DNA of 64,000 nucleotides from Candidatus Hydrogenedentota bacterium (GTDB lineage Bacteria > Hydrogenedentota > Hydrogenedentia > Hydrogenedentales > SLHB01): positions 1 through 64,000 of the forward strand of contig JARKSN010000339.1 of the NCBI GenBank assembly GCA_029974275.1, read 5' to 3'. Within the stretch, counting starts at the first letter, position 1. Each line of letters starts with the position of its first letter. The position numbers were made by a program, and so were the translations under genes. Below are positions 1-64,000 of the stretch, piece by piece. Below the pieces are notes generated by a model, which did not search any database, was not told the origin of the DNA, and worked only from the letters and a program-made list of their open reading frames with translations.

Positions 1-321
1 GGCAGCATGTTCTACGCGCGTCTGTGCCTGGAAGAAGCTCTCGTAAACGCCGTAACGCACGGCAACGCATGCGACCCTTCCCGCGCCGTGCGCCTGACCA
101 TGACCGAGGAAAACGACGCGTGCCTCATCTGCGTTTACGACGAAGGACCGGGTTTCGCGCCGGAAACCCTACCGGCCCCGGAAGACAGCGGCATGGGCGG
201 ACGAGGCGTTGTTCTCATTCAGCATTGCATGGAGGAAGTGCGCTACAATAGCGCCGCGCGGCGCCTGGAAATGAAAATGCGGCGCAAGCCGTTCTGTATG
301 GGAGAAAACGATCATGAGTGA
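1..321 (+). CDS. Anti-sigma factor / RsbW-like HATPase_c Ser kinase (probably 5'-truncated by the window edge)
   Basis: EEALVNAVTHGN (N-box), DEGPGF (G1 box), GGRGVVLI (G2 box). Frame is open to base 1. Overlaps the downstream STAS gene. Confidence 0.85.
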   Translation, partial: GSMFYARLCLEEALVNAVTHGNACDPSRAVRLTMTEENDACLICVYDEGPGFAPETLPAPEDSGMGGRGVVLIQHCMEEVRYNSAARRLEMKMRRKPFCMGENDHE

Positions 322-727
322 TCCATCCATCCTTGTATTCGAGAGCCACGGACGCATCGTGGAAGGACGCATTCAGGCGACCAGCGTGCTGGACGCGATG
401 AACGTCGCCCGTTTCGGCGCCGAGGCGATAGGATTCATCAAGACGCATGCCGGCGTCAATCTGCTGCTGGACTTCACGCAGGTCGACTACCTGTCGAGCG
501 CCGTGCTCACCGAATTGCTGCGCATTCACGAAACCATCAAAACCGTCAACGGTTCGTTGCGCCTGTGCGGCATGAATCCGGACATCCAGAAAGTCTTCGA
601 AATCACCAACCTCAACAAGGTGTTCACCCTCTACGGATCCCGGAAAGACGCCGTGGCCAAGTACGAACGCTCCCTCGACATCCTCGCCCAAGAAGACGCG
701 TGGGAAAACATCAGCAAGGAATCCTGA
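314..727 (+). CDS. STAS-domain anti-sigma factor antagonist (RsbV/SpoIIAA-like)
   Basis: LLLDFTQVDYLSSAVL with phospho-acceptor Ser; LCGMNPDIQKVFEITNL; adjacent to the anti-sigma kinase. Confidence 0.9.
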   Translation: MSDPSILVFESHGRIVEGRIQATSVLDAMNVARFGAEAIGFIKTHAGVNLLLDFTQVDYLSSAVLTELLRIHETIKTVNGSLRLCGMNPDIQKVFEITNLNKVFTLYGSRKDAVAKYERSLDILAQEDAWENISKES

Positions 728-1856
728 CCCCGCCCCCGAGGCACGCCTGGTATTCGCGCAACACTGCCCGCGCTTGAACGTCGAGCGAAAAAGCGGCCAC
801 GGCCTTCTCGCGCGCCGCATGCCCAAACCGTCGCGCAAGCGCCCGATCGCAGGCAAGACGGCGCAACGCTTCAAAAAGACCCTCCGGGCTGCCGTCGCAC
901 ACGAAACCGTTTGCGCCGTCATCCACGATCTCGCGCAACATCCCCCGATCGGCTGCGACAATCGGCTTGCCCATCGCCATTGCCTCGCGCACCGCGCGGC
1001 AGGTGCCGTCCGTGCCCGGAACGAGAAACGCCTTCACGTCAAACGATCGCAGCATGCCCACGTAATTCTCGCCATCGAGATAGCCGGGAAAATGCACGCG
1101 CCCCTCGAGACCCAAATCGCGCACGGGCTGCTTGCCCACGCGCTCTTGCTTGGTGCCGCGCCCCACGACGATCACGCGCACGTTGGGACAGTGATCCGCC
1201 AGCATCTGGATCGCCCTAAAAAAATCCTCATAATGCCGGTGCGTCTGCATGCGCGCCACAATCCCCACGACAAACGCGTCGGGCGGAATGCCCAGCCAGC
1301 GCCGGCCATCGGGCGTCTCCCGCAGGGGATCGAAACGCTCCACATCCACCGCGCCCGGCACGACCACGGCCCGTTCCGGCGCCACGCCCATCGCGCGAAT
1401 GTCGTGATCGCGCGCTGCCTGGGACGGCTCGAAAATGCGGATTGCCCCCTGCGCAAGCCTGCGGAGCGCGGACGTTTCGGGCATGCCCATCCCGTGGTAG
1501 CTGCTGCGAACAAGCGGAACGCCCACCGCCCGCGCCGCGCCTGCCGCAATGCGGTGATCGTTGTCGAGATGGCAGTGGATCAGATCGTATCGCGCGGCCC
1601 TGAGATGCCGCTTGAGCGCGATGCCGTCCATGAAATTCGTGGCCGGATTGAAATGCTTATACAAAAAAAACCGCAGAATCGGCTCGATGCCTCGGTCGCG
1701 CGCGGTCTCGACGATTTTGTTGATCGAAGCGCCCGCGTCCGGACAGCACGCGAAATCCGCCTCAATCCCAAGCCTGCGCAACGCGACGCACAGGTTCAAC
1801 GCCGGCTCCGCCGGGCCGGTCCATTTCGCATTGCTGAATAGGTGGAGGACTTTCAT
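711..1856 (-). CDS. Glycosyltransferase family 4 (GT-B fold)
   Basis: MKVLHL start; VPGAVDVERF; EAMAMGKPIVAADRGMLREIVDDGANGF GT4 C-terminal motif. Confidence 0.9.
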   Translation of the reverse strand: MKVLHLFSNAKWTGPAEPALNLCVALRRLGIEADFACCPDAGASINKIVETARDRGIEPILRFFLYKHFNPATNFMDGIALKRHLRAARYDLIHCHLDNDHRIAAGAARAVGVPLVRSSYHGMGMPETSALRRLAQGAIRIFEPSQAARDHDIRAMGVAPERAVVVPGAVDVERFDPLRETPDGRRWLGIPPDAFVVGIVARMQTHRHYEDFFRAIQMLADHCPNVRVIVVGRGTKQERVGKQPVRDLGLEGRVHFPGYLDGENYVGMLRSFDVKAFLVPGTDGTCRAVREAMAMGKPIVAADRGMLREIVDDGANGFVCDGSPEGLFEALRRLACDRALARRFGHAAREKAVAAFSLDVQARAVLREYQACLGGGVRIPC

Positions 1857-1996
1857 GAGAGTCACACGCTGAGAGAACGACGGGCAACGCAACGGCGCCG
1901 CGGCGCGAACGCGCAAAGGGATGAAACCACAGACCGAATCATCGCTTCGTCCCCTTTGTGTTCGTCATGTCCCTGTGCCGTCGCGGCGAATCATCT

Positions 1997-4900
1997 CTAC
2001 GCCGCGGACACGCCCTTGCGCGCTTCGTCGAATTTCACGGAGACCAGTTGCGACACGCCGCGCTCCTGCATCGTGACGCCGTACAACGCGCCGGCGCGCG
2101 CCATCGTCTGCTTGTTATGCGTGATGACGATGAATTGACTCTCGCTCGTGAACTCCTCGACCATGTCGAGAAACCGCCCGATATTCGCGTCATCCAACGG
2201 CGCATCCACCTCGTCCAAGATGCAAAACGGACTCGGCTTCGCCTTGAAAATGCCGAACAGCAGCGCGATCGCCGTCATTGCGCTTTCGCCGCCGGAAAGC
2301 AACGAGATGCTCGTCGGCTTCTTGCCCGGCGGACGCGCTTCGATTTCAATGCCGCTCTCGAGCGGATCGTCCTCGTTCAGGAGATACACCCGCGCCTGGC
2401 CGCCGTTGAACAAGCGCCTGAAATACACCCGGAAATTGTCCGCGATTTGCGTGAAGGTTTCCATGAACAATTCGCGGATTTTCTTGTCGCATCGCGCCAC
2501 GACGCCCAGCAAGGTTTCGCGCGCCTGTTGCAGATCCGCATACTGCGTCGTCAGGAATTCATTGCGCTTCTCCAACGCCTCGTATTCCTCGATCGCCATC
2601 AAATTCACCTCGCCCATGCGCTGCAATTTCGCGCGCAAATCGGCCACCATGCCGTCCCGCGTGGCATCGTCGTATTCGTCCGCGCCCGCTTGTTCCGCGG
2701 TGAGCGCCGGCAACGCGACGTTGTACTCCGTCAAAATGCGCTCCTGAAAAAAGCCGACCCGATCCTCGTTGTGCCGCAACGCCATCTCCGTCTGATGCAA
2801 CTGCGTCTGCGAACTGCGCGCTTTCTCGCGCAATTCGCGCAAGGATTTGTCGATGGCCTCGCCCTCGTTCAACAATTCGGCGCGCTGGTTTTCGGCCTCG
2901 ATGACCTTGCCGCGGGCCTCTTCCTTGCTTTCCGACAGGGCTTTCGAGCGCTCCACCTGCAGCGCGGCCTCCTCTTCGAGCATGGACGCCTGCCGTTTCA
3001 GTTGTTCCACGATCTCGTCGCGCCGGGCCGCTTCGCGCAGGGCTTCTTCGCGTTCGCGATCGAGGCGCGAACGATCGCGTTCCGCCTCTTCGCGATGCTG
3101 CGCGAGGGTCGCCTGCTGAAGACGCAACTCGGACACCTCGCTGCCGTGCACGGAAAGCTCCTGCCGCGCGTGCGACGCGCGCTCTTGCGCCTCCGACATC
3201 TCGCGCTGGAAGGCTTCGTCATCGCTGTCCATGCCCTCGGCGCGCCGCAACACATCGCGCTGCTGCTCTTCCAACCCGTCGCGCCGCACGCACAATTCGT
3301 CGCGCTGCTGGTCCAACTTCTGCGCGGCGTCGACCAGATTGTCGATCTCGGTCGTGCACCGCGCCAGCATCACGCCCAGCTCGTTGATTTCACGGCGCAT
3401 GCCGTGCTCTTTGTGTTCGAGTTCGCGCGTCTGCGCCATCGATTTTTGGATCGATTCCTCCAAGCGACGGCTCTTCGCGATGGTTCCCTCGATATCGCCC
3501 TTGAGTTTTTCAAGCGCCACATCGAGTTCGCCGATCTCCGCGCTGCGCCCGAGCAGCCCCCGGCTCTCATGCTTGTTGCGACCGCCGGTCACCGCGCCCG
3601 ATGCCGACACGACCTCGCCGTCCAACGTGACCAGGCGCGGAATCTTCTCGTACTTGCGCGCGATGCGAATCGCGTCGTCGAGCGTCTCCACGATGAGCGT
3701 GCTGTGCAGCAGATATTCGACCGCAGGCCGCAATTTGGCGTCATACTGGACATAGTCGAGCGCAGGACCGACAATGCCCGGCTGCCCGGCAAGGTCCCCG
3801 CCGTCGTCGCCGCGTCCGCCGCGGATGATGTCCAGCGGCAAAAACGTAACGCGCCCGGCCTGACTCCGCTTCAAAAACGAAATGGCATTCTTCGCCGCTT
3901 CGGCGTCGTCCACCACGATATTGTTGATATTGCCGCCAAGAGCCGCTTCGATCGCCGCCTCGTAGGTTTTTTCCGTAGACAGCAGATCGCCGGCAGGGCC
4001 GATGACGCCGCGCGCCTCGGGCATTTTTTCGGCCTTGGCGCGCATGATCGCCCGCACGCCGACGGCGAAACCCTCGTACGCGTCGCGCAGCTCGCGCAAC
4101 GACGTCAGGCGCGCCTCGGTGCTGCTCTTGCGCTCGCGCTGGCCTTGCCACACGTGCTCGAGCGCCTTCAGTTCCTGCGTCTGTTGCGCGAGTTGGTCGC
4201 GCGCCTGCGTGCGCTTCGACTCGATATCGGCCAGCGCTTCGAGCTTGATTTTTTCCTGGCCGCGCACGTCTTCCAACTGCATCAACAGTTGGTCGCGGCG
4301 GGCGCCGATCGCGCTTTGCTGCTCATAGATCGCGCCAAGCTGCGTTTCGATATTCGAAATGCCCACCGCGAGTTTTTCCAACTCGGTCTGCGTTTTCGCG
4401 CGCGTGTTCATTTGCTCGACCGCGCGCGCGCGCATGGCTTCCAGCGCCGCATCGGCCTCTTCCACGCGCGCAATCGCCCCGGCATGACCGCTCTGCTTGG
4501 CTTCGAACGCCTCCGTGCAGGCCTGAAGCTCGCCGCCTATCCTTTCCAGGCGCTCTGCCGTTTGGGCGATCTCGGTCTCGATGGCCGCCGCGCGCCGCCG
4601 GTACGCCTCCTGCTCGCGCAACGCCTGCTGTTGCTGTTCGCCCGAGAAATCGATCTGCTGCCGCAACAACGCGATTTGCCGCTCGATCTTTTCCATTTCG
4701 GAATCGATTTCGTGCACGCCCTCGCGCCGCGCCATCAACACGCGGTCCATATCGAGCTTGGACAGGTTCAACGCCTCGCGCCGCGCCTCGAACTCGGAAA
4801 TGCGGGCCGACTCGCCCTCGTAGGCGTCTTGCGCCGCGGCAAACGTTTCGCGCAACTGGACGATCTCGGCGCTCAACCGCGTGAACGTCAGCCACGCCGA

Positions 4901-5584
4901 ACGAATCTCGATCTCCCGCAACTGTTCGCTGAGTTCGCGATAGCGGATGGCCGCGTTCACCTGACGCTTCAACGACCGCATCTGGCGCTGCACTTCCGCG
5001 ACGATGTCGTTCAGCCGCAGAAGGTTTTGCTCGGCCCCCTCCAATTTGCGCATGGCCACGCGCTTGCGGCTCTTGTATTTGATGATGCCCGCCGCCTCTT
5101 CGAACAAATAACGCCGGTCCTCGGGCTTCGAACTGAGGATCATGTCCATCTTGCCCTGTCCGACCATCGAATACGCCTGCGTGCCGATGCCGGTGTCCAT
5201 GAACAACTCATGGATGTCCTTCAGCCGGCACGGAGCCTTGTTGAGAAGATATTCGCTCTCGCCGGAGCGATACACGCGGCGCGTCACCTCGACTTCCGAA
5301 AAATCCACCGGCAGAACCGAGTCCGAATTGTCAAAGACGATCGAGACCTCCGCCATGCCCATCGCATGCCGGTGCTCGCTGCCGTTGAACACGACATCCT
5401 GCATGTGCGACCCGCGCAGTTCGCGGGCGTTCTGCTCGCCCAATGCCCAGCGCATGGCGTCGAGAATATTGCTCTTGCCGCACCCGTTCGGTCCCACGAC
5501 CGCCGTGATGCCTGGCTCCAGCCGGACCATCGTGCGGTCGGCAAACGACTTGAACCCCGTCATCTCAAGTTGCTTGAAATACAT
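1997..5584 (-). CDS. smc: Chromosome segregation protein SMC
   Basis: GFKSF, Walker A GPNGCGKSN, long coiled coils, hinge GRVTFLPL, LSGGE signature, LDEVDAPLD Walker B; 1195 aa. Confidence 0.97.
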   Translation of the reverse strand: MYFKQLEMTGFKSFADRTMVRLEPGITAVVGPNGCGKSNILDAMRWALGEQNARELRGSHMQDVVFNGSEHRHAMGMAEVSIVFDNSDSVLPVDFSEVEVTRRVYRSGESEYLLNKAPCRLKDIHELFMDTGIGTQAYSMVGQGKMDMILSSKPEDRRYLFEEAAGIIKYKSRKRVAMRKLEGAEQNLLRLNDIVAEVQRQMRSLKRQVNAAIRYRELSEQLREIEIRSAWLTFTRLSAEIVQLRETFAAAQDAYEGESARISEFEARREALNLSKLDMDRVLMARREGVHEIDSEMEKIERQIALLRQQIDFSGEQQQQALREQEAYRRRAAAIETEIAQTAERLERIGGELQACTEAFEAKQSGHAGAIARVEEADAALEAMRARAVEQMNTRAKTQTELEKLAVGISNIETQLGAIYEQQSAIGARRDQLLMQLEDVRGQEKIKLEALADIESKRTQARDQLAQQTQELKALEHVWQGQRERKSSTEARLTSLRELRDAYEGFAVGVRAIMRAKAEKMPEARGVIGPAGDLLSTEKTYEAAIEAALGGNINNIVVDDAEAAKNAISFLKRSQAGRVTFLPLDIIRGGRGDDGGDLAGQPGIVGPALDYVQYDAKLRPAVEYLLHSTLIVETLDDAIRIARKYEKIPRLVTLDGEVVSASGAVTGGRNKHESRGLLGRSAEIGELDVALEKLKGDIEGTIAKSRRLEESIQKSMAQTRELEHKEHGMRREINELGVMLARCTTEIDNLVDAAQKLDQQRDELCVRRDGLEEQQRDVLRRAEGMDSDDEAFQREMSEAQERASHARQELSVHGSEVSELRLQQATLAQHREEAERDRSRLDREREEALREAARRDEIVEQLKRQASMLEEEAALQVERSKALSESKEEARGKVIEAENQRAELLNEGEAIDKSLRELREKARSSQTQLHQTEMALRHNEDRVGFFQERILTEYNVALPALTAEQAGADEYDDATRDGMVADLRAKLQRMGEVNLMAIEEYEALEKRNEFLTTQYADLQQARETLLGVVARCDKKIRELFMETFTQIADNFRVYFRRLFNGGQARVYLLNEDDPLESGIEIEARPPGKKPTSISLLSGGESAMTAIALLFGIFKAKPSPFCILDEVDAPLDDANIGRFLDMVEEFTSESQFIVITHNKQTMARAGALYGVTMQERGVSQLVSVKFDEARKGVSAA

Positions 5585-5603
5585 GACTCCCCGAAACCGC
5601 GGG

Positions 5604-6395
5604 CTACCCGCGCCCCTCGTCGAGCGCGCAAACCCGTTCGATGGATAAGGCCGCGCCCGTCCGATCGTCCGCTTCGACGACGACCCCGCACAGACCCGGC
5701 CGGTCTTCGGCCACTTTGAACTCGGAAGGCATCCCTGTCAGAAACTTCCGGATGATGATGTCCCGCTCCATGCCGATTACGGAATCCATGGGGCCGGTCA
5801 TGCCCGCGTCGGTGATATACGCCGTGCCGCGCGGCAACACGCGCTCGTCAGCCGTTTGCACGTGCGTATGCGTGCCGATCACCGCCGTGCACGCGCCGTC
5901 CAAATGCCACCCCATCGCCACCTTCTCCGACGTGGCTTCGGCGTGAAAATCCACGATCACCACCGGCGTCATCTCGCGCATCCGGGTCGCCTCCCGCAAA
6001 CCAACCTCGAACGGACACGCAACCGGCTCCATATACACCCTGCCCAGAAGATTGATCACCCCAGCCTTGCGGCCATCGGGCAAAACATACACCTGCGAAC
6101 CGCGCCCCGGAACCCCTTGCGGATAATTGGCGGGCCTAAGCACGTTGTCGTACATGTCCAGCGCCGGCGCGAGTTGCTTTTTCCGCCACGTGTGGTTTCC
6201 CAACGTGATGAGATGAACCCCGCCCCGAAACAGCTCGGCCAACGTTTCCGGCGTGGCCCCCAAGCCGCCCGCGGCATTTTCGCCATTTGCGATCACCAAG
6301 TCAACGCCGTGCCGCGCGCGCAATCCGGGAACCAACTCCCGGACGCACCGGCGTCCCGGACGTCCGACCACGTCGCCGATAAAAAGAATTCTCAT
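5604..6395 (-). CDS. ymdB: YmdB/TIGR00282-family metallophosphoesterase
   Basis: GDVVGRPG, NGENAAGG, TLGNH, DFHAEATSEK, GTHTHVQTAD; directly downstream of rny as is usual. Confidence 0.93.
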   Translation of the reverse strand: MRILFIGDVVGRPGRRCVRELVPGLRARHGVDLVIANGENAAGGLGATPETLAELFRGGVHLITLGNHTWRKKQLAPALDMYDNVLRPANYPQGVPGRGSQVYVLPDGRKAGVINLLGRVYMEPVACPFEVGLREATRMREMTPVVIVDFHAEATSEKVAMGWHLDGACTAVIGTHTHVQTADERVLPRGTAYITDAGMTGPMDSVIGMERDIIIRKFLTGMPSEFKVAEDRPGLCGVVVEADDRTGAALSIERVCALDEGRG

Positions 6396-6406
6396 GGAAC
6401 GTACGC

Positions 6407-7972
6407 CTATTTGGCGGTGTCAACGGCGCGCGTCTCGCGGATCACCGTAACCTTGATTTGCCCGGGATACGTCATCTCGCTCTCGACCTTCCTGGCGATA
6501 TCGCGGGCGAGCTGGCTCGCTTCGGCGTCGGTGACCTTTTCCGGGTACACGGCGACGCGAATCTCGCGCCCTGCCTGGAGCGCATACGATTTTTCCACGC
6601 CCGAAAATCCGTCCGCGATGCCCTCGAGCTGTTCCAGACGCTTGATGTACGTCTCGAGCGTTTCCCGCCGGGCGCCCGGACGAGCCGCCGACAACGCATC
6701 CGCCGCTTGAACCAACACGGCAATCACCGACGACTGCTCCATCTCGGCATGGTGCGACCCGATGGCATTGGCGATGTGCTCGTTTTCGCCGTAGCGCTTG
6801 GCCAGGTCGTGCCCGATAACCGCGTGCGACCCCTCCACCTCGTGGTTGATCGCCTTGCCAATGTCATGAATGAGCGCGGCCCGCTTTGCCTCGTGGATGG
6901 GCAACCCCAGTTCGGCGGCCATGAGCCCCGCCAGATGACATACCTCCATCGAATGCCGCAATACGTTCTGGCCGTACGACGTGCGGTACGTCAGACGTCC
7001 CAACAGCTTCACGATCTCCGGATGCAGCCCATGAATGTCCGTGTCCAGACACGCCCGCTCGCCATTCTCCTTGATCGTCTGATTCATCTCTTCCGTGACC
7101 TTCTGCACCACCTCCTCAATCCGGGCGGGGTGAATGCGGCCATCCTGAATGAGACGTTCCAGCGAAATGCGGGCAATTTCACGGCGAACCGGGTCAAAAC
7201 CGGAAAGAATGACCGCCTCGGGCGTGTCATCAATGATGCAGTTGATGCCGGTCGCAGCCTCGAGCACGCGAATGTTGCGCCCTTCGCGTCCGATAATGCG
7301 CCCCTTCATTTCGTCGTTCGGAAGATTTACGACCGAGACGACCGCCTCGGCGACATGATCGGCGGCGCAACGTTGAATGGCCTGGGTGATGACCCATTTT
7401 GCCTTCTTTTCGGAATTTTCAACCATTTCGTCTTCAATGCGTTTGAGACGAATGGCGGTGTCGCGCCGGACCTCCGTTTCCAACTGATTGAACAACAGCC
7501 GTTTGGCTTCCTCGGCGCTCATGCCGGACACGGCTTCAAGCCGGGTCGTTTGCTCGTCGACCAGCGCCTTGATCTTATCGCGCTCCGTATCCAGCGCCTT
7601 CTCGCGATCGCCCAACTCACGCTCGCGCGCATTCAGATCATTCGCCTTTCGTTCGAGCGTTTCGACGCGCTTGTCGACCGTCTCTTCCTTGGCGAGAATG
7701 CGTTTCTCCAGAGCCACCAATTCTTTACGCTGCTCTCGAGTCTCCCTTTCCGTCTCCTCGCGGAGTTGTATCCGCTGCTCTTTTATGGATGTGTTGGCTT
7801 CCTTCAGGATAGAAGCGGCATCGCGCTCTGCGTTGGATATCGTCTGCGCGGCTTCCCGGCGAGCCTTTCCCAGCAAATTGCGTCCTGCAATGCGTGCGCT
7901 CACCACCGTGACGGCAACGCCCAGCAAACCGCCCGCCACTACCCACAATACGGTGATATACACCTGCGGCAT
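6407..7972 (-). CDS. rny: Ribonuclease Y
   Basis: N-terminal TM, coiled coil, KH domain ([13 protein letters not shown]), HD domain (HDIGKA). GGAGGAG RBS before ATG at 7972. Confidence 0.96.
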
Positions 7973-8017
7973 GTCTCTCCTCCACCCAGTTCGGGGATGT
8001 TTCGCCCCTACGCCAAG

Positions 8018-8192
8018 GCATGAGGACAGCGGAAGCAAAAAAGCGGAACGCTAGCCACGACAACGGATTTCGATAGCGTCTACGCGCGGGGTCATCCTCT
8101 TCTTGGACAACAACGACTTGTGTAACCTAACAAAACCGCCCCGGTGGCGATCGCCTAGCCTACTGCTCGCTTTCTCAACCGTATCCCCATGC
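8018..8192 (-). ncRNA. Candidate 6S RNA-like rod-shaped RNA upstream of rny
   Basis: Hand-folded long-range pairings on the minus strand: GCAUGGGGAUACGG/CCGCUGUCCUCAUGC, GAGAAAGCG/CGCUUUUUU, GCUAG/CUAGC, CGGGG/CCCCG around an asymmetric central bubble; ~175 nt. Confidence 0.55.
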
Positions 8193-8236
8193 ATAACCAA
8201 AATTCATACCCTTCAGGGTTATTCCCAACCCGGCAC

Positions 8237-8265
8237 AGTATAAGGGTGCACGACCTCTATGTCAA
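8237..8265 (-). promoter_or_regulatory. sigma70-type promoter for the 6S-like RNA and rny-ymdB-smc
   Basis: TTGACA-17 nt-TATACT on the minus strand. Confidence 0.8.
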
Positions 8266-8405
8266 TCTGTACTTTTGGAGGAAGCGGCGGCAATCGTCCT
8301 CCGGCGCGCGCGCATTTCTTCCCTTGCATTGGCTATTCACGTAAAACTTCGTACAGCGCCCGCCGCCCTCATCCGCATACGAAAAGGCGGAATCGGGGAA
8401 TGGCG

Positions 8406-9428
8406 TCATCGGTCCGACAAAATTCGCTCTGTTTTCTCGAAAATCGCCGCCGCCGCAAGCGCATGTCCAAGGGCGTTGAGATGAGGATCCGAAGGACTCA
8501 CCCACAAGTCGCTTGGGGGATGCCCCTGCAACGCGTCCCACAAATCGAGGAACGGCGCGTTCGCGGTTGCGGCCACTTCGCGAAGAAAGCGCCCCCCCAC
8601 CTGCAACTCGGGGTTGGCAAGGTCGCGGATATCCGGAATATTGACCAACAGCAGCGATATTCCCTTCTCCCGGCACAGATCGATCAATGTTTCCAGGGCC
8701 TTGCGGTTGGATTCCAGCGCCGGCGCGCCGTTTCGGTACAACGCTTGATAATACGCGCCGCAGTCAAATCGCGGGTCGAGAAAGGCGCGAATCCGAGCGT
8801 GAATATCAAAGATTACCGCCCCCAAGTAGGTGTGTGCGCGGATGGCCCGGCCCCACCGCGAAAAAACCGGCGTCGGTTCGGCGTCGTTGACGTAATAGCC
8901 GACGATAACCATGTCGGGCTGCAGCGGCAATCCTTTTTTCTGGAAAAGCGCCGTCTCCATCACGCTGTTGTAGTTGCCAATGCCCAGGTTGATGACCTCG
9001 ATCCTGCGCCCGGCATCGTTCCAGCGCTGCTCCAGAACCTTGGCGTACGTCTTGTCCAGGGGAACTCCCCACCCCATCGTCATGGAATCGCCAAGCGTCA
9101 CGATTCGATACACGCCTGGCGGCTTGGTCAGGGAATATTCACGATCTCGAAATCCGAACGAATTCGTCTTTATTTCGACGCCATAATATGTGCCGCCCCG
9201 GTTGGGGTAATGGTGGAAAGGAAGCCGTGGATCGGGCAGACGTTCCTTGAGTTCCGCCCCGTAGCGCCACATTTCCAGGTTGTAGTCCGCCAGAAATGGA
9301 TAGAGGGCGCGCGCGGCGATTTCCCCCAGGAGCAGGGAACATCCCGCGGCGATCACGGTCAACCCGGCATTGACGATAGATCGTTTGACGCGTAGGCTTT
9401 TTTCGAACGCAAACATGATACAGGCCAT
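8406..9428 (-). CDS. Membrane-anchored SGNH/GDSL hydrolase
   Basis: NSFGFRD, LGDSMTMG (block I), VINLGIGNY, YYVND, DPHLNALGH (DxH); N-terminal TM. Confidence 0.85.
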   Translation of the reverse strand: MACIMFAFEKSLRVKRSIVNAGLTVIAAGCSLLLGEIAARALYPFLADYNLEMWRYGAELKERLPDPRLPFHHYPNRGGTYYGVEIKTNSFGFRDREYSLTKPPGVYRIVTLGDSMTMGWGVPLDKTYAKVLEQRWNDAGRRIEVINLGIGNYNSVMETALFQKKGLPLQPDMVIVGYYVNDAEPTPVFSRWGRAIRAHTYLGAVIFDIHARIRAFLDPRFDCGAYYQALYRNGAPALESNRKALETLIDLCREKGISLLLVNIPDIRDLANPELQVGGRFLREVAATANAPFLDLWDALQGHPPSDLWVSPSDPHLNALGHALAAAAIFEKTERILSDR

Positions 9429-9467
9429 TTCCCCCGGCGCCGTCGTGGAACGATGCAGAACGCGCGA

Positions 9468-10100
9468 TCAGTCTCCCGTCCCCGCCGCTTTTCTATGGAC
9501 GGCTGCCAGCGCCAGGAAAAAACCTTGGTCGGCCGCCCCGAGGGGTTCGCCGAGTCCTAGTTTTTCGATAATGCCGGCGACGCGGTTGATCAGACGCGAA
9601 TTTTCTCGTTCCGGGGAAGGGTTGCGCAACTGCGCGAGGATTTCTTCAATCCGTCCCCAACTCATTTTGCGTCCGTTCAAGCGTTCCTCCGAATATAAGC
9701 GGAAAAAACTATCGATGGCCATGGCCACGCAGGGCGTCGCATGTTGGTTTCTTTGTTTGTAGGATTGCATGCGGACATGGACGTTTTCGCGCAGTTGTTC
9801 GATAGCGAGAGGAACTTTTTCGAGTTGCTCTTCGCTTAACCGCGCCGCGCCCGACATGCGCAAGGCGATCAATTTCTCGATCTGCGCGTTCGTTTCCTTG
9901 ACAAGCCGGAAACAAGCCTCGCGCTCGTCGATGAGCGACAACAATTCGGCCAAATAGGCTTCATCCGGAGGCGCGGGTCTCTCGATGCGGGTCATGAGGA
10001 CATCGGTGTTCCAGCACGTATTCCGTCCGGCTTTGCCGAAGCGCCGCGAAGCGTTGGAAAACGACCCTTCCTTGCCCGCAGACCCCTTCGGATGATCCAT
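9468..10100 (-). CDS. Hypothetical helical protein
   Basis: 210-aa ORF with CAGGAGAA RBS; no recognisable motif. Confidence 0.55.
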   Translation of the reverse strand: MDHPKGSAGKEGSFSNASRRFGKAGRNTCWNTDVLMTRIERPAPPDEAYLAELLSLIDEREACFRLVKETNAQIEKLIALRMSGAARLSEEQLEKVPLAIEQLRENVHVRMQSYKQRNQHATPCVAMAIDSFFRLYSEERLNGRKMSWGRIEEILAQLRNPSPERENSRLINRVAGIIEKLGLGEPLGAADQGFFLALAAVHRKAAGTGD

Positions 10101-10356
10101 GCCTTGTTCTCCTGACGATCAACGATCCGGCCACGCCGCACGCCTCGGTTTCCCGATCGCGCTTGCGTCGATGGCGCCATTTTGTTGGAGGAAGCATACC
10201 CTACGAGAGGTTTCAGGGCAATCGTCGCGTCGTCCCGCGATCCTGCTTGGATCGCGCGAAACCGGATCGCGAAAGATGACGCTGTGGGCGCCCCGTCGAT
10301 TCGCGGCGTTCTGCTCCGGCCATGGCGCCGCATTGTCTGATGAGGGCTTGATGAAT

Positions 10357-11013
10357 CTATGGCGCGGGGCTAGCCTGCGGCGCTGCATTCCCCTCCTGGT
10401 CCGTTCGGGCAAGCTTGGCGATCTCCGCATACAGGAGATCTTTGTCGGAGTTGATGTTGTAGGCGGCGTTGACATACCGCACGGTTCCCTGTTTGTCAAT
10501 CAGGACGACGGATCGCTTGGCGGCTTGAAAGCCCATGAGACCCATCGTGGGAATGCCATACGCCGACACGATATCGCCTGCAGGATCGCCTATGACTGGG
10601 AAAGGAAGCTGTTGCGCCTTCCGGAATGCGTTGCTCTTTTCCTGCACGTCCAGGCTGATGGCGATTACGTGCGTGTCGCTGTCCCGGAATCGAGCGATGT
10701 CATCCCGATAGCCGCATAACTGGGCGGTGCATCCGGGCGTGGAGGCCTTGGGGTAAAACGCGATCAGCACGTTCTTCTTCCCTTTCCATTCCGATAGCTT
10801 CCGCGTGACGGGCGCTGCCGGATCGGCTTCGGGGTCGGAATAGCTGAAATCCGGCGCGGGATCGCCCGGCCTGACCAAAACGGGCGGGGCCGGAGAGGGA
10901 TTCGTCTCGGTTGCGTTGCTCGCATACGCGTACAGCATCGCGGCGAATCCGATCGCGAGGAGCGCCGGGAATACGCGTTGCAGCGCCTTGTCGCGCGTTA
11001 TCTTCTGTGTCAT
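10357..11013 (-). CDS. Exported peroxiredoxin (BCP/PrxQ, AhpC-TSA family)
   Basis: GDPAPDF, FYPKASTPGCTAQLC (PxxxTxxC with resolving Cys); N-terminal signal/TM. Confidence 0.88.
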   Translation of the reverse strand: MTQKITRDKALQRVFPALLAIGFAAMLYAYASNATETNPSPAPPVLVRPGDPAPDFSYSDPEADPAAPVTRKLSEWKGKKNVLIAFYPKASTPGCTAQLCGYRDDIARFRDSDTHVIAISLDVQEKSNAFRKAQQLPFPVIGDPAGDIVSAYGIPTMGLMGFQAAKRSVVLIDKQGTVRYVNAAYNINSDKDLLYAEIAKLARTDQEGNAAPQASPAP

Positions 11014-11100
11014 GTTGTCATCCTTTCCAAACGGGTTGTGAACATCCATTGCCCGGGGAGCGCAATCCCCTCCCTTAGCCAAACACCGCTTTGAGGAGGG

Positions 11101-12147
11101 TTATTCGGGAGGGCGACAAGCCAAAATGGCCTCGACGACCCGGTCGGCCCCGTGGCCGTCCACGAGGGCGCGTCCGCGGCGCGCCATTTCGGCGCGGGCG
11201 GCGACATCGCCGGCCAGCGCACGCAGGGATTCTTGCAGCAACGCGTCCGACAGGGCGTTTCCGTCGCCTGCGCAGCGGGAGACGCCTTCCCGTTCCAGGG
11301 ATCGCGCGATGTCGCGCTGGTTTTCGGAGAGGATGAGAATGATGTTCGGCAGGCCCATGTAGGCCATTTCCCAGCACGTCGTGCCGCCGGCCGAGATGGC
11401 CATGTCGGCCCACGCCATGAGACGGGGCATGTCGTGAACGTCATGGAGCATTTCGATTCCGCCGGGGCTTGCCATGGCGCGCAGGGCTTCCGCGTGTGGA
11501 TTCGCCCCGCCTGTGACGACGCGGACATCGAAGGACAAGCCCGATGCGGCAAGGGACTGGATCACGCGCAAGGTGACGTTGTCGGGATCGCTTCCGCCCA
11601 GGGTGACGAGGATTCGTTTGGCCCGCGCGGGAATGGCGCGTCGCCACGTCGCGTAGGGGCGGAATTCGTCGCGCAACAGGACGTAGCGCGGCCCAAGGAG
11701 CAGGCGGGCGTGCGGCGCGGCCCGATACGGGCGCTGTGTCGCGTCGAGGTTTTGATTGAGCACGATGTCGGCGTGATAGAACTCGGCGTGCAGGTAATCG
11801 TCGATGACGAGCAGGGCGGGGCCGAGGGCCTTCGTGCGGCGTTGGTAGGCAGCGTCAAAGCGGTAGCCGTCGAGCGCGATGGCGGTCGCGTGGACGTCGT
11901 GCGCGACGCACGCCAAGACGTCCGTTTCCTCCTCCGGCGAATGAAGCTCGGGTAGGAGCTGGACCTCGGCTCCGGTGTCGCGCATCCTGTGAACCAGCGC
12001 GGGAACGGGACAACGGGAGAGAAAGGTGGCGGCGTGTCCGGCGGCGCGCCAGGCCTGGGTCAGCGCGATGCAGCGCATCACATGGCCGCTGCCCACGTCC
12101 GGGTTGGCGTCCGCGCGCAAAAGGAGGCGTTCGGGCGGGGCATTCAT
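11101..12147 (-). CDS. pseG: PseG/SpsG-family UDP-sugar hydrolase (pseudaminic acid pathway type)
   Basis: LRADANPDVGSGHVMRCIAL, LDGYRF, TLGGSDP, ISAGGTTCWE, LVDGHGADRV. Confidence 0.82.
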   Translation of the reverse strand: MNAPPERLLLRADANPDVGSGHVMRCIALTQAWRAAGHAATFLSRCPVPALVHRMRDTGAEVQLLPELHSPEEETDVLACVAHDVHATAIALDGYRFDAAYQRRTKALGPALLVIDDYLHAEFYHADIVLNQNLDATQRPYRAAPHARLLLGPRYVLLRDEFRPYATWRRAIPARAKRILVTLGGSDPDNVTLRVIQSLAASGLSFDVRVVTGGANPHAEALRAMASPGGIEMLHDVHDMPRLMAWADMAISAGGTTCWEMAYMGLPNIILILSENQRDIARSLEREGVSRCAGDGNALSDALLQESLRALAGDVAARAEMARRGRALVDGHGADRVVEAILACRPPE

Positions 12148-14786
12148 GACGCGATCGCGGCATGCACGGCCGCGAGCAGTTCCGCCGAACGATAAGGTTT
12201 TTGCAAAAATGCGTTGGGGGATTGGCCTGCGGATCCCAAGTCTATCTCGCGCACATTGAAGCCGCTGGACAAGATCACCTTGACGTTCGGGTCGATGCGC
12301 CGCAACGCTTCCAGGGTTTCCATGCCGCTCATGATCGGCATGGTCATATCGAGCAAGATCGCTCGGAATGCGCCGGATCGCAGTTCGAACAGCTTGCATG
12401 CCTCCCGTCCGTCGGAGGCCGCGACCACGGAAAAACCGGCCCGTTCGAGTATCGTGGCGGCGAGGAGGCGCACCGAGGCCTCGTCGTCCACGACCAGAAT
12501 GGTCCCTTCGCCGCGCAGCGACGAGAAGGACTGCGTTTTCTCGGAGGGCGCATCGGGGGCAGGCCGCGCCAGGCTCGGAAAAAGCGCTTGCACCGTGGTT
12601 CCCTCTCCCTCTCGGCTATCCACGAGGATGACGCCTCGATGCGCACGGATGATTCCGTGCACCGCGGCCATGCCAAGGCCCCGTCCCGTGAACTTGGTCG
12701 AAAAAAAGGGGTCGAACACTCGGTCCAGGACATCGGCGCTCATGCCGCACCCTGTGTCGGCGACTTCGAGCCCAACGTATTCGCCGGGCCGCGCCTCGCC
12801 GCTGACGCGGCTGCGATCGAGTTGCAAGCGGTCATAGAATCCGTGATAGGTGCGCAGGGTGATCGATCCGGCCCGGTCGCCAATGGCTTCGGACGCGTTG
12901 ATGATGAGGTTCATGATGACTTGGCGGATTTGGGTGGGATCGCCCTCGAACGCGGGCGGCGCGTCTTCCAGTTCGTAGCGGAGCGCGCATTTCTTGGAGA
13001 TAGAAGCGGCGAGCAGTTCGCCGGTTTCTTGCACCAATGCGGAGATGTTCACCGGCTGGACGGCGAAGGCGCTTTTTCCCGTATAGGCGAGCATTTGCTT
13101 GGTGAGGTCGGCTGCGCGATGGGCGGCGGCCAGGACATGGTGCACGCTTCGCCGTGCGGGCGAATCAGGGGGCAGATCGAGAAGGGCCAGGTCGGCGTTG
13201 CCGAGAATGCCCGCCAGTAAATTGTTGAAATCGTGCGCGACGCCTCCTGCGAGGATGCCCAGGCTCTCCAGTTTCTGTGCGTGTTGCACTTGGGCTTCGA
13301 GTTTGCGGCGTTCTTTCTCGGCGTTGTAGCGCTCGGTGACGTCTTGGATGGCTCCCAGGATGCGCGTCGTGCGTCCGTTTTCTTGGTTCGGTATTCCTTT
13401 GATATAGAGGTTTTGCTCGGAGCCGTCGGCGGCGCGAAGGCGGCATTCGGTTTCGAGGAGGCCGCCGGCGATCGCCGTGCCGATGGCGCTGAGAAACGGG
13501 GCGACGTCGTCGGCATGAAGGTGTTGCACGAAGCCCTCGAGGGTGCTCTCGCCGCATGCTGGCCCCAGCAGTTCCTGGGCCTCGGACGACCAGAAGAGGC
13601 GTTCGTCGCTCACGTCGTATTCCCAATTGCCCAGTTTCGCGAGGCGTTGGGCCTCGGCAAGCCGGCGCTCGCTTTCGCGCAGGTCTCTTTCGGCTGCGTC
13701 GCGTTCCCGTTCTCGGATTTCCAGCGTTTGGGCCATGGCGTCAAAAGCGGCGGCCAGGCGTCCGAAATCGCCCCGCCCATGCGGCAGCAACGAACGCGCG
13801 GTCATATCGCCCGTCCCCAATCGGTCCGAGGCCGCGATCAGTTTTCGGAGTCGGCGCAGGATGCTCGCGCTCGAAATGAACCAGGCGAGAGCAAGCGTCA
13901 GGAGCGCCGCTCCGCTTAGCCAGGCCATCGACTGTATGGCCGCGCGGCTGGCGGGGGCGAGCGCGGTCTTTACGGGTATGCCGCAGCGCATGTACATGTA
14001 GACGGGGGCGCCGGGGGCCATGCGCGCCTTGCTGTATCCGTAGAAACGGCGGACTCCGTCGGTTTCCGTCGCGACGAACGTGTCGCTGTCGAGAGGGGCG
14101 GACATGGCGGCCATCATCTCGGGCATATCGGTGTGGCCTTCGATGCCGGGAGTGGCGGGATGCCTGAAAAGTACAATCCCCTTGTGATCGGTGAGCGTCA
14201 GCGTAAAATCGGAAGAAAGACGTCCGCCCACCATCAAATAGCCGAAGTAGTCCAGATCAAATGCGGCAATCAACACCGCCAACGGATCGCCCGCGTCGTC
14301 GAGGACGGGGTAGGCGAAATGGAACACTTTCTTGTTGGTGGAGCGGCTGATGACGTATTCGCCCGACGAGAAGGCGCGCGTTGCCATGGCGTCCCGGAAA
14401 AACTTGCGATCGGCGATCGAAAAGCGAGGCTCTCCCGTTCCAAGCGCGAAGATCATGCCGTCCGGCTCGGCGACCAGCAGATTGGCATACCAGGCGTTTT
14501 GTTTCAAAAGCGCGGCCAGGAGGGTGTTGCAGGCGGCCTCGTCGCGGTGGCGCACGGCAGGTAATTCCGCCAGGGTCGTCAACAGTTGGCGGGCGCTATC
14601 CGCAGCGTATTCTTGCTGTGCGCAAAGGGATTGGGCGATTCGCAGCGCCTCCATTTCGGCGTCGTGGATGGCTTCGTGGCGGAGTTGAACGCCCAGAACC
14701 GCGACCATCAGCAGGGCAGGCGTCACGGCCACCGCCACGATGAGCATCAAATACGCCCGGATCGACCACGACAAAAAAGATTTCAT
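12144..14786 (-). CDS. Hybrid sensor histidine kinase (Cache-HAMP-PAS-HisKA-HATPase-REC)
   Basis: Two TMs flanking a Cache-like domain; GVAHDFNNLL H-box; NLIINASEA; DTGCGM; FFSTKFTGRGLG; C-terminal ILVVDDE receiver. Confidence 0.93.
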   Translation of the reverse strand: MKSFLSWSIRAYLMLIVAVAVTPALLMVAVLGVQLRHEAIHDAEMEALRIAQSLCAQQEYAADSARQLLTTLAELPAVRHRDEAACNTLLAALLKQNAWYANLLVAEPDGMIFALGTGEPRFSIADRKFFRDAMATRAFSSGEYVISRSTNKKVFHFAYPVLDDAGDPLAVLIAAFDLDYFGYLMVGGRLSSDFTLTLTDHKGIVLFRHPATPGIEGHTDMPEMMAAMSAPLDSDTFVATETDGVRRFYGYSKARMAPGAPVYMYMRCGIPVKTALAPASRAAIQSMAWLSGAALLTLALAWFISSASILRRLRKLIAASDRLGTGDMTARSLLPHGRGDFGRLAAAFDAMAQTLEIRERERDAAERDLRESERRLAEAQRLAKLGNWEYDVSDERLFWSSEAQELLGPACGESTLEGFVQHLHADDVAPFLSAIGTAIAGGLLETECRLRAADGSEQNLYIKGIPNQENGRTTRILGAIQDVTERYNAEKERRKLEAQVQHAQKLESLGILAGGVAHDFNNLLAGILGNADLALLDLPPDSPARRSVHHVLAAAHRAADLTKQMLAYTGKSAFAVQPVNISALVQETGELLAASISKKCALRYELEDAPPAFEGDPTQIRQVIMNLIINASEAIGDRAGSITLRTYHGFYDRLQLDRSRVSGEARPGEYVGLEVADTGCGMSADVLDRVFDPFFSTKFTGRGLGMAAVHGIIRAHRGVILVDSREGEGTTVQALFPSLARPAPDAPSEKTQSFSSLRGEGTILVVDDEASVRLLAATILERAGFSVVAASDGREACKLFELRSGAFRAILLDMTMPIMSGMETLEALRRIDPNVKVILSSGFNVREIDLGSAGQSPNAFLQKPYRSAELLAAVHAAIAS

Positions 14787-15015
14787 GCGCCTCCGTCCGC
14801 CCACGCGCGGCGCATGGCGATCGCGCCGCTCACCGTTCCATGATAGCGCTCCGCGTTCCTCGCTTCCAGCCCGAACGCGCCAAACGATTTGTTCTCGGGG
14901 CCATCAGCGGGATCGAGACCTCGTTCGGATGCCTGATTCAGGCGCCTTGTTGCAAAGCGCGAGGCATACGTAAACGACACTTGCGTTGCGCTGGGATGCG
15001 CGACCTCAGGCCGGA

Positions 15016-15492
15016 CTAATTCCGATTGAGCCACCAGATTGCGGCATTGAGCAATGCGGCAAAACTCACCCATAGCCAATAGGGAACGAACAAACAGGCG
15101 GCCATCCTTGAAATTGGATAAAACGAAAGGGCTGTTGCCGCAATGGCGATCCACAATGCCCCAATATCCACCAGCGCAAGTCCGGGGCGGTGCATGCCGA
15201 AAAACAACGGGGTCCAAAGCGTGTTGAGAAGCAGTTGCAGACCGAAAAGTCCCATGGGCAGCCAAAGCGCTTGCGCTTCGCCCTTGCGCCATACCAGCCA
15301 CGCCGCGATGCCCATCGTGCAGTAGAGGAATGACCACACGGGGCCGAAAATCCAGTTAGGCGGATTGAACCATGGCTTGTTCAAGGCGTAGTGCCAGTCG
15401 TCTGGACGCGATACGAACAAGACGGCGCTTACGGCAGGAGCGGTGAACGCAAGGGCGATAAAACCCAATAATGCAGCGATTTGTTTTATCAT
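15016..15492 (-). CDS. tspO: TspO/MBR tryptophan-rich sensory protein
   Basis: LNKPWFNPPNWIFGPVWSFLY, LNTLWTPLFFG, PYWLWVSFA. Confidence 0.92.
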   Translation of the reverse strand: MIKQIAALLGFIALAFTAPAVSAVLFVSRPDDWHYALNKPWFNPPNWIFGPVWSFLYCTMGIAAWLVWRKGEAQALWLPMGLFGLQLLLNTLWTPLFFGMHRPGLALVDIGALWIAIAATALSFYPISRMAACLFVPYWLWVSFAALLNAAIWWLNRN

Positions 15493-15519
15493 GGCGCCTT
15501 TCGCCTCATAGGGACGTTT

Positions 15520-18500
15520 TCATTGCGGCAGTGCGTCCGGATAGATGCGCAGGTTTCGGATGGTTCCGCGGAAGACCGTGGGGCTGTAGAGGGGGTCGCC
15601 GGGCGCATAGGCCCCGATGATCAGCGGGCGATTGGCGGGAACGACGCCTTCAATGGCCTTTTCGGTCCATTGGCCGTTCACGCACAGACGCAGCATCGCC
15701 ATGTCGTACACGCAACGGACATCGTGCCAGACGCCGATGGGCACGGTCGGGCCGACGACGTTCCCACTTGGCGTGCACACAGTGAGACGACCGTCCAACA
15801 CCTGAATGTACCATCCATCGACGCGCCAGAACCCGTGGGACAGTATCACGGGGATGCCCGAGGTCGAGTCGGCCTGGAACGAGAAGGAAATGGTGATTGG
15901 CCTGTCGAGGTCGAAGTGGGGGGTATGCGGGATGACGATGTGGCCGCCCGAGAATTGCGCGCCGTCTGGCGTAAAGGCGACGGGGGCGGACGTCTCGGCC
16001 GGCGGCGCGGTGGTGAGCGGCAGGTCTAGGATGGGCGCGGGCGGCGGCCCCAGGGCATAGTCGACCGTGACAGTGAACGGCGGGGCTTTTCGGCGGGCGT
16101 AGTCGATCGGGGTGACGGTGTAACGCCAGCGGCCCGCCGGGGGCGTATCGCGGCACAGGGATTCAGCGACGGCCGACGGCATGAACTCTCCCGCGTTCTG
16201 GCGGGTTCCGTGCGGCAAGCCTTGCCGCTCGACCTGATACGTCACGGCAGGATATGCCTGCTGCGCGGGCAGACGAAAGAACACGCCCGCGCGATTGGTG
16301 AACGCTTCAAGGGGGCAAGGTCCGAGCGGAGGCAGGCAAGGCATGGGCACGGTCAACGGCGGCGACGCGACCAAGGGAGCGCCATCGCGCCACGCCTCGA
16401 CCGTGTAGATGTTTGTTGCGTTGGGAATGGTGTCGGGGTAGTACGGCGCGGCGGTCTCGGCCGTCAACGTCCCGTCGCGGTAGACCTTGAAGTAATCCGC
16501 CTCGGGCGCCATGTTCCACGTCAACTCGATCAGCGCGTGTTTGCCAGTCGTTGCGGCGAGCGTCAGGGTCGGCGTTGTCGCGGGAACGACTTTTCGCGCC
16601 GGGGTCATGTTTTGTGGAGGGGGCATGACGCTCACGAATACAGGCCCCAGCGCAAACGGGGCCTTTACACGTTTCGAGAAGGAAAAGGCGACCTCGACGC
16701 CGGGCGAGATGACCTGTTCCGCCGGGATAGCGGCCCGCTGCACCCAGCCGCGCACCGGCGTCAGCGCGAGGGTCCGCCACCGGCGATCGCCCATGTGGCG
16801 ATAATGCATCCATGCGGATCCGCCTCCCATCGTCACCGGCTCCAGCATGAGCGGGCGTCCGGCTTCGGCGGACGCATGGAAGCGCGGCAACAGAATCGCG
16901 GGAACCGGTTGCCAGGGCGCGGCGGTCGGCGCGGACGCGTCCCCGGCGAGTTGCCGCGCGGCGGCCTGCAATTCTCGCCACGCCGGAACGGCCTTGGCGT
17001 TGATCGTGGCGAGCACGCCGTATTCGCCGCGCGTCGAAACGTTGGCGGCGTAGGCGCGCAAGGCCGTCGCAAAGATGGCGTCGTCGAGCAGGGCCATTGC
17101 TTCTTTACCCAATGCGCGGGCATGTTCGGGAGAGGCGCTCTTGGCTTGCTCGAGCAGCTTGTTGGCCTCGACGGCGCGCGTCTCGACGTCCTGATACGCC
17201 AACGTCCAGTCCATCCGGCCCAGCAGCCACTGGATGCGGGGCGTGGCCCGGTCCGCGAGCGGCAATAACGCGGCGGTTTCCTCCCGCAGCGTCTTCAGCG
17301 CGACAATTTTCCCGGGATCGCCCGGTCCCCACGAAAAAGCGCCGTATTCCATCTGGCCGTACGCGCCGACCCAGCGGTACCCCAGCATGTCGAGCCGTTT
17401 GTGGATCTCCGCCATGTGCGCCGCGATCCTGGAGGGATACATGCGCGCCGCCATATCCGCGAAGAAAGCGTCCGCCGTCAGGCCGCGCTGCCATGCCGAA
17501 TCAACGAGAAAGGCGAGGTTCTCGGCAATGTCCCGCGTGCGCCAGTGAATGCCGAGCAGTCCCTGGCTGCCGCTCTGCTCGACGTCGCGCACGAGAAGCT
17601 CGTAGGTGTGCACATACGGCTGTGCGTGCCACTGGTCACCGTCCCACTCCAGCCACGGAATGGGCCAGCGTTCGCGATCCGGCGGAAGATCGTGGTAGAT
17701 CCGGTCCACGCGCGGTTTTGGATTGATGAAGTCGAGCGAAGCGAACACGACGTCCTTGGGCAGAAGCTTGTCGAGCCCCTCGTAATATTCAGCGGACAAT
17801 AGACGATCGTCGCCGCCCCAGCCGGAAAGCACCAGCCTTGGTTGCGGGGTTCGGCGGGCGAGAACGCGATAGGCCAGCTGCGCAAACTGTTCGAAGCGGG
17901 CGCCTTCGCGGGCACGGGACTGCGCCCCTGCGGCGGTCTTGTCGAAGAACGCGGGATCGCCTGCTTGGGCATGAATGATACGGCTAAACGCATCGCTCCG
18001 GCCCAGCTCGTAGGCGTCCATCGTCTTGGAGCCGTTCCAATGCCCGAAGGCCCCCACCATCTCGGGTTGCCATATCCAGACATACTCCACGGCGGGATAC
18101 GTGTCGAGCAGGCAGGCCAGGCGTTCTGTGAAGACGTCGCGCGTGGCCGCATCGAAGGGGTCGCCGGAGAACTCGAAGCCGATGCATGTGTGCAGCCCCC
18201 TGCGGCGGGCATAGTCGAGCGCATCGCGCAGGATGGCCTGTTGCGCCCGAATGGCTTCGTCCCTCGTGGCGCCTGTCAGCGTCGATTCCGCGCCGAAGTA
18301 ATCGGCTCCATAGAACAGGTCCGTGCCAAAGGCGAAGTCCCGGCTGGAAACGGCTTTGGAACCCCACGTCGGCGTGGCCGTATTGACCAGCGGTTCACCC
18401 AGCTTCATCGCGCCGTCCGGTCCGGCATAGGCCGCAAAGGGTTCGCTGTCGTACGTGTGGAAACCTACAAAATTGGCCCCCATGCGCAGCAGTTGGTCCA

Positions 18501-19080
18501 CAAAGGCCCGGTGATCGATCGGGTCCCAAGCGGTCGGGCTGTTGAAGAAGTTGTACCAGGGAAGAACGCCGCGAATGTCGCGGGAAGGGCGGTGGCACTG
18601 CGGAGTGTCGTCAAGTTGTTCGGGTAGCGTGGCGGGCGCGGACTCGTCGCCGAGATAAAAGCCGTATCCCAGCCGACGCAACAGTCCGTACTGCCCGTTG
18701 ACGGCGCCTTCCGAAGTATTGGCGGCGGCGATCGCGACGCGCACGCCGTGGAGCGTGAAACCGGAGAGCACGTATCCCTGTGTGCCCGCCTGGCTCCAGT
18801 CGAAAGGAAAACCTTCGAGCAGGGCATTGTTTCCGGGCGTTCCCGTGACCACCGCCGGGACTGGCCGGCGCGCCCACTCCGCCGCGGTCATCACGTGCGG
18901 CATCTTTCCGGTCACTTGGGCCAAATACCGCTGAAGGTCAACGGTGGCGAGCCGTTCGGCTTCCGATTGGTCGCCTGTGACGATAGCGCCCCAGGGTGTC
19001 GCGGCGGCGAAGCCGTTCACCGAAATCAGCGTGACGACAGCGACGGCGAAAAGGCGACTGAGCGGTTGCGAGATGAACAT
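15520..19080 (-). CDS. Large secreted putative glycoside hydrolase with C-terminal LamG/ConA-like domain
   Basis: Signal peptide; N-terminal 'DLQRYLAQVTG...GYVL...GQYGLLRRLG' resembles the accessory domain of GH20/GH67/GH115 enzymes; Trp/Asp/Glu-rich core; FN3-like segment; LamG-like end (WHDVRCVYD...FRGTIRNLRIY). Confidence 0.6.
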   Translation of the reverse strand: MFISQPLSRLFAVAVVTLISVNGFAAATPWGAIVTGDQSEAERLATVDLQRYLAQVTGKMPHVMTAAEWARRPVPAVVTGTPGNNALLEGFPFDWSQAGTQGYVLSGFTLHGVRVAIAAANTSEGAVNGQYGLLRRLGYGFYLGDESAPATLPEQLDDTPQCHRPSRDIRGVLPWYNFFNSPTAWDPIDHRAFVDQLLRMGANFVGFHTYDSEPFAAYAGPDGAMKLGEPLVNTATPTWGSKAVSSRDFAFGTDLFYGADYFGAESTLTGATRDEAIRAQQAILRDALDYARRRGLHTCIGFEFSGDPFDAATRDVFTERLACLLDTYPAVEYVWIWQPEMVGAFGHWNGSKTMDAYELGRSDAFSRIIHAQAGDPAFFDKTAAGAQSRAREGARFEQFAQLAYRVLARRTPQPRLVLSGWGGDDRLLSAEYYEGLDKLLPKDVVFASLDFINPKPRVDRIYHDLPPDRERWPIPWLEWDGDQWHAQPYVHTYELLVRDVEQSGSQGLLGIHWRTRDIAENLAFLVDSAWQRGLTADAFFADMAARMYPSRIAAHMAEIHKRLDMLGYRWVGAYGQMEYGAFSWGPGDPGKIVALKTLREETAALLPLADRATPRIQWLLGRMDWTLAYQDVETRAVEANKLLEQAKSASPEHARALGKEAMALLDDAIFATALRAYAANVSTRGEYGVLATINAKAVPAWRELQAAARQLAGDASAPTAAPWQPVPAILLPRFHASAEAGRPLMLEPVTMGGGSAWMHYRHMGDRRWRTLALTPVRGWVQRAAIPAEQVISPGVEVAFSFSKRVKAPFALGPVFVSVMPPPQNMTPARKVVPATTPTLTLAATTGKHALIELTWNMAPEADYFKVYRDGTLTAETAAPYYPDTIPNATNIYTVEAWRDGAPLVASPPLTVPMPCLPPLGPCPLEAFTNRAGVFFRLPAQQAYPAVTYQVERQGLPHGTRQNAGEFMPSAVAESLCRDTPPAGRWRYTVTPIDYARRKAPPFTVTVDYALGPPPAPILDLPLTTAPPAETSAPVAFTPDGAQFSGGHIVIPHTPHFDLDRPITISFSFQADSTSGIPVILSHGFWRVDGWYIQVLDGRLTVCTPSGNVVGPTVPIGVWHDVRCVYDMAMLRLCVNGQWTEKAIEGVVPANRPLIIGAYAPGDPLYSPTVFRGTIRNLRIYPDALPQ

Positions 19081-19271
19081 GACCGGTCCTCCCTCTTTGG
19101 CGCAGGCCGATTCTACCACACCTTGGTTCCGGCGATGTTGCACATGCTTCGGCTCTTTTTTAGGCGGGCGGGAAAATCGCTGAAACCACGCCCGCGTCCA
19201 TTGCCCGCAGTGTGCTAGACTAAGGACGTAGCGCCAGGCACGGACAGAGCGACGAAGGAGGCCCCACACCT

Positions 19272-20462
19272 ATGAATTGGCGATGGCTCATCTCTGCGCT
19301 CGTAGTTGCGGCATTAGTCGGCTGCGGACGCTCGCACGAACGCGCGACAACAGAGGCGATAGTCGCCACGGCGGCACACGTCTCCACCGAAACCGTGACC
19401 CAAGGGAGCATTCCGGCGTCGTACGAGGCAACCGGGACCGTCCGCTCGAAGATTGCCGCCGCGGTGCAGAGCAAGATTGTCGCCCACGTCGCCACTGTGT
19501 TGGTGAGCGAAGGGCAGCTTGTGGAAGCGGGCGCCCCGCTTGCCGTGCTGGATGCTCGCGAAGTTGAGGCGCAACGTGCCCAAGCGCAGGGCGTTGTGGC
19601 CGAAGCGCGCAGCGCCGGCAGCGAAACAGAGCAGATGATGCGGGCCGCGCAGGCAATGTTGGAAGGCGCCCAATCCGAAGCGGCGCTGGCCGATGCAACG
19701 TTTGAACGGTATAAGGGCCTGCGCGAAAAAGGGGCCATCAGTCAACAGGCCCTCGACGAGGCGCAGGCGAAACAACGCGCCGCGGCGGCGGAGGCGCGCC
19801 GGGCCATGGAGAACCTGCGCGCCATGGGCAGCCGAAAAGGCGAGGTCGCAGCCCGCAAGGCACAAGCAGAGGCCGCTTTGGCGCAAGCGCAAACGTTTCG
19901 AGATTATGCCTCCATTCTGTCGCCGCTCAAAGGCATTGTGACCCGGAAGGCCGTCGACCCGGGCGATCTTGCCTCGCCTGGCGTCGTGCTTTTTGAGGTG
20001 GAAGACAACGAACGCCTCCGGCTCGAAGCGCTGGTTGACGAAACCCATGCGCGTGCCGTTTCCACAGGCCAATCGGTGTCGGTGCGAATCGATGCCGTAG
20101 GCGCGTTGCCTCTAGCGGGGACCATTTCAGAGATCACGCCTTCCGCCGATCCCGCTAGCCGCACGGTTGCCGTAAAAGTGGACTTGCCGCCCACGCCCAA
20201 CCTGCTCTCGGGCATGTTCGGACGTCTGCTGATCGCATCGGGGGAACGGCAAGCGATTACAATTCCTGCAAGCGCCCTCGTCGAACGAGGTCAGTTGACC
20301 GGCGTTTATGTCGTAGACGCGGAAAAGATGGCGCGGTTCCGACTCGTCACCGCGGGCAAGCGCGTGGGCGACCGCGTGGAAATCCTGTCAGGGCTCGACC
20401 CCGGCGTGGTGATTGTGACGGACAACGTAGATCGCGTGGCCGACGGCACGCGCATCCTATAG
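19272..20462 (+). CDS. RND efflux periplasmic adaptor (lipoprotein)
   Basis: LVGC lipobox; lipoyl halves (VSEGQLVEAGAPL / SPLKGIV); helical hairpin; EILSGL. Confidence 0.92.
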   Translation: MNWRWLISALVVAALVGCGRSHERATTEAIVATAAHVSTETVTQGSIPASYEATGTVRSKIAAAVQSKIVAHVATVLVSEGQLVEAGAPLAVLDAREVEAQRAQAQGVVAEARSAGSETEQMMRAAQAMLEGAQSEAALADATFERYKGLREKGAISQQALDEAQAKQRAAAAEARRAMENLRAMGSRKGEVAARKAQAEAALAQAQTFRDYASILSPLKGIVTRKAVDPGDLASPGVVLFEVEDNERLRLEALVDETHARAVSTGQSVSVRIDAVGALPLAGTISEITPSADPASRTVAVKVDLPPTPNLLSGMFGRLLIASGERQAITIPASALVERGQLTGVYVVDAEKMARFRLVTAGKRVGDRVEILSGLDPGVVIVTDNVDRVADGTRIL

Positions 20463-20474
20463 GGCGGCCGCGAC

Positions 20475-23400
20475 ATGAACACCTCGGACGCCTCCCCCTC
20501 GCCTCAACATCTCGGCATTGCCGGGCAGATCGCGCGGGCGTTCATCAACTCCAAACTCACCTCGTTGTTCATCGCGGCGTCCGTGCTGCTGGGCGCTGGC
20601 GCCGTCATCTTGCTGCCGCGCGAAGAAGAACCCCAGATCGTCGTGCCGATGATCGACGTGTTCGTGCAAATGCCCGGCGCCGGCGCGCAAGAGGTCGAGG
20701 AACGCATCACCAAGCCCATGGAAAAACTGCTGTGGGAAGTGCCAGGCGTCGAATACATTTATACGACCTCGCAACCCGGCGGCCTGTTGGCTATCGTGCG
20801 TTTTTACGTGGGGCAGGACGAGGAAAAGTCCATTGTTCGGCTCAATCAGAAGCTCTACGCGAACTACGACCTGATTCCGCCCGGGGCAAGTCAGCCGATC
20901 GTGAAGCCGCGATCGATCGACGACGTGCCGGTTCTCGCGTTGACCCTGTCCAGCTCGCGTTACGATCACTTCACGCTCCGACGTATCGCCGCACAGTTGC
21001 ATGACGCCATCAAGGCCATCCCCAACGTCTCCGAGGCAAAACTGATCGGCGGCCAACGTCGTCAACTCCGCGTAGTGCTGGATCCCGCTCGCATGGCCGC
21101 GCGCGGCGTCGCCCCGGAGCCCATCGCGCAGGTGTTGGTTCAGGCCAATACCCGCGCAAAAGCGGGCTCTTTTGCCTCGAACAACAAGGAATTCCTGGTC
21201 GAAGCCGGCAATTTGCTGTCCGATGCAGAGTCGATCGGCAACGTGGTGGTGGGGGTGTACAGCGACCGCCCAGTTTACCTGCGCGATGTAGCCGATATCC
21301 TCGATGGCCCGGAGGAACCGGCGGATTACGTCTTCTTGTCGCACGGCGCCGCGGCGGAATCGAGCCGTGTGATCGGAGGGCCAGCGCCCGATGCGTCCCC
21401 AAGCGCCGCGCCGGAGGCCGCCGTGACCATTACAGTGGCAAAGCGCAAAGGCGCGAACGCCATCGTGGTTGCCGACGCGGTCATTGCCAAAACCGAGGAA
21501 CTCCAAGGCATCATCGTGCCGGCGGATGTGCGCACAACCATCACGCGCAACTACGGAGCCACTGCGGAGGAAAAATCGAACGAACTCCTCTACCACATGG
21601 CTTTGGCCATTTTCAGCGTCTCCCTGCTCATCGCGTTTTTCCTGGGCTTTCGGGAAGCGCTTATCGTGGGCATCGCGATTCCCGTGACGCTGGCGCTCAC
21701 ACTCGTCGTCTTTTACTTCTATGGCTACACCCTCAACCGGGTGACCTTGTTCGCGCTCATTTTCTCGATCGGCATTCTCGTCGACGACGCGATCGTCGTG
21801 CTCGAGAACATTGTGCGCCACCGCCATCTGCCGGAAAATGCGGATCGCTCGCTGATGGACATCGCGGTCGAAGCCACAAGCGAGGTTGGCAACCCCACCC
21901 TGCTTGCCACGGCGGCCGTCATTGGGGCCGTGCTGCCGATGGCCTTTGTGCGCGGGCTGATGGGGCCGTACATGGAACCGATCCCTGTGGGCGCTTCGGC
22001 GGCGATGCTGTTTTCGGTGTTTGTTTCGTTCATGGTGACCCCGTGGGCGGCCGTGCGTTTGCTTCATCGCTCGCTCACGCCGCAACGCGCCTATCGCAAC
22101 CTTTTTGCGCGGGGGCCATTCAAGCGGCGGGTCGCCGAAAAACAGCCAGCTCCTCATTCGGCGCATCACCACGAGACATGGATGGATCGCCTCTACCGCC
22201 GAATTATGCGCCCGCTCATCGTTCGCCCCGTCTATCGCTATGGCTTTTTGTGCGGCGTTACGCTCTTGCTCTTGGCGTCATGCATGCTCGTCCCGCTGAA
22301 GCTGGTAATGGTCAAGATGCTCCCGTTTGACAACAAGAGCGAGTTCCAGATCATCATCGACATGCCGGAAGGCGCCCCCCTTGAGCAAACCGCCGCCGTC
22401 GCGCGCGACATCGCCGAGTATGTGCGCACCGTGCCGGAAGTCACGGACATCCAGACGTACATCGGCACGGCGTCGCCGTATAACTTCAACGGCCTTGTGC
22501 GCCATTATTTCCTGCGGCGCGGGGGCAACGTGGCCGATCTGCAGGTCAACCTGGCTCCGCGCGAAGCGCGCACGCGCCAAAGCCACGACATCGCGAAAGC
22601 CGTGCGCCCGAATGTCCAAGCCATTGCCGAGCGGTTTCACGCGCGAATCAAGGTGGCCGAGGCGCCCCCCGGGCCGCCGGTGCTGCAGACTCTCGTAGCG
22701 GAGATATATGGCCCGAACTATAGCCGTCAAATGGAACTGGCGCGGCAGGTCCGCGACATATTCGACAGGACCGCGGGCGTGGTGGACGTCGATTGGTATG
22801 TTGAGGACGATCAAACGAAGTACGTTTTCGCCGTCGACCAGGAAAAAGCCGCGCTCAATGGCGTGTCCGTCGCGCACGTGCAAACAACGCTGCAGGTGGC
22901 GCTCGACGGAATGAACACGGGGCTGGCGCATTTCCCGAAGGAAAAAGAAGATGTGCCCATTACGCTGCGGATTGCCCGCGCACAACGATCGAGCCTCGAG
23001 GATCTCAAGGCGATCAAGGTGCAAGGTCGGCAAGGCAATAGTGTTTCGTTGGGCGAATTGGTCCGCATAGAGGAAGTGGTGCAGGACAAGAGCATCTACC
23101 ACAAGAATCTCATGCCGGTGGTATACGTGACCGGCGACGTGGCGGGCGCGGCCGAGAGCCCGGTCTATGCGATGCTGAGCTTGATGCCCGGCGTGGGCGC
23201 GATCAAGTTGCCGGAAGGCTATGCGTTCGAACAGCGTTTGACGACGCAGCCGCCGACCATGGAGAAGTTCGCCATGAAGTGGGATGGCGAATGGCACATT
23301 ACCTATGAAGTGTTTCGCGATCTGGGCATCGCGTTCGCCGCCGTGTTGGTATTGATCTTCATGCTCGTCGTCGGCTGGTTCCAATCCCTCAAGACGCCGT

Positions 23401-23786
23401 TCGTCATTCTGGCGGCCGTTCCTTTTTCGCTCATCGGGATTCTGCCGGCGCATTGGGCGACGGGCGCGTTTTTCACCGCGACTTCCATGATCGGGTTCAT
23501 CGCGGGCGCGGGCATAGTCGTGCGCAACTCGATTATTCTGGTGGACTTTATCGAATTGCGCCTGACGCAGGGCATGCCGCTTGCCGAGGCCGTCGTGGAC
23601 GCCGGAGCGGTGCGTTTTCGCCCGATGTTGTTGACGGCGGCGGCGGTTGTGGTCGGGGCGTCGGTGATCCTGTCCGACCCTATCTTCCAAGGCCTTGCCC
23701 TCTCGCTGATGGCCGGAGAAGTGGCGTCGCTGTTGCTGTCGCGCATGGCGGTGCCGATTTTGTACTATTTGCTGATGCGGCGTTGA
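20475..23786 (+). CDS. RND efflux permease (AcrB/AcrD/AcrF family)
   Basis: 1103 aa; [35 protein letters not shown]. Confidence 0.95.
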
Positions 23787-23848
23787 TTGGGCGCGGGAAT
23801 CAGAACCCACCCCGCAACTCAGGTTGGCGTCTTCAGAACCGGCGGTTG

Positions 23849-25522
23849 TCAGAAATTCTTCGACCGGAGGATGGAGACGATCAATCCGAGACCGAGAAGG
23901 CCGGCGAGCGTGTATCCGGTGAGCCCAATCCAGCGCAGCCCCACGTTGGCGGCAAGCAACAGGCTGGAGCCGACAATGATCGAGCCGGTGATCACGCCGA
24001 ACGCGATCCGGTTGCTGGCGCGGTCGGCTGCGGCGGCCAATTGGTCCAGTTTTTCGTGATGCAGCTGTATCTTGAGGCGTCCCCGCCGCAACAGACTCAC
24101 CAGTTGAAAGAATTCCTGCGGGAAATCGCCGGCGACCGACAGCAGCGTTTCTGCGCGGGCGCTGATTTCGTGCAGCAGGCGGCGGGGGCGAAAACGCCGC
24201 GCGATGATCCGTTCGATGTGCGGCCGCATGACGGGGAGCATGTCGAGATCGGGGTCGAGAACATGGGCGGTGGACTCGATTGTCATGAGAGCCTTGAGCA
24301 ACAAGGAAAAACGGGGAGCCAATTGCAGCCCATGTCGCCGCAGAATGCCCACCAGCCGTTCGATGGCCTTGCCGAATTGGCCGCTGCTCATGATCGCCTG
24401 GGCTTCGAACGCCATGTATTCGGCCACTTCGTGGCGGAGCATGTCGGGGCGTTCGGCATCTCCGGAAATCGTGAATTGCAGCAGGGCGCTGGCGGCATCC
24501 CCTGCATCTTCGCGGTACAACGCCCGCAACAGCGTCGCTATCGTCCGGACATCGCGTTGTTCGAGATGTCCCACCATCCCGTAGTCGAGAAACGTGATGC
24601 GATTATCCGACGTAAGCAGGATGTTGCCGGGATGCGGGTCGCCGTGGAATAGCCGGAATTCGAATATCTGCCGGCACAGCGTGTCGCCGCCGATGCGCGC
24701 GACGGCCTTGGGATCGGAACAGCGCGCGGGATACTCGTCCAGCGCGTCCACGCGCACCCCGTCCACCCAGTCCATCGTGAGCGTCGTGTGCGACCCGAAC
24801 GCGGCATATGCGCGCGGAACGATGACATGCGGACTCTCGGCATAATTCGCGCGGAATCGTTCGATGACGCGCGCTTCGATCGTGAAATCCATTTCGCGGC
24901 GGATGGTTCTCGAAAACTCCTCGACGACGGCGGGCGGGTCCATCCACGCCAGATCGTGAACATGCTCGGATATCCAGTCGGCTATGCTGTGCAGCAGGCG
25001 TAAGTCGGCCTCGACGATCGTCTCGATGTTGGGGCGCCGGACCTTCACGGCCACCGGCGTGCCGTCGTGGAGGCGCGCCTTGTACACTTGACTGATGGAG
25101 CCCGCCGCGACGGGCGTCGGATCGAACGCGACGAAACATTCCTCGACGGTTCTGCCCAGCCCCTGTTCGAGTTCCGCGCGGATTTCCTCAAACGGCACGG
25201 CATCCACATGGTCTTGGAGCGAGCCGAGCGCGTCGCTCGTCTCCTTGCCGACCAGGTCCGCGCGCGTGCTCAACACCTGGCCGAGTTTCACGAAGGTCGG
25301 CCCCAGCTCCGTAAATACGGCGCGAAGCCGCTCGCCCCAGGTATGGGGCAGGCGTTCCGGAGGCGGCGCGGGCAGGATCGGCCGCAAGACCTTGGCCGGG
25401 ATTCCTTCGTACACGCCCAATCGCTGCAGGAGATCCGTGAACCCGTGACGGACCAGCACCCGCACCACTTCGGCCAGGCGCGCCGCGGTGCCCGCGCGTT
25501 TGGACAAGGCCCAATAGTTCAT
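23849..25522 (-). CDS. AarF/UbiB (ABC1) atypical kinase
   Basis: ELGPTFVKLGQVLSTR, AAGSISQVY, VAVKVRRP, FHGDPHPGN, LDYGMVG; C-terminal TMs. Confidence 0.93.
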   Translation of the reverse strand: MNYWALSKRAGTAARLAEVVRVLVRHGFTDLLQRLGVYEGIPAKVLRPILPAPPPERLPHTWGERLRAVFTELGPTFVKLGQVLSTRADLVGKETSDALGSLQDHVDAVPFEEIRAELEQGLGRTVEECFVAFDPTPVAAGSISQVYKARLHDGTPVAVKVRRPNIETIVEADLRLLHSIADWISEHVHDLAWMDPPAVVEEFSRTIRREMDFTIEARVIERFRANYAESPHVIVPRAYAAFGSHTTLTMDWVDGVRVDALDEYPARCSDPKAVARIGGDTLCRQIFEFRLFHGDPHPGNILLTSDNRITFLDYGMVGHLEQRDVRTIATLLRALYREDAGDAASALLQFTISGDAERPDMLRHEVAEYMAFEAQAIMSSGQFGKAIERLVGILRRHGLQLAPRFSLLLKALMTIESTAHVLDPDLDMLPVMRPHIERIIARRFRPRRLLHEISARAETLLSVAGDFPQEFFQLVSLLRRGRLKIQLHHEKLDQLAAAADRASNRIAFGVITGSIIVGSSLLLAANVGLRWIGLTGYTLAGLLGLGLIVSILRSKNF

Positions 25523-25590
25523 GTCCGGCTTCTCCTTTACTGCCGCCCTGCGACGCTTTCAAAACGGCGAGGCTTTGCGCAGTCCGGCGG

Positions 25591-26172
25591 TCATGGCGTT
25601 GAGAGAGCCGCCTCGATAGGTTTGTCGTCGAGGTAAAGTCCCGTGATGACGCCTGTGCCGCGCAAAACGCGGAAGGTGATGTGGACCGAGGACGTTCGGA
25701 TGCGTTCCCGATACATTCTTTCCGCTTCGGGGGCCGCGCTCTCCTCCATGTAATATCGCTCGAACGGCCAGACGATGTCCGTCTTGGGAGCCTCGCGCGG
25801 CTGTCGCTGCGCATGCGGATTCAGCCGCACCGCGAGGTAATTGTCCGTATCGGGGGGCGTCAACGAGACTGATGCCACCGTCGCGAACCCCTCGGAATCC
25901 GATTCGAGGACGGCATAGGCTTTCTGTTGGCGCTTCAGTGGATCGCTCGTTGGCGGCGGCGCTTCCGCGACGTCAAAATTCAGCCTCACGTAACGGCCTC
26001 GAAATGCGTCGTACGGGTCCACGGGTTGGGCCCGCAGTTTGTACTCCTTGCCATGGCGAATCGTCATTTCCCGATGCAGGATCATATTCGCGGGAACGGC
26101 CAGTTGAACGAGCGCGAGAACGACGAACGCCGGCAGCAGGATGGTGCGTTTCCATGGCGCGCCTGGTTTCAT
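25591..26172 (-). CDS. GDYXXLXY-domain membrane-anchored protein
   Basis: PVDPYDAFRGRYVRLNF motif; ERYYMEE; coupled to the upstream DUF2157 gene. Confidence 0.82.
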   Translation of the reverse strand: MKPGAPWKRTILLPAFVVLALVQLAVPANMILHREMTIRHGKEYKLRAQPVDPYDAFRGRYVRLNFDVAEAPPPTSDPLKRQQKAYAVLESDSEGFATVASVSLTPPDTDNYLAVRLNPHAQRQPREAPKTDIVWPFERYYMEESAAPEAERMYRERIRTSSVHITFRVLRGTGVITGLYLDDKPIEAALSTP

Positions 26173-27491
26173 GTGATTGCCCCCTTGCGGGTCGCCGTGC
26201 GCCGCACCAGCGCCACGTTGGCTCCCAGAAATGCGATCCCCAACGCAATGAACAGGATGCCCCGCACCGTGAAGCTGAGGTCGGCATCGAAAAAGCGAAC
26301 GATGATGAGCATCGAAATCACGGCCATGCCGGCGTTTATCGTGTACAGCTCGTTCCGATCGAGGCCGACTAACAAGATCGTCGCGCCCCAGAAGAGCGCA
26401 TATAGATTGAATCCGCCTATGATCACGCCGGACGGCACATCCATGGAGCAGGCGGAAAAACCAATGGCCGCCAGCGCCGCCAAGCCTCCCGACGCCGTCG
26501 CGATCCAATCTTTCCGGCTCGCGCTGCGCACCAGCATCAGCGCGGCTCCGGCCAACAGCGCCAGCGCCAGGCCATAATCCTGCCACGCGGCCCAGGGATG
26601 ATACCCGTCTCCCGAACGGTAGTGATTCCATCCGACATGGCGCCATACGCCGTCAAATGTCAGGATCAGCGTCAGCGCCGCCGATCCAATGAAACCAGCA
26701 ATGTGAAAAGCGTTGAACCGGACCGCGCGAAACGGGCCGCGTCCCGCCAACAACATCGCCGAAAATAAAGCGCTATACACGACGATCCACACGCCCGGCA
26801 TGCTTCGCTCGATCACAAATCCTGTCGCAATCGATGCGGCCCCGCAGAGCCCCCACGACAACAGCCGCATCCGCGGTCCTTCCGGATCCTGCTTGTGCGC
26901 GCGCCAGATGTGCGGCGCCAACAACGCTGCCAAGGGCCAGAACAACAGCGCATGGCCTCCTTCCGCCTGCGCCGCAACGGCCCATCCCGTCAGCCCCGCC
27001 ATGTAAAGCAGCGCCACGCCGGATGCGTTGAAGAAGTGGATTAGCGGGCCGCCCAACAGGATCCATGCCAGCAGAAACCCGCTCATGCTCCCCTGGATTT
27101 GATACGTCTGGCTGATAAGCGAGATGCTGGCGCCCACGGCCAACGCCATCGCCATCGCGCTTCCCTCCCGCCAAGCGAGCGATCCGGGCCGACGAAGCAG
27201 CGTCCACCCCGCAAGCGTCTGTCCGGCAACCAGCGGCAGAAACGACAAGACCGTTCGCATGGGCCGGCTCAACTGCTCCCAGTTATGCGCCAGCAGCAGG
27301 ATGACGCCCAAGCCGATCGACGCCGCCCCCAAAACGCTGAACAGCAGCAAGGCCGCGCTCCGCCGCGATCGAATCGTTATCGGCCCGTAATGCGCTTTCA
27401 ACGCGGCGGCCGTCTCGCGGGGGAGAACGCCGGCCTCTTCCAACTGGGGCATTTCTCCGTACAGCCATGCGATCGCTTTTTGCCTGTTCAT
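26169..27491 (-). CDS. DUF2157-family polytopic membrane protein
   Basis: GLGVILLLAHNWEQLSR, GASISLISQTYQ; many TMs; usual partner of GDYXXLXY proteins. Confidence 0.82.
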   Translation of the reverse strand: MNRQKAIAWLYGEMPQLEEAGVLPRETAAALKAHYGPITIRSRRSAALLLFSVLGAASIGLGVILLLAHNWEQLSRPMRTVLSFLPLVAGQTLAGWTLLRRPGSLAWREGSAMAMALAVGASISLISQTYQIQGSMSGFLLAWILLGGPLIHFFNASGVALLYMAGLTGWAVAAQAEGGHALLFWPLAALLAPHIWRAHKQDPEGPRMRLLSWGLCGAASIATGFVIERSMPGVWIVVYSALFSAMLLAGRGPFRAVRFNAFHIAGFIGSAALTLILTFDGVWRHVGWNHYRSGDGYHPWAAWQDYGLALALLAGAALMLVRSASRKDWIATASGGLAALAAIGFSACSMDVPSGVIIGGFNLYALFWGATILLVGLDRNELYTINAGMAVISMLIIVRFFDADLSFTVRGILFIALGIAFLGANVALVRRTATRKGAIT

Positions 27492-27623
27492 GCCCTGATT
27501 CTCCTCTCGCGGCGCACATCACGAGGACGCGCTAGCATTGTAGGCGAACGGTACGCACGCATGATACCTCACGGGCCTGCGCAATCGCATGCAAAAACAT
27601 GCCGGACCGGACGCGTCTGGCCG

Positions 27624-28919
27624 CTAGGGGCGATCCTGCTCTACGGATTCGGGATGCGCCTTCGTCGATGCGTTGGCGAGCATGACGCGCAACTCGCGCT
27701 GCGTTTCGGCCCATGCCCGGATGAGCGGCGTGTTGCGTGCGCAGGCGTAGGCCTCGCACAAGGAAGGATCCGCGCCTGGCGCGTCGGCGCTGTTGCGGAT
27801 AGGAACGCTCCCGCGCGCCATCGCGCTGGCGTCGCCCGCGGTTGAGGCGAGGAAATCAAGGGTGGCGGCGATCGCCTCGCGCCTCGCGGCGGCATGACGG
27901 CGAAACGCCACGATCGCGTCGTCGGAAAGCATCGAGATGGGCCCATTTTTGCCCGGAACGGGCGCCACGGTGAACGCGACGTCCGCCTGGCGCAGCGTGG
28001 GCAAATAGGCGGACGACGCCACGGTCATCGCGACTTCGCCGCGCAGAAAACGTTGCATGCCCGCGTCGGGATCGAGCATGGCGTCCTGGGGCGCATCGCC
28101 GCGACGCGTCAGCGATAGCACGAACTCCAACGCCTCCAATGCCTCGGGATCGTTCAGCGCCGCCTTGCCGTCTTTGACGACATCGCCGCCGGCAGACCAC
28201 AACGCCTCCAAAAAAGGATAGTGGCCCACCGGCCAGAAGCGATCCGTTTTTTCTTTCCCTCCCCGCAGTTCCTTGGCGACGGCGCGCAGTTCATCCCAGG
28301 TGCGCGGAGGCGTTGAAACGCGATCGGAGCGGCAGAAAAGCGCCGAGCAGAATCCATCGGCGGGAAGGGCATAGAGCCTGCCGTGGACCGTCATGGACGC
28401 CCGCGCGACAGGGTGAAGGTCGCGCGTCAACGCGTCGGGCAAATACCCGTCAAGCGGCTGAAGACGCCCGCTGTGCGCGAGCGCGGCCAGCCACGAGCGC
28501 TTGACCAACGCGATGTCCGGCAAGTCTCCCGCGGCCAGCGACACCGTGAGCTTCTGGACCGCCGCGCCCCAATCGCCAAGGAATTGCGTCTCGACAGCGA
28601 ACGGGGCATGCGATGCGCGCCACGACGCGAACGATCCGTTGGGGGCGAATGCAGGCGAGATCAACGGGTGCGCATAATGCCAGATGACGGCGCGATTCTC
28701 GGGAGGGTCGTCTGCGTCGGCAGAACGATCCGGGCCTGCCGTTTCGCCGTCATGCCGGGCGAGAATGCGGTCGATGCGCTCCGAGGCGCGGTTCAGGGCT
28801 TCGGCAGGCGCGAGGGTTTGTTCCCGCATGCACCCCGCCAACGCGAGGGCGGACGCGAAAACAATCATGGCCGCGCGCCGTTTCTTCGGCGTGCGGCCAT
28901 GACAAACACGATGCTTCAT
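27624..28919 (-). CDS. Extracellular solute-binding lipoprotein (sugar-binding family 1 type)
   Basis: LALAGC lipobox; AAGDLPDI; GRLYALP; PPRTWDEL; FLRGEVAM. Start could alternatively be 28868. Confidence 0.8.
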   Translation of the reverse strand: MKHRVCHGRTPKKRRAAMIVFASALALAGCMREQTLAPAEALNRASERIDRILARHDGETAGPDRSADADDPPENRAVIWHYAHPLISPAFAPNGSFASWRASHAPFAVETQFLGDWGAAVQKLTVSLAAGDLPDIALVKRSWLAALAHSGRLQPLDGYLPDALTRDLHPVARASMTVHGRLYALPADGFCSALFCRSDRVSTPPRTWDELRAVAKELRGGKEKTDRFWPVGHYPFLEALWSAGGDVVKDGKAALNDPEALEALEFVLSLTRRGDAPQDAMLDPDAGMQRFLRGEVAMTVASSAYLPTLRQADVAFTVAPVPGKNGPISMLSDDAIVAFRRHAAARREAIAATLDFLASTAGDASAMARGSVPIRNSADAPGADPSLCEAYACARNTPLIRAWAETQRELRVMLANASTKAHPESVEQDRP

Positions 28920-28927
28920 GCAGGGGC

Positions 28928-30220
<1,293 letters not shown>

Positions 30221-30270
30221 CTATCGCGCTCCTTCATATTCGAATCGTCCAAGCGCATGTCTCGCTTGCC

Positions 30271-30705
30271 TTATGCGCGAGGCGGCTTGGACGCGTTGGG
30301 CATGCCCTGGCGCAGAGCGGCTTCTTGGACCTGTTGCGCCCGGACCACGTACACGCGCTGAAGTTCGGCCAGTATTTCGGCGAGTTGCCCAGACTCTTCG
30401 GGCGAAAGATTCCCTTCCGTTTTCTCCCGGAGCATTTGCACCGTATCGATGCAATGCTTGCTCTCCACGAGATCGACATAGACTTGTTTGCCGTCTTGCG
30501 GGCCCATCGCGCCCAAGGCAAACAGCGCCTGCGCCGCCAAGGTCTGGACAAGCCCCTGGAACAACGTCGGGGCCTCGCCGGCCTCGTCATCTCCCTCGTC
30601 CTCTGCGGGCGCTTGCTCCGCCGCCAGACGCGCCTCTTCGCGCTCCCGCTCGACTTGCGCCTTCCAGCCTTCGTCGATGAATATCTTTTTCTCTTCGTCG
30701 GCCAT
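30271..30705 (-). CDS. DUF1844-family protein
   Basis: KIFIDEGWKAQVERERE; AQALFALG; IDTVQMLREKTEGNLSPEE. Confidence 0.8.
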   Translation of the reverse strand: MADEEKKIFIDEGWKAQVEREREEARLAAEQAPAEDEGDDEAGEAPTLFQGLVQTLAAQALFALGAMGPQDGKQVYVDLVESKHCIDTVQMLREKTEGNLSPEESGQLAEILAELQRVYVVRAQQVQEAALRQGMPNASKPPRA

Positions 30706-30826
30706 ACACAAGTGCCCTTTCCCTGATCGTGAGGGCGCGCCGCCCCCACAACAATGGAATCGGCCCCGAGGCATGGGGCCGATTCGGTTTTACATCACGG
30801 AAACAGGATACAGGTGGGCGCGCCCA

Positions 30827-30916
30827 TCACTTGTTCTTATGGCGATTCGCGCGACGCCTCTTCTTCCTCTTGTGTTTCGCGATCTTGGCTCGCCGCACTT
30901 TGCGTCCACCGGCCAT
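30827..30916 (-). CDS. Small basic protein, bS22/mS38 (AURKAIP1/COX24-domain)-like
   Basis: Hand translation MAGGRKVRRAKIAKHKRKKRRRANRHKNK (29 aa); AAGGAGA RBS; too short for the ORF track. Confidence 0.8.
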   Translation of the reverse strand: MAGGRKVRRAKIAKHKRKKRRRANRHKNK

Positions 30917-31022
30917 GCACACGTCTCCTTTTCGGTTCATGCGAGGCCCCGCAGGGCCCCAATCCCTATCCGCCATCAGCTCCCGTCATGGGGCCGTCTA
31001 TGCGCTCCCGCGATGCCGCGCC

Positions 31023-31472
31023 TCAGGCTTGCAGCCACTGCGCGTCGGGCATATCGTATTCGCAGCACTCATCCGGGCCAAAATAAATCGCTATCTCGCG
31101 TTCGGCCGTCTCGGGCGAATCCGATCCATGCACCAAATTGTTCCGGGTGTTCAACCCGAAATCGCCCCGAATCGTGCCGATGTCCGCCGCCTGACAATTC
31201 GTCGCGCCGTTGATCTTGCGCACGATCTCAACAGCCTTGGGCCCCTGCCACACCATTTGGATGGTCGGGCCAGCCGTGATGAAATCCATCAACCCAGGAT
31301 AGAAGGGCTTGCCTTCATGCTCGGCGTAATGCTTCGCCGCCAGATCCCGCGACACCACCTGCATCTTCATGGCCGCGAGTCGAAGCCCTTTGGCTTCATA
31401 CCGGCCGATGATCTCGCCCACAAGCCGACGACCCACCGCATCCGGCTTGATCATCACAAACGTGCGTTCCAC
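31023..31472 (-). CDS. ndk: Nucleoside diphosphate kinase
   Basis: GTG start; ERTFVMIKPDAV, HYAEHEGKPF, GTIRGDF, NLVHGSDS. Confidence 0.97.
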   Translation of the reverse strand: MERTFVMIKPDAVGRRLVGEIIGRYEAKGLRLAAMKMQVVSRDLAAKHYAEHEGKPFYPGLMDFITAGPTIQMVWQGPKAVEIVRKINGATNCQAADIGTIRGDFGLNTRNNLVHGSDSPETAEREIAIYFGPDECCEYDMPDAQWLQA

Positions 31473-32123
31473 GTGACATTTCCCCGAAGCGCGCCGGCGG
31501 CGCCCCTCCCTATTCGTAGCCGCGGCAAGGCCGTATCGCCCAGGCGCCGCGCATTCCCAGACGCGTTCCCGCTCTCGCAGCGGAAAAGCGACAAGCATTC
31601 TACCAAAATACTTCTCGCGACTGCAACCTGCCGACTTGCGTCAAAAGCCAACTTCCCATGCCGTGACGCACCCGGCGGGCGCCGGCCTCTGTCGGACGCC
31701 GCACGCAGCCTGGCGCGGCGCGTAATGTTTACGATGCAGCTTTGTAAGATGCGTAACGGCGCGGCGCCGGGAACTTTTCGCGGGCATGAAGCATTGATGC
31801 GAAGATTTCCCGAACGCGCGAATCGTGCGCATAACGCCGCGTCCTATGGAAGGAGACCTCATTCGAATATAGCGGGCCTTGGCCCAAGCCAGGATACATC
31901 GCGGGACCGGAATATCGGCGGCAGCAGCGTCTGACCGATGGGAAGGGTTCCGCGTTTGTATTTTGGACCGGCCGCGGCAACAACCTGCGCCGTGGAATAA
32001 ATGACGGCGTTACAACGTCTGATGTGGTTAATGGCCCGGAGTCGCGGGACCAACCAAAGACAACGAAGGGCCCTGCGGTGGCGGAACAAACCCAAACCCG
32101 GCCCTGACGAAAGGATACGGATT

Positions 32124-32357
32124 ATGTCGATCTCTACGATTTTCGATCGTCTGCAACGATGGGCGTTTGCCCCGCCGCACGCGCAATGCGAGCCGATGGA
32201 TGCGTCGCGCGAATGGCTCGATCCCGCAGCCTATGCGGCGCTTGGCGTCCTCATGAACTGCGGACAACCAGGCTCCGCCTTTACGGTCGTCATGCGGCCG
32301 GATACATCGGGATTGCAGCCAAGACCCCTCGAATACCGCGATTTCTGGAGACTCTAG
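32124..32357 (+). CDS. Small hypothetical protein (77 aa)
   Basis: GAAAGGA RBS; fills the gap before the convergent pspF; no motif. Confidence 0.45.
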   Translation: MSISTIFDRLQRWAFAPPHAQCEPMDASREWLDPAAYAALGVLMNCGQPGSAFTVVMRPDTSGLQPRPLEYRDFWRL

Positions 32358-32362
32358 TCGCG

Positions 32363-33424
32363 TCAGGAAACGTCCAAGCGGTCGCGGTGTTTGCGGTAAA
32401 GCCCCCGAAACTGGTGGTAGCTGAGTCCGAGCAGCGCGGCCGCTTTGTTTTGGTTGCGCTGCGCGCGACGCAGCGCCCGGCCAAGCAACGCAACCTCAAA
32501 ATCGCGCACGGCCTCTTCAAAAGACGTGAAACGGTCGGCAGACGCGTCTATCGAGGACGGAACCAACGGCGCGGCGGCATCTGCATGCGGCGTCCGGGGC
32601 GCATAGGGCGACTGGAACGGGTCGAAGATGATCTCGTCGGAAGTGATGAGGGTGTCGGTGGATTTGTACACGGCGCGTTCCACGACGTTCTTGAGTTCCC
32701 GCACGTTGCCCGGCCAGGGATAGGATTCGAGCAACGCCGCGGCGGCAGGGGTGATCTCGGGCATCTCGGCCCAATCCAGTTCGTGTGCCATCCGCGCCGC
32801 AAAATGGTTCGCGAGCAACAGAATATCGTCGACGCGAGCCCGCAGCGGCGGCAGGAACAGAACCTCGAACGACAGCCGGTCGAGCAGGTCCCGCATGAAA
32901 CGGCCTTCCGCCGCCAACGCGAGGAGATCGCTGTTGGTGGCCCCGACAATGCGGACATCCGCGCGGACGGTCTCCGTGCCGCCGACGCGCTCGAAACCGC
33001 CGTATTCGACGAATCGCAGGATTTTTTCCTGCGTTTCGATGGGAATGTTGCCGATTTCGTCTAGAAAGAGGGTGCCGTTGTCGGCGGACTCGAAACGCCC
33101 GGTCCGGCGCTGGATCGCGCCGGTAAACGCCCCGCGTTCGTGGCCAAACAGTTCGGACTCGATGAGCGACGGGGCCAAGGCGGCGCAGTTGAGCGCCACC
33201 AGCGGTTCGCGCCAACGCTTTGAAAGAAAATGAAGACGCCGTGCGGCAAGTTCCTTGCCGGTGCCGCGTTCGCCGACCAGCAGGACGGGACGCTCCACGC
33301 GGGCTACCAGCGAAAGCTGCTCCTGAAAAGCGAGGAAGCTCTCGGCCTGTCCTAGGGGGTCGATAGGCGCGGGTTCGCCTGGCGAATCGGGGATGAATTC
33401 GTCGGAAGGGATCGTGGGTTTCAT
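32363..33424 (-). CDS. pspF: Phage shock protein operon sigma54 activator
   Basis: No N-terminal regulatory domain; GERGTGKE, ESELFGHERGAFTGA, WPGNVRELKN, HTH GLSYHQFRGL; divergent from pspA. Confidence 0.93.
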   Translation of the reverse strand: MKPTIPSDEFIPDSPGEPAPIDPLGQAESFLAFQEQLSLVARVERPVLLVGERGTGKELAARRLHFLSKRWREPLVALNCAALAPSLIESELFGHERGAFTGAIQRRTGRFESADNGTLFLDEIGNIPIETQEKILRFVEYGGFERVGGTETVRADVRIVGATNSDLLALAAEGRFMRDLLDRLSFEVLFLPPLRARVDDILLLANHFAARMAHELDWAEMPEITPAAAALLESYPWPGNVRELKNVVERAVYKSTDTLITSDEIIFDPFQSPYAPRTPHADAAAPLVPSSIDASADRFTSFEEAVRDFEVALLGRALRRAQRNQNKAAALLGLSYHQFRGLYRKHRDRLDVS

Positions 33425-33556
33425 GGTGAATTACGCCTCGTATGTTGGCTTATTATGCCATATATGAGCGAAAAAAACCAGATTGTTTGTGAAACTTTTT
33501 TGGAAGAATGAGCATAAATCTATTATATGCAATGGTTTATGGCTGAAGAGATGACT

Positions 33557-33571
33557 TGGCACGCCTCCTGC
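33557..33571 (+). promoter_or_regulatory. sigma54 -24/-12 promoter of the psp operon
   Basis: TGGCACG-CCTC-CTGC. Upstream AT-rich IHF-like tract (~33500-33540) and TGGC-N7-GCCA inverted repeat (33446-33460) as a possible PspF site. Confidence 0.8.
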
Positions 33572-33616
33572 GTAGGCAGGGATACATGCCCAGTGGCATG
33601 GAGAAGGAGTTAGGAA

Positions 33617-34138
33617 ATGAATTCGGGGACTATGGGTTTGCAGGACAAGCGACGTTTCGTTCGCACGCCGTTCATCGGCTCGATCGTCTTGACGGGCGAG
33701 AAGCTGGATCGGTGCGAGGTGACCGTCTGCAACGTCAGTCGCGGCGGTTTGTGCGTCGAGACGGGACATCCCCTGCATCCCGGGCAGCGGCTGTTGGCGG
33801 AAGTGCGCGAAATGGGCCTGGGCGAAGTGGTCGAGCTGAAGACGGCGGTGGCGTGGGTCGCCCCCTTTGAAGAAGCCGGCCGCACCTGGGTTGGGTTGCG
33901 CGTGCTCCACAGCGAGCCGGAATCCGTTACGGCGATGTCGACCCTGTTGCACAAGGGGTTGCATCAGTCGGGCGTCTTCACGCTTTTGGGCAGTGAAGAC
34001 CCTTGCCGAGCGGAGACGCCCCAAGCGATGGAGCGAGAGGGACGCGGGAGCGGCAAAGCGGCCGGCTTCGTCACGCCCCTCGCGCACCGCGCTTGTGCGG
34101 CAATCTGCGCGATGATTGCCGGGGCCGCGCTCTCGTAG
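33617..34138 (+). CDS. PilZ-domain protein
   Basis: DKRRFVRTP (RxxxR) and NVSRGGL (D/NxSxxG), AVAWV, VGLRV; AAGGAG RBS. Confidence 0.8.
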   Translation: MNSGTMGLQDKRRFVRTPFIGSIVLTGEKLDRCEVTVCNVSRGGLCVETGHPLHPGQRLLAEVREMGLGEVVELKTAVAWVAPFEEAGRTWVGLRVLHSEPESVTAMSTLLHKGLHQSGVFTLLGSEDPCRAETPQAMEREGRGSGKAAGFVTPLAHRACAAICAMIAGAALS

Positions 34139-34229
34139 CCGATCCTGGCTTCGCCGGATGCGTCCATATTTCCCCTAGGCGCGGCGCTCTTTCGGGAGTA
34201 GACGGCCCGTTTCGGGCAGGAGGTAGGCA

Positions 34230-34889
34230 ATGGGCATCTTTACACGTGTGCGCGACATCATCAGCTCGAACATCAACGCCATGCTCGACAAGGCTGAGGA
34301 TCCGGAAAAACTGGTCAAATTGATGATCCGCGAGATGGAAGACACGCTTGTCGAAATCAAGGCGTCGTGCGCCGGGGCGATGGCGGCGAAGAAAAAGATC
34401 GTGCGCGAAGCGGAGACCGTCCGCGAACGGGCGATCGAATGGGAGAAAAAGGCCCAGATCGCCGTGGACAAAGGCCGCGAGGACCTTGCCCGCGAGGCCT
34501 TGCTCGAAAGGCGCCGGCACCGCGACCGCGCGGACGCGCTCGACAAGGAACTGGCCCATTGCGACGGCATTGTCGAGCAATACCAAGGCGACATTCTTCA
34601 ACTCGAGGAGAAGCTGACCGCTGCGCGCGAGAAACAGCGCGTGCTGGTGCAGCGGCACGTCCGCGCCCAAGGTAGTCGCCGCGTGCAGTCCGACCTGCGC
34701 AAGGCCGATACCTCCGACGCCCTGTTGCGGTTCGAACACTTCGAAAATCGCATCGAGCGCATGGAGGCCGACGCCGAACTCGTGAATTTCGGCCGCAAAC
34801 CGACGTTGCACGACGCATTTTCGAGGCTCGAAGGCGACGAAGAACTCGAACGCGAATTGACCGCGCTCAAACAAAAGCGGGGCCAATAG
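34230..34889 (+). CDS. pspA: Phage shock protein A
   Basis: MGIFTRVRDIISSNINAMLDKAEDPEKLVKLMIREMEDTL; GREDLAREAL; coiled coil. Confidence 0.96.
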   Translation: MGIFTRVRDIISSNINAMLDKAEDPEKLVKLMIREMEDTLVEIKASCAGAMAAKKKIVREAETVRERAIEWEKKAQIAVDKGREDLAREALLERRRHRDRADALDKELAHCDGIVEQYQGDILQLEEKLTAAREKQRVLVQRHVRAQGSRRVQSDLRKADTSDALLRFEHFENRIERMEADAELVNFGRKPTLHDAFSRLEGDEELERELTALKQKRGQ

Positions 34890-34920
34890 CGATCGCATGG
34901 AACATCCCCTTCCATCCCAG

Positions 34921-34950
34921 GCCGGGCGTACGTCCCCCCGTGCGCCCGGC
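34921..34950 (+). other. GC-rich stem-loop after pspA (possible mRNA stabiliser or pause)
   Basis: GCCGGGCGTACG / CGTGCGCCCGGC inverted repeat with no U-tract. Confidence 0.45.
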
Positions 34951-34990
34951 ACCCCCCAAAACGTTTCCGCACGTGAATTGAGGTGAGAGC

Positions 34991-35290
34991 ATGATACGCG
35001 CACTGTGTTGGATCGCAACGATAGGGCTGGTTCTATTGGTGACGGGATCGGCCCTCTTTGGACTTTTATTTGCGGTGGTTGCGGCGGTTCTCGCCATTGT
35101 CTCGGCGATTATCAAAGTGACGGTCGCGTTGGTTGTAGCGGCGTCGCCGGCGCTGATTCCCGCGCTGGCGGTGGCGTTCTTGGTCTGGATCGTGTTCCGC
35201 AGCCGGAAGCCGCGTCACGATAAGCCGCGTCACGATTATTACGATGACTGGCAGGATCGGCGTGACCGCTACGACCGGTATTGCCGATAG
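34991..35290 (+). CDS. Small hydrophobic membrane protein in the psp operon (PspG-like position)
   Basis: GAGGTGA RBS; ~70 hydrophobic residues then a charged tail with KPRHD repeated twice. Confidence 0.7.
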   Translation: MIRALCWIATIGLVLLVTGSALFGLLFAVVAAVLAIVSAIIKVTVALVVAASPALIPALAVAFLVWIVFRSRKPRHDKPRHDYYDDWQDRRDRYDRYCR

Positions 35291-35450
35291 GGCCCTGTGG
35301 CGGCGGCCGCCTTTGTAGCGCCCGGTCTCCGTGCCGGGCGAGAGTATAGACAAAGGACGCCCGCACAGAGACGAGGCGCGCGAGAAGACGTCAGTTGATG
35401 GTTGGTTTATAATCGAGGCAGTGGCTGGGAAGCAGGGAGGGAGGTTACAT

Positions 35451-35684
35451 ATGCCAGAGATTACCGCCGTTGGACTTCTGGTCTTTGCCATCGCGTGCTT
35501 GTTCGTGCTCAAGCTGGTCAAAATTCTCCGGGGCGATGGCTGCGCGACGAGCGGCTCCAACGAAGACGACGCCCGGTTGGTCCAGGAAATCCACCAGGGC
35601 ATGGAACGTCTCGAACGCCGCGTGGAAGCCCTCGAAACCATCCTGCTGGATTCGGCGAGGAGTGGCGGCGAAACAAGGCGTTGA
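35451..35684 (+). CDS. PspB-like envelope stress protein, copy 1
   Basis: GGAGGGAGG RBS; TM + QEIHQGMERLERRVEALETILLD. Confidence 0.8.
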   Translation: MPEITAVGLLVFAIACLFVLKLVKILRGDGCATSGSNEDDARLVQEIHQGMERLERRVEALETILLDSARSGGETRR

Positions 35685-35759
35685 CCGTTGTGCAGCGCCC
35701 CAGGGCCGGTCGTTTTGATAGATCCCGGCGCCCCGCTGCAGGGAAGAAGGAGGTTTTAG

Positions 35760-36026
35760 ATGCCAGTTGGAGGAGGAGCATTGGGAGCGCTTGCCATCGA
35801 GATGTTTGCGGTCCCTGTAATGTGCTTGGCCGTGATCTGTGGGGTTGTCCTGCTGCTGGTGCGCCTTGTGCGCGGCGGCAATGCAGCGAATGCGGCGATG
35901 ACCCAGGAAGAAGCGCGGATATTTCAGGAAATGCACCATGGCATGGAACGCCTCGAACGCCGCATGGAAGCCCTCGAAACCATCCTGCTGGATTCGGCGA
36001 GGAGCGGCGACGAAACAGGGCGATGA
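35760..36026 (+). CDS. PspB-like envelope stress protein, copy 2 (chimeric)
   Basis: AAGGAGG RBS; TM + QEMHHGMERLERRMEALETILLD. Confidence 0.8.
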   Translation: MPVGGGALGALAIEMFAVPVMCLAVICGVVLLLVRLVRGGNAANAAMTQEEARIFQEMHHGMERLERRMEALETILLDSARSGDETGR

Positions 36027-36086
36027 CCAGCGCGTGACGCAGCAGGGCCGTCTTACAGGCCCGATACAGTATGAGGGAGGTTACGC

Positions 36087-36362
36087 ATGACGGCAGACGG
36101 GGGAATGGTGTTGGGATTGGGAGCGCTTGCCATAGTCGCGGTCTTTGCGGTCCCTGTGATGTGCTTGGCCGTGATCTTTGGGTTCATCCTGCTGTTGGTG
36201 CGCTTTCTGCGCGGCGGCAAAGCAGCGAATGCGGCGATGACCCAGGAAGAAGCGCGGATATTTCAGGAAATGCACCATGGCATGGAACGGATGGCGCAGC
36301 GCATCGAGGCGCTCGAGACGATCTTGTTGGACAAACAGCAGAAAGAGGAGGTGAGCCGATGA
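36087..36362 (+). CDS. pspB: PspB-like envelope stress protein, copy 3
   Basis: TM + QEMHHGMERMAQRIEALETILLD; ATGA overlap with pspC. Confidence 0.8.
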   Translation: MTADGGMVLGLGALAIVAVFAVPVMCLAVIFGFILLLVRFLRGGKAANAAMTQEEARIFQEMHHGMERMAQRIEALETILLDKQQKEEVSR

Positions 36363-36745
36363 CCCGTCAATCTCCCCGCGAAGGACGTCCCCTCTACCGT
36401 TCGCGCAACGGAATTATCTTCGGCGTGTGCCGCGGCATCGCCGAGCACCTGAACTTCAGCGTGTTCTGGACGCGCGTCATCGCGGTCCTGGGCCTGTGCT
36501 GGACAGGCGGACTCGCGGGAACCGTGTACATCCTCGCGGCGTTGCTGATGAAGCTCGAACCGGTATTGCCCATCGACAACGACGGCGACCGCGAGTTTTA
36601 TCACTCGTACCTCAGTTCGCGCAATCTGGCGTTGCAACGGTTGAAGAAGACCTTCGACAGCCTCGACCGCCGCCTCCAGCGCATGGAAGACATCGTCACC
36701 GCGCGCGCCTACGATTGGGATCGCCGCCTGAACGAGGAAAAGTGA
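36359..36745 (+). CDS. pspC: Phage shock protein C
   Basis: LYRSRNGIIFGVCRGIAEHL PspC domain, TM, C-terminal LDRRLQRMEDIVT. Confidence 0.92.
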   Translation: MTRQSPREGRPLYRSRNGIIFGVCRGIAEHLNFSVFWTRVIAVLGLCWTGGLAGTVYILAALLMKLEPVLPIDNDGDREFYHSYLSSRNLALQRLKKTFDSLDRRLQRMEDIVTARAYDWDRRLNEEK

Positions 36746-36999
36746 ACGGCGCGGTTTCCCGGGGGCGGCGAAGCATGACAACCGCCCCGGAACGCTAAAG
36801 CGCTGCAGTTGAGTTGTAACCGTTCTTTTCCCGTAAGCGTTTTTGAAACGGCCTTTGGTGAATGGAGTGCGCCGCGCCATTTCAAAAAAAACGCCATGGA
36901 ATGCGCGGCGTTGCAGCACGCGCCGTTCCGCTTGCGCACAATTCGGCAACCGGGTTGGACGCCCCTGCCCGTATGTGAGATAATGCCGTAGCTCTCTGC

Positions 37000-37076
37000 G
37001 CGCCTGTAGCTCAGGTGGATAGAGCAACGGCCTTCTAAGCCGTAGGTCGTGCGTTCGAGTCGCACCAGGCGCGCCA
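37000..37076 (+). tRNA. tRNA-Arg (anticodon TCT)
   Basis: Acceptor GCGCCTG/CAGGCGC, D-arm, anticodon stem ACGGC-CT TCT AA-GCCGT, GTTCGAG T-loop, encoded CCA. Confidence 0.97.
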
Positions 37077-37363
37077 GCTTTTTTCCTTGCCTGTCCTTGT
37101 CTGGGCGCCTCGCATTTAATCGGACGCATTGCTGCCATTCGGTTTACGGCATCTGCCGGGCGATCTTCCATGTGGATTGGGTCGAGCATCGCCGTCCCGG
37201 GACGGGGCGAGTTGCCCCGTGTCCGCGGTCTTCGTTACGCCACAAATGGAGCGAAGCCGCATGAAGACGGCGCGATCCATTACAGGAACAACGCCGTCGC
37301 GCTTGGTGTTATGGCCGATATAGCGTGCGAGGAAACGCGCGCATCCAAAACAGGAGATTGATC

Positions 37364-37978
37364 ATGAGTTACGAACTGCCGAAGCTGCCCTACGCGTACG
37401 ATGCGTTGGAGCCCTATATTGATGCGCAAACGATGGAGATTCATCACGCCAAGCATCACCAAGCGTATATCACGAATGGGAACAAGGCCCTCGAAGGACT
37501 GGACGCATTTGCCTCGAAGCCGGTGGAGGACCTGTTGCGCGATGTGGCGAGCGTGCCGGAGAATGTGCGCCAGGCAGTCATCAACAACGGAGGCGGTCAC
37601 GCGAATCACTCGCTGTTCTGGCAGATACTGGGCAAAGGCAAGGGCGGCGCGCCCAAAGGCGAACTGGCCAAGGCGATTGACGCGGAGTTTGGCTTTTTCG
37701 ACGCGTTCAAGGAGAAATTTGGGAATGCTGCGCTCACGCGCTTTGGCAGCGGCTGGGCCTGGCTGGGCGCGGGCAAGGGAAAAATCGTGTTGCTGAGCAC
37801 GCCCAATCAGGATTCGCCGCTATTGCAGGGCGTTACGCCGTTTCTTGGGCTGGATGTGTGGGAGCACGCGTATTATTTGAAGTACCAAAATCGGCGCGCG
37901 GATTACATTGCCGCGTGGTGGAACGTGGTTGATTGGGACGCGGTGACGGAATTCTATCAGGCCGCCGTTCGCGCGTAG
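37364..37978 (+). CDS. sodA: Superoxide dismutase, Mn-type
   Basis: [34 protein letters not shown]. Confidence 0.95.
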
Positions 37979-38175
37979 CCCGGATTTCCTGCGGCGTTCC
38001 GCTTTGCCGATGCACGATGGAAAGCGCGTGTGGCAAGCGTCGTGAGTGTGTGTGTTGGCGAACACGGGCAAGACGCTATATCATGGCGCCGATCGGTGTG
38101 GCGGCATGCGGCGTGGATTCGAGACGTCTTCCCGCTGTCCGAATCAGACGAGCGATTCAAGAGCGGGGGGCAAAC

Positions 38176-38988
38176 ATGAGCGGAGGCGTTTCGGAAGGGG
38201 CGTTTGGCGTCAAGGGCGGCGTCGCGTCCGTTACATTCCGGAAACTTGCGCCGCATAGGGTCATCGACGCGACGGTCCGGGCAGGGCTGGAGGCGATCGA
38301 GTGGGGCGGCGACGTGCATGTCCCGCCGGGCAATGCGGCGCACGCGCGCGACATGGGGCGCGCCACGCGCGACGCGGGTCTCGCGGTTAGTTCGTACGGT
38401 TCGTATTACGTTGCGGGCGAAGGACAGGAATTCGCGCCGGTTCTGGATGCGGCCGTCGCCTTGGGGGCTCCGGTGATTCGGATTTGGGCGGGACGTCGTC
38501 CTTCCGCGGAGAGCGACGCCGGTTATCGAAGCCGCGTCGTGTGCGATGTCGCCGCGACAGCGGCGTTGGCGCATGCCGAGGGGGTCCGTATCGCTTTGGA
38601 ACTGCACGGCGGCACCCTGACCGATGAGCTCGGCTCCGCACGGAACTTGCTGGAAGAAATCGCGGCGCCCAATGCAGGAACCTATTGGCAGCCGCCTGTT
38701 GGCGCGTCTGTCGAGGACGCCTTGGCGTTGTTGGGCGCACTGAAGCCGTGGCTTGTCCATCTGCATGTTTTTCATTGGAGCCCAGGAACCGAGCGCCGTC
38801 CGTTGGTCGAGGGGCGCGAACGGTGGCGGCGTTACCTGCATGCGGCGGCGGCTCCGGGCGTTCATGTCGCGATGCTCGAATTTGTGCGTGACGATTCCGA
38901 AGATCAGTTCATGCAGGACGCGGCGGTTTTGAAGGAACTGATTCGGGACGAGATGGAGTCTGGCGCGCGCCAACCGCACTTGCCATGA
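38176..38988 (+). CDS. Sugar phosphate isomerase/epimerase (xylose isomerase-like TIM barrel)
   Basis: IEWGGDVH, SSYGSYY, IRIWAG, ELHGGTLTD, TYWQP, HLHVFHW. Confidence 0.8.
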   Translation: MSGGVSEGAFGVKGGVASVTFRKLAPHRVIDATVRAGLEAIEWGGDVHVPPGNAAHARDMGRATRDAGLAVSSYGSYYVAGEGQEFAPVLDAAVALGAPVIRIWAGRRPSAESDAGYRSRVVCDVAATAALAHAEGVRIALELHGGTLTDELGSARNLLEEIAAPNAGTYWQPPVGASVEDALALLGALKPWLVHLHVFHWSPGTERRPLVEGRERWRRYLHAAAAPGVHVAMLEFVRDDSEDQFMQDAAVLKELIRDEMESGARQPHLP

Positions 38989-39039
38989 GTCATTGGCAGG
39001 AACGGTCCCCGCCGTCGTTACTCAATGCGTCGTGGCGGG

Positions 39040-39990
39040 TCATTCCATTCGGAGGAGCACTTTCATCGCGTCTCGTTGAGAGGCCCGCTCGAATGCGGCG
39101 AGGGCGTCGTCGAGAGAGAACGTCTCGGTGACAAGATGACGGACTTCGACGTTTCCCAGTGCGAGCGCTTCGAGCGCGGGCCGGAACGGGCCGCATCGCG
39201 ATCCGATGATTTTCACTTCGTTGATGACGGATTTGCTGAAATCGATGTCCGAAACGCCCGCGACGGTGGTTTTGAGCACGATCACGCCCTCAGGCCGGAC
39301 AAGTTCCAATGCGCGTTCGATGCCGTCGCGCGATCCGGTCGCCTCGACGACGATATCCGCGCCGGCCTCAATCGGGTCGTTGAACGAGGCGGTCGCGATG
39401 CGCAGCCGCTCCAGCAACGCGAGTTTTTGCGCGTGTTTGCCGACGCATACGAGGTTTTTTGAATGCAGCCACAAGGTCTGCGCGATGAGTTGGCCGAGTT
39501 TGCCGTCGCCCAGCACGATAATTCGGTCCTCATTGCCGACGCGGATTTGTTCCAGAATGCGAAACGCCGCCGCGACGGGTTCGGCGAACACGGCCACGTC
39601 GTCGCGCATCGCATTTGGCACGAGATGCAGATTTTCTTCCGGCAAGGTCAGGTAATCGGCGAAAGCGCCGTCGCGCCGGAGAATGCCCAAAACGGTGCGG
39701 TCGAGACAATGATGCGGCATTTCGAGCTGACAATGGCGGCAGGTGTGACACGCGCAGTTGATTTCGCCCACGACGCGCCGCCCCGTGAGTTGAACGTTCG
39801 AGGCATGCTCCACGACGCCAACGAATTCGTGACCGGGGATGCCGCGAAATCCCATGTACCCGTGGGTCAATTCGATGTCCGTGTTGCAGATGCCGGCCAT
39901 GAGCACGCGAACAAGGGCCTCGCCCTTTCCGGGTTGTGGCGCAGGGACTTCGCATACGCGGAGATCCCCATCGTACACCAAGGCTCGCAT
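39040..39990 (-). CDS. Zinc-dependent alcohol dehydrogenase (MDR family)
   Basis: GICNTD, GHEFVG, CHTCRHC structural Zn site, GDGKLG, GSRCGPF. Confidence 0.92.
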   Translation of the reverse strand: MRALVYDGDLRVCEVPAPQPGKGEALVRVLMAGICNTDIELTHGYMGFRGIPGHEFVGVVEHASNVQLTGRRVVGEINCACHTCRHCQLEMPHHCLDRTVLGILRRDGAFADYLTLPEENLHLVPNAMRDDVAVFAEPVAAAFRILEQIRVGNEDRIIVLGDGKLGQLIAQTLWLHSKNLVCVGKHAQKLALLERLRIATASFNDPIEAGADIVVEATGSRDGIERALELVRPEGVIVLKTTVAGVSDIDFSKSVINEVKIIGSRCGPFRPALEALALGNVEVRHLVTETFSLDDALAAFERASQRDAMKVLLRME

Positions 39991-40109
39991 GGCTCGTTTC
40001 CTCTCTTTCTGTCCGCGTCGGAACACAAATACGCCGGGACGCTCCTTATCTGGTATTCAACACAAGGACGTCTTCCCAGTCAAGAACATTGTCGGTTGCG
40101 CCGGGCGCG

Positions 40110-40151
40110 AAAAACACTGGGGCGACGCCTTTACCGTCTTGGCGTCGCCCC
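40110..40151 (-). terminator. Intrinsic terminator
   Basis: 11-bp stem GGGGCGACGCC/GGCGTCGCCCC followed by GTGTTTTT on the minus strand. Confidence 0.75.
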
Positions 40152-40411
40152 GTGCAGATATTGTCCTTGTGTGCGCTCCTGGGGAAGGTCGCCTTGACCT
40201 GCCCGCGGGCCGCCCAACCCAATGGGTAGCCCTACCAAGAATGGACACCGCTACGTGTTGTGAGTCTCCGTCATTGATATACGTTTGTGATGTCCATCCA
40301 TGGCGTCAGGAGTCGTACCTGGACCTGTCATAGCTGGAATCACCCCCTTCCCGAACCTCGCTGACGTATCCCGGTAACCCCCTAGCGGGCCCATCGCCGT
40401 CTCGAGTCGTC
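40152..40411 (-). ncRNA. Candidate structured small RNA of unknown class
   Basis: Lies between a strong promoter and a terminator; several nested helices (see findings); only a 26-codon ORF inside. Confidence 0.55.
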
Positions 40412-40417
40412 ATCGTT

Positions 40418-40445
40418 ATTATATCACGAGCCCGAAAAATGTAAA
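40418..40445 (-). promoter_or_regulatory. sigma70 promoter with extended -10
   Basis: TTTACA-16 nt-TATAAT with TGn before the -10, minus strand. Confidence 0.75.
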
Positions 40446-40777
40446 GTGTTTTCTTTCAAAACCGCGAACACGTATTTATTGATTTACATTATATAATTGA
40501 TTTTTCGGGCACGATTTCCGAGCCAAAGAGATGCGACCGTTCAAGGTATTCGGCATCGTCCGGGAAAAAGGTGAATCGATTCAGAAGGGCATTTCCTGCG
40601 ATCGTTTTTCGCTTCGGGTGAAGTTCTGAGTATGCGGGATCGCGGAAAAGACGGCACTTTGTTGATTCGATTTGTTCCGGTGGGTTGTCGTATACTGTGT
40701 TGGATTGGCTTTTGGAAGACGATTTGTTCCCTCGTTGCTCAACAAGGCAGCGGAAATAACGCGAGAAAGAATATCCC

Positions 40778-43318
40778 ATGGCAAAGCAGTTAATGGTGCG
40801 TCCAGAGGAAGTGCGAAAAAGCGGCGAGATCGCGCTCGGTTCTATTCCCGTCAATCGATACAACCGCACGCTCCAGCAGGAACTCAAGTCGAACGCCGAC
40901 ATTACCCCTGCGCGGTGTCTACGTGTCTATCGCGATATGGCGCTGATCCGCGAATTCGAGAACATGCTCGACGCGATCAAAAAGCTGGGGGCGTACGAGG
41001 GCATCGCGTACAAGCACGCAGGCCCGGCGCATTTGTCCATCGGTCAGGAAGGCGCGGCCGTCGGCGAGGCGTTTTATCTGACCGTCGATGACCACATTTA
41101 CGGCAGTCACCGCAGTCACGGCGAGATCATCGCGAAGGGGCTGCGCGCCATCGATGACCTGAAGGGCGAACAACTGGACGCGATCATGCGCGGCTATTTC
41201 GACGGGACCATTCTGGGCATCGTCGAGAAGCATGACGCAAACGGCGAGCCGCTGAAGGTCTCCGGCAAGAACAACGGCAAGTCGGGTTTGGCCACTTCCG
41301 CCGAGGAAGAACTCGGGGTGGATTTCCTTCTGTATGGTTTGCTTGCCGAGATTTTCGCGAAGGAGACCGGTTTTAACAAGGGCCTGGGCGGATCGATGCA
41401 CGCCTTCTTTACGCCCTTCGGCATCTACCCGAACAACGCGATCGTCGGCGGCAGCGCGGACATCGCGACGGGCGCGGCGTTGTACAAAAAAATTCTCAAG
41501 CAGAAGGGCGTGGTGGTCGCGAACATCGGCGATGCGTCGATGGGCTGCGGACCGGTGTGGGAAGCGCTCGCGTTTGCGTCGATGAGCCAGTTCAAGAACC
41601 TGTGGGACGAGGCGCATCGCGGCGGGCTTCCGCTCATTTTCAATTTCATGAACAATTTCTACGGCATGGGCGGCCAGCCGATCGGCGAAACGATGGGCTT
41701 CGATCACGTCGCGCGCGTGGGCGCGGGCGTCAATCCCGAGAAGATGCACGCCGAGTGCGTCGACGGCAACAACCCGCTCGCATTGGCCGAGGCGTACAAG
41801 CGCAAGATCGCATTGGCCAAGACGGGGCAAGGCCCGATCTTGATCGAAGCGATTTGCTACCGCCAGACCGGCCATTCGCCCAGCGATCAGTCTTCCTATC
41901 GCGAGAAGGAAGAGATCGACATGTGGCGCAAGGTCGATCCGCTCACCGAGTTCGCGGGCAAACTCGTGGAAGCAGGCGTCGCCACCGAAGACGACCTCGC
42001 CGCAATCCGCGCCTATGCGACGCGCAAGGTCAGCAAGGCGTGCCGTCTGGCGGTCGACGACAGCGTGTCGCCGCGCATGGTGCTGCTACCGCACACGACC
42101 CTCGACACGATGACATACTCGAACGTATTGGAAAAAGAACTGCCCGGCCTGCGCGACCCGCACGACGTCTCCATGCCGATCGAGCAAAACCCGCGCGTTA
42201 TCCAAATCGCGAAGAAGTCGCGTAGCGGCATCGACGCCGACGGCAAAGCGCTCAAGGAAGCCCGCGCGGTCAGCTATCGCGACGCGATCTTCGAGCCCAT
42301 TCTGCACCATTTCTACAACGACAGCCGCGTGGTGGCCTACGGCGAAGAGAACCGCGATTGGGGCGGTGCGTTCGCCGTGTATCGCGGCCTGACCGAAGCG
42401 TTGCCGTACCACCGCCTGTTCAACTCGCCGATTTCCGAAGGCGCGATTGTCGGCACGGCCGTCGGGTTCGCGCTCGAAGGCGGACGCCCGGTAGTCGAGT
42501 TGATGTACTGCGACTTCATGGGACGTTCCGGCGACGAAGTGTTCAACCAGCTCTCGAAATGGCAGGCAATGTCCGGCGGGTACTGCCGCATGCCCGTCGT
42601 GTTGCGCGTATCCGTTGGCAGCAAATACGGCGCGCAACATTCGCAAGACTGGACGGCCTTGTGCGCGCACGTGCCGGGTCTAAAAGTCGTGTTCCCCGCG
42701 ACGCCGTATTCGGCGAAAGGCCTGATGGCTTCGGCGTTGTTGGGCAGCGACCCCGTGATTTTTTTCGAGAGCCAGCGCCTGTATGACGTGACCGAGACCT
42801 TCCATCCGCAGGGCGTGCCCGCAGAGTATTACACACTGCCGATCGGCGTGCCCGAAGTACTGAAGGAAGGCCGCGATGTGACGATCATGACTTTCGGCGC
42901 GACGCTGTATCGGGCGCGCGAGGCTGCGGCCCAACTCGAACGCGACCACGGCGTGTCGGTCGAGTTGATCGATGGGCAGTCGCTCGTGCCGTTCGACTAT
43001 GACATCCTTTTGAACTCCGTGCGCAAGACCGGCAAGTTGATCCTTGCGAGCGACGCCTGCGAGCGCGGCAGTTACATGCACACCATCGCTTCGAACGTGA
43101 CGCAAATGGCCTTTGACGATCTCGATGCGCCCGTGTGCGTCATTGGCGCGAAGAACTGGATCGTGCCGCCCGCCGAACTCGAGGATTATTACTACCCGAT
43201 GGCGAGTTGGTTCCTGGATGCGTACCACACGCAGATCAAACCCCTGCCCGGTTACCAGCCCGCCACCGATCGCAGCGTTGCCGAGATGCGGTTGGCGTCG
43301 AAGTACGGCGTGCTGTAG
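40778..43318 (+). CDS. 2-oxoacid dehydrogenase E1, fused alpha+beta (TPP-dependent)
   Basis: HLSIGQEG, SHRSHG, GGSMH, GDAS...NNFYGM TPP motif, YRQTGHS; beta half NSPISEGAIVG, GAQHSQ, DPVIFFE. Confidence 0.93.
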   Translation: MAKQLMVRPEEVRKSGEIALGSIPVNRYNRTLQQELKSNADITPARCLRVYRDMALIREFENMLDAIKKLGAYEGIAYKHAGPAHLSIGQEGAAVGEAFYLTVDDHIYGSHRSHGEIIAKGLRAIDDLKGEQLDAIMRGYFDGTILGIVEKHDANGEPLKVSGKNNGKSGLATSAEEELGVDFLLYGLLAEIFAKETGFNKGLGGSMHAFFTPFGIYPNNAIVGGSADIATGAALYKKILKQKGVVVANIGDASMGCGPVWEALAFASMSQFKNLWDEAHRGGLPLIFNFMNNFYGMGGQPIGETMGFDHVARVGAGVNPEKMHAECVDGNNPLALAEAYKRKIALAKTGQGPILIEAICYRQTGHSPSDQSSYREKEEIDMWRKVDPLTEFAGKLVEAGVATEDDLAAIRAYATRKVSKACRLAVDDSVSPRMVLLPHTTLDTMTYSNVLEKELPGLRDPHDVSMPIEQNPRVIQIAKKSRSGIDADGKALKEARAVSYRDAIFEPILHHFYNDSRVVAYGEENRDWGGAFAVYRGLTEALPYHRLFNSPISEGAIVGTAVGFALEGGRPVVELMYCDFMGRSGDEVFNQLSKWQAMSGGYCRMPVVLRVSVGSKYGAQHSQDWTALCAHVPGLKVVFPATPYSAKGLMASALLGSDPVIFFESQRLYDVTETFHPQGVPAEYYTLPIGVPEVLKEGRDVTIMTFGATLYRAREAAAQLERDHGVSVELIDGQSLVPFDYDILLNSVRKTGKLILASDACERGSYMHTIASNVTQMAFDDLDAPVCVIGAKNWIVPPAELEDYYYPMASWFLDAYHTQIKPLPGYQPATDRSVAEMRLASKYGVL
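43125..43318 (+). repeat. 194-bp direct repeat, copy 1 (3' end of the E1 gene)
   Basis: Aligns ungapped with 45479-45672; 16 mismatches by manual alignment. Confidence 0.97.
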
Positions 43319-43338
43319 AACCTGGTTTTCGAGATCAT

Positions 43339-43376
43339 AAGAGGCCCTCTCTGTGAATGAGGGCTCTTTGTTTTTT
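43339..43376 (+). terminator. Intrinsic terminator after the E1 gene
   Basis: AAGAGGCCCTC...GAGGGCTCTT followed by TGTTTTTT. Confidence 0.7.
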
Positions 43377-43395
43377 GATACGACACAATCTTGGT

Positions 43396-43424
43396 TTCAC
43401 GGGCAAAAGGAATTGCGCTATACT
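43396..43424 (+). promoter_or_regulatory. Putative sigma70 promoter of the ATPase cassette
   Basis: TTCACG-17 nt-TATACT about 40 nt upstream of the GTG start. Confidence 0.55.
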
Positions 43425-43463
43425 AGATCCTGGTAGCTTTCCAAAAGGCTGAGGAATCCGAGC

Positions 43464-44846
43464 GTGTTAACTAGATTTAGGGTAAAAGGCTTCAAAAACT
43501 TGCTCGATATTGATGTGCGTTTCGGACCCTTTACGTGTATTGCAGGCGTGAACGGAGTCGGGAAATCGAATCTTTTTGATGCAATGCGGTTTCTGCATTT
43601 GCTGGCCGCCAATCCGATTATGGAGGCGGTTCAGTCCTTGCGGGAGACAAAGGGCCGTTCGCTCGAACCTCGGTCTTTGTTCACGACTTCCGCGTCGTTC
43701 CGAAGCGAAGAAATCCGCTTCATCGCTAATCTTGTTGTCAATCGGGAGGTTCAAGACGATTTTGGCGTTGCTGCGAAAGCAGCCACATCAAGTCTGGAAT
43801 ACACTCTCGCGTTCCGCGTTCAAAACGGTGGAGGCGCAGAACGATTAGAGCTCGTCGAGGAATCGTTGCTTCCAACACCCATAGTCAAGGCAAGAAAAGA
43901 CATTGGTTTTCCGGCATCTAAAGAATTCAAGGACTCATGCCTAACCGGAAGAAGAGCGCAGCCGTTTGTCTCGACCAGATCAGGCGATATCCCAACAATC
44001 ACGGTACATCAGGAGGGGCATGGCGGCCGGACCCTTCCTGCGCCCAAATCATCCAGAACCATTGTGGGCGGCATGGCCTCGAGTGACTTCCCTACTATCC
44101 TTGCCGTCAACAAAGAATTCTTATCTTGGAAAAGTCTCCTTCTTGAACCTTCAGCAATGCGCGCCCCGTCTCTTTACACCGACTCCAAAAGTATTGATGC
44201 GCGCGGAGGCAATCTGCCTGCTGCGATATTCAGACTCCAAGGACAGGAAAACAACCCTGGCGAGATTTATGCGTCGCTCACGAACAGACTTGCGGAACTT
44301 ATTGACGATGTCTTGGATTTGCGCGTCAAGGATGACGAGAAAACGGAGACCTTGACGCTGGAGGTAAAAGGCAAGGATGGGGTTTTCCATCCGGCACGCT
44401 CCTTGTCGGACGGCACGCTGCGTTTCCTTGTGTTGGCGACGCTCTCCCTGGATCCGGAGACAAGAGGAGTGATTTGCCTGGAAGAGCCCGAGAATGGAAT
44501 TCATCCCGAACGTATAGACGCGATGGTTCGACTTTTGCGTGACGTTGCTGTGGATTCAAACTATCCTGTGAGCAACGAAAATCCACTTCGGCAGGTAATT
44601 GTAAACACCCATTCCCCGGAAGTCGTTAATGCCATTGCCAACTTGAATGACTTGATCTATCTCGAAGAAGAGCGGACTTCGCGCTATGGCCGCATCGCCG
44701 TGCCGACCGCGCCAGAGAATTCTTGGCGAAACAGGATAGAAACCACCTCCGGCGCAACTCGACGGGGAAGACTAGCTCCATATTTTAGGAACCGTGACCT
44801 TCAAACATGGTTTGATTTCACGCGTGAGCCCAGAGCCGAAGCATGA
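43464..44846 (+). CDS. ABC-type AAA ATPase (AAA_21/AAA_15-like), putative defence component
   Basis: GFKNL, Walker A GVNGVGKSN, signature LSDGTLRFL, Walker B/D-loop ICLEEPENGIHP, H-loop VNTHSP; visibly more AT-rich than neighbours. Confidence 0.88.
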   Translation: MLTRFRVKGFKNLLDIDVRFGPFTCIAGVNGVGKSNLFDAMRFLHLLAANPIMEAVQSLRETKGRSLEPRSLFTTSASFRSEEIRFIANLVVNREVQDDFGVAAKAATSSLEYTLAFRVQNGGGAERLELVEESLLPTPIVKARKDIGFPASKEFKDSCLTGRRAQPFVSTRSGDIPTITVHQEGHGGRTLPAPKSSRTIVGGMASSDFPTILAVNKEFLSWKSLLLEPSAMRAPSLYTDSKSIDARGGNLPAAIFRLQGQENNPGEIYASLTNRLAELIDDVLDLRVKDDEKTETLTLEVKGKDGVFHPARSLSDGTLRFLVLATLSLDPETRGVICLEEPENGIHPERIDAMVRLLRDVAVDSNYPVSNENPLRQVIVNTHSPEVVNAIANLNDLIYLEEERTSRYGRIAVPTAPENSWRNRIETTSGATRRGRLAPYFRNRDLQTWFDFTREPRAEA

Positions 44847-45472
44847 GGCGCTTGACGTACACACTCGTTGCAGACGGACCGAGCGATCAATGCCTCTTGC
44901 GGATCATCAACTGGACGCTTAGTCAGAGCGATTGCATATCCCCCGAAACTGATCTTGTCTCCAGTTTCGGGCGCTTCGGATGTCGCGATTTGGCCGATCG
45001 CGTTCTCGACGGTTTCACGCAATTCCCCTGCGATATTATCTTCGTTCATCGAGATGCAGAAAGAGAGCCTAGAGAGAAAAGGTTGCAGGAAATCAAGGAA
45101 GCGATTTCGCAGTGCCAGTCTATACGCGCCTATGTGCCGGTGATTCCTATTCGCATGACAGAAGCGTGGCTTTTGATTGACACGAACGCAATTCGACGCG
45201 CGGCGGACAATCCGAATGGATGTGTGGCGATCGATTTGCCTTCGGTGAAAAAACTCGAGTCAGTACCCGATCCCAAGAGAGAGCTGCATAGCCTTCTGGA
45301 AGCCGCTTCCGAAAAAACAGGGCGACGTCTAGACCAATTCAAACGGGACTTGCCCCTTAGAGTCCGGCGTGTCGCAGACTACATCGATGATTTTAGTCCG
45401 CTTCGAAGATTGCCAGCGTTCCAAAAATTCGAGGCAGATCTTTCCCGGGCACTCGAGGCTCTTGCGCGCTGA
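44843..45472 (+). CDS. DUF4276-like TOPRIM-fold putative nuclease
   Basis: LVADGPSD, IFVHRDAE, PIRMTEAWLL, DPKREL; ATGA overlap with the ATPase. Confidence 0.72.
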   Translation: MRRLTYTLVADGPSDQCLLRIINWTLSQSDCISPETDLVSSFGRFGCRDLADRVLDGFTQFPCDIIFVHRDAEREPREKRLQEIKEAISQCQSIRAYVPVIPIRMTEAWLLIDTNAIRRAADNPNGCVAIDLPSVKKLESVPDPKRELHSLLEAASEKTGRRLDQFKRDLPLRVRRVADYIDDFSPLRRLPAFQKFEADLSRALEALAR

Positions 45473-45478
45473 AGCACT

Positions 45479-45672
45479 ATGCGCCCGTGTGCGTCATTGG
45501 CGCGAAGAACTGGATTGTTCCACCAGCAGAGCTAGAAGACTACTACTACCCAATGGCGAGTTGGTTCCTGGACGCCTACCACACGCAGATCAAACCCCTC
45601 CCCGGCTACCAGCCCGCCACCGACCGCAGCGTTGCCGAGATGCGGTTGGCGTCGAAGTACGGCGTGCTGTAG
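45479..45672 (+). repeat. 194-bp direct repeat, copy 2: promoterless duplicate of the last 63 codons of E1 plus stop
   Basis: Encodes an identical peptide (APVCVIGAKNW...ASKYGVL*); all differences from copy 1 are synonymous. Confidence 0.95.
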
Positions 45673-45729
45673 GTTTTTTGAGGGATGAAGGGCTGATCAT
45701 TTGCCGCAGTGGACGCGTCGTGCGGGTTG

Positions 45730-46884
45730 TCATTTGGCGGGCAGGACAATCATGTCGACAACTTCGCCGGGCAGGAATAGATCGTTTGAAAGGTCGCTCA
45801 CAATCAGCGGCATGCCGTATTGTTCGAATTGAAGGCTGCGCCATAGGCGCGTGGGCATCAATTGAACATGATCGCCCACTTTGGTGATGGTGGCTTGCGC
45901 CACGCGCAGGGGCGCGCTCCGTGAGCGGATCGTGACCCGGTCGCCCACGGCAATCTGAGGAATGTTTTTTTCGGGCACGTAGGCCAGTACGCGTTGCGTT
46001 CGTTCGATCGCGATGGTGAGGAGCTGTTCGCCCTGAAGCGCGTTTTCCCCGGCGCGTTTGAGCATCGTGGCCACTTGTCCCGCATAGGGTGCGCGCAGCG
46101 CCAACTGTTCTCGGCGGCTGCCGATTTCCTGGATTCGCGCTTCCTGCACTCGGATTTCCTCGCGCACGGGATCCAAAAGGGGATCGAGCGCCGGGTTCGT
46201 TCGGGCGGTCGCGAGTTCCTGTTGGCGTTTGCCGGCTTCTTCCATGCGCTTCTTGTCCATGGCGAGCGCCTTCTCGTTTTCTTCAATCCGCTTTTGCAGC
46301 GCTTCGCATTCCAGCCGCGCGATGTCGTATGCCGCGGCGTCGAGCAATCCCTCCTCCACCATGCGCCGCTGCCGGTCGCGCGCGATCTCCAGGGAGCGCA
46401 ACGTGACCTTGTCCGCTTCGTGTTGGACTTGGCGATCGAGGAGGCCCAGGCGGGCTTGCTCCTCATTGAGGGAAAAGCGCCGTTGGCTGTCGATTCCTTG
46501 CAACAGCTCTGCCGTCGCATCGAATCCGATTTGAGCCTTTGTCGCTTCGACTTGGGCGGCAAGGCGGGCGATTTCCGCTTTCGCCACCGCGAGTTCGGCG
46601 TCCAGCACGGAGGTGTCCATTGTGCCGATGACTTGGTCCGCGGCGACGGTGTCGAGCGTGTCGACGGCGAGGCATTGGATTTTGCCTGGCGCCGGCGCGG
46701 TCACCATGGCCCATTGCGGGTCCGCGATGCCGACGCCCGTGATTTGGCGCGAACGCGTTTGCAGCAGCGCGATGACGCTGCCTACGGCAAGCAGCCAGAC
46801 GAGGGCGGGGAGGAGGCGGCGCCGGATTTTTCGGAGCCGTTGCGCGGGTTTTCCCGGCCATCCATTGGAATCGTCGACTGTCAT
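45730..46884 (-). CDS. HlyD-family membrane fusion / secretion protein
   Basis: N-terminal TM; VTAPAPGKI lipoyl half; long coiled coil; LRAPYAGQV; PGEVVD end. Confidence 0.82.
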   Translation of the reverse strand: MTVDDSNGWPGKPAQRLRKIRRRLLPALVWLLAVGSVIALLQTRSRQITGVGIADPQWAMVTAPAPGKIQCLAVDTLDTVAADQVIGTMDTSVLDAELAVAKAEIARLAAQVEATKAQIGFDATAELLQGIDSQRRFSLNEEQARLGLLDRQVQHEADKVTLRSLEIARDRQRRMVEEGLLDAAAYDIARLECEALQKRIEENEKALAMDKKRMEEAGKRQQELATARTNPALDPLLDPVREEIRVQEARIQEIGSRREQLALRAPYAGQVATMLKRAGENALQGEQLLTIAIERTQRVLAYVPEKNIPQIAVGDRVTIRSRSAPLRVAQATITKVGDHVQLMPTRLWRSLQFEQYGMPLIVSDLSNDLFLPGEVVDMIVLPAK

Positions 46885-47570
46885 AGTTCGCCCTGTTCTT
46901 CGTGCAAGACGAAACTGACTTGCGAGATGCCGGTGGTTTCGCGGAGTTGGGCGACGAAATCTTCCGCCTTGGCGGGATTTCGCAGGACAAGCCGGTATGC
47001 GACTTCTCCTTCGCCCGATTCGTGCACCCGGTGCGAGATGAGGTTTGCGGCGTGGCAGTGGCGCTCGAGCAGGTCTTGCACTTGGGCGATGGAGCCGACG
47101 CTCGGGGCGACGTGAAAGCGCACGAATCCGTCGCTGCTTACGCGGGCTCCGAATTGGGCCCAGTGCAGGTACAACACGATTCCGGCGAATACGGCCGCGC
47201 CCAAGGTCGCCAATTCATAGCGGCCCGTTCCGGTCGCCATGCCGATCACCAGCGCGAAGAAGATGAACGCCGTGTCACGCGTATCCTTGAGGATATTGCG
47301 GAAGCGAATGACGGCCAAGGCCCCGATAAGGCCGAAAGCGATCGCGATGTTGTCGCCGATGACCATCATGCCTAGGCTCACGATGACCGTCAACAGCACG
47401 ATTGACTGCACAAAGGCCTTTGAATACGAAAGTCCCGTGTGCGTCAATGCGTACATCCATGCGGTCGCCTGCCCGAAGATAAACGCCAGCAACAGCCCGA
47501 GGGCGGCCTCCCCGATCCGGGCATTGGTTCCGCTGCCTGCCGACGCGAGCCATGTCGTCAACTCGTTCAT
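46881..47570 (-). CDS. DUF4956-family membrane protein
   Basis: IGDNIAIAFGLIGALAVIRFRNILKDTRD; GMATGTG. Confidence 0.88.
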   Translation of the reverse strand: MNELTTWLASAGSGTNARIGEAALGLLLAFIFGQATAWMYALTHTGLSYSKAFVQSIVLLTVIVSLGMMVIGDNIAIAFGLIGALAVIRFRNILKDTRDTAFIFFALVIGMATGTGRYELATLGAAVFAGIVLYLHWAQFGARVSSDGFVRFHVAPSVGSIAQVQDLLERHCHAANLISHRVHESGEGEVAYRLVLRNPAKAEDFVAQLRETTGISQVSFVLHEEQGEL

Positions 47571-47621
47571 TGGGTCACCATTCCGATCGGATTGCAGGCG
47601 CGCTTGTTTTTTTGCGAGTCA

Positions 47622-48215
47622 TTACTCGTCATCCGTTGTCAACCCTGTCGTGGCTCCGTTCTGTTGTGAGGTTGCGACTTTTTCCAGCAGCTGAGGGCTG
47701 GGCTCCAGAAAATTGCCGTCCGGTTTGACATAGTCGGAAAGTTCCGTAATCTCGACGGTCTTGCCTTTCCACAGACCGTTTACGATAGATGCAAAAACGT
47801 AGTAGCGATCGCCATCGTCGCCCATCAGGTATCGTCGGTGCTTTATTTTGGCGACGCGAAGGAGCGTTCCCGCGTCAACAACTCCCATCATGTCGGGCCA
47901 GTTCTGCGGCGCGGCTTTATACTCTTGTGTAGTAGTAGGTCCACCCCATTGTCCGGAGCGTTTAAACTCTGTGCCCGTGGCGAGCGCGATTCCGTTTGAA
48001 TAGAACCTCACGTTGGCGATGAATGCGTCCACTTTGAGTCGATACAAGGAGCCGATTTCATAGCCTCCCCAGCACTCGCGGTTGGCAGAAACGTCTCGTG
48101 TTGGAGTGTGCGTATCGTATAGAGCGTATACAAGAACGACACAGCCCGTCTGTGTGAAGAGGCAGCCGGCCATCAGTAGCCAACGTATCGTTTTGGATGG
48201 CGGCAGGAAGCTCAT
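47622..48215 (-). CDS. Hypothetical (lipo)protein
   Basis: Hydrophobic N-terminus with GC lipobox candidates; more AT-rich codons; ATGA overlap with the VTC gene stop. Confidence 0.65.
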   Translation of the reverse strand: MSFLPPSKTIRWLLMAGCLFTQTGCVVLVYALYDTHTPTRDVSANRECWGGYEIGSLYRLKVDAFIANVRFYSNGIALATGTEFKRSGQWGGPTTTQEYKAAPQNWPDMMGVVDAGTLLRVAKIKHRRYLMGDDGDRYYVFASIVNGLWKGKTVEITELSDYVKPDGNFLEPSPQLLEKVATSQQNGATTGLTTDDE

Positions 48216-49042
48216 GTAAACTCCCTCATGCAGATTTCTGGCGTGTCCATCCTGTTGTTCGCGTTTCCCGCCAAGGCGAAGCCTTCGCGCCGCAATGCGT
48301 CCACGCAGTAGACGTATTTGGAAAACGACTCCTGGCGCAAGTCAAACTGCCGCGCCAGGCGTTCCACCCAGGCAGGGTAGCAATCGGTGAATTTTATCTC
48401 AAGCACCACGGGCACCTCGGGCAGTTCACGCCAGGGAGCGCACCCGTTCCACACGGAGCTTGTGTCCGCAGCGCACGCCAACCGGCGATCGAATGTGATC
48501 CGCAACGGCTCGTGGTCCACCCGACTCACGAAAGGCTCGCGCCGATACTTCACCGCGACCCGGGGCGTTGCGGCCAAAAAGGCCATCATTTCGCAGAATC
48601 GGTTTGCGTGGGCTGCGGCGGCCGGATCGCCGCGACGGCATAGGCATTCATCCGGCGCGTTTCGATCGGCGATGACCTCGTCCAGTTTTTCGCGGAGGAT
48701 GGCGACCCGAGTTTTTCGCGTGATCTGGTTGATTCGCTGTTTCACTTCAAGAAACAAAGGGTCCATGCCCTCCTCGTTATCGTCATAGCTTCGGATTCGC
48801 AGTTTGTATCGATGGCATTCGCCCACGAAGGAGCGCCAGTACAGGTCGAGATCCGGAGTGTCCAGATATACGCTGACGACCGAATACTGCGCGCCGGCGG
48901 GATCCGGCACGACATACGGCGCTATGTGCGCCGAAATGGCTTGAGCGACCGCCTCCGAGATGACGTACTTTATCTCGAACCGTTGAGCCGTTGTCCGCGC
49001 GGCGTTGGCCGCCGCTATCAGCGTCTCGTTGAAATCGTCCAT
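48212..49042 (-). CDS. VTC-domain (polyphosphate polymerase-like, CYTH/TTM fold) protein
   Basis: RFEIKY, SVYLDTPD, KLRIRSY, FLEVKQR, RITFD, VLEIKF, FSKY. Confidence 0.9.
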   Translation of the reverse strand: MDDFNETLIAAANAARTTAQRFEIKYVISEAVAQAISAHIAPYVVPDPAGAQYSVVSVYLDTPDLDLYWRSFVGECHRYKLRIRSYDDNEEGMDPLFLEVKQRINQITRKTRVAILREKLDEVIADRNAPDECLCRRGDPAAAAHANRFCEMMAFLAATPRVAVKYRREPFVSRVDHEPLRITFDRRLACAADTSSVWNGCAPWRELPEVPVVLEIKFTDCYPAWVERLARQFDLRQESFSKYVYCVDALRREGFALAGNANNRMDTPEICMREFT

Positions 49043-49074
49043 TAATTTGGCGCCAAGGCATCCTTTCGCAAGGG

Positions 49075-52000
49075 TTATGCGCGCCGGCGCAGTCTATTTC
49101 TTCCGATCAGCAGGAGGACGAGTCCCGCCCCCAGAATGAGGGGCGTGGATGCGGATGGCAGAACGGTGGTCGGGCTGAGGGGGTCGGCGCCCAGCGTCAC
49201 CTCGAGCTTGTCCGAGTACCCGTCCCCGTCGGTGTCCCACAGGGCAGGATCCGTGTGGTAGACGTATATCTCGTCTTCATTGCTCAGTCCATCGCCGTCG
49301 GTATCCACGAAAAGATTCAGCGTTATTGTGATCGCGGCGGGGGTGGAGACGTTGGCCGCCTCATCGATCGCCGTCACGCTGAACGTGTTGGCCCCGGGGG
49401 TTAGCGTGCCCGAGTAGCTCCAGGTCGTCTGGCCGGCGACATGCGTGACGCCCGTCGCCGATCCGTTCACGTGGATCGCCGCCGTGTCTGCCGTGCAAGC
49501 GCCCTCTAGGAGCAGCTCGGTTGCGTCCGTGGCGTAATCGCTTCCGCCGTTTGTCGTGATGGTTGGCGTTTCGGGAGGCGTCGTATCGGCCAGCAGCGTG
49601 CCGTTGGCGCGTCCCGGCGAAGCGAAATCGCACAGCGGTCCGCCTAGGGTGCTGGGGCCTGTCGGAAAGCCAATCGCGACTTGGGCTTCTTCGAAGTTGT
49701 AGCGGTTTGATTCTGCCGAACCCCACGGGAATCGTTCGTCGACTTTTTCCAGGGAATAGCCGGCCGATGCCTTGTCGGGGTACTCCACGGTCAGCGATCC
49801 ATCGATGAGGATTCCGCCGGACGCGGCGTTGTATAGCGCGATATTGTCGCCGCCATTGTTCAGGCTTCCGGGATCCGTGCACAGGGCGTTGATGACGCGC
49901 ACGCTTTCGGGCATTTGCCACAGGGCGAAATCGGGGGAGTTCCATAGGTTCACGATGACGCGTTCGCCGGGTTGGATGACGGTCGAAGCGGGCAATACCG
50001 CTTGGCCCTCTCCCGTTGCGGGATATACATCGTCATCGGAAATGTACCAGCCGGACGCGTCGATAGGGCTGTTGGTCGTGTTGAGCAGTTCTATCCATTC
50101 GATATCGTTCGCCCCTCGGCAGTTGTACATGATTTCCGTGATCGAGATCGGCGGGGTTTGGTAGTGCGCTTGTGCCGTTTCGGGGGCGGGCATCACGGGA
50201 TTCAGGAGGGCGTCGCGCAGGCCGCTCACGGTTACCGTATAGAGGATGCCCGAACTCAGCCGCGACGCGAATTCCAACAGGACGCGCGTGTCGTCTCGCT
50301 TGAGGGATACGGCGATCGGGTTGCCCACTCCCTCGTCGACGCTGTAGTTCGTGACGATCAGCGCAGTGGCCGGGTCGAGCGCGCGATCGAAATCCAGCGC
50401 GATCAGGTCGCCGCGTCCGAATTCGGCGGCCAGCAGATGAGGCGGCTCTCCATCCAACGTGAAATTGGCGCTGACGGAAAGCGGCCCGTATGCGTGAAGG
50501 TGCGCGTTGCTCCGGAGGGATCGCCATCCGTCCAACCCGAAAAGACGTATCCGGTGTCGGGAATGGCCTCGAGCGTCAACGGCACGCCGGTGAAAAAGGT
50601 TCCGGTCATGGGATAGGACTCTGGCTCCAGGGTCTGAACCTTGACCCTCCCTCCGCCCGTCGGCGGCGCGGCGATTGTGACGTCGGCCCACCCCGTGACG
50701 TTGGGCATCAGGGCATGGTCGCGCACGTGTTGTCGCACGTACGGCGTGCGATCGCTGTTCCATGTCTTCATGGTGACAAGGGCTGTTTCCCAGGTGTCCA
50801 CGGTGTGGACCTGCTGCCACACCTGTTTTTCGAAGGGCATTGCCGAGCGGATATCCGCCGCCATTTCATCCGCCCGGGCGTTGATGTGCGATGGCGCGAG
50901 GATCGAGTTGAGCAAAATGTCCATGCGTTGGGCGAAGTAGTTCCGGTAATCCGGACTGCCCAGCAGTTGGCGCAACAAGTTGGTGAAGCGCATCCGCTGA
51001 TCGGTGCACCGCGCCATGGCGTTGTAATTGACCGCGCGCCCGTCGCCCCACACGTCCGCGCTGCCCGCTCCTCCCCCGCCATAGGCCGATTCGGTGTCCC
51101 AGTCGATGAAAATCCACTTGGCCCCCGCCGTGCGCTCGCGCGCGACAAAGGCGTTGTGGTGCGGCCAATCGCAGTTCCCGTTCCAAATGTTCAGGATCAT
51201 GTAGTTGGTGAAGTTCTCGATATCGATGTGGTTCTGAACCGCAGCGAGATAGGCGTTGCCGGTGAGCCCGCTGGGGTTGGCGTTCGTGCCGTTGGTGACG
51301 TATGCCGTCACGAAGGATTGCCATGCCGCGGCATCGCCCTCTTTCACCTCGTCCGCGCCATGCGGCAAGGGATCCTTGTCGTTGCCGGTCGCCCCAACAT
51401 CCGATATGCCGATCAAGTCCCAATCGGTCTTGCCGGTGTAATCCTTGAGCCAGTTGTCGTCGTAACGCTCGGTCGTATTGTAGAGACCCCATGGTTCGCC
51501 GTTGAGATAGACCATGCACCATGCGTCGTGTCCGGCGAGATCGCCCATTTCGCGTCGCAGAGCGCGCGTCAACGGGTCTCGGATGTAGCAGGCCAAGGTG
51601 GTCTGATTGTCGATGTTGGAGGGAAACTTGCTGTGCGACCATCCGTCGTTGTAGTTGCCTCGGAAGACGAGTTTGTCGAATCGCGCGACATCGGATGTCG
51701 CGAAGATCTTGTAATCGAGCTTGCCAGGGCCATATTCCGATCTAAAATAGAACCGGAATGATTTTTTCATCGTGTCATTCTGGCGTGAAGCGCCGCCGTG
51801 CATGCGCATTCCCGTGTCGGCTTGAAAGGCTTTGACGCCGCCGGTTTCCCAATAGGAGACATTTGCCAGGCGCTCGCCCATTCGATCGGTGGTGTTGAAA
51901 AAGCTCTGCCACTGCTGCTCCGAAAAGAAAAACGAATTCCAGTAAATGGCCGCTGCATGAACCTGGGATTGGCTGTTGGCGTACGGATTGCTCCGGTTCA

Positions 52001-52385
52001 ACGGAGTCAGCACGTTGTGCGGGTCTAGATCGCGCGGCGCCATCACGACCGACATGATGGGAATGGACGTATTCACGTTGATAAGGTAGGTGTCCGTGAC
52101 GACTTCGCCGACGGCCGTTCCCCCGGTAAAGGCGCCCGCTCGAATGACGGTTGTGGCGGAAACCGGTATGGGCGTTGTATACAACGCGCTGGTTGCGGTC
52201 GGAATGCTGCCATCGGTTGTGTAACGCACTTCGGAGCCTGCGCCGGAATTGGCGATGGAGACGGAAACCGACGAGGGGTGAGGGCCCCCAAGGGGAGAGA
52301 CTGTAAGGTCTGCGGCATGCCCCAGAAAGGAGAGGACGCCCACGAACCACACAAAAGCTATGCTGCGCACCGCATTCCTCATCAT
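49075..52385 (-). pseudogene. CotH-kinase surface protein (signal peptide, FN3-like, CotH, Ig-like, lamin-tail domain, DTDGDG repeats, C-terminal anchor) split by one frameshift near 50485
   Basis: 5' ORF 50403-52385: VRYTTDGSIPT, RMHGGASR, KKSFRFYF, YLNGEPWGLY, NCDWPHHN, WIFIDWDTE. 3' frame to 49075: ITEIMYN...EWIELLN (LTD), DTDGDGLSN, TM + RRRA. One extra base at ACGGGCCG would join them. May be a sequencing error. Confidence 0.75.
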
Positions 52386-52597
52386 CTCACTTCTCCTGTC
52401 CCTTTGGTTTGGGAAATGGACAACCGTCCGTCGCATGCATGCGAATGGGGTCGGTTGGCGTTGGCTCCCCGCTTAGTTTTGTGGGGCATTATAGTTCGCG
52501 CGCCGTAGGGTTTTTGGGTGGGCTGCGCCGTAGTGCACACTATCTCTTCTCGGACATGCCCATCGCCGGACACCCTCGCCTCTACCTCGTGTGGCTC

Positions 52598-52626
52598 AGT
52601 ATGACACAACGAAAGGCTTTTGGCAA
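52598..52626 (-). promoter_or_regulatory. Putative sigma70 promoter of the CotH-VTC operon
   Basis: TTGCCA-17 nt-CATACT with TGn extension; AT-rich tract upstream (52670-52730). Confidence 0.55.
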
Positions 52627-52923
52627 ACAAAACCGCCTGTTTTGGAGGATGCGTCGAATCCAGAATTCCAGTGAATAACGATAAAATATTATATAGTCAG
52701 AATGTTTTTATTATAAATAGCATTTTTGAATGGGCTGAGACTTTTATCCAAGAGGGGGAATCGCATGCGCGCCTGGACACTGGTTACAGGTTCAAGATCG
52801 GCGTGGATCGTGGCGTTCAGTGATTTGGGATTTTGTGACACATGCCAATCGATCCGCCCTGAGCCTGTGTTGTGGCGGCATACGTCAGTCCCCTGCAGGG
52901 CTTCACGTTTGGCGATGGGGAAG

Positions 52924-53328
52924 TCACTTGCGCTTTTTGCTGCGCCCGGCTCCCCGCCCCGTCTTCTTGGTTTTTTCGGAAGCCGCTTTCTCTTTGGGGG
53001 CCATTTCCTGCTGCGGATATTGTTCGAAGGAATCGGCTTTGGAGAGAATCTTGATGGCCGTTCGCTTGCCGCCTTCCATGGGACGCGTGAACGGCCATGG
53101 CTTGGTCAGCAGATCGAAGGCCTGGCGGATTCGCAAGATTTGGGTTTGGAAACTTTTTTTGTCCGAGGGCTCATACACCAAAAACTGCCCCGGCTTCGTG
53201 CCTTTGACTTGTTCCATGATCTCGGCAACGTGCGGGTTCAGGCGTTTTGCCTTGCCCGCGTCGGCGGTTTTGCGGGGAACCAGTCCTAGTTCGTCCGCCT
53301 CTTTTTTAGTAAGCACTCGAATGGCCAT
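52924..53328 (-). CDS. Small Lys-rich hypothetical protein, possibly DNA-binding
   Basis: CAGGAG RBS; 134 aa; basic C-terminal tail KTKKTGRGAGRSKKRK; upstream TTGACT-18-TACGAT (53381-53410). Confidence 0.65.
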   Translation of the reverse strand: MAIRVLTKKEADELGLVPRKTADAGKAKRLNPHVAEIMEQVKGTKPGQFLVYEPSDKKSFQTQILRIRQAFDLLTKPWPFTRPMEGGKRTAIKILSKADSFEQYPQQEMAPKEKAASEKTKKTGRGAGRSKKRK

Positions 53329-53511
53329 ATTAGCGCTCCTGTTAAACAAACGTTAGAAAACCCATTTTGATCCGGCCATCATCGTACATACTTCATGAAG
53401 AAGGAGTCAACCTTCTCGCTGCGGTTTTTCTATGAGGAAACCCCTCATGTTCGTGCTAGATGATTATGACATCCTTATAATGCCGGCGCCTATCGGCCTT
53501 TCTTGCGGCGC

Positions 53512-53540
53512 TTGACATGGCCGTCTCGGCCCATTAGGAT
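53512..53540 (+). promoter_or_regulatory. sigma70 promoter of the pcrA-pheA-cyclophilin operon
   Basis: TTGACA-17 nt-TAGGAT. Confidence 0.7.
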
Positions 53541-53608
53541 AGCGTTTCTCGCCGCCCGGCGCGGCGAACGCAGGAATCGCCGCCACACACAGGACTTCCA
53601 TTCTTCCT

Positions 53609-55771
53609 ATGCATCTAAATGAAGCGCAACGGCTTGCGGTGACTCAAGGAGACGGTCCGGCGCTGGTCCTGGCAGGCGCGGGGTCCGGCAAGACGCGGGT
53701 CATTGTTGAGCGGCTGGCCTACCTCGTGAGCGAGCGCGGCGTCGACCCGCGCAATCTGCTCGCGTTGACCTTCACGAACCGCGCCGCGAACGAGATGAAG
53801 GCGCGCACGGCGTCCCGTCTTGGCGTCCAACGGCTTGGGGCGTGGGTGGGCACGTTCCATTCGTTTGGGTTGTACATTTTACGACGCGAGATAGATAAGA
53901 TCGGACGTTCGAGCGCGTTCACGATTTTTGATGATTCTGATCAGGTAAGCCTCATGAAGAGGCTCATCAAGGATTTGCCGTCGGGCAGTCCCAAGCTGTT
54001 GCCTCGAAGGGCCATGAGCTGGATCAGCCGCCTGAAACAAGACCTCCAGGTTCCGGATGCCGCAGGTGTTCCTGCCGAGCCGGACGAGGAGGCGTTGCGG
54101 CTGTTGTGGCAGAAATATCACGAGGCGCTCGCGCGCGCCAATGCGGTGGATTATGATGATCTGCTGGTCCTGGCGGCGCGGCTGTTTCTGGACTTTCCGG
54201 ATGTCCGCGATCGCTATGCGCGCCGGTATCGTTATGTTCACGTCGATGAGTACCAGGACACCAACCATGCGCAGTACGTCATGGCGCAGCGCCTCAGCGA
54301 ACCGCACAAGAATCTCTTTGTCGTCGGCGACGAGGACCAGAGCATTTATTCTTGGCGGGGCGCGAACATTGCCAATATCCTGAACTTTGAAAAAGACTTT
54401 CCCGACGCGCGCGTTTTTCGTCTTGAGCAAAATTATCGCAGCGCGAAGCCGATCCTCGATGCCGCCAATGCACTGGTTGCGAACAATCTGAATCGTCTTG
54501 GCAAGACGTTGTGGACGGCGCAGGAGGGGGGCGATCCGGTCCGGTTTTATCGCGCGGATGACGATCGGGACGAGGCGCGGTTCGTGGTTGACGAGATTTT
54601 CCAGCGCCGTGAAAGCGACGGATCCGTGGCGGTGCTTTTCCGGACGAACGGGCAGTCGCGATTGTTCGAAGAGGCCCTGCGCCGTAAAGCGCTGCCGTAT
54701 GTTCTCATTGGGGGCACGCAATTTTACAGCCGCAAGGAGGTGAAGGACATCCTCGCGTACCTGCGGCTACTCATCAATCCCAACGACGATGAGGCCCTGC
54801 GCCGCATCATCAATGTGCCCGCGCGGGGGATCGGCGGCGTCACAATGGATCGCCTGGAAGAATATGCCCGCACGCGTTCCCTGCCCCTGTCTCAGGTCTT
54901 GCGCGAGGTCGAACACGACCAGACCTTCTCGGCGCGAGTACGCGAAGGGTTGGGCGCGTTTGTGCATATGATCGACGAATTGGCGCTGTTTTCGCGCGAG
55001 GCGACCGTGGAAGACCTGGCCGTCCGTTTACTTGACGCGACGGGGTATCGCGAATACGTCCAGGAAACCGACGAACGCGATTTTCGGGATCGCCTTGAGA
55101 TCGTGGACGAATTTGTGTCCGCCTGTGCGCAGCACGACAATGTCCGCGGCGAAGGCAATGGGGGGCTTGCCGATTTTTTGCAGGAACTGGCGCTGTATTC
55201 GGACCTGGATGCCTATGACCCGGAGAAGCCGTTGGTCACGTTGATTACCTGTCATGCCGCCAAGGGCCTTGAGTTCGACGAAGTTTTCCTGGTAGGTTTG
55301 GAGCAGGGCTTGTTGCCGCATGCGAGCGCGTTTCACAGCGAGAGTGAAATCGAGGAAGAGCGGCGGCTGTGTTATGTCGCGATGACGCGTGCGCGCAAAC
55401 GCCTGACTCTCGTGGCGGCCCGGGAACGGATGGCGTTTGGCGAGACGAGGGCGGCGGAGGAATCGCAGTTTCTTTCCGAAATGCCTTTGGGGCGGATCGC
55501 GCGCGTGAACGATGCGTTTGCGGAGCCCGCTCCGCGCCCGTCGTTTGAAACGCGCCGGCGCAGGGCAGACGCCTTCGCCGCCGCTCCGCGCGCCGAGGCC
55601 GGCGCCATCAGGATGGGGACGCGCGTCCGTCATGCCTCGTTCGGACGGGGCACGGTGATGTATGTGAAGGGCGATGGGGCGAAATGCAAGGCGCATATCC
55701 GCTTCGATTCGGGCCGGTCGCGCGATATCATGGTGGCCATGGCTCCGCTGACGATTGTGGAAGGGGAATAG
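53609..55771 (+). CDS. pcrA: UvrD/PcrA ATP-dependent DNA helicase
   Basis: AGAGSGKT, TFTNRAA, VDEYQDTN, VGDEDQSIYSWRGA, LEQNYRS, HAAKGLEF, EEERRLCYVAMTRA, C-terminal Tudor-like domain. Confidence 0.95.
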   Translation: MHLNEAQRLAVTQGDGPALVLAGAGSGKTRVIVERLAYLVSERGVDPRNLLALTFTNRAANEMKARTASRLGVQRLGAWVGTFHSFGLYILRREIDKIGRSSAFTIFDDSDQVSLMKRLIKDLPSGSPKLLPRRAMSWISRLKQDLQVPDAAGVPAEPDEEALRLLWQKYHEALARANAVDYDDLLVLAARLFLDFPDVRDRYARRYRYVHVDEYQDTNHAQYVMAQRLSEPHKNLFVVGDEDQSIYSWRGANIANILNFEKDFPDARVFRLEQNYRSAKPILDAANALVANNLNRLGKTLWTAQEGGDPVRFYRADDDRDEARFVVDEIFQRRESDGSVAVLFRTNGQSRLFEEALRRKALPYVLIGGTQFYSRKEVKDILAYLRLLINPNDDEALRRIINVPARGIGGVTMDRLEEYARTRSLPLSQVLREVEHDQTFSARVREGLGAFVHMIDELALFSREATVEDLAVRLLDATGYREYVQETDERDFRDRLEIVDEFVSACAQHDNVRGEGNGGLADFLQELALYSDLDAYDPEKPLVTLITCHAAKGLEFDEVFLVGLEQGLLPHASAFHSESEIEEERRLCYVAMTRARKRLTLVAARERMAFGETRAAEESQFLSEMPLGRIARVNDAFAEPAPRPSFETRRRRADAFAAAPRAEAGAIRMGTRVRHASFGRGTVMYVKGDGAKCKAHIRFDSGRSRDIMVAMAPLTIVEGE

Positions 55772-55775
55772 AACG

Positions 55776-56846
55776 GTGACGCTCGACGAACTTCGCGCGA
55801 AGATCGATGTGGTCGATCAGGAAATTCTCCGTTTGCTCAACGAACGCGCTCAATGCGCGCTCGATATCGGCGCCATAAAACGCGGCGGCGACTCCGTGTT
55901 CTATGTCCCGGAGCGCGAGAAGGAGGTCTATGACAAGCTTCGCAGCGCCAATCCCGGCCCGTTGCCTGATGCGGCGATCAAGACGATTTATCGCGAGATC
56001 ATCAGCGCGGTGCGGGCGCTGGAGAAGCCGTTAGATATTGCTTTTTTGGGGCCGAAGGACACGTTTAGCCACATGGCCGCGTTGCGCTTGTTCGGCACGC
56101 ATGCCGCGTACCACCCGCTGCCGGCCGTGGAGGACATATTCACGGAAGTGGAGCGCCGGCGCGTGGATTACGGCATCGTGCCTGTCGAGACTTCGATGGG
56201 CGGCGGCGTTAGCGACACGCTCGACCGCTTCCTGTCCTCCGATCTCAAGATCATCAACGAGGTGATGCTGCACGTCACGCAGAACCTTCTTTCGAATAGC
56301 CGTTTCGAGGATGTCGTCAAGGTGTATTCGAAGGCGCAACCCTTTGTGCAATGCCGGAATTGGCTCAAGGCGAACCTGCCCAACGCGGAGCTTATCGAAA
56401 CGTCGAGTACGGCGTCCGCGGCGCAAACCGCCGCAAACGAGCCGGGGGCCGCAGCCATTGCCAGCGCGCTCGCGGCCAAGACGTACGGGGTGAATGTCTT
56501 GGTGTCGGGCATCGAGGATGCGCCGCACAATTTCACGCGTTTCTTCGTGGTTGGACGTCAACTGGCCAAGCCTACCGGCAACGACAAGACCTCCATCCTT
56601 TGCGCCATCAAGGACCGGCCCGGCGCGCTGTATCATTTGCTGACCCCTTTGGCCGAGGCGGGCATCAGCTTGACGCGCATCGAGTCGCGGCCGTCCCAGA
56701 AGAAGGCATGGGAATATGTATTCTTCATCGACATGCTCGGTCACGTCGATGATTTCCATATCAAGGGGGCCCTCGAAAAAGTGGCCTCGTATTGCAAGGA
56801 ATTGAAGGTATTGGGCTCGTTTCCGCACGGCGAGTTGGAGGAATAG
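55776..56846 (+). CDS. pheA: Chorismate mutase / prephenate dehydratase (P-protein)
   Basis: LDELRAKIDVVD CM domain, FLGPKDTFS, NFTRF, LTRIESRP ACT domain. Confidence 0.95.
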   Translation: MTLDELRAKIDVVDQEILRLLNERAQCALDIGAIKRGGDSVFYVPEREKEVYDKLRSANPGPLPDAAIKTIYREIISAVRALEKPLDIAFLGPKDTFSHMAALRLFGTHAAYHPLPAVEDIFTEVERRRVDYGIVPVETSMGGGVSDTLDRFLSSDLKIINEVMLHVTQNLLSNSRFEDVVKVYSKAQPFVQCRNWLKANLPNAELIETSSTASAAQTAANEPGAAAIASALAAKTYGVNVLVSGIEDAPHNFTRFFVVGRQLAKPTGNDKTSILCAIKDRPGALYHLLTPLAEAGISLTRIESRPSQKKAWEYVFFIDMLGHVDDFHIKGALEKVASYCKELKVLGSFPHGELEE

Positions 56847-56885
56847 CCGGCGCGTCGTGCGGCGCGAGGCGAATGAGGAGAAGAG

Positions 56886-57707
56886 ATGAACAAGAAAGCG
56901 CTCATGATTGTTGTGTTGGCTGTGGGCTTGGCCGCCATTGCGGGCGTGCATCAATTCAGGGCGGACCGTCTTACAAAGGGCAAGCTGGCCGAGATTTCCG
57001 TTGCGGAAAAACGTCTCAGCGAGGCGGATGCCGCGGCGGAGAAAGCGGCGGAGGCGGCCGTCAGCGCCGCTCCGAGCGAATCTGTTTCCGCCGTTCCGCC
57101 GCCGCCGCCCGTTTCGCCTCCGCCCGCGCCTCCGGCGGCCTCTTCGGCGGCGACGCCGGCCTCTTCGGAGACAGGGGAGGGGGGGATTCCGGAGGTTTTC
57201 AAGGTGCGGTTCGACTGTTCGAGCGGCGCCTTCGTGGTCGAGTGTCATCGGGACTGGGCGCCCCGGGGCGTCGAGCAGTTCTACAAGCTGGTGACGTCGG
57301 GTTATTACGACGGCAACCGTTTCTTCCGCGTCGCCGACAATCCAGCGATCGTTCAATTCGGTCTCAACGGCGATCCGGAAGTCACGGCGAAGTGGCGTTT
57401 TTCTCGCGTCATGGACGATCCGGTGAAGCAGTCCAACGTGCGCGGAACGATCTGTTTCGCCGCGACGCGCATGCCGAATTCGCGCACCACGCAGTTGTTC
57501 ATCAATCGCGGCGACAACTCGCCGTTGGATCGCATGGGATTTGCGGTGTTCGGCAAGGTGATCAGCGGGATGGATGCGGTCGATGCGATCACGGACGAGT
57601 ATGGCGAGAGACCCGATCAGGGCGCCATCAACACGCAGGGCAATGCTTACTTGGAGCAGCATTTCCCTCGTCTTGATTATGTGAAAAAGGCCGAGATCGT
57701 GCCCTGA
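56886..57707 (+). CDS. Exported cyclophilin-type peptidyl-prolyl isomerase
   Basis: N-terminal TM, Ala/Pro linker, WAPRGVEQF, RFFRV, NSRTTQLFIN, FAVFGKVISGMDAVD. Confidence 0.9.
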   Translation: MNKKALMIVVLAVGLAAIAGVHQFRADRLTKGKLAEISVAEKRLSEADAAAEKAAEAAVSAAPSESVSAVPPPPPVSPPPAPPAASSAATPASSETGEGGIPEVFKVRFDCSSGAFVVECHRDWAPRGVEQFYKLVTSGYYDGNRFFRVADNPAIVQFGLNGDPEVTAKWRFSRVMDDPVKQSNVRGTICFAATRMPNSRTTQLFINRGDNSPLDRMGFAVFGKVISGMDAVDAITDEYGERPDQGAINTQGNAYLEQHFPRLDYVKKAEIVP

Positions 57708-57735
57708 ACGATCGTGAAAGCAAAGGAGCATACAC

Positions 57736-58284
57736 GTGACAGAGGCCAACAAGCCGGGCGTTCCGGAGACGTTTCAAGCGCAGTTTACATGCACCAACGG
57801 TGTTTTCGTCGTGGAGTGCGAGCGGGGATGGGCGCCGAATGGCGTTGATCGTTTTCATGAGTTGGTGACGTCGGGTTTTTACGACGAGAACCGTTTTTTC
57901 CGCGTGGTGAGGAGTCCCAAGCCGTTCGTGATCCAATTTGGCATCAATGGCAATCCTGGCGTCATGCAGCGATGGCGCGCGGCGGCCATTGCGGACGATC
58001 CCGTGCGGCAGTCGAATGCCCGCGGGACGGTGTGTTTCGCCGCGACCAACGCGCCAAACAGCCGGACCACGCAGATATTCATCAATCTCGGCGACAACCG
58101 ATTCCTGGATGATATGCGCTTTGCGGCGTTTGGAAGGGTTGTTTGCGGGATGGATGTCGTCGACGCGATCAATGGCGAGTATGGCGAGCAGCCGGACCAA
58201 AGCGCCATCCAGCGGTTGGGGAACGCATATCTGGAAGAGCGGTTTCCGAATCTCGACTACGTCAAGAAGGCGGAAATCATCTGA
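57736..58284 (+). CDS. Cytoplasmic cyclophilin-type peptidyl-prolyl isomerase
   Basis: AAGGAG RBS, GTG start; WAPNGVDRF, NSRTTQIFIN, FAAFGRVVCGMDVVD. Confidence 0.9.
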   Translation: MTEANKPGVPETFQAQFTCTNGVFVVECERGWAPNGVDRFHELVTSGFYDENRFFRVVRSPKPFVIQFGINGNPGVMQRWRAAAIADDPVRQSNARGTVCFAATNAPNSRTTQIFINLGDNRFLDDMRFAAFGRVVCGMDVVDAINGEYGEQPDQSAIQRLGNAYLEERFPNLDYVKKAEII

Positions 58285-59560
58285 TATCCGGCGTCGTCAT
58301 GACGTCCCCCGGTGAAGACGAAGCCGTCTTGGCGGGCGGAGGCGCTTCGGAGCCAGCGGGGGGAGCGGCGTTGTTTTCGTGTTCCTCGGCCGGTTTTTGA
58401 TCGGCGGCGGGTTTCTTTTTCGATACGCGGGGGCCTCCTTGCCCGCGCGTTTTTTTCGCGGGCGTTTTGATCCGGCTTCGGTTTCTTGCCTCTGCGCGCG
58501 GCGGCTGGATGGGATGCGCCGCGATCCATGCGACGATGGGTTCGAAGACCTCTTTGCGCCCCGCGCGGCTCATGGTCAAGTCCACGTGGTTGTAATCGGC
58601 TGCGTGGCCATAACGCTTTCCCAGGACAAGCAGGCGCTTGTCGGGGTTGGAGATCGCCTCGAAAAAGGCCTCCGCGCGCGACGTCGGGATGAAGCTGTCG
58701 TTTGCGCCGAAGATAGCGAAAAGCGGCGTTTCCAGCGCATCGAGTCGTCCTGCGACGTCCACCGCGCCCCGGTCCATGATCCAGTTTTTGGTGGCGGCGA
58801 TGGTGGCGAGGTCATGCGCGACATGGGGGGGCGTGATCTCGAGCAGATGAAAGAAGGCGGCTGTGTCCATGCGCGGGTGAACGTTTTCCCAGTTGATGGG
58901 CAGCACGCCGAACCTTGGCTTTGAAAACTTCAACAAGGGGCTGCCCGCCCGCGCCACGGCTTCCACAAGAGCACGCGACGATCGCAGCATCGCTAGCGTT
59001 ACGGCGGGGTAGCGGAAGTTGACGCCCTGGAATCCTGGAGGGGCGCCCAGGGTCGTGCCGCTGGCAAGGGCCTCGGCGCCGTAGGTGAGGTCAAATGCAT
59101 ACAACAGCATTCCGCCCATGGAATGGCCCACCCAATGGATTTTCCCGTATCCGGTGGCGTTGCGGATGAAGTCCACGACGGCAGGCAAGTCTTGCAAGAG
59201 GTAATCGTCGAATTCGGGATCGTTGCGCGTTCGGCCAAAAGGCGGTTCTGAACTCCGATACCCGCGCAGTTCGACCATCCAACAGTCATACCCGGCCTCG
59301 ACGAGCGTCGTCATCAGCGACGCGCCGCGCGGAAACTGAAAGTTGAAGCGGTTGGACCCGGCGCTGTGACACAAAAGAACCGGCTCGCCTTCTCCGCCCG
59401 CGGGGCGCTTGCGATAGAGCCGAATTTTCCAGAGGTCCGGCGTCGTCACGACATAGATTTCATCTTCTTCGATCGGTTCCGGGTAGCGCGTCAACAGCAC
59501 GACCCAGTACCCGTACGCCAACAAGGCCAGTCCGCCGATGATAAATGCCGCGGTAAGCAT
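58277..59560 (-). CDS. Membrane-anchored alpha/beta hydrolase (lipase/PHA synthase-like)
   Basis: WVGHSMGG nucleophile elbow, GANDSF, YNHVDL; low-complexity tail. Confidence 0.85.
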   Translation of the reverse strand: MLTAAFIIGGLALLAYGYWVVLLTRYPEPIEEDEIYVVTTPDLWKIRLYRKRPAGGEGEPVLLCHSAGSNRFNFQFPRGASLMTTLVEAGYDCWMVELRGYRSSEPPFGRTRNDPEFDDYLLQDLPAVVDFIRNATGYGKIHWVGHSMGGMLLYAFDLTYGAEALASGTTLGAPPGFQGVNFRYPAVTLAMLRSSRALVEAVARAGSPLLKFSKPRFGVLPINWENVHPRMDTAAFFHLLEITPPHVAHDLATIAATKNWIMDRGAVDVAGRLDALETPLFAIFGANDSFIPTSRAEAFFEAISNPDKRLLVLGKRYGHAADYNHVDLTMSRAGRKEVFEPIVAWIAAHPIQPPRAEARNRSRIKTPAKKTRGQGGPRVSKKKPAADQKPAEEHENNAAPPAGSEAPPPAKTASSSPGDVMTTPDIR

Positions 59561-59562
59561 CG

Positions 59563-61488
59563 TCAGCCTTTCTCCTTCCCCGGCGCGGTCTCTGTATGCA
59601 CCAGATGATCCTTAACCACTTTCGCCCGGGCAATGTCAAATCCCGGCGTTGCGGCAAGGGCTTCCAGCGAGGCGCCGGCGATTGCCGCGACCGATCCGAA
59701 GGCCGTCAACAGGGCCTTGGCGCGTTTGGGGCCGATGCCCGGCACGTCGAGCAGCGGCGATCGCAGCGTGGCGCGGTCGCGGCGTTTCCGGTGATAGGCG
59801 ACGGCGAGACGGTGGGCTTCGTCGCGGATGCGCGCCAAGAAGAGAACCACCGGCGAATGTTGCGGCAACACGATCGGGTCCTTGCGCCCCGGCGCGAAAA
59901 AACGCTCCGGCGAATGGAGCCCTCCGTCGAGCGCGCGCGATTTCGCGATGCTGATGACATCGAGATTGGCGATGCCGAGATCGCGCAACGCCGTCGTTGC
60001 GACATGCAACTGGCCCTTGCCGCCGTCGATAAGCACGAGATCGGGCAGGTCGTTTTCTTCGATCGCCCGCCGGAATCGCCGCAACAACACCTCGCGCATC
60101 ATCGCGAAATCGTCCTGGCCCTTCACCTGTTTGATCGAGAAACGGCGGTATCGCGCCGTGCATGGGGCTGCGCCTTCGAACACAGCCATCGATCCCGTCG
60201 GCTTGACTCCTTGGAGGGTCGAGATGTCGAAGCACTCGATGCGCTGCGGCGCTTTGGAAAGCGATAGTTTTTCGCGGATTTGATCGAGCAGATCGGCGTT
60301 TGCCTTTTCCGCAAGACGTTTTTTCTCGAAATTGCTTTGGGCATTGCGCCCGGCGAGGTCGATGAGCGCCCTTTTCTCGCCGCGCAGTGGAGCCGCTACG
60401 GAGACCTTCGCGCCGCGCAGTTCCGAGAGAATTTCCTCGAGGGTTTTGGCGTCGTCCAACGGCATGGGCGTCAATATTTCCGGGGGCAGGCTGGGCGCTT
60501 CCGAATAGTGCTGCAGCAGGAAAGAGCTCAGGGTTTCTTCGATCGGCATTTCCCGGCGGTTGAACGAGACCGAGCGCCCTCCCTGCAAACTGCCGCCGCG
60601 AAAGAACAGGATTTGTATTTCGCTGAATCGCCCGTGCGCGTAGATGCCGATGACGTCGCGGTCGGCTCCGCCCGCGGCCTGGACAGTGCGCTGCCGTTCC
60701 AGCGTTTTGCGCAGGGAATCCAGGCGGTCGCGCCACACGGCCGCCTTCTCGAATTCAAGGCGATCGGCGAGTTCCTTGATCTGGCGGCGCATGCGTCGCT
60801 CGACGTCCGCGCTACGTCCTTCCAGGACGGTCGCCACGTGTTCGGCGATCTCGCGGTGCTCCTCCTGGGTGATGTAGCCGACACAGGGCGCGGCGCATTG
60901 TTTCATCTGATAATACAGGCATGGCCGCGTCCGATTTCTGAGGGTTGCGTCCGAACAAAGCCGCAACGGGAAGATGCGCTGCAACTGCTTCATGGTTTCG
61001 CGCACGGCTTGCGCGTTCGCATAGGGCCCGAAATAGGTTGCGCCGTCCTTGCGCGGTTTTCGCGTGACGGTCAGTCGGGGAAAATCATGGCGCCGATCGA
61101 GCCGCAAGCTGACGTAGGTTTTGTCGTCCTTGAGATGGACGTTGTAGCGCGGTCGGTGTTTCTTGATGAGGCTGTTCTCGAGAAGAAGCGCCTCTTTTTC
61201 GGTCGCGGTGACAAGGAAGTCGATGCGCGCAACGCGTTGCATCAGAAACTTGACGCTGTACCGGCTGTCCCGCTCGGTGATATAGGCTCGCACGCGGGCG
61301 CGCAGGTTCTTCGCCTTGCCGACGTAGATGACGTGGCCGCGTTCATCTTCCATCAGGTAGCAGCCGCATTCCGTCGGAACCCGCGCGATGTCGAAGGAAG
61401 CGAGAAACGCCTCCGGACTGACGCGCTCCGAAGGCCGTCCGGCGATGTCAATGCGTTCCCAGCCTGTTGCGATCTCTGTCGTGTCCAT
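59563..61488 (-). CDS. uvrC: Excinuclease ABC subunit C
   Basis: GIY-YIG (GCYLM...IYVGKAKNLR), RIECFDIS, DLVLIDGGKGQ, RDEAHR, HhH VPGIGPKR. Confidence 0.96.
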   Translation of the reverse strand: MDTTEIATGWERIDIAGRPSERVSPEAFLASFDIARVPTECGCYLMEDERGHVIYVGKAKNLRARVRAYITERDSRYSVKFLMQRVARIDFLVTATEKEALLLENSLIKKHRPRYNVHLKDDKTYVSLRLDRRHDFPRLTVTRKPRKDGATYFGPYANAQAVRETMKQLQRIFPLRLCSDATLRNRTRPCLYYQMKQCAAPCVGYITQEEHREIAEHVATVLEGRSADVERRMRRQIKELADRLEFEKAAVWRDRLDSLRKTLERQRTVQAAGGADRDVIGIYAHGRFSEIQILFFRGGSLQGGRSVSFNRREMPIEETLSSFLLQHYSEAPSLPPEILTPMPLDDAKTLEEILSELRGAKVSVAAPLRGEKRALIDLAGRNAQSNFEKKRLAEKANADLLDQIREKLSLSKAPQRIECFDISTLQGVKPTGSMAVFEGAAPCTARYRRFSIKQVKGQDDFAMMREVLLRRFRRAIEENDLPDLVLIDGGKGQLHVATTALRDLGIANLDVISIAKSRALDGGLHSPERFFAPGRKDPIVLPQHSPVVLFLARIRDEAHRLAVAYHRKRRDRATLRSPLLDVPGIGPKRAKALLTAFGSVAAIAGASLEALAATPGFDIARAKVVKDHLVHTETAPGKEKG

Positions 61489-61534
61489 ACGCGCGTAAGG
61501 ATAGCATGGATGGGCCCAGACGGGCACGGCAAGG

Positions 61535-63253
61535 CTATTCTTCCGGATTGGGAGAGAAGGAAGCGTCGCGGTCGTTGACCGTGAGGAGTTCGCCGAAATA
61601 GGCGTCATTGCGGAAACACAGACGAATGCGGCGGTGACACACGCTGCAACTGAACGCGTCGCCCACTTTCGCGCCGCTGGGCGTGGGAAGGTAGGTGCTG
61701 CAGAAGGGGCAGGCGATGCTTTTTTCTTCCTTCTTGAAATACTCCTGCAAGATGCGGTCGATGCGACCCTCGCGATAGGCCGTGAGCAACGCATCCACGC
61801 AAGCCGGGTCGAACTGCGTGTTTTTGCCCCGCTCCAATTCGGCCAGAGCGATCTCCGGATCGAGCCCCTTGCGATACGGGCGGTTGCTCGTCATTGCGTC
61901 GAACGTGTCCGCCACCGCCAGCAACCTTCCCTCGAGCGGGATGTTCTCGCCCGCCAAGCCAAACGGATACCCGTTGCCATCGTAGCGCTCGTGATGATAC
62001 AGCGCATACGGAATCAACGGCGCGAGGCTCTCCACGTCCTGCATGAGCCGCGCCCCCCGTTCCGGATGCACTTTCATCTGCGCGAACTCGTCCTCCGCAA
62101 GGCCGCCCGGCTTGCGCAACACCGCGTCCGGAACGGCGATCTTGCCGATGTCGTGCAACACGCCGCCCATCTGGCATACGCGAAGACGCTCTTCGTCCCA
62201 GCCCAGCGTTCGCGCCATTTCCGCCGCGAAATTCGTGACGCGCCACGTATGTCCGACGGTGTAATGATCGCGCAGTTCGATCGCATTGGCGAGGACCACG
62301 AGCGTGTCTTGATAGGCCCGTTCCACGCGCGCCACATACTGCGCGTTCTTGATGGCGATGCTGGCCGGAGCCGCCAGCGCGCTCAACAACTGTAGATCGC
62401 TGTCGGCGAAGGCATTGCGTGCGCCGCGCGTATCCACATAGATCACGCCCAACGTTTCGTGCTGATGCATCAGGGGGACGCACATGGCCGATGCGATGTT
62501 TTGCGCGATGATGCTCGCGCCCGACTCGAAGCGATCGTCGTTGGCGGCGTTGTGTGTGAGGACCGCCTCGGCGCGTTCCAGGGCCCGCGACACGATGGTC
62601 GTGCTGACCACGACGGGGCCTCCCTCGCCGGAATGAACGTATTCGGTGACGATTTCCCCGGTCCGGTCGTCCTTGAGCAGAATGACTCCATTGTGCGCCG
62701 GCACGAGCGACAAGACCTGTTCCATCACGCGCGCGAACAACCGCTTCAGATCGCGTTCGCTGGAGATGATCTGGTTCGCCTCGTAAATCGCCGCCAGCCG
62801 TTTCTGCATGCGCCGGATCGGCAGCGTGTCCTCCGATTCCCGCGGCGCTTCGAACAGGGTTTTGTGCAAGTTCTCCGCCGCCTGCGCATGCAACGCGCCC
62901 GATCGGACTTCGTCGTGCTGAAACCGGATGGCGGTATCGCGCCCCCGGGGTTCCACATCTTTTTCGGCCACTTCATACCGGAGTTCCGCCGGTCCGATGC
63001 GGATGATATCTTGCGGGGTCAGGCGATATTCCAGAATGCGGCGATTGTCGACGTACGTGCCATTGCCGCTGCCCAGGTCTCGAATGATGGTGCCGTTTGG
63101 CGTTTGCTGAATGACGGCATGTTTTCGGGAGACCTGCAAATCGTTGAGTTGGAGGCGGTTTTCCGGGCTTCGACCAATGCTCAACGAGCCGATCAACTCG
63201 AACTCTTCGCCTTGGCCGGGGCCGTGCGTCACCACGATACGCTCGCGTTTCAT
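61535..63253 (-). CDS. FHA-GAF-HD-GYP cyclic dinucleotide phosphodiesterase with C-terminal Zn ribbon
   Basis: IGRS...VSRKHA...DLGSGNGT (FHA); SAMCVPL (GAF); HDIGK and HHERYDGNGYP (HD-GYP); CPFC...CSVC. Confidence 0.9.
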   Translation of the reverse strand: MKRERIVVTHGPGQGEEFELIGSLSIGRSPENRLQLNDLQVSRKHAVIQQTPNGTIIRDLGSGNGTYVDNRRILEYRLTPQDIIRIGPAELRYEVAEKDVEPRGRDTAIRFQHDEVRSGALHAQAAENLHKTLFEAPRESEDTLPIRRMQKRLAAIYEANQIISSERDLKRLFARVMEQVLSLVPAHNGVILLKDDRTGEIVTEYVHSGEGGPVVVSTTIVSRALERAEAVLTHNAANDDRFESGASIIAQNIASAMCVPLMHQHETLGVIYVDTRGARNAFADSDLQLLSALAAPASIAIKNAQYVARVERAYQDTLVVLANAIELRDHYTVGHTWRVTNFAAEMARTLGWDEERLRVCQMGGVLHDIGKIAVPDAVLRKPGGLAEDEFAQMKVHPERGARLMQDVESLAPLIPYALYHHERYDGNGYPFGLAGENIPLEGRLLAVADTFDAMTSNRPYRKGLDPEIALAELERGKNTQFDPACVDALLTAYREGRIDRILQEYFKKEEKSIACPFCSTYLPTPSGAKVGDAFSCSVCHRRIRLCFRNDAYFGELLTVNDRDASFSPNPEE

Positions 63254-63698
63254 GTTCGACAGCCCCTTTGTTTCGTTCCTTCCAAAAAACGAGGACAATC
63301 ATGACGGACGCGCCGGAAAATTACGATACAACGCACTTATATAGCATATTTAGCGCCGGATTGGTAGACCATCGAGGATTGCGTCACGCCCCTTCGCGTC
63401 ACAATGCCAAGCGAAATGGCGCCCGAAAATGGTCATCGTGGATGTTTTGGGAGGGAACCCTTCCCGCACAGAGACCGGGCGCAAAGAGGGGAAATTTCTG
63501 ATCTTCCCCCTCTTGTTTCCTCGCGGGGGCGTGCGCTAGGATACGCGCGGCTGTAGAGTCGGCCAAGTCGTTGGACGTTCGTTTCGGATATTTTTTCAGG
63601 GTGTTGCGTTCAGGCTCTCGACTGCTTTGGCAGTATACAGGCGGCAAGGGCAAACAAGGCGTTGCCGGCGGAGCGGCGGCCGCGCGGGAGAAGAAGGG

Positions 63699-64000
63699 AT
63701 GGCGAAGCACGTGGATGTAGTTCTGCCTGAGAAAAAGGGGTCTTGGCTGACGTATCGGCCGGACATCAAGGTATTGGATTGCACGATTCGGGACGGGGGG
63801 TTGGTCAACAGCTGCCGGTTCAACGACGATTTTGTCCGCGCGATTTATCAGGCGTGCGTGGCCGCCGGGGTGGACTACATGGAGATGGGCTACAAGGGTT
63901 CGAAGGATGCCTATCCCCCGGCGGAGTATGGTTGTTGGAAACACTGCAGTGAAGCCGATTTGCGCCGGATTGTCGGCGATAACGACGCGGACCTGAAGTT
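63699..64000 (+). CDS. DRE-TIM metallolyase (HMGL-like / 4-hydroxy-2-oxovalerate aldolase-like), 3'-truncated by the window edge
   Basis: Hand translation MAKHVDVVLPEKKGSWLTYRPDIKVLDCTIRDGGLVN...GVDYMEMGYK; open to the end of the window. Confidence 0.82.
   Translation, partial: MAKHVDVVLPEKKGSWLTYRPDIKVLDCTIRDGGLVNSCRFNDDFVRAIYQACVAAGVDYMEMGYKGSKDAYPPAEYGCWKHCSEADLRRIVGDNDADLK

Follow-up and report, generated by a model that had tools for sequence, protein, structure and literature searches.

In Campbell-type insertion-duplication, as in suicide-plasmid integration, a non-replicating circle enters by one crossover in a cloned homology arm, which leaves a copy of the arm to either side of the insert, the two being reciprocal hybrids, and a cloned arm reaching the end of a gene leaves that gene intact. 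CIMEs and att-flanked integrase-less elements have no recombinase of their own and carry repeats from the end of a target gene; they need the integrase of a related helper element and a fixed crossover site. The minimal mobile elements of Neisseria are reportedly cassettes without mobility genes that are moved by homologous recombination, with a double crossover in both flanking genes that leaves no duplication behind. Long target duplication is also said to have been described by Nobusato et al. (2000, Gene 259:99). Insertion of this kind is known for restriction-modification genes, as set out in the portions of Furuta, Abe & Kobayashi (2010, NAR 38:2428, PMC2853133) drawn on here: a unit of less than 20 kb without a mobility gene lies between unique direct repeats of 46-423 bp, which correspond to one copy where a related genome has the empty site, are 93-100% identical to each other in the rows of Tables 2 and 3 considered here (in Table 2 also to the target) and in many cases extend across a start or stop codon, so that the target gene survives. 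In those portions, the mechanism is left open. The genes concerned here belong to HEC-01 (Hma-embedded candidate 01; PADLOC-DB; Payne et al., bioRxiv 10.1101/2024.01.29.577857), which is described as related to AriA/AriB of PARIS in the relevant part of PMC11464382. A HEC-01 representative gave no defence in the assay of Payne et al., and the part of that preprint used here makes no mention of HEC-01 mobility or flanking duplications.

The window is a stretch of 64,000 nt from a Candidatus Hydrogenedentota bacterium (assembly GCA_029974275.1, contig JARKSN010000339.1; genome G000 below). The locus is made up as follows.

40778..43318, + strand: E1 target gene, 2-oxoacid dehydrogenase fused E1 component, intact, 846 aa (ORF, Pfam)
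43125..43318, + strand: proximal repeat copy, the working E1 3' end (last 64 codons plus stop)
43319..43463, + strand: cassette leader, with a hairpin and a promoter-like site (consensus matches only)
43464..44846, + strand: HEC-01A, ABC-type ATPase, 460 aa (PADLOC, Pfam)
44843..45472, + strand: HEC-01B, DUF4276/Toprim-like protein, 209 aa (PADLOC, Pfam)
45479..45672, + strand: distal repeat copy, a non-functional duplicate of the E1 3' end
45730..46884, - strand: downstream native neighbour, a convergent HlyD-family gene (Pfam HlyD_3, 9.6e-15)

The E1 gene matches E1_dh (2e-45), Transket_pyr (4.6e-29) and Transketolase_C (1.2e-23) in Pfam, and its orthologues are single-copy in 33/40 relatives, at a nucleotide identity of about 71-79%. 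A repeat search returned one direct repeat family of 194 nt, with two copies that are 92% identical at a spacing of 2354, in agreement with the initial annotation, which had reported that the E1 end recurs at 45479-45672. The insert between the copies is 2160 nt long and holds two genes. The distal copy begins 6 nt past the DUF4276 stop and terminates at its own TAG, and the homology ends precisely at the TAG stop in both copies. Neither a further copy of the repeat nor a second copy of the insert was found in the 4.38-Mb assembly.

By consensus matches, the leader has a terminator-like hairpin followed by a T-run (43347-43363), directly past the E1 stop, and a promoter-like site at 43396-43424 (TTCACG-17-TATACT). 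The ATPase matches PDLC04184 in PADLOC (4.9e-95, residues 1-395 on profile positions 1-398 of 464) and AAA_21 (4.6e-28), AAA_15 and SMC_N in Pfam, with a Walker A motif (GVNGVGKS) and a Walker B-like one (ICLEEPE). The start of HEC-01B overlaps the ATPase stop by 4 nt; its product matches PDLC04210 (3.1e-27, residues 1-208 on profile positions 1-213 of 217), and its Pfam DUF4276 match (4.7e-4) lies under the cut-off. Residues D11, G12, D15, H69, R70, D71 and E73 are conserved across 59 homologues, in the arrangement D11-G12-x-x-D15 and H69-R70-D71-A72-E73. The structure model has a pLDDT of 94; the C-terminal region of OLD (6nk8_A) came only at rank 10 in Foldseek (E 0.05, TM 0.40), and AriB (8v46_D) scored Z 7.0 in VIA, amid many generic alpha/beta folds at Z 7-9. 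These profile matches identify the cargo as HEC-01, a catalogued pair of candidate defence genes, with the same two proteins in the order ABC ATPase, then DUF4276/Toprim-like partner; unlike the catalogued pair, it lies behind a metabolic gene, outside any Hma, BREX or RM locus. The GC content of the cassette is 0.50-0.54, versus 0.59-0.64 in the flanks, and its GC3 is 0.53-0.55 versus 0.80. The earlier description of the cassette as integrase-free holds for the whole 81-kb contig (C249), on which no tyrosine or serine recombinase was found; the genome has 10 tyrosine- and 5 serine-recombinase matches, all on other contigs.

The traits used as criteria by Furuta et al. 2010 are present at this locus: the repeats are longer than 30 bp and align to one empty-site copy (see below), and the unit is shorter than 20 kb, has no linked mobility gene and has a repeat that is not multi-copy. 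The kind of insertion is shared; its cargo, HEC-01 instead of restriction-modification genes, is new. The initial annotation had seen a candidate for an undescribed mobility mechanism; the architecture fits instead the long target duplication in the portions of PMC2853133 drawn on here. In contrast to the minimal mobile elements of Neisseria, a duplication is present, and the comparison with suicide-plasmid integration is that of a natural element with a laboratory one.

Compared codon by codon in the E1 frame, the two copies show 16 differences, every one at a third position and synonymous. Identity is complete over 37 nt at the start and 48 nt at the end; as first annotated, ten of the differences fall in consecutive codons (43160-43189) and six are scattered. 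The six lie at 43198, 43219, 43222, 43246, 43252 and 43270. The synonymous fraction of the possible single-base changes in the repeat is 0.231, which gives P = 6.6e-11 for 16/16 synonymous. Because the divergence is synonymous-only, both versions of the gene end must have evolved as working coding sequence, as the claim of protein-level selection had it, and duplication in situ followed by decay of the dead copy is excluded. Such decay is exemplified by the distal copy of another HEC-01 locus (L154), with 6 non-synonymous changes and a 2-nt deletion. The E1 divergence between natural strains is also mainly synonymous (22/26 changed codons). The suggestion that the distal copy had served as the functional gene end is right in that both versions evolved as coding sequence; it does not apply to the distal copy as such. 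The copies look like reciprocal hybrids. Compared with the cases of Furuta et al., the 16 silent sites are what points to an imported homologous arm; they indicate that the duplicate was probably imported as such an arm and not copied from the recipient's target.

A precise empty site, which the first reading had proposed to look for among relatives, was found in a strain from an independent study (run X5), ~2-5% diverged from the G000 strain. One of its contigs joins 43222 to 45577 (23 letters at the joint are ambiguous), skipping 2354 nt, so that a single E1 end is joined directly to the HlyD gene. Together with the composition, this supports the cassette as a discrete foreign unit that some strains carry and others lack. 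The X5 strain matches the proximal copy at 8/10 codons of the dense block and at 43222, and the distal copy at 43177 and 43183 (inside the block), at 45600 (the joint position) and at 45624 (no difference listed); the comparison leaves out 43198, 43219 and 45606. The switch from left to right thus involves few sites (Fisher's exact test by hand, about 0.08). Since the block of the empty-site strain reads like the proximal copy, the odd codons would belong to the incoming DNA. That the X5 strain is not a direct ancestor counts against reading the arm as imported. The initial annotation had placed the crossover in the 37-bp identical block; the X5 joint and codon usage would put it ~100 nt further on.

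43223..43245, + strand: probable crossover interval, 23 nt identical in both copies (= 45577-45599; X5 joint, codon preference)

To the left of this interval the proximal copy is host-typical (block log-likelihood -8.8 vs -15.5), and to its right the distal copy is (GGC 74% vs GGT 9%, GAC 73% vs GAT 27% in E1). At position 43246 a G-ending codon is found in 16/19 relatives, favouring the proximal copy as native there; this consensus speaks against the hybrid interpretation at that position.

Contigs from two further runs bear on the assembly. Those of X3 (another study) cover 44419-45980 with 0 differences and follow the path from cassette through distal copy to the HlyD gene, and those of X1 cover 42496-43318 and 43289-43615 at an even depth (E1 6.1-7.6, cassette 6.7, downstream 7.2), consistent with the order E1, proximal copy, cassette, distal copy, HlyD. 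The X1, X3 and X5 contigs were presumably built from 31-letter words; they cannot phase the identical stretches of 37 and 48 nt because those are longer, and thus the order rests on the original assembly. Among the run contigs, none shows a go-back joint (circular form), a point against the integration of a circle favoured below, and none spans the whole unit.

The ten consecutive changed codons form two versions of one block.

43160..43189, + strand: native-type ten-codon block (I V P P A E L E D Y) of the proximal copy
45514..45543, + strand: odd ten-codon block of the distal copy, with codons rare in E1

The proximal block reads ATC GTG CCG CCC GCC GAA CTC GAG GAT TAT and agrees with the consensus of 19 relatives; the distal one reads ATT GTT CCA CCA GCA GAG CTA GAA GAC TAC, and its codons GTT, CCA and CTA have frequencies of 4%, 3% and 4% in E1. 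CTA, GTT and the CCA-CCA pair were found in 0/19 relatives, neither variant occurs elsewhere in the 4.38-Mb assembly (<=8 mismatches in 45 nt), and the odd block has no copy among viral contigs. The clustering does go beyond chance: with 16 changed among 59 changeable codons, a run of >=10 arose in 5 of 1,000,000 random placements. The longest run in the divergence between X5 and G000 is 3, so that a run of 10 is far denser than that divergence, an observation against an imported arm. The same holds for the variable residues D-Y-Y-Y-P-M-A-S, which the block's donor kept unchanged; a donor close in protein and saturated at silent sites would be needed. The dense block is statistically odd, yet plausibly a relic of a more diverged allele.

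Other ATPase/DUF4276 cassettes between duplicated gene ends, for which the initial annotation had suggested a search, do exist. Tight flanking repeats of 56-466 nt were found at 13/160 related HEC-01 loci, comprising 12 distinct elements; among the loci with adequate flanks, 8/108 carry them. These loci are scattered across the ATPase tree, and one (L073) is in an isolate genome. The duplicate usually is the 3' end of a housekeeping gene, and in 7/8 aligned loci the repeat ends <=9 nt from a stop codon. The target is comM at four loci (L069, L154, L161 and L162), with repeats of 117, 213, 466 and at least 94 nt, and a class II aminoacyl-tRNA synthetase at three (L103, L123 and L124). As the comM repeats differ in length, there appears to be no fixed crossover site; the E1-end repeats vary too (194 nt in G000, 345 nt in G021). 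The distal copy starts 0-26 nt past the DUF4276 stop in 7/12 loci with a readable spacer. Recombinase or transposase families were found in 0/124 flank ORFs (>=170 aa) of the 13 repeat-flanked loci. A dense synonymous block is absent from the other repeat-flanked HEC-01 loci examined.

On the evidence of the repeat, a composition unlike that of the host, the lack of a recombinase on the contig, an empty site and comparable loci in other genomes, we favour, at a probability of roughly 0.55, a Campbell-type homologous integration by a single crossover near 43223-43245, in which the DNA brought its own E1-end arm from another lineage. The foreign unit of 2354 bp would consist of the E1-end homology arm, terminator, promoter and the genes of the HEC-01 ATPase and the DUF4276 protein, probably as a circle or an equivalent form, and would have entered by one homologous crossover within the E1 gene end, as an insertion-duplication. 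Recombination would be by the host machinery and not by an integrase, presumably depending on RecA. E1 would stay intact because the arm extends exactly to the stop codon, and the displaced end would be left behind the cassette. The source of the arm may be another lineage of the same group; with both alleles having evolved as working genes, only synonymous changes would separate the copies, and the all-synonymous differences would be explained without special recoding. As reciprocal hybrids, the copies would hold the native allele in proximal-left plus distal-right, and the imported allele in distal-left (with the odd block) plus proximal-right. The odd block may be a relic of a more diverged donor allele, while later crossovers or gene conversion would have made the rest of the arm host-like. 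Much the same picture would arise from a linear double crossover with a donor in which the duplication already existed.

An unlikely alternative is site-specific integration by an integrase acting in trans or since lost, the unit being an att-flanked, cis-mobilisable remnant in which the distal copy is the displaced native end and the proximal copy the element's replacement. Repeats that begin inside a conserved gene and extend to its end have the usual attL/attR shape, comM and class II aminoacyl-tRNA synthetases are what we take to be classical integrase targets, G000 does encode recombinases elsewhere, and a helper integrase could lie on unassembled DNA of this 342-contig assembly. Against this, no recombinase lies in the unit, on its contig or among the flank ORFs of the repeat-flanked loci, where the unit is tightly bounded (13 loci, 12 distinct elements), and the 194-nt segment has no second genomic copy; unlike in CIMEs, no helper, second att copy or fixed site was found. 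Repeat lengths differ at one and the same target gene and between G000 and G021, and the X5 joint and codon usage would, on few sites, place the switch ~100 nt inside the repeat and not at its left edge, where a fixed core is predicted. In addition, the native end would need six E1-rare codons that are missing in the empty-site strain.

Quite unlikely is a homology-facilitated illegitimate recombination, or another process of long target duplication, in which a linear fragment anchored in E1 joins at its far end upstream of the stop and so duplicates the native end. This suits the left edges of the repeats, which are arbitrary and vary between loci, and the short distance between the DUF4276 stop and the distal copy. 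ComEC and DprA are present, though also in most control genomes, and Furuta et al. found most of their cases in naturally competent species, according to the portions of PMC2853133 drawn on here. It predicts, however, a wholly native distal copy, while neither the empty-site strain nor any of the 19 relatives has the odd block, and it does not predict a switch of codon usage within the repeat.

We regard it as very unlikely that selection shaped the ten-codon block as a silent recoding that blocks recombination between the copies, stabilising the cassette, or removes a site for a nuclease, recombinase or guide RNA. The improbable run, the rare codons and the bidirectional changes (six codons to A/T; GAC and TAC to C), as though no changeable codon had been spared, would suit it, and the block trims a would-be identical stretch of 73 nt (43125 up to 43198, the next difference past the block) to 37 nt. 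A role as a selected barrier to RecA or a nuclease is, however, not required by the evidence; only 8/10 codons differ from the empty-site strain, and protection from a nuclease is argued against by the working gene, which keeps the unrecoded sequence. No block-like sequence or spacer match was found elsewhere in the genome, the other repeat-flanked loci examined are without such a block, and the gain from lowering an already rare loop-out would probably be very small. Highly improbable, in our judgement, is a wider version in which HEC-01 cassettes are a self-sufficient, integrase-free mobile class: circles of 2-3 kb that would insert by a portable gene-end arm into conserved housekeeping genes, leaving them unharmed, with arm recoding selected to fix crossovers or stop loop-out and their own RecF-like ABC ATPase and RecR-like Toprim protein promoting recombination.

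An assembly artefact, in which E1 ends of two variant strains were merged, or else an empty chromosome with a free circle of 2.35 kb, would find room in the identical stretches longer than the word length and in the lack of a single spanning contig, and is extremely unlikely given the X3 path without differences, the even X1 depth and twelve other distinct loci alike, including that of the isolate. A free-standing homing endonuclease (intronless homing), which would call for a cleavage-resistant target in the working gene of the element-bearing allele, was rejected, the consensus block being in the working proximal copy and the odd block in the dead one.

Many anti-phage systems occur in genomes without visible means of transport. 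The present case is an instance of a known but poorly understood route for defence genes without a recombinase of their own, most likely by ordinary homologous recombination. This locus, twelve other distinct HEC-01 loci and the restriction-modification cases make it a repeatable route, in which the cassette brings, or creates, a duplicate of a conserved gene end and its landing leaves the gene unharmed. That the copies diverge at silent sites only is a rare piece of direct evidence on the mechanism, which Furuta et al. 2010, in the portions drawn on here, leave unsettled. If this holds widely, defence genes could pass between strains and species by host recombination alone, and duplication scars could flag cassettes that have recently moved.

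The window contains a single 194-nt direct repeat (43125-43318 and 45479-45672), whose copies share 92% identity at a spacing of 2354 nt. The proximal copy is the working 3' end of a dehydrogenase gene (E1), and the distal copy is a non-functional duplicate behind a two-gene cassette, arranged as follows.

40778-43318: E1 target gene, fused component of a 2-oxoacid dehydrogenase (846 aa; domains E1_dh, Transket_pyr and Transketolase_C)
3' of the E1 stop, in this order: terminator-like hairpin, promoter-like site, two overlapping genes
First cassette gene: PADLOC HEC-01A match (4.9e-95)
Second cassette gene: PADLOC HEC-01B match (3.1e-27)
45479-45672: distal copy, starting 6 nt past the stop of the second cassette gene
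Downstream of the distal copy: convergent HlyD-family gene

The insert has a GC content of 0.50-0.54 versus 0.59-0.64 in the flanks, and a GC3 of 0.53-0.55 versus 0.80 in E1. HEC-01 is a catalogued candidate anti-phage pair of an ABC ATPase together with a Toprim-like DUF4276 protein which, according to the available part of the preprint, gave no protection in its authors' assay (Payne et al., bioRxiv 10.1101/2024.01.29.577857). For the second cassette protein, a Toprim-like nature is plausible: the conserved acidic residues are present, and its confidently predicted model (pLDDT 94) matches only generic alpha/beta structures, PARIS AriB and the C-terminal region of the OLD nuclease among them. 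As regards a recombinase role for DUF4276, no resolvase-type fold is among the top matches listed in two structure searches.

Compared in the E1 frame, the repeat copies differ at 16 positions, all of them third-position and synonymous. Ten of these fall in consecutive codons (43160-43189, hereafter the block), the first 37 and the last 48 nt are identical, and both copies end with the TAG stop; the codon comparison thereby reproduces what the initial annotation had described. Because synonymous changes make up just 23% of the possible single-base changes in the repeat, 16 silent differences out of 16 correspond to P = 6.6e-11, in agreement with the protein-level constraint on the gene end that had been proposed. 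The clustering also exceeds chance, a run of at least ten changed codons having been obtained in 5 of 1,000,000 random placements. No extra copy of the repeat, of either block version or of the insert was found in the host assembly (G000; 4.38 Mb, 342 contigs). When a gene is functional in related lineages, its alleles diverge mostly at silent sites, and between G000 and a related strain from a public sequencing run (X5), 22 of the 26 changed E1 codons are synonymous. Decay in place of a dead copy was ruled out as the origin of the pattern, since silent-only differences are not expected from it. The pattern indicates that the duplicate arrived as a homologous arm instead of being copied from the recipient's own target. 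At L154, another repeat-flanked HEC-01 locus, the distal copy carries six non-synonymous changes and a 2-nt deletion and, with the outgroups L139 and L052 used for polarisation, the proximal copy is favoured at most sites over the whole length, with no switch, so that this duplicate looks like a case of in-situ decay.

The strain in X5, which comes from another study, is ~2-5% diverged from that of the window. A 4384-nt contig of this run joins 43222 straight to 45577, skipping exactly 2354 nt, and cover is zero throughout the cassette. This joint is a precise empty site, of the kind that the initial annotation had suggested looking for in relatives; its block is proximal-like at 8/10 codons and distal-like at 43177 and 43183. 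Moreover, 40 relatives, all of other genera, were compared: each one with a match has one full-length E1 end, and an extra partial copy occurs only in G021. In 19 other-genus relatives the block is proximal-like, and none of the 19 has the distal copy's CTA, GTT or CCA-CCA pair (0/19), codons that are rare in E1 (GTT 4%, CCA 3%, CTA 4%). Codon preference switches sides at 43223-43245, and rightward of it the E1-preferred codons sit in the distal copy (E1 usage of GGC 74% and GAC 73%, versus GGT 9% and GAT 27% in the proximal one). At the X5 joint, 23 letters are ambiguous (43223-43245), which means that X5 agrees with the proximal version at 43222 and with the distal one at 45600; its contig shows no listed difference at 45624. 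These comparisons are suggestive, although not decisive, of a native allele that would combine proximal-left with distal-right, and an imported allele that would combine distal-left with proximal-right, X5 not being the ancestor, three sites being missing and the family consensus at 43246 siding with the proximal copy.

Such reciprocal hybrid copies are what a single crossover would leave if the chromosome recombined with a circular (or equivalent) molecule that had its own copy of the gene end. Single-crossover homologous integration of an arm-bearing molecule is the reading that we favor, with a probability of roughly 0.55. No go-back joint, which would be the sign of a circle, was found in the contigs of the four runs examined, contigs being a form of the data that drops rare forms. 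As for the source of the cassette, the nearest ATPases have only 58-64% identity to its own, the search among plasmids gave just one 98-nt match (77% identity) and that among phages none, and no viral contig matches the odd, distal version of the block exactly. G000 has ComEC and DprA, yet most control genomes have them equally.

The missing integrase reported in the initial annotation was confirmed, as the whole 81-kb contig contains no tyrosine or serine recombinase, and a Pfam scan of 124 flank ORFs (each at least 170 aa long) at the repeat-flanked HEC-01 loci matched none to a recombinase or transposase family. An integrase supplied in trans is, in our assessment, an unlikely agent of the insertion, and an illegitimate-join variant appears slightly less probable again.

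The block far exceeds ordinary strain divergence in density (longest run there, three codons), and it changes codons in both directions. Its interpretation as a silent recoding under selection is doubtful, more so than the two readings just named: the odd version differs from the empty-site strain at just 8/10 codons, the working gene keeps the unrecoded sequence and would thus be unprotected from a nuclease, the block is unmatched elsewhere in G000, and the dense block is absent from all other repeat-flanked HEC-01 loci aligned. A simpler account is that the block is a relic of a donor allele, close in protein and saturated at silent sites, in which case the rest of the imported arm would have been replaced later via further crossovers or conversion. 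This account needs a donor that kept the variable residues 3' of the conserved WIVPPAELE motif. A paralogue as the donor was rejected, since the block (in either version) and the 194-nt segment have no further copy in G000, and so was a CRISPR self-target, as the same search gave no spacer-like match.

A 5-kb stretch of the locus is at least partly present in 20 public runs from 17 studies, three of which hold at least half of the sampled words, and four runs were examined at the contig level. A contig of X3, from a study other than that of the best holder, passes from the cassette through the distal copy with the odd block into the HlyD gene with 0 differences. The contigs of X1 contain E1 with the proximal copy, as well as the passage from repeat to cassette, and depth is even over flanks and cassette. 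Parts of the unit are uncovered in X1, X3 and X4, gaps that are uninformative at 2-7x depth. The order of E1, the copies and the cassette rests on the original assembly, as the run contigs, presumably built from 31-letter words, cannot phase the 37- and 48-nt identical stretches with words of this length. An assembly artefact is very improbable.

Sister ATPase/DUF4276 cassettes with gene-end duplications, which the initial annotation had proposed to search for, do exist. Among 160 loci with ATPase relatives (37-62% identity in the best tblastn segment), 13 have tight flanking repeats, defined as direct, at least 40 nt long, at least 75% identical and closely around the gene pair; they represent 12 distinct elements (L134 is identical to L154), and eight belong to the subset of 108 loci in which both genes are present and each flank measures at least 300 nt. 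L124 is a further case with a shorter, more diverged repeat. One of the cases comes from an isolate genome (L073). In other parts of these loci, comparably spaced direct repeats with both copies in one flank occur in three loci. As a rule the left copy consists of a same-strand gene's 3' end, and in 7/8 aligned loci no more than 9 nt separate the end of the repeat from the stop codon.

Target genes at repeat-flanked HEC-01 loci
comM-type Mg-chelatase genes: L069, L161, L154/L134, L162 (repeats of varying length: 117, 213, 466 and at least 94 nt)
Class II aminoacyl-tRNA synthetase genes: L103, L123, L124
ZnuA gene: L155
S-subunit-like gene in a type I RM locus: L108
Start region of the downstream gene: L077, L090

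Repeat-flanked rows are spread over the tree of 153 ATPases, with 14 changes for 15 rows, at least ten of them forced by well-supported branches, and they cluster no better than shuffled labels. In two cases the repeat-flanked pair is embedded in another defence locus: in L108 (941-7504), it has type I HsdM/S-like genes on one side and a second AAA_21 ATPase on the other, and in L090 (2-8154) it is flanked by a gene for a DNA methylase and a DUF6079 gene. Direct repeats at ~2.1-2.2 kb spacing in the flanks of L064 (315-528/2393-2606; 214 nt, 96%) and L176 (6334-6460/8547-8673; 127 nt, 98%) may mark other small cassettes inserted likewise. In L022, whose ATPase (58% identical) is the best tblastn match in the genome collection, three segments of the upstream region and ATPase gene (3866-3944, 4179-4247 and 5132-5220) reappear in the same order at 7346-7581 behind the pair, as if a second copy of the cassette had been deleted down to a stump.

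Other repeats were observed in G000 and in G021, a relative of another genus in the same family. The second, partial E1 3' end of G021 (L187, G021:C102, 765-1109 versus L188, G021:C194, 3952-4296) spans 345 nt at 89.6% identity, with 25 synonymous and nine non-synonymous codon changes, and the homology stops a few nt past the stop codon; the partial end lies on a separate contig, where it adjoins a dispersed repeat and a fragment of a DDE transposase. Rearrangements may recur at the E1 end. In G000, near-terminal direct overlaps on C41 (6925 nt; 98 nt, 27-124/6828-6925) and C195 (5738 nt; 110 nt, 1-110/5629-5738) are as expected for small circular molecules. Direct repeats of 120 nt on C74 (1461-1580/5620-5739) and 50 nt on C158 (57081-57130/66297-66346) surround tyrosine-recombinase matches (2213-2710 and 65045-65551); these are ordinary integrase islets, unlike the integrase-free HEC-01 unit. 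Kb-spaced repeats on C67, C156 and C257 were rejected as sister cassettes because their contents are not defence cassettes. The one on C156 (3666-3922/10064-10317, in L183 1667-1923/8065-8318; 259 nt, 94.6%) begins directly past the stop of a chorismate-binding/aminotransferase gene and surrounds a 6.4-kb segment in which radical-SAM, YhdP-like and YebC genes lie.

Kobayashi's group gave the name "insertion with long target duplication" to a pattern of restriction-modification genes in which the direct repeats (46-423 bp) are unique, mobility genes are lacking and the empty site has one copy (Furuta et al. 2010, PMC2853133). In many cases a start or stop codon is spanned by the repeat, which lets the target survive, and the available text leaves the mechanism open (Furuta et al. 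2010, PMC2853133). As far as that text goes, the unit in the window has the same pattern, and the undescribed mobility mechanism suggested in the initial annotation does not hold. No account of HEC-01 mobility was found in the literature searched. Nobusato et al. 2000 is reportedly a further reference for this kind of insertion. The insertion of the cassette is real, recent and strain-variable, and it belongs to a known, poorly understood kind rather than representing a new mechanism.
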